From positions 3,365,520 through 3,429,519 of the forward strand of contig OZ240215.1 in NCBI GenBank assembly GCA_965197585.1: 64,000 nucleotides of DNA. The letters are read 5' to 3'. Below are positions 1 to 64,000 of this stretch, piece by piece. The notes below the pieces were generated by a model, which saw only the letters and a list, made by a program, of their open reading frames with translations, was not told where the DNA came from and did no database searches. The position numbers and the translations under genes are program-made. The stretch is from Dehalococcoidia bacterium (GTDB taxonomy: Bacteria; Chloroflexota; Dehalococcoidia; Plut-88900). Every line of letters starts with the position of its first letter. Within the stretch, counting starts at the first letter, position 1.

Positions 1-477
1 GCGCTACGGCGAGGGGGTGCCGGAGGATTTGCTCCGTATCGCTCCGGCAATCTAGGACAAATATAGTTAGGCTGTGGGGCCACAGCTGGATTCCCTGGCC
101 CCCGTCGTGCCCATAGCGGCATACAGCCCAAGAATGGAGCCTCTGACGGACATCCTGCCCTGGATCGGTCCGTGCATATAATCGAGCAAAGGGCACGGCC
201 GGCTGTAAGTCCCTCCCTCTCAGGCGGGGCCTGCTCTCCAGGTCCCCCCGACAGCCGGAACACCCGCAAAGAGAGAATGCAAAGCCACTTAGAGGGCAAA
301 AGGGCGTCTTTCATCGCCAACCCAAAACCCAACAGACGGAACTGAAACCGAAACTCCACAACTGAATAAAAAGCCAGCGGGTCACTAACCTACCGAACGT
401 GTACACAGGGTTTAGGTATACCCCGTCCGTCTGCTAAAATCAGCCTGTCCTAAGCACATCAACGCCGAGGCACAGCC

Positions 478-1251
478 ATGGGTTTCGCGACGGTCGAAGG
501 CAGAAACATCCACTATCAGTTTCCGGCACAGGCCGAGGCCCGCGTCCGCCAGGGGCACAACGTCCTGATGGTCCACGGCGCCGTCGACAACCATCGGGTC
601 TGGAGACACCAGCACGCCTACCTGGAACGCGACCACACTCCCCTGGCCATCGATCTGCCCGGTCACGGCGACTCCCAGGGCCCGCCCATCGACAGTCCCG
701 CCGACTTCCGACATTTCATCAAGGCATTCGTGGACGTTATGGACCTCCCGCCCTTCGTTTTCGCTGGGCATTCCATGGGCGGCTCCATGGCCTTGGACTA
801 CGCCATCCACCACCCCGATGACGTGAAGGGCCTCATCCTGGTAGGCGCGGGCGCCCATTGGGAGCTGTCTTCTGAGCACCTGGAGCTCTGGACCACCGAC
901 CCCGAGCGTGCCCAGCGTGAAAACGTCGCCCTCCTTTTTTCCAAGAAGACCTCCCAGCGCCTCGTCGAAGAATACGCCAAACAGCTCGCTGCCCAGGGAC
1001 CCAGGACCTGCACCGCAGACTTCCTCAACTGCGACAGATACGACCTCCTCGACAAAATCAATCAAATCAGCGTCCCGACCCTAGTCGCCGCTGGTGATGA
1101 AGAAGAGTGGCTCGAGAATTCACGCGAAATCCACGCCAGTTCCATGAAAACCACCTTCGAGATAATAGCTGCCGCGGGCCACGCCGTAATGATCGAGCAA
1201 CCCGCCCTGCTGAACGAGGCCATTGGGGCCTATCTTGCCACCCTGTCCTGA
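478..1251 (+). CDS. alpha/beta fold hydrolase
   Basis: HG oxyanion motif, DLPGHG, nucleophile elbow GHSMGG, C-terminal AGH. Confidence 0.9.
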   Translation: MGFATVEGRNIHYQFPAQAEARVRQGHNVLMVHGAVDNHRVWRHQHAYLERDHTPLAIDLPGHGDSQGPPIDSPADFRHFIKAFVDVMDLPPFVFAGHSMGGSMALDYAIHHPDDVKGLILVGAGAHWELSSEHLELWTTDPERAQRENVALLFSKKTSQRLVEEYAKQLAAQGPRTCTADFLNCDRYDLLDKINQISVPTLVAAGDEEEWLENSREIHASSMKTTFEIIAAAGHAVMIEQPALLNEAIGAYLATLS

Positions 1252-1287
1252 CTACCGATAGAAGATTAGCCAACTGCCCTGGGGGAA

Positions 1288-2061
1288 GTGATGACACACA
1301 TACAGGTAAATGGAAAACGAGCCTTCTACGCATCCCCTCATGATGTGGCCGGCGGTGACCGCCGGGGGAAGACGGTTTTATTGGTGCACGGGGCACGGAG
1401 CAATCACCGGATTTGGGCGCCGCAGCTACAGGCTCTTGCCCGCCGACATACGCCCATAGCCATGGACCTTCCCGGCCACGGAGACTCCGAGGGCCCGGGT
1501 TCGACGAACGTCTCGGAGTACCGTGACTTCGTCAAGGCCCTCGTAGACGCCCTGGGAATCGAAAGTTTCGTGATAGCCGGCCACTCGATGGGCGGCTCCA
1601 TCGCCCTCGACTACACGCTCAACTACCCGGGCGTCGAGGCCTATATCCCTGTAGGATCTGCCCCCCAATGGAACATCGACGAGGACTACATCGACATCTA
1701 CCGCACGGATCCCGAGAAGGCTATCAAGGAAAGCGCAGGGCGCAACTTCTCGAAGAGCACCCCCAGGGCCATCGTCGAACTCAACGAATGGAACAACAAA
1801 TCGACGCCCATGGAGGTCGGAATCGGAGACCTGGAAGCCTGCAACGCCTTCAACCAGGCCCCCCGCCTCGCCGATGTAAAGGTCCCGACCTGCGTGATTT
1901 GCGGTGAGGAAGACCTTTACGTCGATGGTTCCCAGGCCCTGCATGACGGAATATCGGGCTCCCAGGTGCACTGGATAAAAAACGCCGGCCACGACCCGTC
2001 CATAGAGCAGCCCCTGGCCACCAACAAGATACTTCTGGACTTCCTAGGCTCCCTGGCTTAG
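1288..2061 (+). CDS. alpha/beta fold hydrolase (tandem paralog of the upstream gene)
   Basis: DLPGHGDS, GHSMGG, AGH; same length and motif layout as 478..1251. Confidence 0.9.
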   Translation: MMTHIQVNGKRAFYASPHDVAGGDRRGKTVLLVHGARSNHRIWAPQLQALARRHTPIAMDLPGHGDSEGPGSTNVSEYRDFVKALVDALGIESFVIAGHSMGGSIALDYTLNYPGVEAYIPVGSAPQWNIDEDYIDIYRTDPEKAIKESAGRNFSKSTPRAIVELNEWNNKSTPMEVGIGDLEACNAFNQAPRLADVKVPTCVICGEEDLYVDGSQALHDGISGSQVHWIKNAGHDPSIEQPLATNKILLDFLGSLA

Positions 2062-2157
2062 GTGACAACATACTTGGTATCGGCCAAATGACCAGCCACC
2101 CCCATATGTTAAGATGCACCGCAGTCTCGTGAGATTTCACCACAGGAGGCCCGAGCG

Positions 2158-3318
2158 GTGAGTGGCTGTCTGGACGGAATAAAAGTGCTGGAACTCGCCC
2201 GGTATCAAGCCGGGCCCCGGGCCGGCATGGTCATGTCCGACATGGGCGCCGAGGTCATCAAAGTCGAGAAGCCCGGCGGCGAGGAAACCCGAGCCCATGC
2301 TCCCCTCGTTAACGGCACCAGCGTCTACTTCACCGTCTACAACCGGGGCAAGAAGAGCATCACCCTCAACATGCGCACCGAGGAGGGTAAGGAGATCTTC
2401 CGGGAGCTCGTGAAGACCGCCGACGTCGTTCTCGAAAACTTCCGCCCCGGCGTCATTGCCAAGATGGGCTTCTCCTACGAGGAGCTCAAGAAGATCAAAC
2501 CGGACATTATCCTGACCTCAGTGTCGGGGTTCGGGCAGTATGGTCCCTACAGAAACCGGCCCGCCTTCGACCCCATCGGCCAGGCGATGTCAGGGCTGAT
2601 GGAGATCACCGGTCTCCACGAAGGCCACCCGGTCCTCACCGGTTCCCCGATCATCGACCGTATAACTTCCCTCCATGCCTGCATTGGCACCCTGGGGGCG
2701 GTCATTCATCGCAACGCTACCGGCGAGGGTCAGGTGATCGACGTAAGCCTGCTGGACACGGGCGTGACCCTTATGGAAATTCCCATCTCCCACCACATGG
2801 GCACAGGCGCAGGGCCCGAGGACTACTACGCCTCCGTCTATAAGGCCAAGGATGGCTACGTGACCATTCCTGCTACCTCCAGGACCCTCTGGACGCGAGT
2901 CTTCATCGCTATGGGGTGCCACGAGCTTGCTGAAGATCCCAGCATCCTCGGCTTCGAGGCCGATGAAGGCTCGAAGGCCAAGCGCCTGGCACTCCTCACG
3001 GAATGGGTCGCCTCGAACAACGTGGCCGATATAACAGAGAAACTTGTCGCCAACGAGGTCCCCGTAGGTCCCGTCCAGACCCCCGCTCAGATGTCCCGAG
3101 ACCCCCACATGAGCGAACGTGAGATGATGGTCCCTGTCCCGACTGAGAACGGTCAGCATGAGATCATGGCCCCCGGCCTCACCATCAAGTTCTCCAAGAC
3201 CAAGGGCGCCGTCGGCAAGGTCCCCGCCGCCGGCGAGCACACCTGCGAAATCCTCGGTAGGCTTCCCGGCATGACCCCCGAGAAGATCGAAGACCTGCGC
3301 AGCCGGGGCGTCCTATAG
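2158..3318 (+). CDS. class III CoA-transferase (CaiB/BaiF family)
   Basis: AGP...GAEVIKVE, NRGKKS, ENFRPG, GFGQYGPY motifs; AGGAGG RBS. Confidence 0.93.
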   Translation: MSGCLDGIKVLELARYQAGPRAGMVMSDMGAEVIKVEKPGGEETRAHAPLVNGTSVYFTVYNRGKKSITLNMRTEEGKEIFRELVKTADVVLENFRPGVIAKMGFSYEELKKIKPDIILTSVSGFGQYGPYRNRPAFDPIGQAMSGLMEITGLHEGHPVLTGSPIIDRITSLHACIGTLGAVIHRNATGEGQVIDVSLLDTGVTLMEIPISHHMGTGAGPEDYYASVYKAKDGYVTIPATSRTLWTRVFIAMGCHELAEDPSILGFEADEGSKAKRLALLTEWVASNNVADITEKLVANEVPVGPVQTPAQMSRDPHMSEREMMVPVPTENGQHEIMAPGLTIKFSKTKGAVGKVPAAGEHTCEILGRLPGMTPEKIEDLRSRGVL

Positions 3319-3352
3319 ACCTCCACCTAAATCGAACGCAATACTAAAACCG

Positions 3353-4486
3353 ATGAATAACCTCAAGGATAAATGCGCCATCGTCGGCATCGGCGAGACG
3401 GAATACTCGAAGGACTCGGGACGAAGTGAACTGTCCCTGGTCATCGACGCTTCCTTGAAAGCCATCGAGGACGCGGGCCTGCAGCCCGAGGACATCGACG
3501 GCATGGTCAGGTTTGTCGTCGACCCCACCAGCGAGGAAGAGGTCATTGCCTCCCTCGGCATTCCCGAGCTCACCTTTTTCGACGAACTTGCCTACACGGG
3601 TACGGCTGCCGGGGGCCTTGTAGCTCACGCCTGCATGGCGGTGGCCACCGGGATGGCCAACAATGTCCTGCTTTACCGGGCCATGAACGGGAGGTCGGGG
3701 AAAAGGTACGGGTCTGGGGCAATAACCGGGCGCCGGGGGCAGGGTCAGGCGGCGTTCATGGAGCCTTTCGGACTCCTGGTCCCTGGCCAGCAACTGGCAA
3801 TGTACGCCCGACGACACATGTACGAGTACGCCACGACGAGCGCGCAGTTCGGGGCCATATCGGTCGCATGCCGGAAGCACGCCAACATGAATCCTCGGGC
3901 CATCATGTACGGCCGACCCATGACCATTGAGGACCACCAGAACTCCCGAATGATCTACGATCCATTCCACCTCTTCGACTGCTGCCTGGAGACCGACGGC
4001 GGCGCAGCGATAGTCATCTCCTCCGCCGAGCGGGCCCAAGACATGCGTCAAAGGCCCGTATACGTTTCCGCTGTTGCCCAGAGCCTCGTCCCACCGATCT
4101 TGGAAAACGGGCCGATATCCCAGACCGTCGCTGCTGTGTCGGGGCCGAGACTCTTTGACATGGCGGGCATAACCCCCCAGGACATCGACGCCGCTCAAAT
4201 CTACGACCATTTCAGCGCCCTTGTTCTGTTCGCCCTGGAAGACTACGGGTTTTGCGCCAAGGGAGAGGGCGGGTCCTTCGTTGAGGGTGGCAGGATCGAA
4301 ATAGGCGGCGAGTTGCCAATAAACACCGCTGGCGGCCATCTGTCGGAAGCGTACGTCCACACCGTGAACCATATTATCGAAGGTGTCAGGCAGCTCCGCG
4401 GCTGCTCGACTGCACAAGTTCCCGACGCCGAGTTCGTACTGGTAGACACGGGCGAAGGCGTCGGTGCGATGATCCTCCGCAGGTAA
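3353..4486 (+). CDS. thiolase-like / lipid-transfer (Ltp2-type) protein
   Basis: AIVGIGET, DCCLETDGG, IYDHF, NTAGGHLSEAY motifs. Confidence 0.9.
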   Translation: MNNLKDKCAIVGIGETEYSKDSGRSELSLVIDASLKAIEDAGLQPEDIDGMVRFVVDPTSEEEVIASLGIPELTFFDELAYTGTAAGGLVAHACMAVATGMANNVLLYRAMNGRSGKRYGSGAITGRRGQGQAAFMEPFGLLVPGQQLAMYARRHMYEYATTSAQFGAISVACRKHANMNPRAIMYGRPMTIEDHQNSRMIYDPFHLFDCCLETDGGAAIVISSAERAQDMRQRPVYVSAVAQSLVPPILENGPISQTVAAVSGPRLFDMAGITPQDIDAAQIYDHFSALVLFALEDYGFCAKGEGGSFVEGGRIEIGGELPINTAGGHLSEAYVHTVNHIIEGVRQLRGCSTAQVPDAEFVLVDTGEGVGAMILRR

Positions 4487-4492
4487 CTGGAA

Positions 4493-4915
4493 ATGACCGA
4501 AGAGACTCTCCAACCCCTCCCCATACCCGTACCGTCCATTGATAACCGGGCCTTTTGGGAGGCCTGCAACCGGGGCGAGTTAGTCATCCAGCATTGCCCA
4601 AAGTGCGACGCCCTGCGCCATCCCCCTAGGCCCATGTGCCCCGGATGCCGGAGTAAGGAGTTAGGTTGGAAGAAGGTGTCGGGGCTGGGTACGGTCTACA
4701 GCTACACGGTGACCCACCAGGCGATTCACCCGTCGCTGCGAGGCCGGGTCCCGTGGACTGTGATAATGGTTGACCTAGACGAAGGCGTGAGGATGATTAG
4801 CCACATCGTCGACTGCCCTGCAGAGGACGTACAAATCGGCATGCGGGTGGAGGTGGTCTTCGAAGAGGTCGAGGCAGGCGTCACCCTCCCTTACTTCCGC
4901 CCGGCTGCCGATTAG
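4493..4915 (+). CDS. Zn-ribbon/OB-fold (DUF35) protein, partner of the thiolase-like protein
   Basis: FWE..., CPKC and CPGC pairs, GTVYSYTV, IGMRVEVVF. Confidence 0.92.
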   Translation: MTEETLQPLPIPVPSIDNRAFWEACNRGELVIQHCPKCDALRHPPRPMCPGCRSKELGWKKVSGLGTVYSYTVTHQAIHPSLRGRVPWTVIMVDLDEGVRMISHIVDCPAEDVQIGMRVEVVFEEVEAGVTLPYFRPAAD

Positions 4916-4991
4916 GCAGCCCTTTCCCCCCCGTTCCCTCGAACACCACGAAGAGTCTCCCGAAGTACTATACGAGCGCGCTCCCCGGTAA

Positions 4992-5020
4992 TTGACCCCC
5001 TATCAAAGCCCTGCTATATT
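4992..5020 (+). promoter_or_regulatory. sigma70-type promoter of tRNA-Ala
   Basis: TTGACC-N17-TATATT 12 nt upstream of the tRNA. Confidence 0.75.
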
Positions 5021-5032
5021 CGACCCCTGATT

Positions 5033-5108
<76 letters not shown>

Positions 5109-5190
5109 CCACGTACTGTACTCATAACCCGCCCGCTTAGGCCGACCTCGGCGCTGTCCACGCACCCTATGGGACCGTCATCCGGCGTGG

Positions 5191-5658
5191 TTATGGAGTA
5201 GAGGCCGCCGGCTCCGCCAGAGTGTGGGGGAACGTGCCACCGAAGAGGTCGCCCTCGGTGGGCCACTGGTCTCTGGGCAGCTCGTTGAAGGCTTCTATCA
5301 TGTTTCCATCGGGATCGAAAAAATAGACGCCGAGCGATATTCCGTGATCATCCACCATGGAGATCTTCACGTCCCTTTGCTTCAAGTCCAGATACAGCTC
5401 CTGCAGCTCCTTGAAAGTCTCCATCTCCCAGGCAAAATGGTTGAGCCCTACGCGGCGTTGCTCTGGGCCCGGGGCGTCGGGTCCTACGGAGATCAGAGCC
5501 AGCTCGTGGGACGAGTCCTCCCCGGAGCTCATAAATATCACCCGGCCCGGCCATACGTTGGTGACGTGAAGACCCAGGACATCCTTGTAGAACCTGACGG
5601 ATGTATCGAGGTCGCGGACCGAAAGCACCAGGTGCCTGAGTCTTTTGGGTTTGACCAT
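5191..5658 (-). CDS. VOC/glyoxalase family protein (extradiol dioxygenase-like)
   Basis: HLVLSV..FY...LG, HELAL, GLNHFA, YFFDPDGNMIE. Confidence 0.88.
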   Translation of the reverse strand: MVKPKRLRHLVLSVRDLDTSVRFYKDVLGLHVTNVWPGRVIFMSSGEDSSHELALISVGPDAPGPEQRRVGLNHFAWEMETFKELQELYLDLKQRDVKISMVDDHGISLGVYFFDPDGNMIEAFNELPRDQWPTEGDLFGGTFPHTLAEPAASTP

Positions 5659-5703
5659 AGTCTCCTCCGTCGCCTGCTTCGAGCGAGCCCTCTTTGTCCT
5701 CTC

Positions 5704-6210
5704 CTACAGGAAGATGCTGATGTTTCTGGCATCCAGTATCGTCTGGTCTAAAATGATGGTCCTTCTGGCGATCTTCAGCTTGCCATCGACCCGCCTGAGG
5801 GTGTCCTGCCGGGTGCCGACGTAAATGTCCTGGTCGGTGTCCAGGCGGGTCCTGTAGACCAGGAAGTTGGAATGAACGTCAAACTCGGAGTGCCCATTGG
5901 CGACTTTTACTCGGATGTTGGAGATCAGATGCCGCGTTCGAGAGGGTGGAGTCTCCGCCCAGGCGGTCCCGGTATCCAGACGAGCAACCCGCATCCGCAG
6001 GGTTTCCTTGGTGTCCTCGAAAAAGGCCGTTTCTCCAGGCTTGGACAGCTCTTCCGCCACCTCTCTGCTGTTCCGGTTCTCTCGCACCGGCATCCAATAG
6101 TGCAGATCGTCGGTGAACAGGTCCAGCCACTGGTGGAACCGACGGTCATCCAGGAGCTCCGCCTCTTCGTACAGGAGGTCTTCGACCTCATTCCGCAGGT
6201 CATCCGACAT
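5704..6210 (-). CDS. aromatic ring-hydroxylating dioxygenase beta subunit
   Basis: LYEEAELLDDRRF..WLDL, WAETPPSRTRH, KIARRTIILDQ; start placed at MSDDLR, overlapping the alpha stop. Confidence 0.92.
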   Translation of the reverse strand: MSDDLRNEVEDLLYEEAELLDDRRFHQWLDLFTDDLHYWMPVRENRNSREVAEELSKPGETAFFEDTKETLRMRVARLDTGTAWAETPPSRTRHLISNIRVKVANGHSEFDVHSNFLVYRTRLDTDQDIYVGTRQDTLRRVDGKLKIARRTIILDQTILDARNISIFL

Positions 6211-6776
6211 GCTGGGCTGTCTCCACTTTACGAGTGGAATCACTCACTTCTCCCCAGGACTCCACAGCCATCAGCTCGGCCCAGCGTTCGTACATGGAGC
6301 GTTGGTTGATGTCGCTGTAGAATTCCCCCACCCTTCCCGGAAAATCCGGGTGCGTCGTCTCGTGTCCCATACCCATCTGGAAGTTAACGGGTACTCGCCT
6401 TGAAGCGGCGCCTCGTCCGGAGCGGGTGACCTGCATCCAGTTGTCCATGTCGTCCTGCTCCCACGTCCCCGCGGTCGAAAAAGTCTGTGTTACATTGATC
6501 CGCTGAGCTTCCTTGACCTCGGGAGGAGCGGCTTTATCGACGAAGGTCCATGCCCAGATTTCCGTCTCCATCCCGGCTCACTATGATCGGGTCCTCCCCC
6601 ATGTAGGTTGTGATGAAGTCCTCGGGGTTGGGCAGCTGGCTCTCGTGTCCCAAGAACAGCCAGCAACGGGCGAAAATCCGCTCCAGCTCCAGATCGTAGA
6701 TCTCCCGATCGGCGAATATCCTGCGGTCGATCAGGCCCTGCTCCATGTCCACAAGTTGTTTATTATCGAAACTCAT
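6200..6776 (-). pseudogene. ring-hydroxylating dioxygenase alpha subunit with large internal deletion
   Basis: N-terminus ([25 protein letters not shown]) is joined out of frame to the C-terminus (WEQDDMDNW..QRSMYERW); Rieske and Fe-binding His motifs are absent. Confidence 0.88.
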
Positions 6777-6884
6777 TCTCTAAAGCCATCCTGGTCAGGT
6801 CTGGTCTTGTCTCTTACGAAGCTCGCTATGCACTAAGTCTAGCGATGGCGTTACGGCGATTCAATCCATTTACCGTACCTGACC

Positions 6885-7892
6885 TTAAATCGATACCTTT
6901 GCCCCGATGGGCTCCAGGACGTGCAGCTGCTCACGGGTCAGCTCAAGGTCGCTCGCCGAGGCGTTCTGCTCCAACTCTTCAAGGTTCTCGGGACCGATGA
7001 CGGCGCTGGTCACCGCCGGACGAGAGAGCAGCCAGCCCAGTGCCAACTGTGCCGGAGGCAGCTCCCACTCCTTCGCTGCAGCATCCAGTTGCCTGGCCGC
7101 GTTCCTCTCATCGGCATTGAACCCGGGCCCCTGCCCCTCCAGCCATCGCCGGTCCCCGAGCGTGGAGACTGCCCTTGTTTCGAGGGTATCCAACCCGGTG
7201 AGCAGGCCGCCGGCCAGCGGGCTATAGCATGTGAGGCCAATACCAAAGCGCCGACAGGCGGGGACAACCTCCTCCTCGATGACACGGGCGGCCATGCTGT
7301 ACCGCATCTGAGTTGCCACCGGCTCGTACAGCCCCAGCATCCTTGACGTCATCACAATCTCAGTCATCTGCCAGGCAGGGAAGTTGGACAGGGCAAAGTA
7401 CCGAATCTTGCCCTGAGGCACCAGGTCATCCATTGCCCGCAGGGTCTGATCGATGGGCGTGGAGGGGTCAGGGGCATGCCAGTAGTACAGGTCCAGGTAG
7501 TCGGTCCCGAGCCGTTTCAGGGTCCGCTCGATCATCCGCATGATGTGCACGCGCGTGAGGCCGCCACCACCCATTCCTCCCCCGTTGGGGCCCGGCAGCA
7601 CCCGTTCTTGAACCTTGGAGGCGATTATCACGTCGTGACGGTGACCCTTGAGCGCCAAGCCGAGAATCTCCTCGGCGGACTTGCGCTGCTCGGCGGGAGG
7701 CGCTCCCGGTCGGCTAAACCTGGGCTGGTCGCCGTAGGAGTTTGCGGTATCGAAGAAGTTGATGCCCAGGTCCAGGGCCCGATTGAACAGGGCTGGAGCG
7801 TCCTCTTCTCGAGGCGCCACGCCCAGGGCCGCTGTGCCGATACAGATCCGGGAAACGCGAACACCCGTATTTCCTAACGTGACATACTGCAT
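6885..7892 (-). CDS. aldo/keto reductase
   Basis: GINFFDTANSY, LKRLGTDYLDLYYWH, GKIRY, YSPLAGGLLTG. Confidence 0.93.
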   Translation of the reverse strand: MQYVTLGNTGVRVSRICIGTAALGVAPREEDAPALFNRALDLGINFFDTANSYGDQPRFSRPGAPPAEQRKSAEEILGLALKGHRHDVIIASKVQERVLPGPNGGGMGGGGLTRVHIMRMIERTLKRLGTDYLDLYYWHAPDPSTPIDQTLRAMDDLVPQGKIRYFALSNFPAWQMTEIVMTSRMLGLYEPVATQMRYSMAARVIEEEVVPACRRFGIGLTCYSPLAGGLLTGLDTLETRAVSTLGDRRWLEGQGPGFNADERNAARQLDAAAKEWELPPAQLALGWLLSRPAVTSAVIGPENLEELEQNASASDLELTREQLHVLEPIGAKVSI

Positions 7893-8254
7893 GACAGGTC
7901 ACCACCTTAAACGCTGTTTTGCCGAGGCGATGGGCCGGGTAGAGGCCCACGATAGCGGCCCGGCTCCCGCCTTAGATTACCATGGCAACTTCTCCTACCT
8001 CGCTTCTACTTCGACCACATGGTTATTGATACACCTATCCAGACGTGAGAGGCAACTCATGATAATCGAAGTACCGTATAGGAATGCGTTGCATAAAATC
8101 TTCAATACATGGCATGAGTGTAAACCGTCGGCTTGATGGACTTGCCTCACCGGTCGCCGTATACCTCTCAAACTGGCTTCCCGAATGTAGCCTTCATGTG
8201 CGGATGCGCCCCACAGTTACTCAGGCCCTGCTCAGCGGAAAAAGCAGTCTGGCG

Positions 8255-8476
8255 ATGACAGTACCACTTAACCGCCTCCTCGTACTGGTTGCCGCAACGC
8301 TGACCCTTCTGGCCGTCATGCTCGCGACTGCCCACGCCGTCTACGCCCAGAGCGGCGACTATTCCTGCGCCACCGGCGAAGCGGTGACCGACCCGGACAA
8401 CAGCCCCGGACTGGTGTCCGACTGCACCGCTCTCCTGGCGGTCATCCGCCTCTACTTTGCCGACGGCTCCACATAA
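8255..8476 (+). pseudogene. collapsed remnant of a secreted repeat-type surface protein
   Basis: Signal peptide ending AVYA, then CATGEAVTDPDNSPGLVSDCTALLA joined directly to VIRLYF tail. Confidence 0.5.
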
Positions 8477-8637
8477 GAACGTGAGTGATGGTGACTGGGG
8501 TGGTGGCGGCATGTCGAATAAGACAGTGACCCCGAGGTTCCGTTATTCCCGCGATGGCCTGAGTTCGGGGACGCCTTGGATATCCGTGCTATCCTGACAG
8601 GAGATCCCGCCTGACCCAATCCATAGGGAGGTGTCCG

Positions 8638-10383
8638 ATGACCACGACCATCCAGCGCCTGCTCGACGCCGGAACAGTAGAAGAAGTGCGGGCCCGGCGA
8701 TGCACGGTAGTCACCGGAGGCGGACACGCCATCGCCGTCTTTCCCCTCGGAGACCGGTTCGCCGCCGTCGACAACCGATGCCCCCACATGGGTTTTCCCC
8801 TCGACAGGGGCACCGTCAGCAACGGAATCCTCACCTGCCACTGGCATCACGCCAGGTTCGACCTCTCCAGCGGCGGCACATTCGACCCCTTCGCCGACGA
8901 TGTGAGGGCCTTCCCGGTCACGGTCTCGGGAGGCCGTGTGTGGGTCGACCCCAGCCCGCCTACAGCCGACCCTGTGGAGAGGTGGTCGCGCCGCCTCGAA
9001 GACGGGATGGAGCACAACATCCGGCTGGTGATCGCCAAGTCGGTCCTCGGGCTCAACTCGTCCCCCTCCGACTACCACACGCCGCTGACTATCGGCGCCA
9101 GGTTTGGGACCACCTACTCGGATAGCGGCTGGGGAGCGGCCATGACTATGATGACCTGCTCGGCCAACATCCTCGCCTATCTCTACCCCGAAGATCGACC
9201 CCTAGCCCTCTACCAAGGCATCAGGCAGGTGGCCGCCGAGTGCGCCGGAAGACCTCCCCGCTTCCCGGTCGATCCCCTGCCCACGGGTGAGACCCGCCCC
9301 GAGGTATTCAAAGAATGGTTCCGTGGCTTCATCGAGGTCCGTGACGCCGAAGGCGCCGAGCGGTGTCTGCGCACAGCGATTGACCTGGGCATATCCTCCC
9401 GCGAGATCGCAGACATGGTCTTCGCCGCGGCTACGGACCGGGTCTATCTGGACGGAGGCCACGTCCTCGACTTCTGCAACAAGGCCTTCGAGTCGCTCGA
9501 CCACATCGGCTGGGAGCACGCGGGCCAGGTGCTCACCAGCCTCGTGCAGGGCATAGCCACGGCGCGGCGCAGCGAGGAGCTCAACTCGTGGCGAAACCCC
9601 ATCGACCTCTCCTCGCTGGTCTGGGAAGCCCGGAGTGCCCTACCCGACCTCTGGCGGCAGGGAGCCGGCTCCCGGGGAGCGTGGGACGGAGAGCAACTTC
9701 TCGTCGATACCATCCTCTCGGATGATCCATCTGCCACCCTCGAAGAGTTGGGTCAGGCGGTCCGGGCGGGCGCGACTGCCGAGCAACTGGGCGGTGCGGT
9801 CGCCTACGCCGCATTCCTCAGGATGGCCCGCTTCCACACCTCCAACGAGTTCGGGGACTGGGACACCGTCCACAATACCCTCACCGCCGCCAACGCGCTG
9901 CACCAGGCGCTGAAGCGCGCCCCTTCGGTCGAGTTGCTGCGCGCCGTGTTCGATACGGCGATCAGCATCTACCTCGACCGCTTCCTGAACATGCCGCCCC
10001 AGCGTATGCCCGAGTCGAACGGTGCACAGCCCTCGGACGACCTCGGGACAAGGTTACTGGAGGCGATGGACTCGCAGCAGCAGGTGGAACAGGCGGCCCG
10101 CATCGTGACCGACTACGTAGTAGCCTCTCCCAACCCAGATGATCTCCTCTCGGTGCTGGCCCACGCCATGCTCAGGGAGGACTCTACCTTCCACCACTTC
10201 CAGATCGTCGATGCAGCGATAAAGCAGTACGAGGAGCGCAGGGGTACCGACGCGGCTCGGCACGTACTGGTCGGCGCGGCTAGGTTCCTGGCTGCCCACT
10301 ACCCGACGCCAAGGGCCGTGAACCAGACCTTCAACATCGCCGCTCGCCTCCAGCGCGGCGACGAGATCTTCAAAGAGAAGTAG
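8638..10383 (+). CDS. Rieske [2Fe-2S] domain protein with large helical C-terminal region
   Basis: NRCPHMG...CHWHHARF Rieske motif; GGGAGG RBS. Confidence 0.88.
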   Translation: MTTTIQRLLDAGTVEEVRARRCTVVTGGGHAIAVFPLGDRFAAVDNRCPHMGFPLDRGTVSNGILTCHWHHARFDLSSGGTFDPFADDVRAFPVTVSGGRVWVDPSPPTADPVERWSRRLEDGMEHNIRLVIAKSVLGLNSSPSDYHTPLTIGARFGTTYSDSGWGAAMTMMTCSANILAYLYPEDRPLALYQGIRQVAAECAGRPPRFPVDPLPTGETRPEVFKEWFRGFIEVRDAEGAERCLRTAIDLGISSREIADMVFAAATDRVYLDGGHVLDFCNKAFESLDHIGWEHAGQVLTSLVQGIATARRSEELNSWRNPIDLSSLVWEARSALPDLWRQGAGSRGAWDGEQLLVDTILSDDPSATLEELGQAVRAGATAEQLGGAVAYAAFLRMARFHTSNEFGDWDTVHNTLTAANALHQALKRAPSVELLRAVFDTAISIYLDRFLNMPPQRMPESNGAQPSDDLGTRLLEAMDSQQQVEQAARIVTDYVVASPNPDDLLSVLAHAMLREDSTFHHFQIVDAAIKQYEERRGTDAARHVLVGAARFLAAHYPTPRAVNQTFNIAARLQRGDEIFKEK

Positions 10384-10396
10384 CAGGAGAGTAATA

Positions 10397-10750
10397 ATGA
10401 GCCAAGGGAAAATATTTAACTGGGATGGAGTGGAAACCAGGCATTCGTCGAACCATCCGGGGATAGCCGCAAAAGTGGTGGATGGCAAGAACATGCAACT
10501 CATTTGGGCCGAGTTCCAACCCGGCGCCACTTACTCCCTCCACTCCCATGAGCGGGAACAATTCAGCTTCATGGTGAGCGGCCGAATGCGTCTCACCGTT
10601 GGGGAAGAAGTTGCGGAAATCGGACCCGGAGACATGTGGCATGCTCCGGGCAACGTAGTCCACGGCGGCGAAATCCTGGGGAACGAGCCCGTGGTGTTCG
10701 TTGATGTATACTCGCCGCCCGCGGAGGAGTTCAAACAGGACGGGGAGTAA
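10397..10750 (+). CDS. cupin domain protein
   Basis: HSHEREQ, PGNVVHG, DVYSPP; AGGAG RBS. Confidence 0.9.
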   Translation: MSQGKIFNWDGVETRHSSNHPGIAAKVVDGKNMQLIWAEFQPGATYSLHSHEREQFSFMVSGRMRLTVGEEVAEIGPGDMWHAPGNVVHGGEILGNEPVVFVDVYSPPAEEFKQDGE

Positions 10751-10789
10751 CCGCCGGACTCCCTCCAGGAGGAAAGGGCTCTCAATCGA

Positions 10790-11005
10790 GTGGCCGAGGG
10801 ACCGGTTTTGCCATCCTCAACGAGAGACTTGCCTTCAATGCTCGAGAGGGGCGATGCGGGGCTACTGATAGGAGACTCGGCGCTGTCCGCCAAATACGAG
10901 TCGTGTGAGGCCCCTCGGAGACTGCTGGTGAGGCAAAGGTGCAGGGGAGCGCTGTTGGAGGAAGAGGGTTTCCGCAAGCTATGGCCCCTGACGCTAGAGA
11001 TGTAG
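10790..11005 (+). pseudogene. probable fragment of MqnA-like chorismate dehydratase
   Basis: DLPSMLERGDAGLLIGDSAL resembles the MqnA DAALLIGD motif; N-terminus missing. Confidence 0.4.
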
Positions 11006-11178
11006 ACGGCGATGGGGTCATTTGCTACAGGTGACGCCTGTAAGCTAACGTAGAGGGCCGAATGCGCTGATGGTTCTGGCTATTCAGTCGGGAATACCGT
11101 CTTCGCAAACCATTGAAGGACATTCTGTAATCCCAACGATATCCGCTCCAGAATAGAGACTTCTCCAAAGCCGGGTGT

Positions 11179-12036
11179 ATGAACGTTAGACGCTTCGCCA
11201 GCAATCCGATTATCCATCTCGGTTCACACGCTGGTATGGGTGGCAACGTAAACGGGCCATCCCTCATCCAAGCCCCCGGTTGGATCGACCGACCCCTGGG
11301 CAGGTACTACCTCTATTTTGCCCATCACCAGGGCGACTACATCCATCTCGCCTACTCGGACAGCCTGGAAGGGCCGTGGCGGATCTACCAGCCAGGGACC
11401 CTGCATATTGAGGAGTCCTACTGCTACAACCACATCGCTTCCCCGGACGTGCACGTGGATGAGACCAACCGACAGGTCCGCATGTACTATCATGGATGGG
11501 TTGGTGAAGAGGTACAGGGGACCAAGGTGGCCCTCTCCGATGACGGCATCAGATTCATAGCACGAGCTGGCAACCTAGGAGAGCCCTACTTCCGCCTGTT
11601 CCGCTGGGGCGGGTACTTCTACGCCCTGGCAATGCCTGGAATCTTCTACCGGTCGAAGGACGGCCTGACAGGGTTCGAGGAGGGGCCAACGTTGTTCACT
11701 TCCGATATGCGCCACTCGGCGGTGCGAGTTGTCGGCAATGAGGCAGAGGTCTACTACACCAACGCCTACGCCCAGCCCGAACGAACCCTTCGCTCCCGAA
11801 TCGACCTCAGCTGGGACTGGACTCGGTGGACCGCCTCCGAGCCGGAGGTGGTGCTGGAACCTGAAATGAAGTACGAGGGTGTAGACCTGCCTCAGGCGCC
11901 TTCCGCAAGAGGCGCCGTCATGGAGCCGGTGCGTCAGTTGAGAGACCCGGCGATATTCCAAGTCGGTGAGTCCGTCTATCTGCTGTACTCGGTGGCGGGT
12001 GAACAGGGCATAGCGATAGCTGAACTGCTCCAATAA
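11179..12036 (+). CDS. glycoside hydrolase-like five-bladed beta-propeller protein
   Basis: NPII, NGPSLI, YYLYFAHH, SLEGPW, ASPDV, LRDPAIF blade motifs. Confidence 0.75.
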   Translation: MNVRRFASNPIIHLGSHAGMGGNVNGPSLIQAPGWIDRPLGRYYLYFAHHQGDYIHLAYSDSLEGPWRIYQPGTLHIEESYCYNHIASPDVHVDETNRQVRMYYHGWVGEEVQGTKVALSDDGIRFIARAGNLGEPYFRLFRWGGYFYALAMPGIFYRSKDGLTGFEEGPTLFTSDMRHSAVRVVGNEAEVYYTNAYAQPERTLRSRIDLSWDWTRWTASEPEVVLEPEMKYEGVDLPQAPSARGAVMEPVRQLRDPAIFQVGESVYLLYSVAGEQGIAIAELLQ

Positions 12037-12512
12037 AGGGTCCACCGGATGGGCCTGGGCAGCACCTCGTGCCTTCTAAGAGACCACCGTCCAAACCGCG
12101 TGCTCCAAAAGGTCAAGTTCCCTGCCTTATAAACGGGGATGAGTGCCCATCTAGAACGTCTCGCATTCTCAGCGGATACCGGGGACGACGGCTGCACGAT
12201 GTGCGGCAAGACGGGCCAACGTGGGAATACTGCTTGAACCGACGAAATAGTCCGTGCCGCCGACGCAAGAGGTCAGCGGGATTGACCATCCAGGACAGCG
12301 GCCCACGAGTAGACAACTTTTGGTGTCTATTGCGAATCAGGCTTGAACGCTCGCAAAACAGCGAACTCAGGTGTAGCTAACCTGCTTGGGGCCCGGTCTT
12401 GCCAGTAGCTGCAGATTACATTGGTATCGAAAATTATCAATTTGCTCACCTTCTCTCTTATCCCGTAGATGGCTGAAAAGGTGTATGGAGTGATGAAGGC
12501 TGTTAGGGGCTA

Positions 12513-13793
12513 TTACGAGGTTGCCGGCGCAAGTGCGGGCACACCCGATATGTACAGTCTTCGCGGTGTCGGTGTAAAGACACTGAGAACCATCACTCCC
12601 AGGAACGCCGCGCTTCCAACCAGTAGTATCCACCCGGGGTTGAACACGTCGGCCAGGACCCCGTTAGCGAAGTATGAAAATGCCATAATCCCGCCGGCGT
12701 GAATCAGGTATATGCTGGTGATTCGACCACGAAGGTGATCAGGAGCTACCGACTGAATCATGATCGTAGCCATGGTCATGAAACCCGTATGAGAGATGCC
12801 TATAATCACGGTCCCCAACAGTGCCAGTGGCAGGGTGGGCGCTATTGCCAGAACGAAATTGCCTAGAGCGCTGACCACGGCCGTCACCAGGAAGAGTCGT
12901 CCTATCGCTGATTCCCTTCGCATTGGAGCAATTGCAACGGAGATTAATAGCGCACCAAAACCAACCATCATATGCATGTAGGCTACGCCGCCACCGCCGG
13001 AACCCAACCGGTTTTCCGAAATCGCTGGCACGAGCGATTCAAATGACATTATCAAAGTTCAGTGGAACAGCACTATCAGGATGATGCTTCGTAGCACCTT
13101 ATGGCCGTAGACGTATTTGAATCCTGAAAAAGCGTTGTCAAGCAAACCTTTGTCAGGATCTATGATGCCCGTAGATCGAGTGCGTATCCGGAGTACGAAG
13201 AATACCCCTACGCCGTAGAAAGCAGTGCAAGTGAAAAATATCCATTCCAGACCGACCACATCTATAATCGGTGCAATCACTCCGGGGCCTATCAGTCGGG
13301 TAGCGTAGTAGCCCGCGTTAACCAGGATATATGCGTTCGGCAGGACTTGCCCCGGTACCAGATTGGCAGCCAGAGATTCGATGGCACCCATGTGGACTGC
13401 CCTGGCGCATCCGTTGACGAAGGCCAGAGCAAGAATGTGCCATGGTTGCACCACGCCAGTGAGGACCAGAAGGGCCAGGGTCAAGCTATGCAAAAGGCTG
13501 ACGACGTAGGCTAACGTCAGTATGTTTCGTCGTATGAACCGGTCGGTTAAGTATCCGGCGATGATAGGTACAACGAACCAGGGGAGCATAGCTACGAGAA
13601 ATATCGCTCCCACCCAGGTGCTGGGATTACTGTCAGCCAGGTTGAAAATCAGCCACCCTTCGGCGGCTCCCATGGCCCACGATGCCGATTCGCCGAAGAT
13701 GTGCCCGAACCACATCACTCGATAATCCCGGTGGGCTAGGGCCGGCAAAAAACGCTGGCCCGCGTTCCGCTGAGCGCGCATGATGCCTAACAT
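12513..13793 (-). CDS. MFS transporter interrupted by one in-frame TGA (13059-13061): selenoprotein or nonsense allele
   Basis: Two ORFs in the same frame separated only by TGA; motif A GYLTDRFIRR, APDHLRGR, about 12 TM segments in total. Confidence 0.8.
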
Positions 13794-14669
13794 CTAGCTG
13801 CACCAGGTCTAGACGTGCCCACAATCATTCCCAGTAGCCACAGCTTTTTCCCCTCCAACGAAAACAAGCACACGAATTGCTGCCTCCACGCGAGACCTCA
13901 GCCACTACAGAAGGACAACTAGGGGATATCCTAGCACCAAACGCGAGCCATTACCTCGGGAATAGTGGGTGTAAGAGGACAACAGTTTGGCTGGGTAACC
14001 TGGATTTGGACCGAGGCTTACGGGTTCAGCAGCCGAGGCTACAAGAGCTGCCAAGGGTACCTGGCGTCTGGAATACCGGCGCCGTTCACTGAAGGGCAGG
14101 ATGTTGTGACTTATCGATTGGATGTCCTGTCCTTTTGTATTGACATTACCCATTGCCAGGTTCGCAGTACAATACGCGCCGGCCCACCACCCCGCACAAA
14201 TGCCCAAATCTCAATCTTGCCACTGCGTCTGAGCACATAAGCATACCCTTCAAAATTCCGTTTCGTCACCATGCGAAAATAGCGTCGGGCCCCTGCCTCG
14301 CAGCATCGGCAGCGTAAATTCTGTGGGCAGATAGGTTAAACAACTCGAATGGCACCCAGTGACCACACATGGTGCTCCGAGTAATGCCGCCAGCCCGATT
14401 TCCGCTTTGGTATAATTAGTTGAATCACAATTAACATTTCTTTTTCTGACGAAAGCCTAAACACGAAGGTCCCAATTTGCGCTCCACAATGAAACAGTTC
14501 AAATCACAGGTGTGGATCGCAAAATCACTCCGGAAGAGTACACAAAACTACAGCTCATCGACACAGATTTCGTCCTCGCGAGGTTTTAAGCGGCTAGCCA
14601 AGGCCGAAGAGGTGGAGCATTTTCCTCATTTCCCCTATAGGTAGATTCTTAGTCAGCTGGTACATCCTA

Positions 14670-15653
14670 GTGCCGGCTATGGTGGGCATGGGCATAGCGG
14701 CAGGTGTGCTGGGCTTTGTCTACCTGACTCCCGGCAAACCCCAGATTGGGGTCATAGAGGTGCCCTACACCGTCATCAATGATCGCTCTGCCTTCGCTAT
14801 CGGCCAATACATCGACTACGCCCGTCGAGATGACTCCATAAAGGCTGTGGTGATTAAACTGAGCACTCCCGGTGGAGGCGCCTCAGCCAGCGAACGCTTA
14901 TACAACGAGACCCGCAGGCTCCGTGAAGAAAAGCCGGTGGTGCTAGTTATGGGTAACCTGGTAGCTAGCGGCGGCTACATGATGTCGATGGGCGCATCCT
15001 ACACCTACGCTCAGACATCTTCACTGGTGGGGAACGTGGGAGTGATTTTCTCCACGGGCCCCCTGATCCCGGAACTTCCCGACGAGGGGCTGGTCTTCAG
15101 CAGCCCCAACAAGCTGGATGGAGGCACCAGGAGAGAGTGGATCGGGACGGTGGACATGCTTAATGAAGCCTTTGTACAAATGGTGGTTAGCGAACGGGGA
15201 GACAAACTACGTATTTCCAGGGATGAACTTGGCACGGGACGCCTTTATCCCGGAATGGTTGCAGTGAGACTGGGATTGGCTGACGAGGTTGGAAGTTATA
15301 GTGACGCGATCGAAAAGGCCGCCGACTTGGCGGGAATCTCCAACTACGGATTCGTAGACGTAAACTTGGAAGTGTTGCAGGAATTCGTCCAGGAGCTCGA
15401 TTTTGTCTTTACACTCGAAGGCGGAGATGGAGACCTGTCGGGAGCCCTTTCCTTCCTATCCAATCCCTCCCGAGACGGGGAGCCCCTGCCCTCGGAAGGC
15501 GAAACGGGTAGCGCCCTGACAACTCTCCGTACCCTGAGAGACTTGATGCTGGACCAGGGCCTCGGAGCAGACGGGGAGGGAGCCCTCCCGGGGTTACCCG
15601 TCGACATACAGCGCCCGGAAATCTATTACCTGTACGTTGGGTATGACCCTTAA
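14670..15653 (+). CDS. S49 (SppA-like) peptidase
   Basis: IKAVVIKLSTPGG, KPVV, ASGGY, GNVGV, GLADEVG; N-terminal TM; true start may be slightly upstream. Confidence 0.88.
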   Translation: MPAMVGMGIAAGVLGFVYLTPGKPQIGVIEVPYTVINDRSAFAIGQYIDYARRDDSIKAVVIKLSTPGGGASASERLYNETRRLREEKPVVLVMGNLVASGGYMMSMGASYTYAQTSSLVGNVGVIFSTGPLIPELPDEGLVFSSPNKLDGGTRREWIGTVDMLNEAFVQMVVSERGDKLRISRDELGTGRLYPGMVAVRLGLADEVGSYSDAIEKAADLAGISNYGFVDVNLEVLQEFVQELDFVFTLEGGDGDLSGALSFLSNPSRDGEPLPSEGETGSALTTLRTLRDLMLDQGLGADGEGALPGLPVDIQRPEIYYLYVGYDP

Positions 15654-16956
15654 ACTAGCATCTCTCTTCCTATTCCCCATAATTGCCGCCGCTACTTTTG
15701 CGGGCATATTCTTTTTCTTTTACCAAGGCGCCTATGACCCTCCGCCTTCGTTGGATATTCCCTATGAGCAGATAACTTCGCCCGCGGTGACCCCCGTTGC
15801 TCCCGTTGATACGGGGGCGGCCCAGGTTCGGAAGGGACTGCTGGTCGTCGACGCTCTGCACTACAACTCCTTCAGTGAAAGTGAAATTGCCACCCTCAGC
15901 TCCTGGGTAACCGACAGAGGTTATGACGTTGAATTCATTGGCAACTTTTTCGGTGTGCTGGCAAAGACCAGACTGGAACAGATGGAAAAGAAGCTGCGGG
16001 AAGCCGACAGCTTCCTAGTCATGCTTCCCCGAACTACCTACCTGGACGAGGAAGTGGACTTGGTGGGACGGTTCGTCGAGAAGGGCGGAAAACTGGTGCT
16101 GGTGTCTGATCCGACCCGGCCCAACCGAATAAATGCCCTGGCTAAGAGATTTGGTGTGGAGTTCCAACCCGACTATCTCTACAACACCGTGGAATACGAC
16201 CTGAACTTCAGGCACATATTCGTTAGAGATTTCCAGCCCGCCCCCCTTACCAGTGGCCTCGAGACTATAGCCCTTTATATCGCCGGGTCGGTGCAGTCTT
16301 CCGGTGACGGCTTGGCCTTTACCGATACAAATACGGAGTCTTCTTTGGGGAACATTGCAGAGGAATTCAACCCCATTTCCCTGGGAGACAAGAGGAACGT
16401 CCTGGCTATTGCTGATTTCACATTTATGGTTCCTCCCTATAACTCTCTACTGGATAACGACAGGCTGTTGTCAAATCTGGCGGACTTTCTGACCGACGGT
16501 CAACGTGAGTTTGACCTCGGCGATTTTCCCCACTTCTATGAGGGCGACCCCGGAGACATTACCGACATCCTGTTGGGCCAGCCTTCTCTCTGGAACATTG
16601 GTCTCGAGATGAGAAACGGCCTCACGGTCTACGGTCTATCCTCCAGGATTGGTGAAGGGGAAGACGTGAGCCAGGACACGGTGTTCCTGGGCCTGTATGA
16701 AGACTCACGCATGGTGAGCCAATATCTACTGGCTGCCGGCGTTAGCATCGACGAGGCAATTACCCTGCCCTTTGCCCCGGAAATCGACAGGGAAGGAACA
16801 GCGATCATCCTGCTTCATAGGGACCAAGGCCGATACGTGCTGGTAGTCCTCGGGGAAACACCCGTTGCCTTGACCGGGGCTGTGAGCAGCTTGTTCAGCG
16901 GTGAATTCAGAGACGAACTAGTTAGCGACTATCTGGGGTTGCGTAATAGTCAATGA
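15643..16956 (+). CDS. membrane-anchored GldG/DUF4350-like domain protein
   Basis: N-terminal TM, VVDALH, FVEKGGKLVLVSDP, DNDRLLSNL; overlaps neighbours. Confidence 0.65.
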   Translation: MTLKLASLFLFPIIAAATFAGIFFFFYQGAYDPPPSLDIPYEQITSPAVTPVAPVDTGAAQVRKGLLVVDALHYNSFSESEIATLSSWVTDRGYDVEFIGNFFGVLAKTRLEQMEKKLREADSFLVMLPRTTYLDEEVDLVGRFVEKGGKLVLVSDPTRPNRINALAKRFGVEFQPDYLYNTVEYDLNFRHIFVRDFQPAPLTSGLETIALYIAGSVQSSGDGLAFTDTNTESSLGNIAEEFNPISLGDKRNVLAIADFTFMVPPYNSLLDNDRLLSNLADFLTDGQREFDLGDFPHFYEGDPGDITDILLGQPSLWNIGLEMRNGLTVYGLSSRIGEGEDVSQDTVFLGLYEDSRMVSQYLLAAGVSIDEAITLPFAPEIDREGTAIILLHRDQGRYVLVVLGETPVALTGAVSSLFSGEFRDELVSDYLGLRNSQ

Positions 16957-18368
16957 AGAAACAATTAGGTCTATATATCCTTCTACCCACTTTGATATTA
17001 ACTCTGGGCCTGGTTATGGCCTGTGGAGGCAGTGGCGATCCTGAAACCGTGCCCGTTACCCTGCCCACAGACTCAACCCCCCAATCGTCCAGGCCCCTGT
17101 CGGTTAGCGAACTGATGGTGGTGGATGAATTTGCCACACAACAGGAGGCCGTTGGGCTGGAGTGGGACCAATTCCACAAGGACTTTGACCACTGGCGCGC
17201 CGGGTTAACATCTTGCCACGAGAGCACCGCTCAGAATGCCCTGCGGGACTTTGCCGTAGCTTTCAACGGTGTAACGGAACAGGCCCGGGACCTTCCCAGG
17301 GCGACGGTGACTCGGGAGTTAGCCGACGTGTTGATAGCGGCTGCCGAGTCGGAAGAGAAGGCATTCCGACAGTTACGCGACCGCTGGCAGCCAAACAACC
17401 TTTCATTGTTTGAGACAGTTGAGCAGCAGCGCTCCGAATCGGCCCTCGCCCAAAGGACAGTGCAAGACCAGGTCGCGGAGTTACAGGAAGATCTCGAGAA
17501 GGCTACCGACCCCGAGAGATTGCAGGCGATAGAAGATTTGTCCGAGGCCCTTGATGCCATCGGTGATGCATGGGAGGGCTATCACGACGACTACTCCGGC
17601 TTGCTGAAGGAGTCCGAGACCCTGGACAACGCGAAAGTGCTCACCCGGCTCAACCACCTAATCGGGCAACTCGACGAGGTAGTTGATTCTATTGACAGGC
17701 TAACTGCGACAGACGCTACGAAAGATATGATCGGGGAGCTTCAAAAGGTCGCGGAGGCTGAACAAGCTGCCCTGTCGAACACGCTTAAAGTCGTCAGACA
17801 GGCCACTATGGCAGTCTTGGAGATGGGTGATGAGTCGGCCACCCCTGAACCAGAAACGTCCAATCAAACGATCGCACCGCTTCTGAAGGCGCCGCAGGCC
17901 GCCATCAAGAAATCCCAGGCAACTCTCAAGGAAGTCAATCTATCCATCGAGGATGCGTTGGATGGCAGTGCCGAGGAAGATTTGCAGGACCTTAGAGAGT
18001 TTGTTGACGGGTACGAGAGCCTGTTGGCTTCATGGGGCGCATTCCACGAGGGTTACAACGGCTGGCGGGAGGTCGAGGGCGGATGCGACCGTAGCGAAGT
18101 TCTCAAAGCCTTGAGTCAATTCAACATACGTATAAGTGAACTCGGGCTTCAAGTGAGAGACCTTCCACAGTCGGGTTACCTGCTGCCCATGTACAACCTG
18201 TTGGTAGAAGCAGTGGAAAGGGAAGAGGGCGCTGTGCGAACTTTGCGCACCTCCTGGCAACCCTTCACTGTTGACGCCTTTATAGCGGTGGATCGGGAGC
18301 GGGATAATTCCAACAGGCTGCGCCGCGAGGCGAGCATAGCCTTGAAGGAGCTCACCGACCGGTCCTGA
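16953..18368 (+). CDS. helical lipoprotein with internal duplication
   Basis: Lipobox LVMA-C; ATGA overlap with upstream gene; repeated W..FH...W....C...RDLP...WQP module. Confidence 0.75.
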   Translation: MKKQLGLYILLPTLILTLGLVMACGGSGDPETVPVTLPTDSTPQSSRPLSVSELMVVDEFATQQEAVGLEWDQFHKDFDHWRAGLTSCHESTAQNALRDFAVAFNGVTEQARDLPRATVTRELADVLIAAAESEEKAFRQLRDRWQPNNLSLFETVEQQRSESALAQRTVQDQVAELQEDLEKATDPERLQAIEDLSEALDAIGDAWEGYHDDYSGLLKESETLDNAKVLTRLNHLIGQLDEVVDSIDRLTATDATKDMIGELQKVAEAEQAALSNTLKVVRQATMAVLEMGDESATPEPETSNQTIAPLLKAPQAAIKKSQATLKEVNLSIEDALDGSAEEDLQDLREFVDGYESLLASWGAFHEGYNGWREVEGGCDRSEVLKALSQFNIRISELGLQVRDLPQSGYLLPMYNLLVEAVEREEGAVRTLRTSWQPFTVDAFIAVDRERDNSNRLRREASIALKELTDRS

Positions 18369-19032
18369 GATGTCTTGTCCAACATGGCTGATTGCTGAAG
18401 TAGCGGCGCCTGCGACATTTGGCCGAGATGCCCATCGCATAAGAGCACAAGCTGGATCGGTAGTTGATCAATCTCGACTACCACCAGGTGAGATGGCCGT
18501 CACGCAACCTTGCTGGAATTCTAGAACTATTAGGCAGCAAATCTGATAGGCAAGAGATATGCTCCGGAGCTTTTCTTCAGAGGCCGCATGGAGAAAGCGG
18601 AGACATGGGTTTCGGCGGGGCTATCTACAGAACCGGTCACGACTCGCCTTTACCTGATCGGCTTAGATATCCCACCGGAACGTTTGCAGTACAGCACACT
18701 TAGACTTGGCTAGTTAGACTCGAACTTCCGATTGGTACCCTGCGCAACCGCGTCCTGCACTCAGATGCGTGCAGAACGCTGGATACAGTCACTCCGTTCA
18801 ATATTCATAGGTGAAGGCGTGATACCATACCGTGTGAGGCAATGATCGGTGAATGTTGCCATCAGCCTATCAGGGTGGTGAGGATTGTGGGAATGAACAC
18901 TAGGATATAGGTGTTTCATAGCTAATTACGAATCCCCCAACTCCACCACTTTCTCTCTTACTTCATCTGCAGGATAGGGTTGACTATCCCAATATCAGGA
19001 AGTCCAAGGGTAGCGTTTCAGGAGGCCCCACC

Positions 19033-20292
19033 ATGACCCCACCCCAATTTCCCATCAGCTCCCGACCCTGGCACGACGTCCGCACCGAGATGGAGTCGGC
19101 GCACGGGGAGGACAAGCCGTGGTACGCGCCTCGGCAGTTCAAGGGAGGAAGCTACTTTGGCGGGGAGGACGTGGTTAAGGTGGCCAACGAGGCCTACCAG
19201 ATGTACATCAACCACAACGCCCTCTTCGCTCCCGACCTCTTCCCCAGCCTCGTCAGGTACGAGCGGGAGCTGATCGGCGCTCTGCTGGAGATGCTGACCG
19301 CGCCTGAGGGCGCCGGCGGGAGCGTCACATCCGGCGGCACGGAGAGCATAGTGGTGGCGGTGAAGGCGGCCAAGGCCTGGGCCCGAGACCACCGGCCCTC
19401 GGCTACCGAGCCCGAGATTGTGGTGCCGCGGGCTGCCCACCCGGCCTTCGACAAGGCGACCCACATTCTCGGAATCAAGACCGTTCGGGTGCCGGGCAGT
19501 GTCGACTACCGGGCGGACGTGGACGCAATGGCCCGGGCCATTAACGACAACACCATCATGGTCGCCGGTTCCGCTCCCTCCTACCCCTATGGCGCCAACG
19601 ATGCGATCACCGAGATCGGGGCGCTGGCGGAGGAGCATGGGCTCTGGTTCCACGTCGATGCGTGCCACGGTGGGTTCGTATTGCCTTTCGCAAGGAAGCT
19701 CGGCTATGACATCCCGGACTATGACTTTGGCGTGAGTGGCGTCACCTCCATCTCGGTGGACGTGCACAAGCTGGGGTATGCCAACAAGGGGGTCTCGGGG
19801 TTGCTGCTGCGGGACGATACGCTGGAGAAGTACCAGCGGTTCACCTTCGACGAGTGGCCATCGGGGCTCTACTCGACTCGAAACAACACGGGGTCCAGGT
19901 CCGGGGGTGGGGTGGCGTCGGCGTGGGCGGTGATGAACTACCTGGGGGAAGAGGGATACCTGCGCATCGTGGAGAGGATTCTGGGGACGCGGGACCGGTT
20001 CATAGACGGGATCAACTCCATCGAGGGGCTCGAAGTTTTCGGGACGCCTCATGCCTACCTTGCAGCTTTCGGGTCGAAGAATCTCGACATCTACGCCGTC
20101 CACGATGGCATGTCCGACCGGGGGTGGAACAGCAACCGCATTGTCGACCCAGAGGGCATCCACCTCTTTTTCGACTACTCGCACCACGACATCGTCGAGC
20201 AGTACGTGACCGACCTAGCGCTGGTGACTGCCGAGGTGCGGGCCGGCCGCATCACCCGCCGAGCAGGGGAGGCGGTGTATACGCGGAGCTAG
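19033..20292 (+). CDS. PLP-dependent group II decarboxylase / sphingosine-1-phosphate lyase-like protein
   Basis: TSGGTES, AHPAFDKA, HVDACHGGF, SVDVHK(PLP)LGY; AGGAGG RBS. Confidence 0.9.
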   Translation: MTPPQFPISSRPWHDVRTEMESAHGEDKPWYAPRQFKGGSYFGGEDVVKVANEAYQMYINHNALFAPDLFPSLVRYERELIGALLEMLTAPEGAGGSVTSGGTESIVVAVKAAKAWARDHRPSATEPEIVVPRAAHPAFDKATHILGIKTVRVPGSVDYRADVDAMARAINDNTIMVAGSAPSYPYGANDAITEIGALAEEHGLWFHVDACHGGFVLPFARKLGYDIPDYDFGVSGVTSISVDVHKLGYANKGVSGLLLRDDTLEKYQRFTFDEWPSGLYSTRNNTGSRSGGGVASAWAVMNYLGEEGYLRIVERILGTRDRFIDGINSIEGLEVFGTPHAYLAAFGSKNLDIYAVHDGMSDRGWNSNRIVDPEGIHLFFDYSHHDIVEQYVTDLALVTAEVRAGRITRRAGEAVYTRS

Positions 20293-20301
20293 GGGCGGCG
20301 G

Positions 20302-21147
20302 TTATTCAGTTGTGGGGGGAGGGGTTGAGGGTATGGGCTGTTGGGCGGTTCCTTTGGTGGGTATGAATGGGGGAGTTTTGATTGATGCGCGGACCCAGGC
20401 GTGAGGTCTGATTGTTTTGCGGGAAGAGTCCGCTTTTCCCTGGATTGAGGGGGCCGGGGAGGTGGAGGGGATGGAAGGTCCCGGACGGTTGCGCAGGAAG
20501 GCGGCGACGCCTGTACCGATGGGTGTTGTCCGCGACAGCGGATGTTCCACATCGAAGCCGGCTTTGCGACAGCCCCGAACTTCTGAGAGGACGTGGTGGA
20601 GACGCGCGATGGGCTCGCGGTGGGGCGGTCTCCACCACCAGAAGTGCTCGACCACCCTAAGGGATGGGAGCGTGGACCCGTGACCGGCGTTCGTAGTCGG
20701 AAGTTCTCCGGTTGTGACGACGGTGGAATCCTTAAATGGTGCGTTGGTTTTGAGTCGGCGCTCATCCGACTGTTCGGACTCGCCAGCAAGGTCTAGGCCG
20801 GGGGAGTCCGGAGGGGGCGCTATGGCCCAAGGTGGAGACATGACGCTGTGCTCCAGGGCGTCGCCTGAGGAGGCGAAACGGATGCGCCGGGTGAGTGCAG
20901 CGCGCACTTGGCATTGGCCCTTGGAAAGGGCAAGCCGGTTTTTGTCCGGGAACCTTCCATGGCGGGTCACGTGGACCTGTGGGGACAGTGATTGATCGCT
21001 GCTGAGGCGGAGGCGATGGGCCTTGGGGCAGCGCTTGAAGTGGGGGAAGTAGGGTGGAAAGAGGCAGGAAAAGAGACGCGTGCCTGTGGCCGGGCGGTCC
21101 CATACCGCTCGGGTGTGACGGGGCCTATGAAGGCTATTGCGACTCAT
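20302..21147 (-). CDS. orphan low-complexity ORF inside a dispersed element (coding status uncertain)
   Basis: AAGGAG RBS before ATG and a promoter upstream; no recognisable domain. Confidence 0.35.
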   Translation of the reverse strand: MSRNSLHRPRHTRAVWDRPATGTRLFSCLFPPYFPHFKRCPKAHRLRLSSDQSLSPQVHVTRHGRFPDKNRLALSKGQCQVRAALTRRIRFASSGDALEHSVMSPPWAIAPPPDSPGLDLAGESEQSDERRLKTNAPFKDSTVVTTGELPTTNAGHGSTLPSLRVVEHFWWWRPPHREPIARLHHVLSEVRGCRKAGFDVEHPLSRTTPIGTGVAAFLRNRPGPSIPSTSPAPSIQGKADSSRKTIRPHAWVRASIKTPPFIPTKGTAQQPIPSTPPPTTE

Positions 21148-21207
21148 GGGACTCCTTTAATCCTTTTCCTTGAATAGGGCCGACGTGGGGTGTCGGGCCT
21201 GGCAGGC

Positions 21208-21254
21208 AATATAGTACAGGTGTTTTGATTTGGTCAAGGGGTTCGTGTCACTTT
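21208..21254 (-). promoter_or_regulatory. sigma70 promoter with LexA-box-like spacer
   Basis: TTGACC-N18-TATATT; AAAAC-ACCT-GTACT in the spacer; 23 nt identical to 46798-46820. Confidence 0.6.
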
Positions 21255-21294
21255 TGGGGAGACACCGCCCCAGCCCCACCGGGGAACCTTCACC

Positions 21295-21527
21295 CCCTTA
21301 ATCCCCCTCTCACGCCATAGGCGCATCTTTGACCCTTAGGGCCGTCAAGGGAGAGGGGGAGATAAGAACAGAGGCAGAGGTTGGCGCAGAAGCGCCAACC
21401 TCTGCCTCTAGTTCAGTACTGGGTAGAAGGGGATGGGGATGGATTCTGGCTCTCGGCGGCCGGAATGATGGAGGGGGTGGATGGGGGGAGGCCTCGCCCC
21501 AGATTCCTCGCGGGGCCTCAGAAGGAG
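21295..21527. repeat. cluster of REP-like palindromes
   Basis: CCCCCTCTC...GAGAGGGGG, 18-bp perfect stem 21370-21409, AGATTCCTCGCGGGGCCTC copy at about 21501. Confidence 0.7.
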
Positions 21528-21545
21528 AAGGGAGGGGTCAGGGAG

Positions 21546-21932
21546 TTAGGCGCGTGCGAGAGTCTCGGTGTCCTGGATGAAGACTGCGGTCTCGTGGATA
21601 AGCCCCTCGATGGCGTCTACAGGCTCGCACCAGCCGGTGTAGAAGCAGTCGCCGTGGAGTGCGCCCTGTCGAGTGAAGTAGCGGTCCCGAAGGTTGCGCA
21701 CCTTAGGATCGTCCTGCGCGAGCTTCAGGAGGGCGCGGGTGGTGTTGGGGGACTTGGGGGGGAGTTTACCGGTGCGGGCGAGGACGAGGGCGTCGATGGC
21801 GCGCTTGGCGGCGCACCAAGCCTTTTCGGCGGCGTCCCTGATGTCTCCGGCGGCCATACGTTCGAGGGCGGCGTTGTGCATGCGGCGGGCGTCGGCGAAG
21901 ATGGGGGTGGGGTCGGCTGAGGTTGTGGTCAT
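21546..21932 (-). CDS. PaREP1 (HEPN-like) family protein
   Basis: GDIRDAAEKAWCAA and LHGDCFY motifs. Confidence 0.75.
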   Translation of the reverse strand: MTTTSADPTPIFADARRMHNAALERMAAGDIRDAAEKAWCAAKRAIDALVLARTGKLPPKSPNTTRALLKLAQDDPKVRNLRDRYFTRQGALHGDCFYTGWCEPVDAIEGLIHETAVFIQDTETLARA

Positions 21933-22193
21933 GTGCTTTTCCTTGGGTGGAACGATAGCACAGGTGGGGGGTGGGGGGACTCATTGACGACCGTTCCATG
22001 CCCCTGATATATTCGACTAAGATGAAGATATTACCCAGTTGGGAGAGTGCTGTGGTCGTACTGTAGGGGCTGGTGATTCTTTAACCCTGCCACCTTCATT
22101 AAACCGTATACTTGGGCACCAGATAAGATATAGGCTAACCTCGTAACTTTGAGGCTTGAGTGGACAACTGTAAGCAAAAAGTAAGTTGCCAAA

Positions 22194-22946
22194 ATGCCAA
22201 ATACCGTCATTGACATATTTCTCCAATGCGATCAATCAGTTCGCCGTGGCCAGCTAATCCATCGAACTAGTAGAACGGACAAAGAGTTCCACTTCCAGGA
22301 TTGGTTCCAAGCTCGACTGGATGAAATCCAAGTGACATACGACACACCCTCCCGCAACACCTATCCTGATTTTCGACTGGTGCATAGCCCCGAAGGATAT
22401 GAAGTAAAAGGGTTAGCGTATCCTGGGCGCGAAGCGAACTATGACGCTAACAGTCAGATGCCCACGGGCTTCCATAAAGGCAGAACCATCTTCTATGTTT
22501 TCGGCCGATATCCCCGGGACCCCAACGGCGACGACTACCCGGTTATCGATATAGTGCTGTTCCACGGCGACTTCCTAAATGCAAACCACGAGTATGTCCA
22601 CAAGAACAAACACGTCACAGGTTTTGGAAGCTATGGCGACATTATGATAAGAGACCGAAAAATGTATGTGGCTCCCACACCCTTTGCATTGACAGACGGA
22701 ACAGCTGGTCAACGCACCCTTATTTTGCCCAGCGACGCCGAGGTGGATGCTCGGTTGGAATCGTGTGGGGAGCTAGTGCGCGTAGAAACAGATCAGATTC
22801 TCGTTGGGTATAGAGCTGACCTTAAGGGAAAATCACTTGTTCCTCAATTTGTCAATAACCCTTCTTCCGGACTCGAACACCACTTTATTGCCTACCGTGC
22901 CGTCGGGACGAATGGCGCAGCAGTAACGATGAAAGCATCTGTATAG
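22194..22946 (+). CDS. putative type II restriction endonuclease (PD-(D/E)xK)
   Basis: YPDF...GYEVK motif; adjacent to a DNA methyltransferase; lower GC than flanks. Confidence 0.7.
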   Translation: MPNTVIDIFLQCDQSVRRGQLIHRTSRTDKEFHFQDWFQARLDEIQVTYDTPSRNTYPDFRLVHSPEGYEVKGLAYPGREANYDANSQMPTGFHKGRTIFYVFGRYPRDPNGDDYPVIDIVLFHGDFLNANHEYVHKNKHVTGFGSYGDIMIRDRKMYVAPTPFALTDGTAGQRTLILPSDAEVDARLESCGELVRVETDQILVGYRADLKGKSLVPQFVNNPSSGLEHHFIAYRAVGTNGAAVTMKASV

Positions 22947-23016
22947 CCTCTATAGGCTGTGCGTACTATGCAACTACAAATGAATCATTTGCCGAACACT
23001 GAAAACCTAGGACAAG

Positions 23017-25164
23017 CTGCTGTTTAAGATACCTCGCGCTATCGAAAGCGATGATTTCCCATTCGAGCAACTCAGTCGTATTGCAGAACATGAAAGCTGG
23101 CGTAAGGAGATCTACCGTCCGATCTACCACATACACAAATGGTGGGCGCAACGTTTAGGATCAGTTTTTAGGGGTATTCTCTTGGGCGCATTAGCGCCAA
23201 AGGGTGCCGATGTCATGAAGTTGTTTTACTCATCCACACGCTTTACTGATATTGTCGTCTTCGACCCATTCATGGGAAGCGGCACAACAATAGGCGAAAC
23301 CCTGAAAATTGGAGGGAGAGCCATCGGCCGGGACATCAACCCGGTGTCTTACCTTCAAGTCTGCACTGCCTTAACACTGAAAGATTTGGCACTACTGGAA
23401 AATACCTATCATGCGATCGAACGCGATGTGGCTGATACTATTTCCAGCTATTACGTCACCCGTATGTCAGGTGGCGCATTGTGCCGAGTTCTGTACTACT
23501 TCTGGGTAATGCAAGCCACTTGTCCAATTTGTGATATCGATGTCGACTTGTTTGGCAGCTACATATTTGCTCGGCATGCGTATTCTCAACGTAATCCTAA
23601 CGTACAAGTTGTATGCCCGAAATGCGGCGCATTATCTCAAGAAAACCGTCAGATCAAGCAAATGCAGTGTTCGAAGTGCAATCATGAGTTTAACGCAACA
23701 CGAGGTCCCGTAAGAGGAAAGACAGCCGAGTGCCCGAATTGCCGCTGCGAGTTCACGATTGCTCATACCATACGCGATACTGGAACCTCTCCCAGCTACA
23801 GGATGTATGCAAAACTGATCCTAAAACCTGATGGAGTGAAAGAATATCATCCAGTAAATGAGTTTGACGAAGAGTTATATCAAGAGGCGATTATTGCCTT
23901 ATATAAGTCTCCATATGAGATTCCACGTGGAACTATAGAGCCTGGCTACAATACAAACCAAGTGTTGAACTATGGGTTCAGTTACTGGCATCAGTTGTTC
24001 AATGCACGGCAGCTTCTGTGTATATCTACCCTAGCTAATCGAATAAAGGCGATTGAAGACATATCACTTCGTTATGCGTTCACCTGCCTTTTTTCTGGTG
24101 TGCTTGAATTCAATAATATGTTTGCCTCCTATAAGGGTGAGGGCACGGGAGCTGTCAGGCACATGTTTTATCACCATATCTTGAAGCCTGAACGCACGCC
24201 ATTGGAGGCGAACCTGTGGGGTACGCCTCGAAGTTCTGGTGCTTTCTCAACATTGTTCCGTAGCAGGCTATTGCGGGCAGCAGAGTATGCACGGGAACCA
24301 TTTGAACTGGCGCTCCATACCAAGAATTCGAGCAAGCGGTCTACTAAAGTTGATAGCATCAACCAACCTCTAGTTGGAATCACCAACAGCGATTCATTTA
24401 ACCATTTTGCCCAGGGTCGAACGCTCTATATTTCCTGCGGAGATTCCGCAACCACTGACTTGCCGGATCAGAGTGTAGACTTGGTTGTTACAGACCCACC
24501 TTTTTTTGACAATGTGCATTACTCCCAATTGGCTGATTTCTTTTTCGCCTGGCAGAAACTAATTTTGGATGATTCTCCTGTCTATAAGATAGAAACCACT
24601 CGATCTAAACTTGAGGTGCAGAATGCGGATGCAACGGCTTTTACAGATCGTTTAACGCATGTGTTAAAGGAAACCACACGCGTTCTCAAGAAAGATGGAC
24701 TCCTTATCTTCACTTACCACCATTCCAGGTGGGAAGGTTGGCGCTCCATTCTTGATGCATTGTTGATGGCCGGATTTTGCATAGCTGCATGCCATCCTGT
24801 TAAAGCAGAATTATCGCTTGCGACTCCCAAACACCAAGCAAAGTCTCCAATCAACTTCGACATCATTATGGTTTGTCGCAAAGCCCAAGATAGTGCAAAC
24901 CCGCGGGAAGAGCGAGACGTATTGACAATTACGTCTGCCGTTAAACGTGCGGAAGATCAGATTGATAGACTTCGACTAACCGGATGGCAGTTAAGTCGAA
25001 ACGACGTTGGCGTGATGGTCATGGCACAAGTAATATCCGAAATCTCTCGATGTAAAGAATCCCATTTAGCAGAGCAATTGCTAGATAGCATCGGTGGCTC
25101 CATAGCTCAGGCCATCGATCGACTCTACGAGTCGAAATTCCCGAATCTTAGGGTAGAAGTGTGA
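23017..25164 (+). CDS. amino-DNA methyltransferase with Zn ribbons (DUF1156/COG1743-like); non-canonical start
   Basis: HKWWAQR upstream of the annotated TTG, FDPFMGSGTT, four CxxC pairs, TDPPF; frame open back to 23011. Confidence 0.85.
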   Translation: MLFKIPRAIESDDFPFEQLSRIAEHESWRKEIYRPIYHIHKWWAQRLGSVFRGILLGALAPKGADVMKLFYSSTRFTDIVVFDPFMGSGTTIGETLKIGGRAIGRDINPVSYLQVCTALTLKDLALLENTYHAIERDVADTISSYYVTRMSGGALCRVLYYFWVMQATCPICDIDVDLFGSYIFARHAYSQRNPNVQVVCPKCGALSQENRQIKQMQCSKCNHEFNATRGPVRGKTAECPNCRCEFTIAHTIRDTGTSPSYRMYAKLILKPDGVKEYHPVNEFDEELYQEAIIALYKSPYEIPRGTIEPGYNTNQVLNYGFSYWHQLFNARQLLCISTLANRIKAIEDISLRYAFTCLFSGVLEFNNMFASYKGEGTGAVRHMFYHHILKPERTPLEANLWGTPRSSGAFSTLFRSRLLRAAEYAREPFELALHTKNSSKRSTKVDSINQPLVGITNSDSFNHFAQGRTLYISCGDSATTDLPDQSVDLVVTDPPFFDNVHYSQLADFFFAWQKLILDDSPVYKIETTRSKLEVQNADATAFTDRLTHVLKETTRVLKKDGLLIFTYHHSRWEGWRSILDALLMAGFCIAACHPVKAELSLATPKHQAKSPINFDIIMVCRKAQDSANPREERDVLTITSAVKRAEDQIDRLRLTGWQLSRNDVGVMVMAQVISEISRCKESHLAEQLLDSIGGSIAQAIDRLYESKFPNLRVEV

Positions 25165-25211
25165 CCGTGATTAGCCCTTACTTGGCTCAACCCCTATGCT
25201 AGAATACCGCC

Positions 25212-25568
25212 ATGCTTTATATTCTCCTGGCCACTCTGACGACTGACGGGCAGCGGAAGCTGATAGATAATCCCGAGCTTATAAATGACGTTGCGCAGGA
25301 GGTGGATGTGCCCGGCGCCCGCCTTATGGCGCGGTACATGGTTCTCGGCAGGTACGACTTCGTAATCATCGCCGAGGCGGACGGGCCGGAGTCGGTGGCC
25401 CGGTTGTCCCTGGAGTTCGGGCTCCGAGCCGGGGTCCACACCGAGACCCTTCAGGCTATCAACGTCGACCTCCTCGCCGGCGCCGGCGAGGACGACATTA
25501 TTTCGAGCCTCACCGAGGCGTTCGTCCCTACCCCCACCGACGGCGCACCCCCCACCTCCGAAACCTAG
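25212..25568 (+). CDS. GYD domain protein
   Basis: YMVLGRYDFVIIAEA, TETLQA. Confidence 0.85.
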   Translation: MLYILLATLTTDGQRKLIDNPELINDVAQEVDVPGARLMARYMVLGRYDFVIIAEADGPESVARLSLEFGLRAGVHTETLQAINVDLLAGAGEDDIISSLTEAFVPTPTDGAPPTSET

Positions 25569-25602
25569 TCCAGCCAGTCTTCCCAAAAGAAAGGCGTCAC
25601 CC

Positions 25603-26757
25603 ATGAGCAACCTGGACTTCGAGATTTCCGAATTCGAGGACCGGCAGCAGAGGACTCGGGCGGCCATGGAGAAGATCGGCATAGACCTTCTCATAGTGAC
25701 CAATCCCGTCAACATCAACTACCTGGCCGGCAGCCGGATCAAGGGATACCAGGAGTTCCAGGCCCTACTATTCACGCTGGAGCCCAGCGACCTGATACTC
25801 CAGACTCGTTTCGCTGATGTCTTCGAGGCGCAGGAAATGTCGTTGTCGGGGGACGTGCGGGGGTGGGACCGGGACCCGGGCGACCACGCCGTGCCCATCC
25901 TCAAGTCCATACTGGAGGAGAAGGGGTATCTTAACCGGAGAATAGGGCTTGAGGTCCCGGATACGTATCTTAACGTGCACGACTATCTGCAGCTCAGGGA
26001 TGTTCTCGGCGACGCACTGGTAGCCGAACCCACCCGCCTCATCGAGGAGCTCAAGTTCGTTAAGTCTCCCGCGGAGCTGGCCTACATCCGCAAAGCCTCC
26101 GACATCAATGACGCCGTCCACCAGACGTGTCTCGATACCATGGCGGCAGGCAAGACCGAGTTCCAGGTTGTCGGCGAGATGCATCGCACGATGATGTCCC
26201 TCGGCGGTGAGTTCACGTCGAGCCCGATGAACTTTGTGAGCGGGGAGCGGACGCCCTACTCTCACGGCTTTCCCTCGGAGAGGGTGCTTCAGGACGGAGA
26301 CCTGGTCCATCACGAATATGGTTCAGCCTATCGTCGGTACACCTGCACAATTGGTCGGGTGATGTGCATCGGGGAGCCGACGGCCAGGATGAAAGAGGTC
26401 TACCAGGTTGTCCGGAACGCCTGCGATGCTACCATAGGGGCGATCAGGGCGGGGGTCCCGGCGTCGGCGCCCCACGAGGCGGCGAAGAAGGTAATCGGGG
26501 ATGCGGGGATGGAGGAGGGTCGGTGGCACACGACCGGCTACGGAATAGCTCCCGGATTCCCGCCCAGGTGGTCGGAGCCGTTTCAAATGGACGGCAGTAT
26601 TGACGAGCCGTTGCAGAGCGGCATGGTGCTGTCAATCGAGCCGCCGGTATTTCTGCCGGAGGAGAGGCTCGGGGCCCGGATAATCGACAACGTGCTTGTG
26701 ACCGACACCGGCTGCGAGATATTGTCGAAGACCAGCCGGGACCTGACGGTGGTGTAG
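25603..26757 (+). CDS. M24 peptidase-fold hydrolase (creatinase/ectoine hydrolase-like)
   Basis: VKSPAEL, TGYGI, GMVLSIEPP; canonical metal ligands partly replaced. Confidence 0.85.
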   Translation: MSNLDFEISEFEDRQQRTRAAMEKIGIDLLIVTNPVNINYLAGSRIKGYQEFQALLFTLEPSDLILQTRFADVFEAQEMSLSGDVRGWDRDPGDHAVPILKSILEEKGYLNRRIGLEVPDTYLNVHDYLQLRDVLGDALVAEPTRLIEELKFVKSPAELAYIRKASDINDAVHQTCLDTMAAGKTEFQVVGEMHRTMMSLGGEFTSSPMNFVSGERTPYSHGFPSERVLQDGDLVHHEYGSAYRRYTCTIGRVMCIGEPTARMKEVYQVVRNACDATIGAIRAGVPASAPHEAAKKVIGDAGMEEGRWHTTGYGIAPGFPPRWSEPFQMDGSIDEPLQSGMVLSIEPPVFLPEERLGARIIDNVLVTDTGCEILSKTSRDLTVV

Positions 26758-26801
26758 GGGACAGTCTCTCCAGCGGCTTGGTTAATATTGAGGACCATGA
26801 G

Positions 26802-27989
26802 ATGAACTCTGTTTCCCAACTGTTCAAGATAGACAGCAAAGATAAGCAGAGCCAGGCGATAAAGGAGACTGAATTCTCCCATCTGGGGTTCCAGGAACGG
26901 CGGGATATTCAGGAATGGGTAGCCGCCAACCCGAGCATTCTGGGCGAGGACTTGCTGATAATCGGCAAGGAGTTTAGCGGTTTCGACAGGACGAACGAAA
27001 GGCTAGACCTTCTGGCTGTAGACCCGGACGGTAAACTGGTCATTATTGAGTTGAAGCGTGACGACTCTGGTGCAGACGCTTATTGGCAGGCGGTCAAATA
27101 TGCAAGTTATTTCCAAAAGACCCGTTCTGAAATAATCGTCGGGATACTTGCGAATTATGATGGTTCATCGAGTGAAGAAGCTGTGCATAAATTGCGGCGG
27201 CACCTTGACGAAGATGATCTGAGCAGCCTGAACATCGACCAACGTATTATCCTTGCTAGCCATCGCTTTGCACCCGAAGTGACATCTGCTGCCCTGTGGT
27301 TGAACGGTAAATCGCCCAACCTAATAACTTGTGTGCAATTGACGCCATACATGGACGGGGATTCCATGTACGTACATGCGAATACCATCATCCCTGTGCC
27401 CGGCGCGGAAGACTATATGGTACAGGTTGGCAGCAGACCGGATGAAGGTGGCGGATCGTCCACCAGCTTAGGAATTAAGCTAACGGAAACGTTCGCGAAG
27501 AACAGAAGTGATCATGTCACCACTTTCCTGCGGAATGTGGGCGATCGTGTATTGAGCGGACTCCCGCAGGAAGTCCGACCAAACAGGAATAGCAGATGGG
27601 CCGGAGATACGGGAGGTTGGCGTTACTACCACTTTTGGTATGCAAGTCAACATTGGGGCAATTGGCGCTTGTCTTATATGGTGAATCTTTTCTTCGACGA
27701 ACAAACCCAACCTAGTAAGGCAGACGTGGAATTGGCTTACCTCTCAGGTGAGCTGCGGGCTAGGTTTGAGGAGCGTGACGTGATCGGGGAACTGTCTAGC
27801 AAACTGAAGTCGTTGGGCATCGACTCCGAACCAACTCTGGAAGAGACACGAGTCTTGCTAACCCATGCCTCCTCATCCTTGGACGACCACCTCGCCGACA
27901 GGCTTTCCCACACGGTACAAGCCTTTATCGAGACCCTAACGCCTATCGTCAACGAATTAGAGGAAGAGGGCAACGAAGAAGAGGCTTGA
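26802..27989 (+). CDS. NucS-like PD-(D/E)xK endonuclease domain protein
   Basis: ERRDIQEW, RLDLLAVD..G.LVIIELKR, QAVKYA. Confidence 0.75.
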   Translation: MNSVSQLFKIDSKDKQSQAIKETEFSHLGFQERRDIQEWVAANPSILGEDLLIIGKEFSGFDRTNERLDLLAVDPDGKLVIIELKRDDSGADAYWQAVKYASYFQKTRSEIIVGILANYDGSSSEEAVHKLRRHLDEDDLSSLNIDQRIILASHRFAPEVTSAALWLNGKSPNLITCVQLTPYMDGDSMYVHANTIIPVPGAEDYMVQVGSRPDEGGGSSTSLGIKLTETFAKNRSDHVTTFLRNVGDRVLSGLPQEVRPNRNSRWAGDTGGWRYYHFWYASQHWGNWRLSYMVNLFFDEQTQPSKADVELAYLSGELRARFEERDVIGELSSKLKSLGIDSEPTLEETRVLLTHASSSLDDHLADRLSHTVQAFIETLTPIVNELEEEGNEEEA

Positions 27990-28031
27990 ATTTCATCCAC
28001 TCCGCACCCGAGACCCCAAACACTCCCGGGT

Positions 28032-29138
28032 CTACCGAGCCGAAATATCCACCGCGAATGTCTCCGCCTGCCCCCCCGCCCCCGATACCACCGCTCTACC
28101 AGCAGCCACGAACTCCGATCGCGCTATCTCCACGTCCACTTGGAAGGGCTCGCCTTCTACGGTTACCGTGAAGCGGCGTCGGGAGATGGGGGCCATCAGG
28201 TGTTCTTTGGTCTGAGCTATTGTTGCTTCCTGACTTCTTAGGGCCTCGTGGGCCTCAGACAGGGTGACCGATTGAAATCGGATCTCGTCACCGGGCATCC
28301 TCTGGGCAACCTTACCGATATCCGAGCTGATAACGGTCGCCGGCTTGGTGTATCCTCCGGAGGTGCCCCGGTCGGCCATCAGGATAATGGGCTGCCCGTC
28401 CCCCGAGACCTGGACTCCTCCGAAGGGTATGCCATCGGAGATGATGTCGGGGCCGTCGCTGTGCTGGACTTTCGGGCCCTGCAGCCGGTAGCCCATCCGG
28501 TCCGAATTCGCCGATACAGTAAAGGACTCGCCAAATAGAACGTCCAATCCGGCCTGGGTGAAGCGGTCATCCTGCGGTCCCAGGACTACGCGGATAGGCA
28601 AGGAAGGGTTGTAGTTGGGAACCAGGCCTCGGGGAATCCGCCGACCTGCGTTGTCACCGGAAGAGACGGGCAGCCGAGTCAAAAGCATGTCGCCCGCCTC
28701 CAGCGCTCGGCCCTTGAAACCGCCTATTGCTGCCTTCATAAAGGTGGACTTGCTGCCCATGACTACAGGGATATCGAATCCCCCGGCCACCGCCACGTAG
28801 GATCGAGTGCCGGACCTGTGCTCCCCAAAGGATAGGACGTCTCCCTGCCGAGCCAGGAACGACTCCCACATCGGGGCGGGAGCGTCGTTGAGAGATGGGG
28901 ATAAGTCTGCCCCACTTATGGCTACGAGAGCGGGAGAGCGGAAATGGAGTCTGGGCCCTGCCAAGGTGACTTCCAGGCAGGCCTCGTCCTCGGGGTTGCC
29001 GGTGAGGATGTTAGCCATGCGCAGGGCGACGGTGTCCATTGCCCCAGATGCCGGGACACCGTGGTGCAGGTAACCGTAGCGGCCCATGTCCTGGACCGTG
29101 GTGAGGAGACCGGGCTCTATTACTTCTATGACGCCCAT
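28032..29138 (-). CDS. pxpC: 5-oxoprolinase subunit C
   Basis: PGLLTTVQD.GR, SDRMGYRL, GGYTK; operon with pxpAB. Confidence 0.9.
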   Translation of the reverse strand: MGVIEVIEPGLLTTVQDMGRYGYLHHGVPASGAMDTVALRMANILTGNPEDEACLEVTLAGPRLHFRSPALVAISGADLSPSLNDAPAPMWESFLARQGDVLSFGEHRSGTRSYVAVAGGFDIPVVMGSKSTFMKAAIGGFKGRALEAGDMLLTRLPVSSGDNAGRRIPRGLVPNYNPSLPIRVVLGPQDDRFTQAGLDVLFGESFTVSANSDRMGYRLQGPKVQHSDGPDIISDGIPFGGVQVSGDGQPIILMADRGTSGGYTKPATVISSDIGKVAQRMPGDEIRFQSVTLSEAHEALRSQEATIAQTKEHLMAPISRRRFTVTVEGEPFQVDVEIARSEFVAAGRAVVSGAGGQAETFAVDISAR

Positions 29139-29145
29139 ATTGATA

Positions 29146-29880
29146 TCAGCCCGCGTCCCGAACCGTGACCTTGAACGTTCCTGCCTCCACCTGCTTCTCG
29201 ATCTCCCGGTATCGTGTCTCCTCGATGGATGTGAAGCGGACCAAATCGCCAGCCTCGACGAGGGACGGGGGCTCCCTGCCGGGGTCGAACATCCTAATCG
29301 GTGACCTTCCTATGACCCGCCAACCCCCGGGACTGGCCAGCGGATATATGCCCGTCTGCCGCTCGGCGATGCCGACGGAGCCCGGGACCATCCTCACCCG
29401 GGGAGTCGGGAGTCGCGGCGTGGCAATCTTCTCCGACATGCCCCCGAGGTACGGGAATCCGGGGTTGAACCCAACCATATAGACCAGGTAGTCGGCACTT
29501 GTGTGGACCTCGATTACCTCGGCCTCGGTAAGGTTGGTGTGTGTGGCAACGAACTCGATGTCCGGGCCGTAATCCCCGCCGTAAAGAGTGGGTATCTCCA
29601 CGACCTTCGAAGCGCCCAGATCGGCGTCCTGGAGGTTGGCGTATAGCTCGGCAAGACGCTGCTGGAGGTCTTCTACCTGCAAGGTGAGAGGATCGTAGTA
29701 GACGAGGATGGAGCGGTAGGTGGGGGCAAGGGCCTGGACGCCGGGGATGGCGGCGGTATCTATGGCGTTGAGCAGGTGGCGTATGCTCCGATTGACCTCG
29801 GGAGTTATCTCGTCGCCCACCTCTATGAACAGGGCCTTATCGCCGCCATAGCGGAAGGTGGGTTCAGTAAAGAGTGGCAT
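29146..29880 (-). CDS. pxpB: 5-oxoprolinase subunit B
   Basis: YGGDYGPD, GFNPGFPYL, GSVGIA..QTGIYP..SPGGW. Confidence 0.93.
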   Translation of the reverse strand: MPLFTEPTFRYGGDKALFIEVGDEITPEVNRSIRHLLNAIDTAAIPGVQALAPTYRSILVYYDPLTLQVEDLQQRLAELYANLQDADLGASKVVEIPTLYGGDYGPDIEFVATHTNLTEAEVIEVHTSADYLVYMVGFNPGFPYLGGMSEKIATPRLPTPRVRMVPGSVGIAERQTGIYPLASPGGWRVIGRSPIRMFDPGREPPSLVEAGDLVRFTSIEETRYREIEKQVEAGTFKVTVRDAG

Positions 29881-29907
29881 TCCCTGGCTTTTGGCCTCGG
29901 CTCGGGG

Positions 29908-30672
29908 CTAGCAGAAGGTCCCCATAGGCGCGACTTCCACACCCGCTTCTTCGAACCGACTCCGGATCGCGGAGGCCAGCTCCACGGCGCCGGGATTGTC
30001 GCCGTGGAGGCAAATGGTGTCGGCCTGCATGGAGATTTCTTCCCCGGTGATTGCGGTTACGGCGCCTTCCGTGATCATCTTGAGGCTTCGTTCAACGACT
30101 TCCGAGGGATCGTGCAGCACTGAGCCCTCTATGGAGCGGGCAACGAGTGTGCCGTCAGCGTTGAACGCCCTGTCGGCGAACGTCTCTTGAGCAACCCTGT
30201 TACCCATCTCCTTGGCTATGTTGACCCAGTTGGTACCGGCCAGGACCACAAGGATTATCTCCGGGTCGATGTCCAGGATGGCCTGGCAAATTCCCTTGGC
30301 GAGATCATCATTCTTGACCGCGGAGTTGTACAGGGCCCCGTGAGCCTTGACGTGCTGGAGCTTGGCCCCGCCCAGGAATCCCTGCAAGGCCCCGACCTGG
30401 TACTTCACATAGGCTCGGGCCTCTTCGGGGGAGGCGTTCATGTTGCGGCGTCCAAATCCGAGAAGGTCGGGGTAGCTCGGGTGGGCGCCTATAGCGACAC
30501 CGCTGGCCTTGGCCAAATTCACGGTGTGCTGCATCCACACCGGGTCTCCGGCGTGATAGCCGCAGGCCACATTTGAAGAGGTAACGTGCTTTATGACCTC
30601 CTCGTCGAGGCCCATCTTCCAAGCGCCGTAGCTCTCCCCCATGTCGCAGTTGAAGTCGATTTTTGTGGCCAT
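29908..30672 (-). CDS. pxpA: 5-oxoprolinase subunit A (LamB/YcsF)
   Basis: DFNCDMGES, ACGYHAGD, HVKAHGALYN, TICLHGD. Confidence 0.95.
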   Translation of the reverse strand: MATKIDFNCDMGESYGAWKMGLDEEVIKHVTSSNVACGYHAGDPVWMQHTVNLAKASGVAIGAHPSYPDLLGFGRRNMNASPEEARAYVKYQVGALQGFLGGAKLQHVKAHGALYNSAVKNDDLAKGICQAILDIDPEIILVVLAGTNWVNIAKEMGNRVAQETFADRAFNADGTLVARSIEGSVLHDPSEVVERSLKMITEGAVTAITGEEISMQADTICLHGDNPGAVELASAIRSRFEEAGVEVAPMGTFC

Positions 30673-30776
30673 AGCCTCTCGCTCCCGAATGGAAAAACTC
30701 AGTGCCGCAATATGAGATATCCTACAAGTGGGCCGGTTTAGGTGTCAATCAGACACAGCGGCAATGCTGCCTTCTT

Positions 30777-31970
30777 ATGCCTGAAAACCCTCTGGAATCG
30801 CTGATATTTGAAGAAGTCCGAGCCCAAGGCCCGATGACCTTCGCTCGCTTCATGGAGCTGGCGCTGTATCACGAGCCCTGGGGTTATTACTCGTCCGGCC
30901 CTGAGCGAATCGGGGCGGAGGGAGACTTCTACACGAGCCCCGTGGCCCATCCTGCCTTTGGGGCGCTGCTGACGGTGCAGCTGGCGGGGATGTGGGAGAT
31001 GATGGGAAAGCCCTCGCCGTTCCACGTGGTTGAGCTGGGGGCGGGGACGGGGGCGATGGCCAGGGACATCATCGAATACTCAAACCACGTCTCCTCCGAT
31101 TTTGCCGACGCTTTGGAATATTTGGCCATCGACAGGAGACCGATGTCCGGTGTTGAGGACGTCCCACGCATCGTGTCAGACAGCATTCCTCTCAGGGGAA
31201 TCACCGGTTGCATCCTGTCCAACGAATACCTGGATGCGATGCCCGTGCACCGGGTCAGGATGGAGGACGGGGGACTGAGGGAGTTGTACGTCGGGGTGGG
31301 GGGTGGAGAGCTTGTTGAAGTCTTAGGTAAGCCGTCTACAGGGCTCTTGCAAGAACGACTGGACGGTCTTGGCGTCACTCTAGCCGAGGACCAGCGCAGC
31401 GAAATAAACCTGGGCCTGGAAGACCTGACTCGTTCCCTTGCCGAGTCTCTGGAGTCGGGATACGTGCTAAGTGTCGACTATGGCCACGAAGCCTCGGATT
31501 TGTATTCCTCGTCCCGATTGCAGGGAACGCTGATGTGCCACTATCGGCATACGGTCAATAGCCAACCTTTCCGGCGCATCGGGTGGCAGGACATCACCGC
31601 TCACGTGGACTTCACGACGCTGATGCAGATGGGCAAGAGGTGGGGGCTTCAGGCGTGCGGACTGGTTACCCAGAGGGACTTCCTGGGCAATCTCGGCATC
31701 GTGGGGATCAGGGATGGTCTCCGTGACCTGAGACTGCCGTCGGGTCAATACAATGCCAACATGATGGGACTCGGCAACTTAATCGACTCCGAGGGGCTGG
31801 GTGGTTTCAAGGTCTGTATTCAGGCCAAGGATGTATGGGCTGGGAGGTTGTCCGGGCTCGGTGGCGAGGGCCTCATCTTCGACGGTGGCCTGCCCGTGCC
31901 CCTCCTATCCGAGCGGCATGTCAATCTGCTGGAGGGCAAGTATCCCCACATGGCGTGGGACGCGGGGTAA
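30777..31970 (+). CDS. MidA/NDUFAF7-family SAM-dependent methyltransferase
   Basis: FARFMELALY, GDFYTSP, ELGAGTG, NEYLDAMP, QDITAHVDF. Confidence 0.9.
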   Translation: MPENPLESLIFEEVRAQGPMTFARFMELALYHEPWGYYSSGPERIGAEGDFYTSPVAHPAFGALLTVQLAGMWEMMGKPSPFHVVELGAGTGAMARDIIEYSNHVSSDFADALEYLAIDRRPMSGVEDVPRIVSDSIPLRGITGCILSNEYLDAMPVHRVRMEDGGLRELYVGVGGGELVEVLGKPSTGLLQERLDGLGVTLAEDQRSEINLGLEDLTRSLAESLESGYVLSVDYGHEASDLYSSSRLQGTLMCHYRHTVNSQPFRRIGWQDITAHVDFTTLMQMGKRWGLQACGLVTQRDFLGNLGIVGIRDGLRDLRLPSGQYNANMMGLGNLIDSEGLGGFKVCIQAKDVWAGRLSGLGGEGLIFDGGLPVPLLSERHVNLLEGKYPHMAWDAG

Positions 31971-31989
31971 AGGCAGAGATTCCAGGCTT

Positions 31990-32793
31990 CTAGAACCCGG
32001 ATATATCCTCGCCGCCGTCTACGCCGATGACATCCCCGGAAATCCAACCTGTCGGACCCGTGGCCAGCATGGCGATGACGGCTGCGACGTCCTGGGGCGT
32101 GGTCATGCGGCCTCCGGGGTTGCTAGCGGAGGCGCCGGCTATGAGCTCCTCGTGGCCCGGGATCTTCCTGAGGGCGGGGGTGTCGGTTATGCCAGCCCTG
32201 ATGGCGTTCACAGTGATGCCGCGCCCGCCAAGCTCCATGGCCAGCTGTCTTACGTGGGACTCCAGTGCGGCCTTGGCGGCTGATACTGCGCCGTATGTGG
32301 GAACTACACGATGAGAACCGGCGCTGGTGAGGGCGTAGACCCGACCACCCGTAGTCATCAGGTCTCGATAGACCATGTCCTGCACCCAGTAGACCAGGGA
32401 GTTCGCCATGACGTGCAGTGTCATGTCCATCTGGGCCTGGGTCAGCGAGTCTTTGGGGTCTTCCGCCACGTAGGCCTTGAGGGTGCCAAAGGCCAGCGAG
32501 TGTACCAGCACCTTAACCGAGGAGCCCGGCGACAGGTTCTCCTTCACACTATCGAGGACGGTTGCTCTTTTTCCATCATCGGCGGCGTTGGTGTTGAAGA
32601 ACAGGGCCCTGACGCCCAAGGCTTCAACTTTCGCAGCGACGGCTTGAGCGTTTGGCAGCGTTGCCCTTCTGTCGAGATGAACGCCTGCTATGTTAAGTCC
32701 CTTCTCCGCCAGGGCTAGAGAACAGGCTTCTCCGAATCCGCTGGACGCTCCGAGAACTATGGCCCAGTCCCGGTTGTCATTTGCTGCGTTCAA
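31990..32793 (-). CDS. SDR oxidoreductase, enoyl-ACP reductase FabL-like
   Basis: GASSGFG, YGAVSAAK (YX6K), TDTPAL. Confidence 0.85.
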   Translation of the reverse strand: MNAANDNRDWAIVLGASSGFGEACSLALAEKGLNIAGVHLDRRATLPNAQAVAAKVEALGVRALFFNTNAADDGKRATVLDSVKENLSPGSSVKVLVHSLAFGTLKAYVAEDPKDSLTQAQMDMTLHVMANSLVYWVQDMVYRDLMTTGGRVYALTSAGSHRVVPTYGAVSAAKAALESHVRQLAMELGGRGITVNAIRAGITDTPALRKIPGHEELIAGASASNPGGRMTTPQDVAAVIAMLATGPTGWISGDVIGVDGGEDISGF

Positions 32794-33182
32794 TTCGCTT
32801 TACCTCCGTGGGGGTTATCCCGGCGCCTGACGATCTCCACCGCGGCCGCCGAGAGTGTTGCGTCGGTTATCGGTACGTCGGGTTTGCTGACTTTGACCCT
32901 GACCTGCTCCACGGGGAAGTCGTGCAAAACCCGGGCAGCTATCTCCCCCGCTACGGTCTCGATGAGGTCACGGGAAGGGCCTTCGACGGTGCGTTTGACC
33001 AAGCGGAAGACTTCGCTGTAGTTGATGGTGTCTGACAGGGAGTCGGTCTGTGCGGCCCTGGCAAGGCCGGTGGACAGTTCCACGTCGACAATGAAGCGCT
33101 GCCCTTGCGTCTTCTCAATCGCATTGACGCCGTGATAGGCGTAGAACTCCATAGCCTCCAGCAGGATCTTGTCGGGCTGCAA
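32790..33182 (-). CDS. folB: dihydroneopterin aldolase
   Basis: FYAYHGV...E...GQRF, TINY, LIETVA, KP. Confidence 0.95.
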   Translation of the reverse strand: MQPDKILLEAMEFYAYHGVNAIEKTQGQRFIVDVELSTGLARAAQTDSLSDTINYSEVFRLVKRTVEGPSRDLIETVAGEIAARVLHDFPVEQVRVKVSKPDVPITDATLSAAAVEIVRRRDNPHGGKAN

Positions 33183-33190
33183 GGGAGTCC

Positions 33191-33766
33191 CTAGGACTTG
33201 ACCAGACTGCCGTCCAGCCGGAGCTCGGCGGCGACGCCCTGCATGGCCTCAATCACCGTTGCGATGTGATCGTCAAGCTCGACGCCAAGCTGGGCTGTTC
33301 CGTTGGTGATGTCTTCGCGAATCACGCCCCTGGCGAAGGACTTGTCCTTCAGCTTCTTCTTGACCGACCTGACCTTGACGTCCATGACGCTTTTGGTGGG
33401 CTGGACGAGGGCTACGGCGTTGACGAGGCCGACGAGCTCATCGCAGGCAAAAATGGCCTTATCCATATTCGCCTTCCTATCCAGGCCGAGGTAGTCGGCG
33501 TGGCACTGGATGGCGTAGATGATCTCTTCCGGGTAACCCCGTTCCCTGAGGATTTTGGAGCCTTCCATCGGGTGTTTATCCGCGGTGGGATGGACCTCGT
33601 AGTCGAAGTCGTGAAGCAGGCCTACCATGCCCCAGACGTCCTCGTCCTCCGAGAACTTGCGGGCATAGGAGCGCATGGCAGCCTCCACCCCTAGCCCGTG
33701 CTTTCGCAGGTTCTCGCTCTTGGTGTATTCGTGGAGGAGGTCCAGGGCCTCTTGCCTGGTCTTCAT
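33191..33766 (-). CDS. HD-domain phosphohydrolase
   Basis: LRKH, GLLHDFDYE, KKLKDKSFARGV. Confidence 0.88.
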   Translation of the reverse strand: MKTRQEALDLLHEYTKSENLRKHGLGVEAAMRSYARKFSEDEDVWGMVGLLHDFDYEVHPTADKHPMEGSKILRERGYPEEIIYAIQCHADYLGLDRKANMDKAIFACDELVGLVNAVALVQPTKSVMDVKVRSVKKKLKDKSFARGVIREDITNGTAQLGVELDDHIATVIEAMQGVAAELRLDGSLVKS

Positions 33767-33799
33767 AGGCTGGCGCCTCCGCTGTAAACGGGACCGGGC

Positions 33800-34261
33800 C
33801 TAAAGAGCCGCGGCCTTGGCGGCTAGGGCTGGGACATCGGGCAGGCCCCGCTCGTACACTTCAGCTGCCTGTACTACGCCCTGCTTGTCGATAAGGAAGC
33901 AGGCCCGCTTGCTGATGCCGTTCTCGGTCATGATGCCGTAGAGGTCGGCCACCGCGCCCTTGGGGTGGAAGTCGGCGAGGAGAGGGAACCAGAGACCGCC
34001 TAGGCTGAGGTCGTATACCTTGTGGGCGAAGATGCTGTCGATGCTCAGGCCGAGGACTTGGGTGTTGGCGTCGTTGAAGGAGCTCCGGGCCGCCCTAAGG
34101 GTGGCCAGTTCGGTGCTTCAGCCGCCTGTGAAATCGAGAATATAGAAAGCGAGGAGCACGTTCTTGTCGCCCCTGTAACTACTTAAGGTTACGTCCCCGC
34201 CCTGAGTGCCTTTAAGTGTAAAGTCGGGGGCTTCCTGTCCTACCTGGATTTGGTCCGCCAT
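33800..34261 (-). CDS. selenocysteine-containing peroxiredoxin (AhpC/TSA, AhpE-like), 153 aa
   Basis: GGGAGG RBS; [10 protein letters not shown]...[17 protein letters not shown]...LSIDS...FPLLADF...RACFLIDK; TGA at the peroxidatic position with a hairpin 11 nt downstream. Confidence 0.85.
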
Positions 34262-34370
34262 GATTAAATTCCTCCCACGATATTGACGAATGAGGTTGCT
34301 GCAAACAGCTTGGCAAATGATAGCACAAAGAGTTATGAGATTCAGGCACCGAAAGGGAGACGGGAGTCCG

Positions 34371-35516
34371 CTAGCCGCGCTGGTCCAGTGGGACGTACTC
34401 CAGATCCATCGGACCCGTGTACTCTGCCAGCGGCCGGATGAGAATGTTCTTCTCGTGCTGTTCCACTACTTGCAAGGTCCATCCGGGTATCCGACCCATG
34501 GCAAACAGGGGAATAAACAGATCGTCCGGGATGCCGAGAAGGTGGTAGATGGAACCGGCGTAGAAGTCCACGTTTACGAATACACCGCGCTTTCTATAGG
34601 GAGCCATCGCCTCTTCGACGCGGGTGAGGATCTGGTACCACTCGGGCTCGCCCATCTTCTCGCCCAAGTCCCGAGACCTCTCTCTGAGGTGCCTAGCCCT
34701 GGGATCCTCCGCCTTGTACACCCTGTGACCGAAGCCCATTATCCGCCCGCCGCTCTTGATGGTGTCCCTGATGTAGGTTTCGGCGTTGTCGGGTGAGCCG
34801 ATGGCCTGTGTCATGGTCTGGGCTGCCTCTGCGGCGCCCCCGTGCGCTGGCCCTTTCAACACGGCTACGCCAGTAACGATGGCCGAATGGAGGTCCGAGA
34901 TTGTGCTGGCGCAGACCCTTGCCGCAAACGCCGATGCGTTGGTTCCGTGCTCGGCGTGGAGGATGAAGTCGACGTCAAGCAGCTTGGCATCCTCATCTGT
35001 CGGTTTTTCTCCGTGAAGCATGTGGAGGAAGCTTGCAGCATGGCCTAAGGAGGGGTCGGGAGTCACGGGGTCCAGGCCCTGCCTTATCCGGTGGTGTGCG
35101 GCAACAATGGTGGAAGCCTGAGACGTTACCCGGGCGCCCTTGCGGATGTTGGCCTCGGCGGAGTTGTCGGATACGTCGGGGTCAAAGGCAGATAGTGCGG
35201 ATATCCCTGTGCGCAGGACATCCATCGGGTGGGCATCCTTGACCAGGTCTATCACCTGGTAAACGGCATCGGGAATTTGGCGGCTGGACTTTAGGGTTTC
35301 GTCTATTTCGCTAAGCTGACTGCGGGTGGGCAGGGAGCCATGGAGGAGCAGATACGTGGTTTCTTCGAAAGTGGAGTTCTCGGCGAGGTCATGGATGTTG
35401 TATCCACGATAGAGGAGCTTGCCGACATCGCCGTCGATAAAAGAGGCCGCCGATCGCTCGAAGTAGATGCCTTTTAGCCCGCGGTGTAGCTGAATATCTT
35501 CTTTGGCCTCAGCCAT
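34371..35516 (-). CDS. gltA: citrate synthase
   Basis: [40 protein letters not shown]. Confidence 0.92.
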
Positions 35517-35807
35517 TCGTGCCCCCTGAGCAGCCTGTCATGATACTGTCAAATTATAGGTCCCGGGCTAGAGCCTTCCGAGCCAAGAACCCCGGTCCGT
35601 TTGAACGCCACTGGGGACCATAAGCCCCGGCCCCCCCTTGGGCGACATGACCGACACTCGACCGCATGGGTCCAAAAGTGTCGGGTACCAAAGCCCGGAC
35701 TGGGCTGGCTGGAATCTGGCCTGCTCGAGTACCGGTTTTGGACTTTATCATTCTGCCCGTCTGAGTGTCAAGGAACGGGATTTGGGATGTGTTTGAGGGC
35801 CCGCAAG

Positions 35808-35836
35808 TTGACATCCGGCCCTCTAGATGCTAGGAT
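35808..35836 (+). promoter_or_regulatory. sigma70 promoter of korAB
   Basis: TTGACA-N17-TAGGAT; divergent TTGACA-N18-TAAAGT at 35771-35742 for gltA. Confidence 0.6.
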
Positions 35837-36031
35837 TTTCCGGCCACTCGTGCCTAGGCAGTGGGGGGTCTTGCGCGATGGCGGGTTCCTTTGGCATCGC
35901 CTCCTGATGCGCGTGTGAGGAAAGAAGAAGGGGAACAAAAACGGACATGTTAGGCGCGGCCGCGTCCTCTTAGGGCCCCAGTTGTGGATGCTCAAACCGT
36001 TACAGCGGTCGGCTAGACGGGAGAAAGGCAA

Positions 36032-37747
36032 TTGGAGACAAGAGACTTTGTAGTCCGCTTTGCAGGTGAGGGCGGGCAGGGTGTAGTGACAGCCGCCGCA
36101 GCCTTGGCGCAAGCGGCGGCTCAGGTCGGCTACCACGTCCTGACATTCTCGACTTTTCCGTCCCAGATCCGGGGTGGACCAACCTGGACCCAGGTCCGGG
36201 TAGCGACATCTCCTATTCTGAGCTCCGGGGATGACCTTAACGTCCTGGTAGCCTTCAACAAAGAAGCCTACGAGACCCACCTGGGAGAGGTTAGGGAAGA
36301 CGGCGTAGTAATATACAACACCGGTGACTTCCAGCTTGAAGAGGATGATCAGAGCGTCGGGTTGCCCTTCGAGGAATTGGCCCGCTCCACAGGCAACCTG
36401 CGGGCGGCTAACTTCGTCGTTGTAGGGGCCTTGGCCCATCTGGTCGACATGCCCCACGAGTACCTGGCGGAGTTCAACCGAAAGCGCTATACGAGAGGCC
36501 GCGCCAACGACGAGCAGATAATTGAGTCCAACAACAAGGCTCTGCTCCTCGGCAGGGAAGGCGCTGCCAAGAGCGGCTTGAGACTCGGGACCCTGGCCCC
36601 GGCCACCAAGACTGAGGGTGAGCAGGTACTTATCAACGGCAACCAGGCCCTTTCCATGGGCGCAATAGCCGCAGGGCTCGACTGCTTCATCGGCTATCCC
36701 ATCTCCCCGGCCACTTCGATACTGATATTCATGGAGAACAACCTGGTCGGGGAGGGCAAGTTCGCGTATCAGGCCAGCTCCGAAATCGAATCGATAAACT
36801 CAATAGTCGGGGCGGGGTACGCTGGCAAGAAGTCGATGACCTCCACGGCAGGACCCGGGTTCAGCCTCATGGGCGAAGGCCTCGGGTTTGCCTGGATGGC
36901 CGAGATTCCCTGCGTAGTGGTTGACGTCATGAGGGGTGGGCCGGCCACGGGACTGCCAACGAAAACCGAGCAGTCTGACCTGCTGACGGCTTTGCATCCC
37001 GCCCACGGGGACATGGAACTGCCGATTATAGCCCCGGGCGACGTGTCGGAGTGCTTTGATGCCGCGGTAAAGGCCCTTAACTGGGCGGAGCGGTACCAGG
37101 GCCCCGTGGCCCTGCTCAGCGACCACAACCTCTCCGAGAGGGCGCAGAACATTCCGAGGCCCAATCTCGAGGCCTTGGTCGTCGAAAACCGGGATGTCTA
37201 TACCGGGTCGAACGGCTACCTGCGTTATGAGGCCAGCCACGTCTCACCCATGCCCCTTCCGGGCGGACCGGGCCCCTACGTGGCCAACGCCAGCGAGCAC
37301 GACCCGTATGGAGATACAACCCACAGGCCGGACAGGCACATCCAGATGACCAATCGCAGGTTCAGCAAGCTGGATCTGCTGCTGGAGGACGAGTTCGAGG
37401 TGGAGAACGGAGATTGCCCGGTGGCGCTGTTGCCGTGGGGTGGGTCAAAAGGTCCTGGGCTGGAAGCATATCGGCAGCTCATTGCCGAGGGGTGCGATCT
37501 GGGTTGGTACTACACGATGAACATCAACCCCTTGCCTCCGACCCTGCTTAAAGAACTGAAGAAGAAAGAACTGGTAATAGTCCCAGAGCTAAACTACATG
37601 GGGCAGATGTCCATGATTCTGAGAGCTAAGGGCGTGAAAGCCGAGTCGATAACCCAGATTACGGGACTGCCGTTCAAGGTGAGAGACCTGGTAGAGCGTA
37701 TCGGGGAGAGAGTCCGGGTACAGGCTGAAAGGACAGTTCAAGTATGA
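36032..37747 (+). CDS. korA: 2-oxoacid:ferredoxin oxidoreductase alpha subunit
   Basis: AGEGGQGV, IRGG, GYPISPAT, RGGPATGLPTKTEQSD, PELNY.GQ. Confidence 0.92.
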   Translation: METRDFVVRFAGEGGQGVVTAAAALAQAAAQVGYHVLTFSTFPSQIRGGPTWTQVRVATSPILSSGDDLNVLVAFNKEAYETHLGEVREDGVVIYNTGDFQLEEDDQSVGLPFEELARSTGNLRAANFVVVGALAHLVDMPHEYLAEFNRKRYTRGRANDEQIIESNNKALLLGREGAAKSGLRLGTLAPATKTEGEQVLINGNQALSMGAIAAGLDCFIGYPISPATSILIFMENNLVGEGKFAYQASSEIESINSIVGAGYAGKKSMTSTAGPGFSLMGEGLGFAWMAEIPCVVVDVMRGGPATGLPTKTEQSDLLTALHPAHGDMELPIIAPGDVSECFDAAVKALNWAERYQGPVALLSDHNLSERAQNIPRPNLEALVVENRDVYTGSNGYLRYEASHVSPMPLPGGPGPYVANASEHDPYGDTTHRPDRHIQMTNRRFSKLDLLLEDEFEVENGDCPVALLPWGGSKGPGLEAYRQLIAEGCDLGWYYTMNINPLPPTLLKELKKKELVIVPELNYMGQMSMILRAKGVKAESITQITGLPFKVRDLVERIGERVRVQAERTVQV

Positions 37748-38643
37748 CCACACTAAAGCAGGCGCCGCGCAAGGCGCCGAAGATTAAGAATGCAGAATAC
37801 GACTTCAAGTGGTGCCCCGGCTGCGGCGACTTCGGGGTGCGGCGGGCTGTCGAGATGGCCATCCGGGAGCGGGCCTTGAGAGACGAGGCCCCTCTTACCG
37901 AGACGGTCATAGTCGCGGGTATAGGCTGCTCCGGTAACCTGGTCCACCTGGTCGAGGGCGAGCAGCCCTTCGGGATCCACGGAGTCCACGGGCGCACACT
38001 GCCCCAGGCGTTTGGCATAAAGATGGCCCGGCCGGAGTTGAACGTTCTTGTGGTCGCAGGAGACGGGGACTTTCTCAGCATCGGGGGAGAGCACATCGTG
38101 CCTCAGGCCCAGAGGAACCTGGACGTCTGCGCTGTCATCATGGACAACGGCGTCTATGGGCTCACCAAGGGCCAGAGCTCCCCGACCACCGACATGGGTG
38201 TCAAGACTTCAAGCACACCGTTCGGCAAGATCGAGGGATCTGTGGACCCGCTGGACCTCTACCTTACCAGCGGCGCCTCATTCATCGCCTCCGGTTTTTC
38301 GGGCAAGCCCAGGGACCTGGCCTCTCTCATACTCCAGGGGATGGACCACAAGGGCTTCTCCATAGTGCACATACAGTCCCCCTGCACTGAATACAATGAC
38401 ACGTATGACCTCCTGAAGGGTAATGCCAAGCAGGGGATAAAGCCGGCGCTCTGGGCCCTGTCCGAAGACTACGATTCGAGCGACAGGATGTCGGCGTACA
38501 AGGCCATCCATGAGCCCGGGATTCCTGTAGGAATAATCTACAAGGACCCCGACTCCAAGCCCTTGCACGAGCGGCAGGATGAAGTCAGGAGCAAGGCCAG
38601 GCAGATGACTTTGGAGAAGATGCTGGACGGCTTCAGCGTCTAG
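37744..38643 (+). CDS. korB: 2-oxoacid:ferredoxin oxidoreductase beta subunit
   Basis: WCPGCGDF, GIGCS, HGR, GDGD, NGVYGLTKGQ.SPT, SPC. Confidence 0.93.
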   Translation: MTTLKQAPRKAPKIKNAEYDFKWCPGCGDFGVRRAVEMAIRERALRDEAPLTETVIVAGIGCSGNLVHLVEGEQPFGIHGVHGRTLPQAFGIKMARPELNVLVVAGDGDFLSIGGEHIVPQAQRNLDVCAVIMDNGVYGLTKGQSSPTTDMGVKTSSTPFGKIEGSVDPLDLYLTSGASFIASGFSGKPRDLASLILQGMDHKGFSIVHIQSPCTEYNDTYDLLKGNAKQGIKPALWALSEDYDSSDRMSAYKAIHEPGIPVGIIYKDPDSKPLHERQDEVRSKARQMTLEKMLDGFSV

Positions 38644-38691
38644 TTGCCGCTCTCGGGCAATCCGGTGCCCACGTAGACGAATTTGAAATTG

Positions 38692-38725
38692 CTTTGGGCC
38701 GCTGTTAAGCGGCCCAAAGTCTTTT
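38692..38725 (+). terminator. intrinsic terminator after korB
   Basis: CTTTGGGCCGCT-GTTA-AGCGGCCCAAAG followed by TCTTTT. Confidence 0.7.
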
Positions 38726-38729
38726 AAGC

Positions 38730-39428
38730 ATGATAGCCGAACAGAAACAAGCCTCCATTGCTAAGGGAGAAGCACGGGTCCTGGATCTTGGCTTGGTGGA
38801 TTATCAGTCTGCCCTTGACCTGCAGACCGACCTCAGAGACCGGCGCATTGCCGGTGAGATACCCGACACCCTCGTCCTGCTCGAACACCCGCCGGTCATA
38901 ACGCTCGGGCGGTCGGGCAACATGGAGAACATCCTGGTCCCCCAATCGGAGTTGGCCGACCGCGGGATCCAGTTTTTCCACGCCAGCCGGGGAGGAGACG
39001 TCACTTACCACGGCCCCGGTCAGATTGTCGGATATACGATCATGGACCTCACCCGGCATGGGATAGACCTTCGCAAGCACCTGTGGAAGCTGGAAGAGGT
39101 CTTGATACGCGCCCTTGAGGGCCTCGGGGTCGGGGGGAGAAGGCGGGAGGGGTTGACGGGGGTGTGGGTTGGAGAAAACAAGATCGCCTCGATAGGGATT
39201 CACGTCAAGCGCTGGGTGACGATGCACGGGTTCGCCCTAAATGTCTCCCCTGACATGGAGCACATATCGCTGATATATCCATGCGGGATCAAGGACGCAC
39301 CCATGACTTCCGTGGAGAAGATATTGGGTAGACCCGTGTCCCGGTCGGATGTCCTGAGCGCGCTTAGAGAGGCGTTCGGGCAGGTTTTTGGACTCCGATT
39401 AGAGAGTTTGCCTGAAGGAGGCGATTAA
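38730..39428 (+). CDS. lipB: lipoyl(octanoyl) transferase
   Basis: LEHPPVITLG, RGGDVTYHGPGQ, KIASIG, HGFALN, PCG. Confidence 0.95.
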   Translation: MIAEQKQASIAKGEARVLDLGLVDYQSALDLQTDLRDRRIAGEIPDTLVLLEHPPVITLGRSGNMENILVPQSELADRGIQFFHASRGGDVTYHGPGQIVGYTIMDLTRHGIDLRKHLWKLEEVLIRALEGLGVGGRRREGLTGVWVGENKIASIGIHVKRWVTMHGFALNVSPDMEHISLIYPCGIKDAPMTSVEKILGRPVSRSDVLSALREAFGQVFGLRLESLPEGGD

Positions 39429-39476
39429 CAAATACAACCCCTGATCCCGTTCACATAGAGGGGTGACATCACCCCC

Positions 39477-39541
39477 TTGCGAAACGCTATTTCTGGCGTT
39501 AAAATCTGCACCGGTTAGCACTCGGGCCACTTGAGTGCTAA
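39477..39541 (+). promoter_or_regulatory. groESL promoter with CIRCE operator (HrcA site)
   Basis: TTGCGA-N17-TAAAAT, then perfect TTAGCACTC-N9-GAGTGCTAA at 39515-39541. Confidence 0.95.
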
Positions 39542-39580
39542 AATTTTGCACAGAGGGATGATTCGAAAGGAGGATTCATA

Positions 39581-39874
39581 TTGACACGAACGCTTGAACC
39601 GTTGGGAGACGGAGTGCTTATCAAGCCCGCCGAAAAAGAGGAGGTCACGGCCAGCGGCCTTGTACTTCCCGACACGGCTAGAGAGAAGCCCCAAGAGGGC
39701 GAGGTCATAACCGTGGGCCCCGGTCGTCTCGATGACGACGGCAACCGGATAGCCATGGAGGTGAAAAAGGGCGACATGGTCATGTTCCGGAAGTACTCCG
39801 GCACCGAGTTGAAAGAGGATGACGAGGATTACCTGATAGTGCGGGAGTCCGACATCGTCGCCAAGATAACCTAG
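39581..39874 (+). CDS. groES: co-chaperonin GroES
   Basis: [28 protein letters not shown]. Confidence 0.97.
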
Positions 39875-39919
39875 GTCTGGGTCACACCTGGATCGGGAAG
39901 AATTAGGAAAGGAGCTTAA

Positions 39920-41539
<1,620 letters not shown>

Positions 41540-41574
41540 TCCAACAGCACGGCGATTCACAACCGAATAGTAAT

Positions 41575-41660
41575 AATGGGTCGGCGCTTAGCGCCGACCC
41601 ATTGTTCTTTCCGAAGAGTTTTGCGTTATTGGTGGATGCGCTTAGCGCATCCACCAATAA
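41575..41660. terminator. two perfect hairpins after groEL (terminator / REP-like)
   Basis: 13-bp stem 41575-41603 and 16-bp stem 41626-41660, both with core GCGC-TTA-GCGC. Confidence 0.75.
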
Positions 41661-41697
41661 TAGGTTTAAGGGGGATGGGGACTGGGGGATCGTTCTA

Positions 41698-42894
41698 GGA
41701 AACCTCTGAACAAGTATAGGGGCATAGGTAATAGTAAGATAAGGGGACTAACGCCAAAGCTGGGGAGAGATTTGATGGAGCAGCCCACATTTGCAGACTT
41801 GGAATACGAGGGCAAGAAGCGAAAGACCCGCCGGGAGATATTTCTGGAGCGGATGGAGGACCTGGTTCCATGGGGAAAGTTGGAGGAGCGAATCCGGCCC
41901 TACTATTCCAGGGCGGGCCGTGGACGGAGGCCCTACGAGTTATCCGTGATGCTGCGGATACACTGCGTGCAGTTGTTCTACAACCTGAGCGATCCGGGCA
42001 TGGAGGACATGCTCTACGAGGTGGAGTCGGTGAGGCGGTTCACAGGTCTGAGGCTGTCCGGCCCCTTGCCTGACGAGACTACGATACTGAACTTCCGCCA
42101 TCTGCTGGAAGAGCAGGAGTTGGGTCGGGGGCTGTTCGAGGAGATCAACCGTCATCTGGAGTCTCGGGGACTGAGGCTCAGGGAGGGTACGATTGTGGAT
42201 GCGAGCATCATCGAGGCGCCGGCGTCTACGAAGAACCGTACTGGAGAGCGAGACCCCGATATGCACCAGGTGAAGAAGGGGAAGGAGTGGCACTTCGGGA
42301 TGAAAGTGCACATTGGTGCAGACGCTGACACGGGGGTAGTGCACAGTATGAGTACGACAGCTGCGAACGTGCATGACGTGACGGAGGCGCACCGGCTGCT
42401 GCATGGAGGGGAGAGGCGAGTGTGGGGAGATGCGGGATATCAGGGAGTGGAGAAGCGGGCGGAGAATCGGGATATGGATGTGGAGTGGCGGGTGGCGATG
42501 AGACCCGGACGGCGTCGGAAACTGAGGGCGGGGAGCTGCGAAGCCTTGGCGGAGAAGAGCAAATCATCCATCAGGGCTAAGGTGGAGCATCCGTTCCTGT
42601 ACGTGAAACGGCACTTCGGCTACGCCAAGGTCCGCTACAGGGGCCTGTACAAGAACACGCAACGGGTGGCGATGCTGCTGGGGCTGGCCAACTTGGTAAG
42701 GGCCGAGCGCCACTTAGCGGTGTGACGGGGAAGCAGTGTGCCCAAATCCAGGTTGATGGTGACTGGATGCCCTGACAGGCCAGAACATAGGATGCAAATA
42801 AGCCTCCGGGACGCAACATTACGACCCAACCTCTCCTCAAAACTCCATGCAAGACAACTTAAGCTGGTTTACAGTGAGTTGTTCAGAGGTTCCC
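41698..42894 (+). mobile_element. IS5-family insertion sequence
   Basis: Terminal IRs GGAAACCTCTGAACAA / TTGTTCAGAGGTTCCC; CTAG at both junctions. Confidence 0.92.
41772..42725 (+). CDS. IS5 family transposase
   Basis: PDETTILNFRHLL, GTIVDASII, WHFGMKVHIG, GDAGY, RAKVEHPF. Confidence 0.96.
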   Translation: MMEQPTFADLEYEGKKRKTRREIFLERMEDLVPWGKLEERIRPYYSRAGRGRRPYELSVMLRIHCVQLFYNLSDPGMEDMLYEVESVRRFTGLRLSGPLPDETTILNFRHLLEEQELGRGLFEEINRHLESRGLRLREGTIVDASIIEAPASTKNRTGERDPDMHQVKKGKEWHFGMKVHIGADADTGVVHSMSTTAANVHDVTEAHRLLHGGERRVWGDAGYQGVEKRAENRDMDVEWRVAMRPGRRRKLRAGSCEALAEKSKSSIRAKVEHPFLYVKRHFGYAKVRYRGLYKNTQRVAMLLGLANLVRAERHLAV

Positions 42895-42942
42895 TAGCTC
42901 CCTCTTAATAGAGAGATGGAATGAGGAACGAAACGGGAAAGT

Positions 42943-43968
42943 CTAGCGGAGCCAGGGCTTGATCAGCAGCTTGCCGAACTGGCGTCTCTCCTCCATCATC
43001 TGGTGCGCCTCTTTGGCGCCTTCCAGGGGATAGACGCTGTCTATGGCGGGCTTGACCTTGCCCTGGGCCACAACCTTGAGCAGTTGGGCCAACTCGTGGC
43101 GTGAGCCTAGGTATGACCCGATGATGGTTAGCTGCTTGATGAAAAGCTCCTGGATGTTGATCCTGCCGTAAACCCCGGTGTGTGCCCCGGAGGTCACCAG
43201 CCGGCCATTGAAGGCCAGGCACCCGATGCTGCTCTGCCAGGTATCGGTGCCTATGTGCTCCACGACGATATCGACGCCCCGGCCCTCGGTGAGACCCATC
43301 ACGGAGTCCCTGAAGTCTTCAGTGGAGTAGTTGATGGTCTCGTCGGCGCCGATCTGGCGGGCCCGCTCCAGCTTGATGTCCGAGGATGCGGTAGCCAAGA
43401 CACGGGCCCCGGCCATCTTTGCTATCTGGATCGCCCCACTGCCGACTCCGCTGCCCGCCGAGTGAACGAGCACGTCCTCCCCACTCCGCACCTTGGCCCG
43501 GGTGATGAGCATGTGCCAGGCAGTGAGATAGGCGAGAGCGACGCTGGCGCCCATGTCGTAGGAGACCTCCGGCGGGAGAAGAATGAGACTGGAGGCGGGG
43601 GCCTTGGTGAACTCGGCGTAACCGCCGGGGATGCTGGCCGCCTTTAAGCACATGCCCTCCTCCCCTATGCGGCACGGGTCGCAGTTGCCGCAGGGGAAGC
43701 GTGGGATGACCGTCACCCTGTCCCCGATGGAGAAGTCGGTGACCATCTCTCCCATTTCAGCGATCTCTCCGGCAACCTCGCGGCCGGGGATCGCGGGCAG
43801 GGGTATTGTTGCGCCGATGATTCCCTGGCGAAGATAGAGGTCGACGTGGTTGACGCCGCAGGCCCAGACTTTGATCAAGACCTCCAGGGGCCCGATCTCC
43901 GGGTTGGGCACCTTGTGGACCTGCAGGACCTCGGGGCCGCCGTGTTCCTCTATCGATACCGCTCTCAA
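42943..43968 (-). CDS. zinc-binding alcohol dehydrogenase / quinone oxidoreductase family protein
   Basis: GGPEVL, CGNCDPC..C, AGSGVG, QFGKLLI. Confidence 0.9.
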   Translation of the reverse strand: MRAVSIEEHGGPEVLQVHKVPNPEIGPLEVLIKVWACGVNHVDLYLRQGIIGATIPLPAIPGREVAGEIAEMGEMVTDFSIGDRVTVIPRFPCGNCDPCRIGEEGMCLKAASIPGGYAEFTKAPASSLILLPPEVSYDMGASVALAYLTAWHMLITRAKVRSGEDVLVHSAGSGVGSGAIQIAKMAGARVLATASSDIKLERARQIGADETINYSTEDFRDSVMGLTEGRGVDIVVEHIGTDTWQSSIGCLAFNGRLVTSGAHTGVYGRINIQELFIKQLTIIGSYLGSRHELAQLLKVVAQGKVKPAIDSVYPLEGAKEAHQMMEERRQFGKLLIKPWLR

Positions 43969-44055
43969 ACCGGCCTGCCCTTCTCTACTTAGCTTGCACC
44001 CTACAGGAAGCTTGCTGGGGGAGCCAGGCGTTCTGCTTTGAGGGCCGGTTGGACC

Positions 44056-45027
44056 CTAGGCGACGCCCAGCTGCTCTTTGACGAGGTCCACTCCCATCCT
44101 AACGGCCTTCAGCTTGGCCTTGGCCTCTTCCACCGTTCGGGTCTTGAGCCCGCAGTCGGGGTCGGCGAGGATCTGGTCGAGGGAGAACTGGGTCAGGACC
44201 CGGCGCACACCCTCTGCGACCTCTTCGGGGGGTTCTATCTGGTGGCTGTGCACGTCGACAACGCCAGCGGACAACATCTTTCTGAAGGGGTGGGAGGCGA
44301 ACACATCCATGAGCTGGTAGCCGCTGTTGGCCATCTCCAGGTCGAAGATGTCTACGGGCATATCCAGCATCCGGGGATATATTTTGGCGAAATCGCCGTA
44401 GCAAATATGGGTGATGGTAGTGGCGGTGAGCCCCTCGGTTACGACGCCCATGGCCCGGATGGCGATGTCGATCTCCTCCGGGCGGGTGGAGAGGGCGGGC
44501 TCGTCGATCTGAATATAGGTTGCGCCGGCGGCTTCCAGGTCCCGTGCCTCGTCGCGCACAAACTCGGCCACGTTCATGATGAAGGCTTCACGGTTTGGGA
44601 AATACTCGTCGAAAGACCAGTCGCAGATGGTGTAAGGACCGGTGAGCATGCCTTTGACCGGTTTTTCGGTGAGGCTCTGGGCGTACTTCCAGGTGTCAAG
44701 GGTGACGGGCTGACGCCTTTTAATGGGGCCGGTGGCTATTGGCTTGCGGTAGTAGCGGTTGCCGTAGGAGCGGACCAGGCCGCTGATTGCAAACCCGTCC
44801 AGGTTCTCGGCGAAGAAGGTGACCATGTCGCCACGGTCCATCTCCCCGTCGACGAGGATGTCGATGCCAATCTCCTCCTGGGCCTCGATCCACTCGCGGG
44901 TTGCCTGCAGCTCCAGCTCCCGGAGCTCCTGCCGGTCCATTTCTCCCCGGGAGTAGCGTCCCCTGGCCTTTCTCAGGTAGGGAGGCTTGGGGAAGCTTCC
45001 CACGGAGGTCGTCAACAAGGCTCCCAT
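44056..45027 (-). CDS. cobalamin-independent methionine synthase, catalytic (C-terminal-like) subunit
   Basis: VGSFPKP, DGE..RGDMV.FF, LTGPYT, QIDEPA, THICYG, DPDCGLKT. Confidence 0.9.
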   Translation of the reverse strand: MGALLTTSVGSFPKPPYLRKARGRYSRGEMDRQELRELELQATREWIEAQEEIGIDILVDGEMDRGDMVTFFAENLDGFAISGLVRSYGNRYYRKPIATGPIKRRQPVTLDTWKYAQSLTEKPVKGMLTGPYTICDWSFDEYFPNREAFIMNVAEFVRDEARDLEAAGATYIQIDEPALSTRPEEIDIAIRAMGVVTEGLTATTITHICYGDFAKIYPRMLDMPVDIFDLEMANSGYQLMDVFASHPFRKMLSAGVVDVHSHQIEPPEEVAEGVRRVLTQFSLDQILADPDCGLKTRTVEEAKAKLKAVRMGVDLVKEQLGVA

Positions 45028-45999
45028 CTAGCTTACCGCCTCCTTCAGCTCCGCTGCACCTTCTGACATGCGCCTCAGCTTGGCTATTGCCGTGTCCCGG
45101 GGCAGGTAGTCGAGCCCGCAGCTGGGGGTCAGGTGAATGCGGGCCAGAGACACATGCTGCGAGGTCTCCGTAAGAGTATTCGTAATATGCTCGACCGTTT
45201 CCAGGCGGACGTTGCGGGCGTCCAGGATGCCGAGGCCCAGGGTCTTGTCGGCGGGGAACCGGTCCAGCAGGTCAAAGTTGGCCGGGCCCTTGACGAAGTC
45301 CAGGCCGAAGCCGTGGAAGGGAAGATCGAAAAAGCCGTCCAGCCCGGTAGCGTCCCCAAACCAGGTGTACAACATCCGCTCTACGTTCAAATCCTGGGTG
45401 AAGCGGTCCATCACCTCGCGGAAGAGAGCCCAGTCCTCTTTGTTCCTGACGATAGCCGGCTCGTCGACCTGGAGAAGGGGCACACCCTCGCTTTCCAGGG
45501 CAAGGGCTTCCTGCCTGAGGGCGTCGGCGAGTTCCGTGGCCAGGTGAGCCAGGTCACGATGGTGGTCGGAGCGGGAGAGTTTGGCGAGGGTATAGGGGCC
45601 GGTGATAATCGCCTTGACCGGCAGCGAAGTGCAGCCCGCGGCGAACCGGTAGTCGGATACGGTGATGGGGCCCTTCCAGCCAATGGGGCCCGTGGCAACG
45701 GGCTGGCGGTAATAGGTGTTGGTGTCGAAGTAGCGCAGGAGGCCCGTGGCTTCGAAGCCTTCCAGGTTACGGGCGATGTATGTCTGCCCGTCGTCCCAGC
45801 GAATCATGCCGTCGGTCACGATGTCGAGACCTGCGGCAACCTGCTGTTCGATGACCTCGCGGCTAACGTCGTCCTCAACTCGGGCGAGGTCTTCGGGGGT
45901 GATATCTCCTCTATCGGAGCGGGCTATGGCCCTGCGGAGCCTCTGTCCCTCGGGCCCTTCTGTGATTTTCGGATAGGCGCCTACGGCGGTAAGTTTCAT
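45028..45999 (-). CDS. cobalamin-independent methionine synthase, N-terminal-like subunit (split MetE)
   Basis: RYFDTNTYYRQP, ITGPYTLA, YTWFG in place of HxC, GLDFV, PSCGL. Confidence 0.85.
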   Translation of the reverse strand: MKLTAVGAYPKITEGPEGQRLRRAIARSDRGDITPEDLARVEDDVSREVIEQQVAAGLDIVTDGMIRWDDGQTYIARNLEGFEATGLLRYFDTNTYYRQPVATGPIGWKGPITVSDYRFAAGCTSLPVKAIITGPYTLAKLSRSDHHRDLAHLATELADALRQEALALESEGVPLLQVDEPAIVRNKEDWALFREVMDRFTQDLNVERMLYTWFGDATGLDGFFDLPFHGFGLDFVKGPANFDLLDRFPADKTLGLGILDARNVRLETVEHITNTLTETSQHVSLARIHLTPSCGLDYLPRDTAIAKLRRMSEGAAELKEAVS

Positions 46000-46774
46000 G
46001 GTCGTGCGACGGGGAAGTATGCTACCACACGCAGGGTAGTGTCACAACAGCGACATGCCACATTTCACGCTGTTTCTGGAATCCTGGGTTCTCGGAATGA
46101 CGATTGTGCAAGAGGCTGACGCCGGTGGAGAGCGTTTATTCAGTCCTCCTGAGGCGGATGTTCCATCTTCGATTGTGGGGTTTGGGTTTCGGTTTGGTTT
46201 GTTTGGGAGGGGGCAGGCGATGGAAGGTCCGAGACTCGATTCAGGGGGCGGGAGGCCCGCCTGCTTCAGCCCCGTGCTTCTGTTTAGTGTGGTAGATAAG
46301 CGAGGGGTCCTCGCTAAGGGGCGGCCTCTACCACCAGCTTTCGCTCTGCCCCGCTCGGAGGGTCGGGGGGCGCTTTCTCACTGCCGTCGCTGGTTATGTG
46401 GGAATCTCCGAAGGGAACGACGGGGGAGATTTTCCAAGGGCCGTAAGGCCCGAGTGTATAGCCCGGCATAAGCGGGGCTCCTTAGATACGCCGAGGGCGC
46501 ATCTACTGCGTCCTACGCATAGGACGCCATTCGGCAGGGCCCTGGAGGGGACATGCCGGTTAGAGTCTTTACGGACCTTCCAATCGCCTGGGTGATGGGG
46601 GAAGGGGCACGGGACCCGATGGGGTGAGGAGATGGCGGCGTTTGCTTGAGCCACGGGCCTGTGCGAGGGCCGTTGGGATGGGCTTGGACGTTGAGTCCTC
46701 GGGTGGGTCGGGTGGGCTTCCCTGGGTTTTTGGTTCCTCCTTGGGTGAGTTAGGCTGGTGTTCGAACGGTGGGG

Positions 46775-46820
46775 ATAATAGCACGTATGTTTGGGTAGGT
46801 CAAGGGGTTCGTGTCACTTT
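46775..46820 (-). promoter_or_regulatory. sigma70 promoter with LexA-box-like spacer
   Basis: TTGACC-N17-TATTAT; CAAAC-ATAC-GTGCT; 23 nt identical to 21232-21254. Confidence 0.6.
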
Positions 46821-46880
46821 GGGGGGGGCACCCCTCCCGACCCCGTTTAATCGGTACCCGCCCACCCGCCCTGTTTTATT

Positions 46881-46921
46881 GACATATCAGCCATGTTGCT
46901 ATGCAACATGGCTGATATGTC
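46881..46921. repeat. perfect 19-bp inverted repeat
   Basis: GACATATCAGCCATGTTGC-TAT-GCAACATGGCTGATATGTC. Confidence 0.9.
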
Positions 46922-46973
46922 GTTATCAAGGGGGAGGGGAAGGAAGGCTATGAAGGGCGTGCGAGGGCAAGTC

Positions 46974-48085
<1,112 letters not shown>

Positions 48086-48324
48086 ATTCCTCGCGGAGCC
48101 TCGGAATGACAGGGGTTAAGGGGGTTGTGGGGTGGGGGAGGGTGTGACGGATTGGCAGTGCGGGGTTGCCCCCGCTCGACCCTTCGAGTGCCTCAGGGTG
48201 AGCGGCCCCGTCCCAAGGAAGGGATCACCCTCACTCGCCTCAGCGAGCCTACGGCCCTAGCCCTCTCCCATCGTAGGGAGAGGGGATAGGACTCCTCCCC
48301 AGATTCCTCGCGGAGCCTCGGAAT

Positions 48325-49380
48325 TGTAAGTGTTAGGTAATTCGTTGACAGATTGGTATAAGAGGCCAACACCAATCTGGAGGCGAGAATGCGAGACAAT
48401 AGCAAGGACCTCACCCTTGAGCGGAACTACATTCAGAAGTGGCGGTTCCTCATCCATGAGTATCAACTGGTCAAGGCAGGGAAGCATCCCCGTTTCCGCT
48501 TCGCCCAGGACTTCTACTCCTTCCACGGCACTAGCCGTCAGACCTTCGCCAAGTACTACAACCGGTTCCTCCTTTCCCCCTCCGACAACGCCTTCCTCCC
48601 CCGTAAGCGGGGTCCCGGGTGGAAGTCCCGCCGCACCCTGCCCTACATTGAGCAGAAGGTCATCAACGAGCGCCTTAACGGTACCAACCGTTACGAGATC
48701 TATGCCATACTCAAACCCATCCTTAAACACAACACCCCTAAGCCCTCCACCATCTACGCCATCACCAGACGCCACGGTTTCAATAGGCTCACAAAGCCGA
48801 TGCAGCAGTCGAAGCGCAAGATCATCAAGACCCGGGCAGGAGAGCTGGGCCACCTGGACAGCCACTACCTCAGCCGGGATACCATCGTGGGCACCAAGCA
48901 CCGCTACTACCTGGTGGGCCTCATCGACGCCTACACCCGTCTGGCCTGGGCCGAAGTGGTCGGAGACATCAAGAGTCTCTCCGTTATGTTTGCTACTCTG
49001 AAGTCCATCAATTTCCTTAACGTGGAGTACGGCATCCAATTCGAGGCCATCCTCACCGACAACGGCCCCGAGATGGCCTCCCCAAGGAACACCGAGGGCC
49101 ACCCCATGGAACGGATGCTCAATGAGCTGGGCATAAAGCACCGCTACACCCGCCCTTATAGGCCCCAGACCAACGGGAAGATAGAGCGGTTCTGGAGAAC
49201 CTTGAACGAGGACCTGCTGGAGGGGACAACCTTCGAATCGGTCTCGGAACTGAAGGACGAGCTTCAGCAATACCTGATCTACTACAATACTCAGAGACCC
49301 CACCAGGCAATGGACGGAAAGACCCCTTTGGAGACCCTTAAATCCACCTAATTCTGTCAACGAATTACCTGACATCCACA
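48325..49380 (+). mobile_element. IS481-family insertion sequence
   Basis: TGT...ACA ends, 28-bp IRs with 24 matches (core AGGTAATTCGTTGACAGA), GGAAT duplicated at 48320-48324 and 49381-49385. Confidence 0.9.
48389..49351 (+). CDS. IS481-family (rve integrase core) transposase
   Basis: GELGHLD, IDAYTR, LTDNGPE, PQTNGKIERF, YNTQRPH. Confidence 0.93.
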   Translation: MRDNSKDLTLERNYIQKWRFLIHEYQLVKAGKHPRFRFAQDFYSFHGTSRQTFAKYYNRFLLSPSDNAFLPRKRGPGWKSRRTLPYIEQKVINERLNGTNRYEIYAILKPILKHNTPKPSTIYAITRRHGFNRLTKPMQQSKRKIIKTRAGELGHLDSHYLSRDTIVGTKHRYYLVGLIDAYTRLAWAEVVGDIKSLSVMFATLKSINFLNVEYGIQFEAILTDNGPEMASPRNTEGHPMERMLNELGIKHRYTRPYRPQTNGKIERFWRTLNEDLLEGTTFESVSELKDELQQYLIYYNTQRPHQAMDGKTPLETLKST

Positions 49381-49649
49381 GGAATGACAGGGGTTAAGGG
49401 GGTTGTGGGGTGGGGGAGGGGTGGGACGTGACGGATTGGCAAGTGCGGGGCCGCCCCACGCTCGACCCTTCGAGTGCCTCAGGGTGAGCGGCCCCGCCCC
49501 AAGGAGGGGATCACCCTGACTCGCCTCAGCGAGCCTACGGCCCTAGCCCTCTTCCATCGTAGGGAGAGGGGATAGGACTCCTCCCCAGATTCCTCGCGGG
49601 GCCTCGGAATGATCCGCCTTAGGCGGACAGGCTCCTCTCTGGTGGGGGG

Positions 49650-50954
49650 TTAAGCCCGGAGGTCTCGCAGGGATTCCTCTGCGACGGCGAGGGTGTGGTC
49701 TATGTCCTCTTCCGAGTGGGCCAGCGAGACGTACATCTTCGGGCCGCCGGGAACGCTCCAGACACCTCGGCGGATGAGGCCCATCTTGAATCGGCGGCCC
49801 ATGTCTGCGTCCGCCGACCATGTGTCCCGGTATTGGGTCACGGGCTGATCGGTGAACAGTACGTCGACTATAGACTCTTCCTGGCATACGAACATGGGGA
49901 TCTCGAGCATCTGGCCCAATTCCTTGAGTCCGTCCCCGAGCCTCTTGCCCATCGTGGCTAGCCGTTCGTATTGGCCGGGCCGTCTCAGGACGTTCAGAGT
50001 TGCTCGGCCTGCGGCCATGGATGCGGGATTGCCGCTGAAGGTGCCGCCGTACATCGCCAACTCGCCGCGGGCGGCTGCCTCAGGTGTGAAGGGGTAGAAG
50101 AGGTCATTCTGGCCGACTATGGCTCCGATGGGGTAGCCGCCGCCTATAACCTTGCCCATGGTCGCAAGGTCGGGGGAGACGCCGTAGTATTCCTGCGCTC
50201 CACCCCAAGCGAGCCGGAACCCGGTCACCACCTCGTCGAAAATAAGTACCACGCCGCATCGACGAGTGACGTCGCGGAGCCCTTCCAGAAACTCGACCTT
50301 TGGAGGAATGTTGCGCTGTACCGGCTCCACAATGACCGCGGCCAACTCATTCTTGTTGCGTTCGATGAGGCGGGAGGTGGTCTTTATATCGTTGAAGGGC
50401 GCCACCAGTACGAGATCTGCGAGGGCGTCGGGGATGCCGCGGGAGTCGCGGGGTGGGCGGGGGTATTCGAAGGGTTCCTTGTGGGTCCCGGCCCAGGCCG
50501 TGTAGTCGTGGGTGCCGTGATAGCCGCCCTCCATCTTCATAATCTTGGGTTTGCCGGTGACCGCCCTGGCTAGGCGGAGGGCCATCATGGTGGCTTCGTT
50601 GCCCGAGCCTGCGAACTTGATGCGCTGGCCGCAGGGGACGGCGCTGACAATAGTCTCGGCGAGATCGATCATGGACTCGCTGAGGTTGTAGTACTGGGAC
50701 CCGGCGGCAGCCTGCTTTTCAGCGGCCTCAACGACTTCGGGGTGGGCGTGGCCCAGGATCAGGGGCCCCGACCCCATGACGTAGTCGATATATTCCTTGC
50801 CGTCGACATCCCAGAACCTGCTCCCCTCGCCCCGGGCCACGATGGGTTGCAGCTCTTGGGGAAGGGACCCGTGGGTGGTGTGGTGCATGGTGCCGCCGGC
50901 GAGGAACTGGGAGGCCCGGGCCATGAGCTCCGAGCTTCGTTGAGTGTCAGACAT
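49650..50954 (-). CDS. class III aminotransferase (glutamate-1-semialdehyde aminomutase-like)
   Basis: DVDGKEYID, SGNEA, GGYHG, LIFDEVVTGFR, GKVIGGG, GTFSGNP. Confidence 0.9.
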   Translation of the reverse strand: MSDTQRSSELMARASQFLAGGTMHHTTHGSLPQELQPIVARGEGSRFWDVDGKEYIDYVMGSGPLILGHAHPEVVEAAEKQAAAGSQYYNLSESMIDLAETIVSAVPCGQRIKFAGSGNEATMMALRLARAVTGKPKIMKMEGGYHGTHDYTAWAGTHKEPFEYPRPPRDSRGIPDALADLVLVAPFNDIKTTSRLIERNKNELAAVIVEPVQRNIPPKVEFLEGLRDVTRRCGVVLIFDEVVTGFRLAWGGAQEYYGVSPDLATMGKVIGGGYPIGAIVGQNDLFYPFTPEAAARGELAMYGGTFSGNPASMAAGRATLNVLRRPGQYERLATMGKRLGDGLKELGQMLEIPMFVCQEESIVDVLFTDQPVTQYRDTWSADADMGRRFKMGLIRRGVWSVPGGPKMYVSLAHSEEDIDHTLAVAEESLRDLRA

Positions 50955-51092
50955 AAAATCTCCTTCAAGGGAAGGTGTTTCGGGATTTAGGCGAGTATAG
51001 CACAGGCTTTTTCGCCGCCAGGAACTCGGATCATCGCATGCAAGCGATGCCCAGGACCACAATCGGAAAAAGTGCATTGGCTTTCAACTTTG

Positions 51093-51863
51093 CTATCTCT
51101 CCGAAGGCAGCGACGCCAGCCGGTCGAGGAAACCCGCCGACCGTACTTCTCTCTCCAGCTGATAGCGGATGTATCGACCCAGGGTCATTTCCATCTCCCC
51201 GGCCAGCCGCTCGGGGGTCACCTTTTCCGCTATCGCGGACGGGTCTGAGTTGCGAAGGTAGCGGAAGGATGTCAGGGCGTCCCGAGAGATGGGCCGCGCC
51301 GCTCCGTCTCCCTCGGCGCAGTCGGGGCAGACGAGGCCGCCGCCGGCGGAACTGAAGGATGCGCTCCCCTCGAAGCTCGACGCCCGGCACACTACGCAGG
51401 AATCAAGGTCGGGCTCGTAGCCGAGAATTGCCAGAAGACGCAGCTCGTAGCGGCGCAGGACCAGTCCGCCGTCCTTGTTGAGTGTGAGGGCCTTTAGTGT
51501 TTCCAAAAGGGCCTCGTAGAGCTCGGGGCTGGCGTCTTCTTCGCCGGTGAAAAGGTCTATAAGCTCGGCGGCGTAGAGGGCCTGGGCGGTGCGATGCAGG
51601 TCATCCCGCAGCTCGACAAAGCTTTCAATGGGGCTGACCTGGCTTATGATGTCGAGATTCTGGCCCCGTGCAATGAGCAGCGAGACCCGGGACAGCGGCT
51701 CGACGTGGCCTCCGACCCTGCTCCTGGGCTTCAGCACACCCTTCCCCACGAGCCTCAGCTTGCCCAAATAAGGGCTGTATACGGTGACTATCTTGTCCGC
51801 ATCGCCGAGGTTCTGGTGTCGGAGGACAATGGCCTCGGTCTTATAGACTCGGGGTCTGGACAT
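51093..51863 (-). CDS. recO: DNA repair protein RecO
   Basis: EAIVLR...GDADKIV, CVVC...GGLVCPDC zinc finger. Confidence 0.93.
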   Translation of the reverse strand: MSRPRVYKTEAIVLRHQNLGDADKIVTVYSPYLGKLRLVGKGVLKPRSRVGGHVEPLSRVSLLIARGQNLDIISQVSPIESFVELRDDLHRTAQALYAAELIDLFTGEEDASPELYEALLETLKALTLNKDGGLVLRRYELRLLAILGYEPDLDSCVVCRASSFEGSASFSSAGGGLVCPDCAEGDGAARPISRDALTSFRYLRNSDPSAIAEKVTPERLAGEMEMTLGRYIRYQLEREVRSAGFLDRLASLPSER

Positions 51864-51967
51864 GAGGGGATTATACGCCGCGACCCACACTGAAAGATGG
51901 AGGAAACGTTAAGAAATACTTGAGCTCCCTCTCTGGGTGTCGAAATGACGGGGTTACGGGAGGGCCG

Positions 51968-52573
51968 CTAAAACGGCTGCCGACCCTCCAGGGCCCGAGC
52001 CAGCGTCACGTCATCCACGTATTCGAGGTCGCCGCCGGCGGGGAGGCCCCGAGCCAGGCGCGTGACCCTTATACCTAGAGGCGATATCAGCCCGTTCAGG
52101 TACATGCAGGTGGCGTCGCCCTCGATGTTGGGGTTGATGCCGAGAATTATCTCCTTCACCTGGCCGTCTCGGAGTCGGTCCAGCAGCTCCCTCACCTTCA
52201 GGTCGTCGGGCGTGATGCCGTTCATGGGGGAGATCACGCCGTGGAGGACGTGGAACAGACCCTGGAACTTGCCCGACCTCTCGATGGGCAGAATGTCCAA
52301 AGGCTCTTCTACGACGCATATCTGGCTCCTGTCACGACGGAAGTTGCTGCAGAGGGGGCAGACCTCGGTCTCGGCGATGTTCTGGCACGAGCCGCAAAGG
52401 GTGGTGAGCTCCTTGACGGCGATGATGGCCTCGGAGAGGGCTCGGGCCTCCTCTTCGGGGAGGCGCACCACGTGATAGGTTAGCCGCTGGGCCGTTTTGG
52501 GCCCGATGCCCGGAAGCCGGTGGAAGGCTTCTATGAGCCGGGTCACGGCTGGAGAGGTAGGCGAGGTAGACAT
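51968..52573 (-). CDS. recR: recombination mediator RecR
   Basis: LPGIGPKTAQRL, C4 finger, ICVVE, EGDAT, LARGLP.GGDLEY.D. Confidence 0.97.
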   Translation of the reverse strand: MSTSPTSPAVTRLIEAFHRLPGIGPKTAQRLTYHVVRLPEEEARALSEAIIAVKELTTLCGSCQNIAETEVCPLCSNFRRDRSQICVVEEPLDILPIERSGKFQGLFHVLHGVISPMNGITPDDLKVRELLDRLRDGQVKEIILGINPNIEGDATCMYLNGLISPLGIRVTRLARGLPAGGDLEYVDDVTLARALEGRQPF

Positions 52574-52588
52574 GGACTTCCCCGCTGC

Positions 52589-52900
52589 CTACAGCCCGGG
52601 GATGTTGAGGCCCGCGGTGAGTCCTCCAAGATGGCTGGAGGCCAGGCCCTGGGACTTCTCGATGGCCTCGGTGACGGCGGCCTGGACAAGGTCCTGGAGC
52701 ATCTCCACGTCCTCCGGGTCAACGACCTCGGGGGAGATGGTGATGGACTTGATCTCCTGCTTACCATTCATGACGACCTTGACTGTGCCACCGCCGACGC
52801 TGACCTCGACGTCCTTGTCGGCCAGCTCTTCCTGGGCCTTGGCCAGCAGGGACTGGACATCCTGCATCTGTTTCATCTGACGCCGCATCTGTCTGTTCAT
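52589..52900 (-). CDS. ybaB: YbaB/EbfC nucleoid-associated protein
   Basis: GGG.VKV..NG, DPEDVEMLQDLV; located between dnaX and recR. Confidence 0.95.
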   Translation of the reverse strand: MNRQMRRQMKQMQDVQSLLAKAQEELADKDVEVSVGGGTVKVVMNGKQEIKSITISPEVVDPEDVEMLQDLVQAAVTEAIEKSQGLASSHLGGLTAGLNIPGL

Positions 52901-54756
52901 AATGCGCTCCCGGTGACGCTGGAATTCTCCGGCCCTCGCTCGATAATCCTGGCCCCCATGTCCATCGCCGCCCTGACCAGTGGCCCGGGCCCCGAGTCGG
53001 GGGTGGCGGGGACGGGTGGGGGCTTCGTGGCCCGAGGCTCCGGTTGCGCGGCCGGGGCGGGCTGTCCGTAGCCGCCGTTCGGGGGTGCGGGCTCGCTGAT
53101 GGCAGGGCCGGAGCCGGGGGTGGGTGACTTATCCTTACTGACAAGGTCGCAGCGGATCCGATAGGGCCCGCCGAACACCTCGTTTACCTTCTTTTCGACC
53201 AGGTGGCGGTACTTGGGGTTGTCGATCCAGTTCTTGTGGAATTCGTGAAAGAAACCGATGACGAGGGTGTCGCCTTCAAGGGCCACGGGCTCGCTCGCAC
53301 TGCGGAGAACGGCGTCAAGGCTGCCCTTGGACCCGACGCCTCTTAGAGCATCTACCAACGCCGGCCATCTCTCCTTGAAATCAGATATGTCGCCCGTTGG
53401 TTCAGATACCGGCGCGGGGGCAGATATAGGCTCGGGCTGAGGCTCTGAGACCGGAGCGAGACTCGGGGTTTCCTCTATATGGGTATCGGGCGTTGACACA
53501 CCGTTGGAAGGGGCCTTTGCGACCGGTTGGGGGTCGGGGTCACGGACGGGTTGCTTTGGGGGTTCGGGCGCGGGCGTCGGGGCGGCCATTGCGCGCGGCG
53601 CAGGCGCGGCCGGCCTTGCCTGTTCCGGGGCAGCGGCGGTTCTGGCAGACCTGGTTTGCTGGGGAGTGGAGGCGGGTTGAGAGGCGTAGAGAGCGACGTC
53701 TATGATGGCCATTTCCATGGGCATGGGGCTCGAGGAATCGGCTTTCAGGTTGGCGCTGCTCCAGAGGGCTAGGGCGCGTTGCAGTAGACCAATGTCGGAT
53801 GTCGAGGCCTGCTCCCGGGCCCCTACCAGGTTCTCTTCGGGCAAGTCCAGCACGTCGGCGGCCCCGGCCTTGATCAGGAGCACCGACCGGAGATATTCGA
53901 GCATCTCACGGTGGAAGTGCTTCAGGTTCAATCCCTGCTCGGCGACGCCGTGGAGGGCCCTGAGCGCACTCGGCAGGTCGCCGGAGAGCATTCCCGCGGC
54001 GACCTCCTGAAGGGGCAGCCCCGACGATACGCCAAGCAGCTCCCGCAAGTGGGCAGGTTCGATGCTGGCGCCGAAAGAGACAATGAGCTGCTCCAGCAGG
54101 TTCTCGGCGTCCCGGAGGCTCCCCTCCGAGGCCCGGACGATGGATTTCATCACCCAGGGCTCGACCTTTACGCCTTCGTCGTCGCAGAGTTCCTGGAGCC
54201 GGCCCTCGACGGAGCTTTGACTTAGACGGCGGAAGTCGAAGCGCTGGCAGCGGGATACGATTGTGACTGGGAGCCGGTGAGCCTCGGTGGTGGCGAGAAT
54301 AAAGATGACGTGCCTCGGGGGCTCCTCCAGAATCTTGAGGAGGGCGTTGAAGGCGGGCGTGGTCATCATGTGGACTTCGTCGATGATATAGACCTTGAAC
54401 GGGGACTCGGCGGGCAAGTAGTTGACGCGCTCCCGCAGGTCACGCACCTCGTCTATGCCGCGGTTGGAGGCGGCGTCTATCTCAATGAGGTCGAGTGCGT
54501 TGCCCATGCCGACTGCCACGCATTGTGGGCACTCGTTGCAGGGCTCGCCCTTGCCGTTCCTGGCGCAGTTGACGGCCTTGGCGAGGATGCGGGCGGTGCT
54601 GGTCTTGCCCGTGCCTCGGGGGCCGCAGAAGAGGTAGGCGTGGGCGACCCGGCCTTGGGCCAGGGCGTTGATGAGGGTGCGGGTGACGTGCTCCTGCCCA
54701 ACCACTCCGGCGAGGGTCTGGGGCCGCCACTTACGATATAGCACTTCGGAGACCAT
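52897..54756 (-). CDS. dnaX: DNA polymerase III subunit gamma/tau
   Basis: LYRKWRP, GPRGTGKT, EIDAAS, IIDEVHM, SRCQRF; Pro/Ala linker. Confidence 0.97.
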   Translation of the reverse strand: MVSEVLYRKWRPQTLAGVVGQEHVTRTLINALAQGRVAHAYLFCGPRGTGKTSTARILAKAVNCARNGKGEPCNECPQCVAVGMGNALDLIEIDAASNRGIDEVRDLRERVNYLPAESPFKVYIIDEVHMMTTPAFNALLKILEEPPRHVIFILATTEAHRLPVTIVSRCQRFDFRRLSQSSVEGRLQELCDDEGVKVEPWVMKSIVRASEGSLRDAENLLEQLIVSFGASIEPAHLRELLGVSSGLPLQEVAAGMLSGDLPSALRALHGVAEQGLNLKHFHREMLEYLRSVLLIKAGAADVLDLPEENLVGAREQASTSDIGLLQRALALWSSANLKADSSSPMPMEMAIIDVALYASQPASTPQQTRSARTAAAPEQARPAAPAPRAMAAPTPAPEPPKQPVRDPDPQPVAKAPSNGVSTPDTHIEETPSLAPVSEPQPEPISAPAPVSEPTGDISDFKERWPALVDALRGVGSKGSLDAVLRSASEPVALEGDTLVIGFFHEFHKNWIDNPKYRHLVEKKVNEVFGGPYRIRCDLVSKDKSPTPGSGPAISEPAPPNGGYGQPAPAAQPEPRATKPPPVPATPDSGPGPLVRAAMDMGARIIERGPENSSVTGSAL

Positions 54757-55334
54757 CAGTTGTTCCCCAAATCCGTCATTCGGGCCTCCGAGCCGGTCGA
54801 AGATGCGCCGAGGCGTGAATCCATCCCCTCCCCAGCATTCTGCTCCGGGAACAGGGCCTTTCGCTCAATGCCCATGAGACGTAATGCTCGGGTCTCCATC
54901 TCTTTCATCAGGTCCGCCTCGGAAGGCACCTCGTGGTCGTAGCCCAGTAGGTGAAACACGCCGTGGACAGTAAGGAAGGCTATTTCGTCCTTGGTCTCGT
55001 GGCCCAGACTCTCGGCCTGGCGAGAGGCCTGGGGATAGGAGATTATCACCTCTCCAAGGTCCTGCTTGCCGCTGGGCGGGCTGACGAATCCTCCCTCTCC
55101 GACCTCGCTCCCACTCATGGTGAATGAAAGCACGTCGGTGGTGCCCGACTTGCCCCTGAACCTCAGATTCAGGTCGGCTACCGTGTCGTCTCCGGTGACG
55201 GCTACGGAAACCTCGGCGGGGTATCGGGCGCCCTCTACTTCGAGGACATTTGACACGGCACGTTGGATCAATGCGGCGTCCAAATTGTCGCGGTAAGGAG
55301 GCTCAATGAGAAGGCTCAGGTCAAGGGGAGACAT
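54756..55334 (-). CDS. ybeY: rRNA maturation endoribonuclease YbeY with repeat-derived C-terminal tail
   Basis: LN..FRGK...TDVLSF, LGEVIIS, HGVFHLLGYDH. Confidence 0.95.
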   Translation of the reverse strand: MSPLDLSLLIEPPYRDNLDAALIQRAVSNVLEVEGARYPAEVSVAVTGDDTVADLNLRFRGKSGTTDVLSFTMSGSEVGEGGFVSPPSGKQDLGEVIISYPQASRQAESLGHETKDEIAFLTVHGVFHLLGYDHEVPSEADLMKEMETRALRLMGIERKALFPEQNAGEGMDSRLGASSTGSEARMTDLGNN

Positions 55335-55791
55335 GCCACCAGCGGAGGAAAACTACCGGACGATGATAGCACAGGGGGGATGGGTGGGGAACCTCCAAAT
55401 TGGCGCTGCTTATGTGGTTCAGTTGACATATAACAATCAAAATGAAAGCGGGCAATCAAAAGAAATCGGCCTTGTGTTTGATTGTCTGCCGGAAGCAGGC
55501 ACGATGTTTGATTGTTTGGAAACTCTAGGGATTTCGGGGCCCGTGAAGGAAAGTGAGGAACATTCGCATAACGGCATTATAGAGGGGGTGGTGAGGGGAG
55601 GGGCAAGGGGCCGGTGTCACAAAAAATAGGGCGGATAACTGCGACGGATTGGCGGTGCGTGGCCCCCCGCTCATACTTCGAGAGCCTCCCGCCTCGGCGG
55701 ATCTACGACAGCATGAGCAGCTAAACCACTAGAGGTTATGCAAAGGGAATTATATATGGTTCTACCCAAGGGCCGCGTGTCAGACTACAGC

Positions 55792-55820
55792 TTGACATCG
55801 ATATGCGCGGCACATATATT
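55792..55820 (+). promoter_or_regulatory. sigma70 promoter of the IS passenger ORFs
   Basis: TTGACA-N17-TATATT. Confidence 0.7.
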
Positions 55821-55864
55821 GAATGAGTATAGTGTTGCGCGTGTGCTATGGAAAGGGCATACCT

Positions 55865-55969
55865 TTGGCTGACAAGAAAATGGGCCGTCCGTCCAAACCG
55901 ACCCCTAGGCTTCCCGACACGTTCGGGAACATCATCAAGGCTTTGGTCAAGCCAGTGAAGAAAGATTAG
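55865..55969 (+). CDS. 34-aa basic passenger peptide
   Basis: MADKKMGRPSKPTPRLPDTFGNIIKALVKPVKKD downstream of the promoter and AAAGGG. Confidence 0.55.
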   Translation: MADKKMGRPSKPTPRLPDTFGNIIKALVKPVKKD

Positions 55970-55972
55970 GCA

Positions 55973-56164
55973 ATGGCTACCTTATCGACAAGCACTGTAG
56001 AACTAATAACAGATAGGATTGTCAAACTAGACTCCAAGATCGATGGGGTAGAACAACGACTCGCCGCTCGGCTAGACAAGGTGGACAGTCGGCTAGGTGC
56101 TATCGAAAACAAGCTCGACTTAGTCGTGGGCCTCATGCAACGATGGGGAGCTATTGAGTCGTAA
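55973..56164 (+). CDS. 63-aa coiled-coil passenger protein
   Basis: Heptads LDSKIDGVEQRLAARLDKVDSRLGAIENKLD; starts 3 nt after the previous stop. Confidence 0.6.
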   Translation: MATLSTSTVELITDRIVKLDSKIDGVEQRLAARLDKVDSRLGAIENKLDLVVGLMQRWGAIES

Positions 56165-56176
56165 GCCCTGACGTGC

Positions 56177-57109
56177 TTAGGCAATCAAGTCCTGATACCG
56201 CAACCGCTTTCCTTCCATCCCCTTCATCATCCCTAACACCTGTTCAATCGTGTCTTTGGGTCGGGCATTGTGCCTACCCGCAAACTCCGTAGCGTAGCGG
56301 TCAGCGTACTTGGTGCTCACGTGATGGTAGGTTCCAACTATCCCACGCTTTAGCATTGCCCAGTGCGATTCAATCCCGTTGGTGTGAGCATCGCCGTCCA
56401 CAAACTCTTTTGCCGAGTGTCGGACCGCGTGGTGATTGGCGATGTCTTGGTAGGCAGGGTGTTCGTCCGTGTAAACCCTCGCACCTTGCGCCGTTCGGGT
56501 CTCCACGAATCCCTGAAGGGTTGGCTTGTCGGTTTTGAGCGTGACAGTCGTTGCAACCTTGCCGCTTTCCCTATCCTTCATTCCAACTACCGCCAACTTG
56601 CCTGCTATCCCGCGTCCGGCCTTTAACCGCTTGGATTCGTGTTTGTTCTTTTCCCGACCGCCTAGGTAGGTTTCGTCCACCTCTACCGGCCCCGAAAACA
56701 ACCCATTGTCAGACTCCCATGCCTTGCGGATTCGGTGTGCAAGGTGCCAAGCGGCCTTTTGAGTGATGCCAAGGTCTCGGTGTAGTTTCATGCCGGATAC
56801 ACCCTTAAGGCTTGTGCTCATAAGGTAAGACGCCAATGCCCATTTTGAGAGGGGGAGATTGGAACCTTGCATGACTGTGCCGGTTTTGACGGAAAAGTCC
56901 TTACGGCAATCGTTGCACCGGAATGGAGCGGGTTTGCGGGTGGGCCGCGCCTTGACGTTTAGCGAGCCGCAAAACGGGCAAGCAAGCCCATTAGGCCACC
57001 GGGCATCGAGGAACATGCCTTCAACCGTGCTATCGTCCGCGAATGTCCTAACGGCTTCAACGAGGGACATTCCGTTTCGGTAGTGTTTTCCAGGTGCTCG
57101 GCTAGCCAT
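56177..57109 (-). CDS. IS1595 family transposase
   Basis: CPFC/CNDC finger, VEVDETY, YTDE, HTNGIES.W..LKR. Confidence 0.95.
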   Translation of the reverse strand: MASRAPGKHYRNGMSLVEAVRTFADDSTVEGMFLDARWPNGLACPFCGSLNVKARPTRKPAPFRCNDCRKDFSVKTGTVMQGSNLPLSKWALASYLMSTSLKGVSGMKLHRDLGITQKAAWHLAHRIRKAWESDNGLFSGPVEVDETYLGGREKNKHESKRLKAGRGIAGKLAVVGMKDRESGKVATTVTLKTDKPTLQGFVETRTAQGARVYTDEHPAYQDIANHHAVRHSAKEFVDGDAHTNGIESHWAMLKRGIVGTYHHVSTKYADRYATEFAGRHNARPKDTIEQVLGMMKGMEGKRLRYQDLIA

Positions 57110-57262
57110 GACAGTCCCCTTACTTGGGTAGCATAGTACCATAAAGTAAGGCTAACCGTCAAGTGTTTTGGGTAGGATTGTATATAATTCCCTATGCAAA
57201 GGTCTCGCTTAGCAAAACGCTCGGGTCCGGGCTGAACGCCCTAATCAGGACAACCGAATACC

Positions 57263-58318
57263 CTAGCCTCCCATACGCGCGTGGGCGGACCGGATGATTT
57301 CCTCGGTTTCTTCCCACCCGATGCAGGCATCCGTGATCGAAACGCCGTATTCGAGCTTTGAAGGATCTCCCAAGGACTGGTTTCCCTCTTTGATGTTGCT
57401 TTCGAGCATTAGGCCGACAATCCCGGCATTGCTCACTCTTTGATCGAGGAGGGCGTTGAAGACGGCGGCCTGCAACTTGTGGTCCTTGTTCGAGTTGGCG
57501 TGAGAACAGTCCACGAGCAGGTTGGAGGATAGGCCGCGCTTCTTGAGTAACCCCTGCGCAGTTGCCACCGACTCCACACCGTAGTTGGGGCCCGTCTTTC
57601 CTCCCCGGAGTATCAAATGGGCGGCAGGGTTGCCTATGGTCTTGACCACGGATGCGATGCCGTCGGCATCGATGCCGAGGAAAACATGCTCCGACATGGC
57701 GGACACGACGCCATCAACTGCGATTTCCACGCCCCCGCCCGTACCGTTCTTGAACCCTATCGGCATACTGAGACCGCTCGCCATGAGCCTGTGAGGCTGG
57801 CTCTCGGTGGTCCTTGCGCCGATAGCGCCCCAGGAGATCATGTCGCTGAGATACTGAGGAGTGAACGGCTCCAGGAACTCTGTAGCAGTCGGCAGACCCT
57901 GGGAGCATACGTCTATCAGAAACTGCCGAGCCTTGGCCAGGCCCTCTTGCACATCGTAGGTGCCGTTAAGCTGAGGGTCGTTTATGAGGCCCTTCCAGCC
58001 GACAGTAGTGCGCGGCTTCTCGAAGTAGACCCGCATGGCGATCATGAGCCGGTCTTCGACCTCTTTGGCGAGCCCTGCCAAGCGCCGGGCGTAGTCGAGG
58101 CCCAATTCGGTGTCGTGGATCGAGCATGGCCCGACGATTATCAGCAGCCGCGTGTCTCGGCCGCTCAGAATTGCTTCTATTTGGCGCCGATGCCGGGCAA
58201 TTTGCTCCCTTATGGGGTCCGGCAGCGGGTAACGCTTCCAATATGCAGACGGTGGGTCCAGCCGCTTGATGCTCTCCACCCTTACGTCATGGACTACCGA
58301 CTTCTCGATCTGGACCAT
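57263..58318 (-). CDS. aroG: class I 3-deoxy-7-phosphoheptulonate (DAHP) synthase, AroF/G/H type
   Basis: GPCSIHD, RVYFEKPRTTVGWKG, IGARTTESQ, DCSHANS, SITDAC. Confidence 0.93.
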   Translation of the reverse strand: MVQIEKSVVHDVRVESIKRLDPPSAYWKRYPLPDPIREQIARHRRQIEAILSGRDTRLLIIVGPCSIHDTELGLDYARRLAGLAKEVEDRLMIAMRVYFEKPRTTVGWKGLINDPQLNGTYDVQEGLAKARQFLIDVCSQGLPTATEFLEPFTPQYLSDMISWGAIGARTTESQPHRLMASGLSMPIGFKNGTGGGVEIAVDGVVSAMSEHVFLGIDADGIASVVKTIGNPAAHLILRGGKTGPNYGVESVATAQGLLKKRGLSSNLLVDCSHANSNKDHKLQAAVFNALLDQRVSNAGIVGLMLESNIKEGNQSLGDPSKLEYGVSITDACIGWEETEEIIRSAHARMGG

Positions 58319-58334
58319 CTCCTCACCTCTCAGC

Positions 58335-58368
58335 AAAAAAGACCTCGACCGGTTGTGGTCGAGGTCTC
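58335..58368 (-). terminator. attenuator terminator upstream of DAHP synthase
   Basis: GAGACCTCGACC-ACAACC-GGTCGAGGTC-TTTTTT, 17 nt before the start codon. Confidence 0.85.
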
Positions 58369-58392
58369 GAACGTTCTCTTGTCTGTCCTGTC

Positions 58393-58488
58393 CTATGATT
58401 GGGGGTAGAGCGTCAAGACCTCACCGGCGCACATTGGCACGCTTATAAAGTGGCGATAATAGCCCTGTGCAGTATCCCAGCTTGTCAT
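58393..58488 (-). CDS. aromatic-rich leader peptide (31 aa)
   Basis: MTSWDTAQGYYRHFISVPMCAGEVLTLYPQS, lying between promoter and terminator. Confidence 0.7.
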   Translation of the reverse strand: MTSWDTAQGYYRHFISVPMCAGEVLTLYPQS

Positions 58489-58497
58489 AGCCGATAA

Positions 58498-58527
58498 AGC
58501 CTACCTGTATGCGTGCCTTATTGTCAA
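58498..58527 (-). promoter_or_regulatory. promoter of leader peptide / DAHP synthase
   Basis: TTGACA-N18-TAGGCT. Confidence 0.65.
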
Positions 58528-58644
58528 CTTGAACAGGCACAGGAGGCAGAGAATCGAGACCTCTTTGGGCCAATGGCCCGGGCCTTGGCCTCAGGACGCT
58601 CACCAGGCAACATGGAATTGCTCCAAATTAGGGGTCGCATTCTA

Positions 58645-58673
58645 TTGACAGGGTATTTAGCGGGTGCTAATAT
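58645..58673 (+). promoter_or_regulatory. rpoBC promoter
   Basis: TTGACA-N17-TAATAT with TG extension. Confidence 0.7.
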
Positions 58674-58810
58674 GGCAGGTCGAATGCAGTACTCCCCGTG
58701 CCCCATTCCCCCTCTAAGGCTCATCCCCCCGAGCTGACCATTTGTACCCGCACCTCACCTAGCACAGGTATAGGCATTACTACCCTGTTATCCTGGAGGT
58801 TCTAGACGCC

Positions 58811-61800
58811 ATGGTGTCGACTCTACCCGCGCCCGAAACCCTTGACCGGAGCCGAGTGTCGTTCTCCAAGCTCCCCGAAGTCCTTGAGATACCCAGCCTG
58901 ATCCTCGTCCAACTGGACTCCTACGAATGGTTCCGAAGAGAAGGACTCAAGGAACTGTTCGAAAAAGTGTCGCCGATATCCGACTACGCAGGTGGCAGGT
59001 TCGACCTCCACTTCCTGGACTACGAGTTCCGGGACCCGACAAAGGATAAGAGCCCGGACGGCACTCCCCTCCCCTGTCCCCTGCAGAACCTGGATTGCCA
59101 AAAGAAGCACTTCCCGAAGTACGACGAGAGCGAGTGCCGGATGCGCGACGCAACCTACTCGGCTCCCCTGTACGTGAAGGTGCAGCTTGTAATCAAGCAG
59201 ACGGGAGAAGTGAAGGAGCAGGAGCTGTTCATGGGGGACATTCCCCTTATGACCTCCCAGGGCACCTTCATCATCAACGGCGCGGAGCGGGTGGTTGTAA
59301 GCCAGCTCGTGCGCTCACCGGGGGTCTATTTCACACTGGACACCGACCCGTCCACGGGACGAGGCCTCTGCTCGACCAAGCTGATCCCCAACCGGGGTGC
59401 GTGGCTGGAGCTTGAGACCAGCAACCGGGGCATAATCTCGGCGAAGGTGGACCGGAAGAGGAAGCTCCCCGTGACTACGCTGCTCAGGTGCGTCGGGTAC
59501 GGGAATGATGAACCTATCAAGGAACTGTTCAAAGACATCGACCTGGAAGGCGAAAACTCGTACATCGACAGGACGCTGGAGAAGGATGGGGGCATCGAGT
59601 CTCGGGAGGAGGCGCTGATAGAGCTGTACCGGCGCATCAGGCCCGGAGAGCCCCCCACGGTCGAGAATGCAGACAACCTGCTGAAGGCCCTTTTCTTCAA
59701 CCCGCGCAGGTACGACTTCGGAAAGGTTGGCCGCTACAAGGTAAACAAGCGGCTGGGGACCGAGCTGCTGAAGGCCCTGGGCCTGGATAAAGAGGAAGCG
59801 GCGATGGTTCACCCCATCGTGGCGACGGGCATCTTCGACGAAGAGGCAGTAAAGGCCATCCTGCCGGAGGAGAAGGCCGAGAAGGTGAATGAGGTGTTCA
59901 GCAACCGCGCCCTCAACAAGGAGGACCTGCTAGCTATAGTCCGCAAGGTGATCCTGGTAAACCAGGGCAAGGACACCGTCGACGACATCGACCACCTGGG
60001 CAACAGGCGAGTGAAGGGTGTCGGTGAGCTTATTCAGAACCAGTTCCGTATCGGGTTGATGCGGATGGAGAGGGTGGTGCGGGAGAGGATGACCCTGACC
60101 GAGGCGGAAACAGCGATGGCGCAGGCATTGGTCAACGTGCGCCCCATAGTGGCGTCCATCAAGGAGTTCTTCGGCGGTTCACAGCTGTCCCAGTTCATGG
60201 ACCAGACCAACCCCCTGGCGGAGCTGACCCACAAGCGCAGGCTATCGACACTAGGCCCGGGCGGTCTGTCCAGGGAGAGGGCGGGATTTGACGTCAGGGA
60301 CGTACACCATTCCCACTACGGGCGGATATGCCCCATCGAGACCCCTGAAGGGCCCAACATTGGACTTCTCGGGTCCCTGGCCACTTATTCAGTCATCAAC
60401 GAGTACGGCTTCATAGAGACCCCCTACCGTCGGGTCATAAAGGAAGTCCCCTGCGATTCCCCTGAGATTGTCGGTAAGACGCTGACTGAGAAGGTGGTGG
60501 GGAACGAGGGGAGAACGATATCCCGGGAGGGCAAGGTAGTAACTAAGGCGATGGCCAAGAGGATCGCAGGTCTGAACGGGCGGACTATCAGTGTGAAGCC
60601 GTTTGTGTCGGCCAATATCGACTACCTGGCGGCGGATGAAGAGGAGCAGTACGTCATAGCGCAGGCCAACTTGAGGCTGGACGAGCAGAACCAGTTCACG
60701 ACGGAAAGGATCGAGGCCCGCTACGGCGAAACTCTGCGGATGGAGATACCCGAGAACGTCGACTTCATGGACGTATCGCCGAAGCAGATAGTCAGCGTTT
60801 CAACTTCCTTGATCCCGTTCCTGGAGCACGACGACGCCAACCGAGCGCTGATGGGCTCTAACATGCAGAGGCAAGCCGTGCCCCTCCTCCGCCCCGAGTC
60901 GCCCCTGATCGGGACTGGAATGGAAGCCTACGTTGCCAAGGACAGCGGTCAGGTGTGTGTGGCTGCGGCGGACGGCAAGGTGGTCTCGGTTTCCGGCGAT
61001 GAAATCATGATTAAGCAGGACGAGGGCGGTCTGCGGGAATACCCCTTGCTCAAGTTCATGCGGAGCAACCAGGGCACCTGCATAAACCAGAGGCCGATTG
61101 TGCAGAAGGGAGACCGGGTAAGCCGAGGCCAGGTCCTGGCCGACAGCTCCTCTACCGACATGGGAGAGCTGGCGCTGGGACAGAACGTCCTGTGTGCCTT
61201 TATGAGCTGGGAAGGCTACAACTACGAAGACGCCATTGTAATAAGCGAACGGATAGTCCGGGAGGACAAGTTCACCTCGATTCATATTGAGAAGCACGAG
61301 GTGGAGGCCCGGGACACGAAACTGGGCCCCGAGGAGATCACACAGGACATCCCGAATGTTGGCGAAGAGAGCCTGGCCGACCTGGATGAGGAAGGAATCA
61401 TCAGGATCGGGGCGGTTGTCGGGCCGGGAGATATCCTGGTCGGCAAGATAACGCCCAAGGGTGAAACTGAGCTCACGGCGGAAGAGAAGCTGCTGCGGGC
61501 GATCTTCGGTGAGAAGGCCCGGGAAGTTAAAGACACCTGCCTGCGGGTCCCCCACGGCGAGCAGGGCAAGGTAATTGACGTCAAAAAGTTCACTAGGGAC
61601 GACAAGGACGAGCTTTCCCCAGGCGTAAACCAGCTGGTCCGGGTCTGGGTGGCCCACACCCGGAAGATAGCCGAGGGAGACAAGATGGCGGGACGCCACG
61701 GCAACAAGGGCGTCATCGCGGTAATCCTGCCCGAGGAGGAGATGCCCTTCCTGCCGAATGGGACTCCAATAGACATAGTGTTAAACCCCATCGGCGTGCC

Positions 61801-62764
61801 TTCCAGGATGAACCTGGGGCAGATCCTGGAGACCCACCTGGGCCTCGCGGCGCAGGCCCTCGGGTTCAAGGTCGCGACGCCCGTATTCGACGGAGCGAGC
61901 GACACGTCAATTGAAGATGCCCTGTCCAAGATGTGGATTAACCAGCGGGCTGAGACTGCGCTCCCGGGCCCCGAGAACGGCGCCGACCCCCAGAACGGCG
62001 TCGGCCCCCAGAACGGCCATGTGGCTATAGACTGGCTCAAGGGAAAGGGATACGACGGGGAGCAGGTTATGGGGGACAACAGTCCCGGCCTGGCAAAAGA
62101 GGTGTGCCTGAAGCTCTGGTTCGATGATATGGGAATAGATGCTTCCGATTTTGGGCGCGAGGAGCTGAACGCCAAGATGACGGAGGCCATGTCCGAACGG
62201 GATGTAATCCCGCCTTTCTTCGGCAAGATGCTTCTGCGTGACGGCCGTACGGGAGAGGCTTTCGACCAGCCGATAACCGTGGGGCCAATCTACATGATGA
62301 AGCTGATTCACCTGGTAGAGGACAAGATCCACGCCCGGTCCACGGGCCCCTACTCCCTGATAACCCAACAGCCCCTGGGCGGCAAGGCTCAGTTCGGAGG
62401 GCAGAGGTTCGGGGAAATGGAGGTGTGGGCCCTTGAGGCCTACAGTGCGGCCCACCTGCTTCAGGAGATGCTGACTGTTAAGTCGGACGACGTGGCGGGC
62501 CGGGTGAAGACCTATGAATCGATAGTCAAAGGCGAGGACGTGTTCCAGCCCGGCGTTCCCGAGTCCTTCCGGGTGCTGCAGAAAGAGTTGCAGAGCCTGG
62601 GGCTCTCGGTGGAGCTGCTGAACGAGGAAGCAGAAGAAACGCTATTGGACGAAGACATTGCCGAAACAGAAGACGGCGTGGATGGAGAGCTGGACATATT
62701 TGCACAGCTGGGCCCCGAGCCGGACGAAGCCGCAACCGAAGAATCAGAAAAAGAGGTGTTGTAG
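58811..62764 (+). CDS. rpoB: RNA polymerase beta subunit
   Basis: [44 protein letters not shown]. Confidence 0.99.

Positions 62765-64000
<1,236 letters not shown>

Follow-up and report, generated by a model that had tools for sequence, protein, structure and literature searches.

A Dehalococcoidia transporter of the major facilitator superfamily with a candidate selenocysteine in transmembrane helix 7

To address whether a TGA lying in frame inside a transporter gene ends the gene or encodes selenocysteine (Sec), we analyzed a 64,000-nucleotide stretch of DNA from a Dehalococcoidia bacterium (contig OZ240215.1, positions 3,365,520 to 3,429,519; the whole stretch is called the window, and plain coordinates are counted from its first letter). 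An earlier note on this DNA had reported a single TGA in a gene for a major facilitator superfamily (MFS) carrier with both halves otherwise intact, and the reading frame bore this out: the minus-strand frame starts with the ATG at 13793 and has 244 open codons up to the TGA at 13061-13059, which lies in the context LIVLFH*TLIMSFES, and a further 181 open codons lead from there to a TAA at 12515-12513. The coordinates of the gene and of the features discussed below are collected in Table 1. Beyond the start codon, about 870 bases (13794-14669) contain short open reading frames only, up to the next long one, which is S49 peptidase-like (14670-15653).

Table 1. Positions of the transporter gene and of the features in and after its TGA codon
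Feature	Position in the window	Strand	Remarks
MFS_3-type transporter, complete coding sequence	12513..13793	minus	426 residues including putative Sec245, plus TAA stop; from open reading frames and translation
UGA codon 245, putatively read as Sec	13059..13061	minus	directly follows invariant His244
Predicted TM7, residues 232-263	13005..13100	minus	motif H244-U245-x-x-x-M249-S-F-E
SECIS-like hairpin, core	13033-13040 paired with 13019-13026	minus	8-bp stem
SECIS-like hairpin, extended	13015..13043	minus	11 bp, one bulged U, TTTGAATCGCT...AGCGATTTCGGA
Invariant run, 35 nt	13017..13051	minus	in G000, G010, G002, and G001; longest in the gene

The read-through product matched the Pfam families MFS_3 (PF05977; 130.2 bits, cut-off 27) and MFS_1 (PF07690; 77.5 bits, cut-off 33.4), with the matches spanning residues 19 to 410 of the 426. 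The AlphaFold2 model (pLDDT 84.6, pTM 0.85) has 12 long helices, and the 50 best matches listed in a Foldseek comparison with the PDB were all MFS transporters with TM-scores of 0.57 to 0.75; model and comparison together agree with the 12-helix, two-domain MFS fold. The Foldseek matches listed were generic MFS folds with no more specific relative among them, and the sole match by sequence among solved structures was a weak and partial one to the glucose transporter GlcP. DHA3-type exporters (TIGR00900, EntS, Tap, Tet(V)) have the MFS_3 family in common with the transporter. The best NCBIfam matches were the H+ antiporter subfamily TIGR00900 at 120.3 bits and the enterobactin exporter EntS (NF007792) at 76.7 bits, both far below the cut-offs of these models (319.6 and 324, respectively), and we did not assign the protein to the DHA3/EntS-type exporters proper. 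In the model, DSSP assigned helices to residues 232-247 and 249-263 with a break at residue 248, which places residue 245 in the middle of TM7, three residues ahead of the break.

A search of 5.8 billion proteins returned 269 matches, and a cysteine occupied the TGA column in all 120 full-length homologues analyzed (the best 120 of the 269; 59-79% identity). The few with a name among these 120 were labelled as MFS transporters of the SAR202 cluster, Dehalococcoidia, or Chloroflexota, except for one labelled Rhodospirillales. Their motif at this column in TM7 is F-H-C-x-L-x-M-S-F-E (F-H-C-T-L-V-M-S-F-E when written out in full). The Cys-form orthologues (e.g., P0002-P0121) resemble the TGA gene in their 12-helix layout, in the TM7 motif, and over their full length; they differ in having TGC or TGT in place of TGA, in varying at the synonymous sites 3' of this codon, and in having mostly lost the hairpin. 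Cys was likewise found at the TGA column in 22 of 22 paralogues from related genomes (42-55% identity), two of which belong to the window's own genome. The alignment thus matches the TGA to Cys in two or more homologues, with TGA/Cys pairs forming the majority; this pairing, along with a conserved TGA, serves as a criterion for bacterial selenoproteins in PMC1088965 (section 18).

The Cys forms belong to a subfamily that can be told apart from other MFS_3-type proteins. Among the 150 best representatives clustered at 50% identity, 120 were full-length, and His-Cys was present at the site in 55 of them, extending down to about 26% identity. Conservation of the residues H244, C245, M249, S308, M339, and M370 reaches 85-100% among these 55 representatives but 2-40% only among the 63 full-length distant relatives that lack the His-Cys motif.

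The TGA itself recurs. Six of the 12 genomes of the order, from three genera, have an orthologue with TGA at the identical column: four in the window's genus (96-100% protein identity), the others in a second genus (87%) and a third (74%). Each of the six orthologues has exactly one TGA and no other stop in the 181-183 codons downstream, so that an in-frame TGA is conserved here in at least two different sequences, as selenoprotein criteria ask. A scan with one genome per species found five TGA loci besides the window's own and 15 loci with TGC or TGT. Outside the order, no TGA form was found in a class sample of 401 genomes or in a phylum sample of 401 genomes. A distant match with a TGA in G411 (28% identity) was rejected: the His-Cys motif is absent and the TGA lies beyond the aligned part. 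Among metagenome contigs, a degenerate 26-nt pattern of the TGA form gave 86 matches, and none of the 80 loci taken from them encoded a relative (tblastn, E 1e-5), so these matches are taken as chance. In G001, and in that genome only, a Cys-form paralogue of 49% identity (L072:4574-5854) stands in tandem about 0.3 kb downstream of the TGA-form gene, and in G002 a phage-type integrase with the domains Arm-DNA-bind_3, Phage_int_M, and Phage_integrase (L070:5061-6218) lies 0.8 kb downstream.

An assembly or sequencing error at one base is a general possibility in metagenome-assembled genomes, and nothing beyond this speaks for it at the present site. The same TGA is found in six separate assemblies, and an independent study's contig (X4 record 23) that spans 12994-13385 differs from the window at 13296 only, leaving the TGA unchanged; the codon is therefore not unique to this assembly, and we consider such an error vanishingly improbable. 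Two contigs from RNA libraries (X15 record 10 and X16 record 14) also bridge the TGA, and such libraries can hold DNA.

If translation ended at the TGA, the downstream half would be free to decay. We computed dN/dS for six pairs with our own script (Nei-Gojobori), and values of 0.10-0.17 on the 5' side of the TGA are close to those of 0.14-0.25 on the 3' side, indicating purifying selection downstream of the codon as well. Synonymous divergence (dS) in the most distant pairs reached 1.1-1.6, and at dS above 1 a dead downstream half is not expected to have stayed open and conserved.

We examined the DNA 3' of the TGA for a selenocysteine insertion signal. After a spacer of 18 nt, the core of the hairpin begins with the 5' arm GAATCGCT (13040-13033), continues with the loop CGTGCC (CGUGCC in the RNA) at 13032-13027, and closes with the 3' arm AGCGATTT (13026-13019); the distance from the UGA to the loop is 26 nt. 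The geometry is as the earlier note had described it, with G at loop position 2 and a bulged U, and the extended hairpin is the minimum-energy fold that ViennaRNA gives for a 36-nt piece. A scan of 12900-13150 against Rfam, at E up to 10, returned no match. The fold stability of a 54-nt stretch was unremarkable (-11.3 kcal/mol, z = -0.61, with 49 of 200 shuffles equal or better), and on this z score we rejected hairpin stability as evidence.

Conservation of the hairpin gave a clearer result. The six TGA-bearing genomes all have the same hairpin sequence. When the genes of G000, G010, G002, and G001 are aligned at the nucleotide level, 66% of all columns and 41% of third positions are identical gene-wide, whereas the 35-nt run, which begins 10 nt past the TGA's first base and spans the hairpin, has no difference at any of its 13 third positions; the naive probability of this is about 1e-5 for a single alignment window and 0.004 over 417 such windows. 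The next longest invariant runs measure 12 nt, located on the TGA itself, and 11 nt. Between G000 and G001, synonymous differences per site amount to 0.16 in the 17 codons 3' of the TGA versus 0.68 elsewhere in the C-terminal half. Free variation is seen among Cys forms at the synonymous sites that are invariant in the TGA forms, and the homologous piece folds with a mean of -3.1 kcal/mol in Cys forms (n = 17) versus -8.9 kcal/mol in TGA forms (n = 5 loci), with the exception of the Cys form L057, in which a comparable hairpin folds at -10.3 kcal/mol. Compensatory changes were not found in the stem across the TGA forms; because the stem sequence never varies, covariation speaks neither for nor against pairing. 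An 8-bp stem and a 6-nt loop located 26 nt from the UGA, combined with invariance at synonymous sites, are the properties of a SECIS-type hairpin, and the predicted structure is more than chance, a conclusion that rests on its conservation and not on its fold energy. For comparison, the spacing between UGA and loop in other TGA-bearing genes of the genome is 16-27 nt, to which we give little weight, since the filter had already asked for stems of 6 bp or more, a G at loop position 1 or 2, and spacings within 14-35 nt.

These data bear directly on the nonsense mutation that the earlier note had held equally possible, that is, a change of TGC or TGT to TGA in a gene now dead or dying. A single base change does turn a Cys codon into TGA, the Cys forms use TGC or TGT, and the gene appears as fragments in public gene calls. 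Against this stand the presence of the same TGA in three genera at dS above 1, the low downstream dN/dS, the lack of a further stop in 181-183 codons in six genomes, and the run of invariant synonymous sites just 3' of the stop, which is not expected in a dead gene. We regard a pseudogene as extremely unlikely, and a codon read as Sec is the interpretation that all of the checks favor.

The fragments deserve separate attention. Public gene calls contain many C-terminal fragments whose first residue is Met249 (MSFESLVPAIS); the contigs that carry them reach 3.9 Mb, one cluster comprises 24 members, and a further clade of fragments (P0123-P0127, P0133) is 87-88% identical to the window's protein in the C-terminal half. 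We read these Met249-start fragments as probable additional TGA forms. They could also be taken to mean that the ribosome terminates at the TGA and begins anew at the ATG 12 nt on, with two six-helix halves assembling into a transporter, as there is indeed an ATG four codons past the TGA and gene callers begin the second fragment there. Such a cut would bisect TM7 in the model, no purine-rich ribosome-binding motif is seen ahead of the Met249 ATG, the conserved run lies mostly 3' of this ATG and not 5' of it, and the stop stands for an invariant Cys in an organism with the full Sec machinery. A split gene is accordingly given a very small chance, and we return to a single polypeptide with Sec at codon 245 as the preferred reading.

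The window's own genome encodes SelA (449.7 bits), SelB (TIGR00475; 369.6 bits, cut-off 242), SelD (385.4 bits), and a tRNA-Sec (65.8 bits) with the anticodon TCA, UCA in the RNA, so that one and the same genome has all four components on which a selenoprotein assignment depends. SelD has an in-frame TGA of its own in the motif HCAG-U-ASK. The selD gene (L013/L164, G000:C1:3357253-3358176) lies 7.3 kb before the window start and about 20 kb from the transporter gene.

Decoding of the UGA as Cys, Trp, or Gly without selenium was also considered, either by a suppressor or near-cognate tRNA or by a Sec pathway that, for want of selenium, carries sulfur. Cys insertion by the Sec pathway is possible when selenium is limiting, and this much is in favor of such decoding. 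TGA is, however, the stop codon in 449 of the 1644 open reading frames of at least 300 codons in this genome, which argues against a genome-wide reassignment and marks TGA as a normal stop; the constraint on the hairpin together with the Cys pairing is the classic signature of Sec, and many other genes of the genome have the same pattern. Read-through without selenium is, in our estimate, very unlikely.

Taken together, these results make it highly probable that the gene is intact and encodes a 12-helix transporter of the MFS_3/DHA3-like branch in which codon 245, UGA, is read as selenocysteine. The checks that the earlier note had asked for supported its proposal that an MFS carrier has Sec inside one of its transmembrane helices: Cys in the homologues, TGA in independent genomes, the Sec machinery, selection downstream of the TGA, and the unchanged TGA in a contig of a different study. 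None of the outcomes that the note had named as refuting, be it another residue than Cys in homologues, a TGA confined to this assembly, or a lack of Sec machinery, was observed. Judged by the criteria in use in the field (PMC1088965, section 18), the transporter with its putative Sec counts as a new selenoprotein family.

Neither the way in which the codon would be decoded nor the route from Cys to Sec departs from what is standard. SelB with Sec-tRNA(Sec), anticodon UCA, would bind the hairpin while the ribosome sits on the UGA; the hairpin, 18 nt past the UGA, would act as the bacterial SECIS, and Sec would be inserted in place of termination. The Sec would substitute, in the middle of TM7, for a Cys that is invariant in the distinct H-C-x-L-x-M-S-F-E subfamily, and the switch from Cys to Sec would have taken place inside one family of Dehalococcoidia, in which the close relative P0003 has Cys.

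To place this switch, we built a quick maximum-likelihood tree of 63 rows with SH-aLRT support only, comprising the six TGA forms, 52 database homologues out of the 120 (P0002-P0044 and a further nine), and five outgroup paralogues. The six TGA forms and the Cys form P0003, a database protein of 417 aa, make up one clade (SH-aLRT 95) nested among Cys forms, and within it P0003 and the G001 form are sisters (support 97). The tree needs two changes, either one gain of Sec and a reversion in P0003 or two separate gains. P0003 keeps the Val (in SLVPAIS) that is encoded by the hairpin-loop GUG in the TGA forms. We favor a single gain of Sec that was probably followed by a Sec-to-Cys reversion in P0003, because the hairpin is identical in both branches and this Val is kept.

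The many other TGA-bearing genes were examined in a genome-wide read-through scan, from which 15 of 187 filtered candidates were picked by eye. Twelve of the 15 match a Pfam domain: Rdx, GRDB (two), rhodanese, SelD, thioredoxin-like with NHL repeats, DSBA (the match running across the TGA), ferredoxin-thioredoxin reductase, UGSC, peptidase M20, luciferase-like monooxygenase, and CoA-transferase. Nine places in G000 (within L160-L169) have domains of known selenoprotein kinds, including Rdx/SelW-like and GrdB-like ones, and the ferredoxin-thioredoxin reductase frame has two TGAs. The genome, or its lineage, looks unusually rich in selenoproteins. Inside the window, the earlier note's expectation of a second likely selenoprotein was not confirmed, as a crude scan gave 20 other read-through candidates and none of them looked convincing.

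Three of the genome-wide candidates are of kinds that the main text of a 2026 review of prokaryotic selenoproteins (PMC13188914) does not name. The M20 peptidase (L168, G000:C1:1539389-1540612, minus strand) has its in-frame TGA in H-A-U-G-H-D-G-H and is matched in 10 of the 12 genomes of the order, down to 67% identity, with one TGA each; "M20" is absent from that main text. The luciferase-like monooxygenase (L170, PF00296, G000:C1:1158477-1159484, minus strand) has its TGA in A-V-U-N-G-G, and one TGA is kept in nine of the 12 genomes, all of one genus; its paralogues of 41-45% identity have no stop, and "luciferase" is again absent from the main text of PMC13188914. The CoA-transferase (L172, PF01144, G000:C1:922616-923590, plus strand), with its TGA in D-N-T-U-G-V, is matched in 11 of the 12 genomes, down to 60% identity, with at least one TGA, and the extra stops in these matches probably lie in the untranslated start of the query; CoA transferase is not named in the main text of the review either.

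The same review, in its main text, contains none of the terms MFS, major facilitator, PF05977, or PF07690. These terms are also absent from the paper on BSepDB and one supplement (PMC13326102; the statement concerns the paper and not the database itself), from the deep-Sep paper and four supplements (PMC12013277), and from the main text of the paper on the Global Ocean Sampling selenoproteome (PMC2398784), and full-text searches of the literature found no paper on an MFS selenoprotein. The predicted Sec-containing transport proteins named in the main text of PMC13188914 include the YeeE/YedE thiosulfate transporter family (GUxSG), the Cu/Zn efflux transporter of the SO_0444 family (UxC), SaoP as an ABC permease, a P-type ATPase that transports cations, and a mercuric transport protein. 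Like the transporter studied here, these are membrane transport proteins with Sec, but none of those named there is an MFS protein. In some selenoproteins, namely SaoB and SaoC along with the UXX-star family, Sec may be a metal ligand according to the same text.

What would Sec do in an MFS transporter? In the model, residue 245 and several of the residues that set the subfamily apart fall on TM7, TM10, and TM11. In the MFS fold, the walls of the cavity are formed in part by TM7 and TM10, with TM11 at their flank, which leads us to propose, tentatively and with less than even confidence, that His244, Sec245, and Met249 of TM7, Met339 of TM10, and Met370 of TM11 could form a thiophilic site in the central cavity. 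Soft metals, metalloids, and compounds of sulfur or selenium would be candidate substrates at such a site, and Sec in place of Cys might confer a higher reactivity or affinity. The gene neighborhood (eight neighbors within the window, 23 across ten related loci) revealed no conserved partner, no metal-related gene, and nothing that names a substrate, and the neighbors differ from locus to locus.

The nearest precedent among MFS proteins is the copper importer CcoA, which has an MxxxM motif (M233xxxM237) in TM7 and an HxxxM motif in TM8 (PMC8406296). On that description, CcoA/CalT proteins and the present transporter are both MFS proteins with membrane-buried Met/His-type motifs in the C-terminal domain, and U245xxxM249 in TM7 has the same spacing as M233xxxM237 of CcoA, a likeness of motif alone. 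The first TM7 ligand would differ, being a Cys/Sec that follows a His in the transporter and a Met in CcoA. A further difference is that Pfam places the transporter in MFS_3. Membership in the CcoA-like CalT family was rejected: TM8 (residues 268-288) reads GVAYMHMMVG and has no HxxxM motif, and H274 and M275 of this helix are not conserved across the His-Cys subfamily.

We hypothesize that this protein would be the first MFS selenoprotein and that its Sec, located in the cavity at mid-membrane, takes a direct part in transport chemistry, either as a ligand of a soft metal or metalloid or through transient Se-S or Se-Se chemistry with a compound of sulfur or selenium. This combined proposal is speculative, and we hold it to be possible but rather doubtful.

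The prokaryotic selenoproteome would gain a protein class through this putative Sec transporter, and the M20 peptidase, the luciferase-like monooxygenase, and the CoA-transferase stand beside it as candidates that the main text of the 2026 review does not name. In dozens of assemblies, public gene calling has cut the gene into two pieces, so that the family is invisible to surveys at the protein level.

Selenocysteine almost always marks a chemically active cysteine. A Sec in the cavity-lining helix of a secondary transporter would therefore point to a single residue with a central role in the function of a large and as yet unstudied transporter subfamily of marine Dehalococcoidia. If the proposal is true, the switch from Cys to Sec would mark the H-C-x-L-x-M-S-F-E subfamily, with its 55 of 120 full-length representatives among the 150 best matches, as reactive-thiol transporters.
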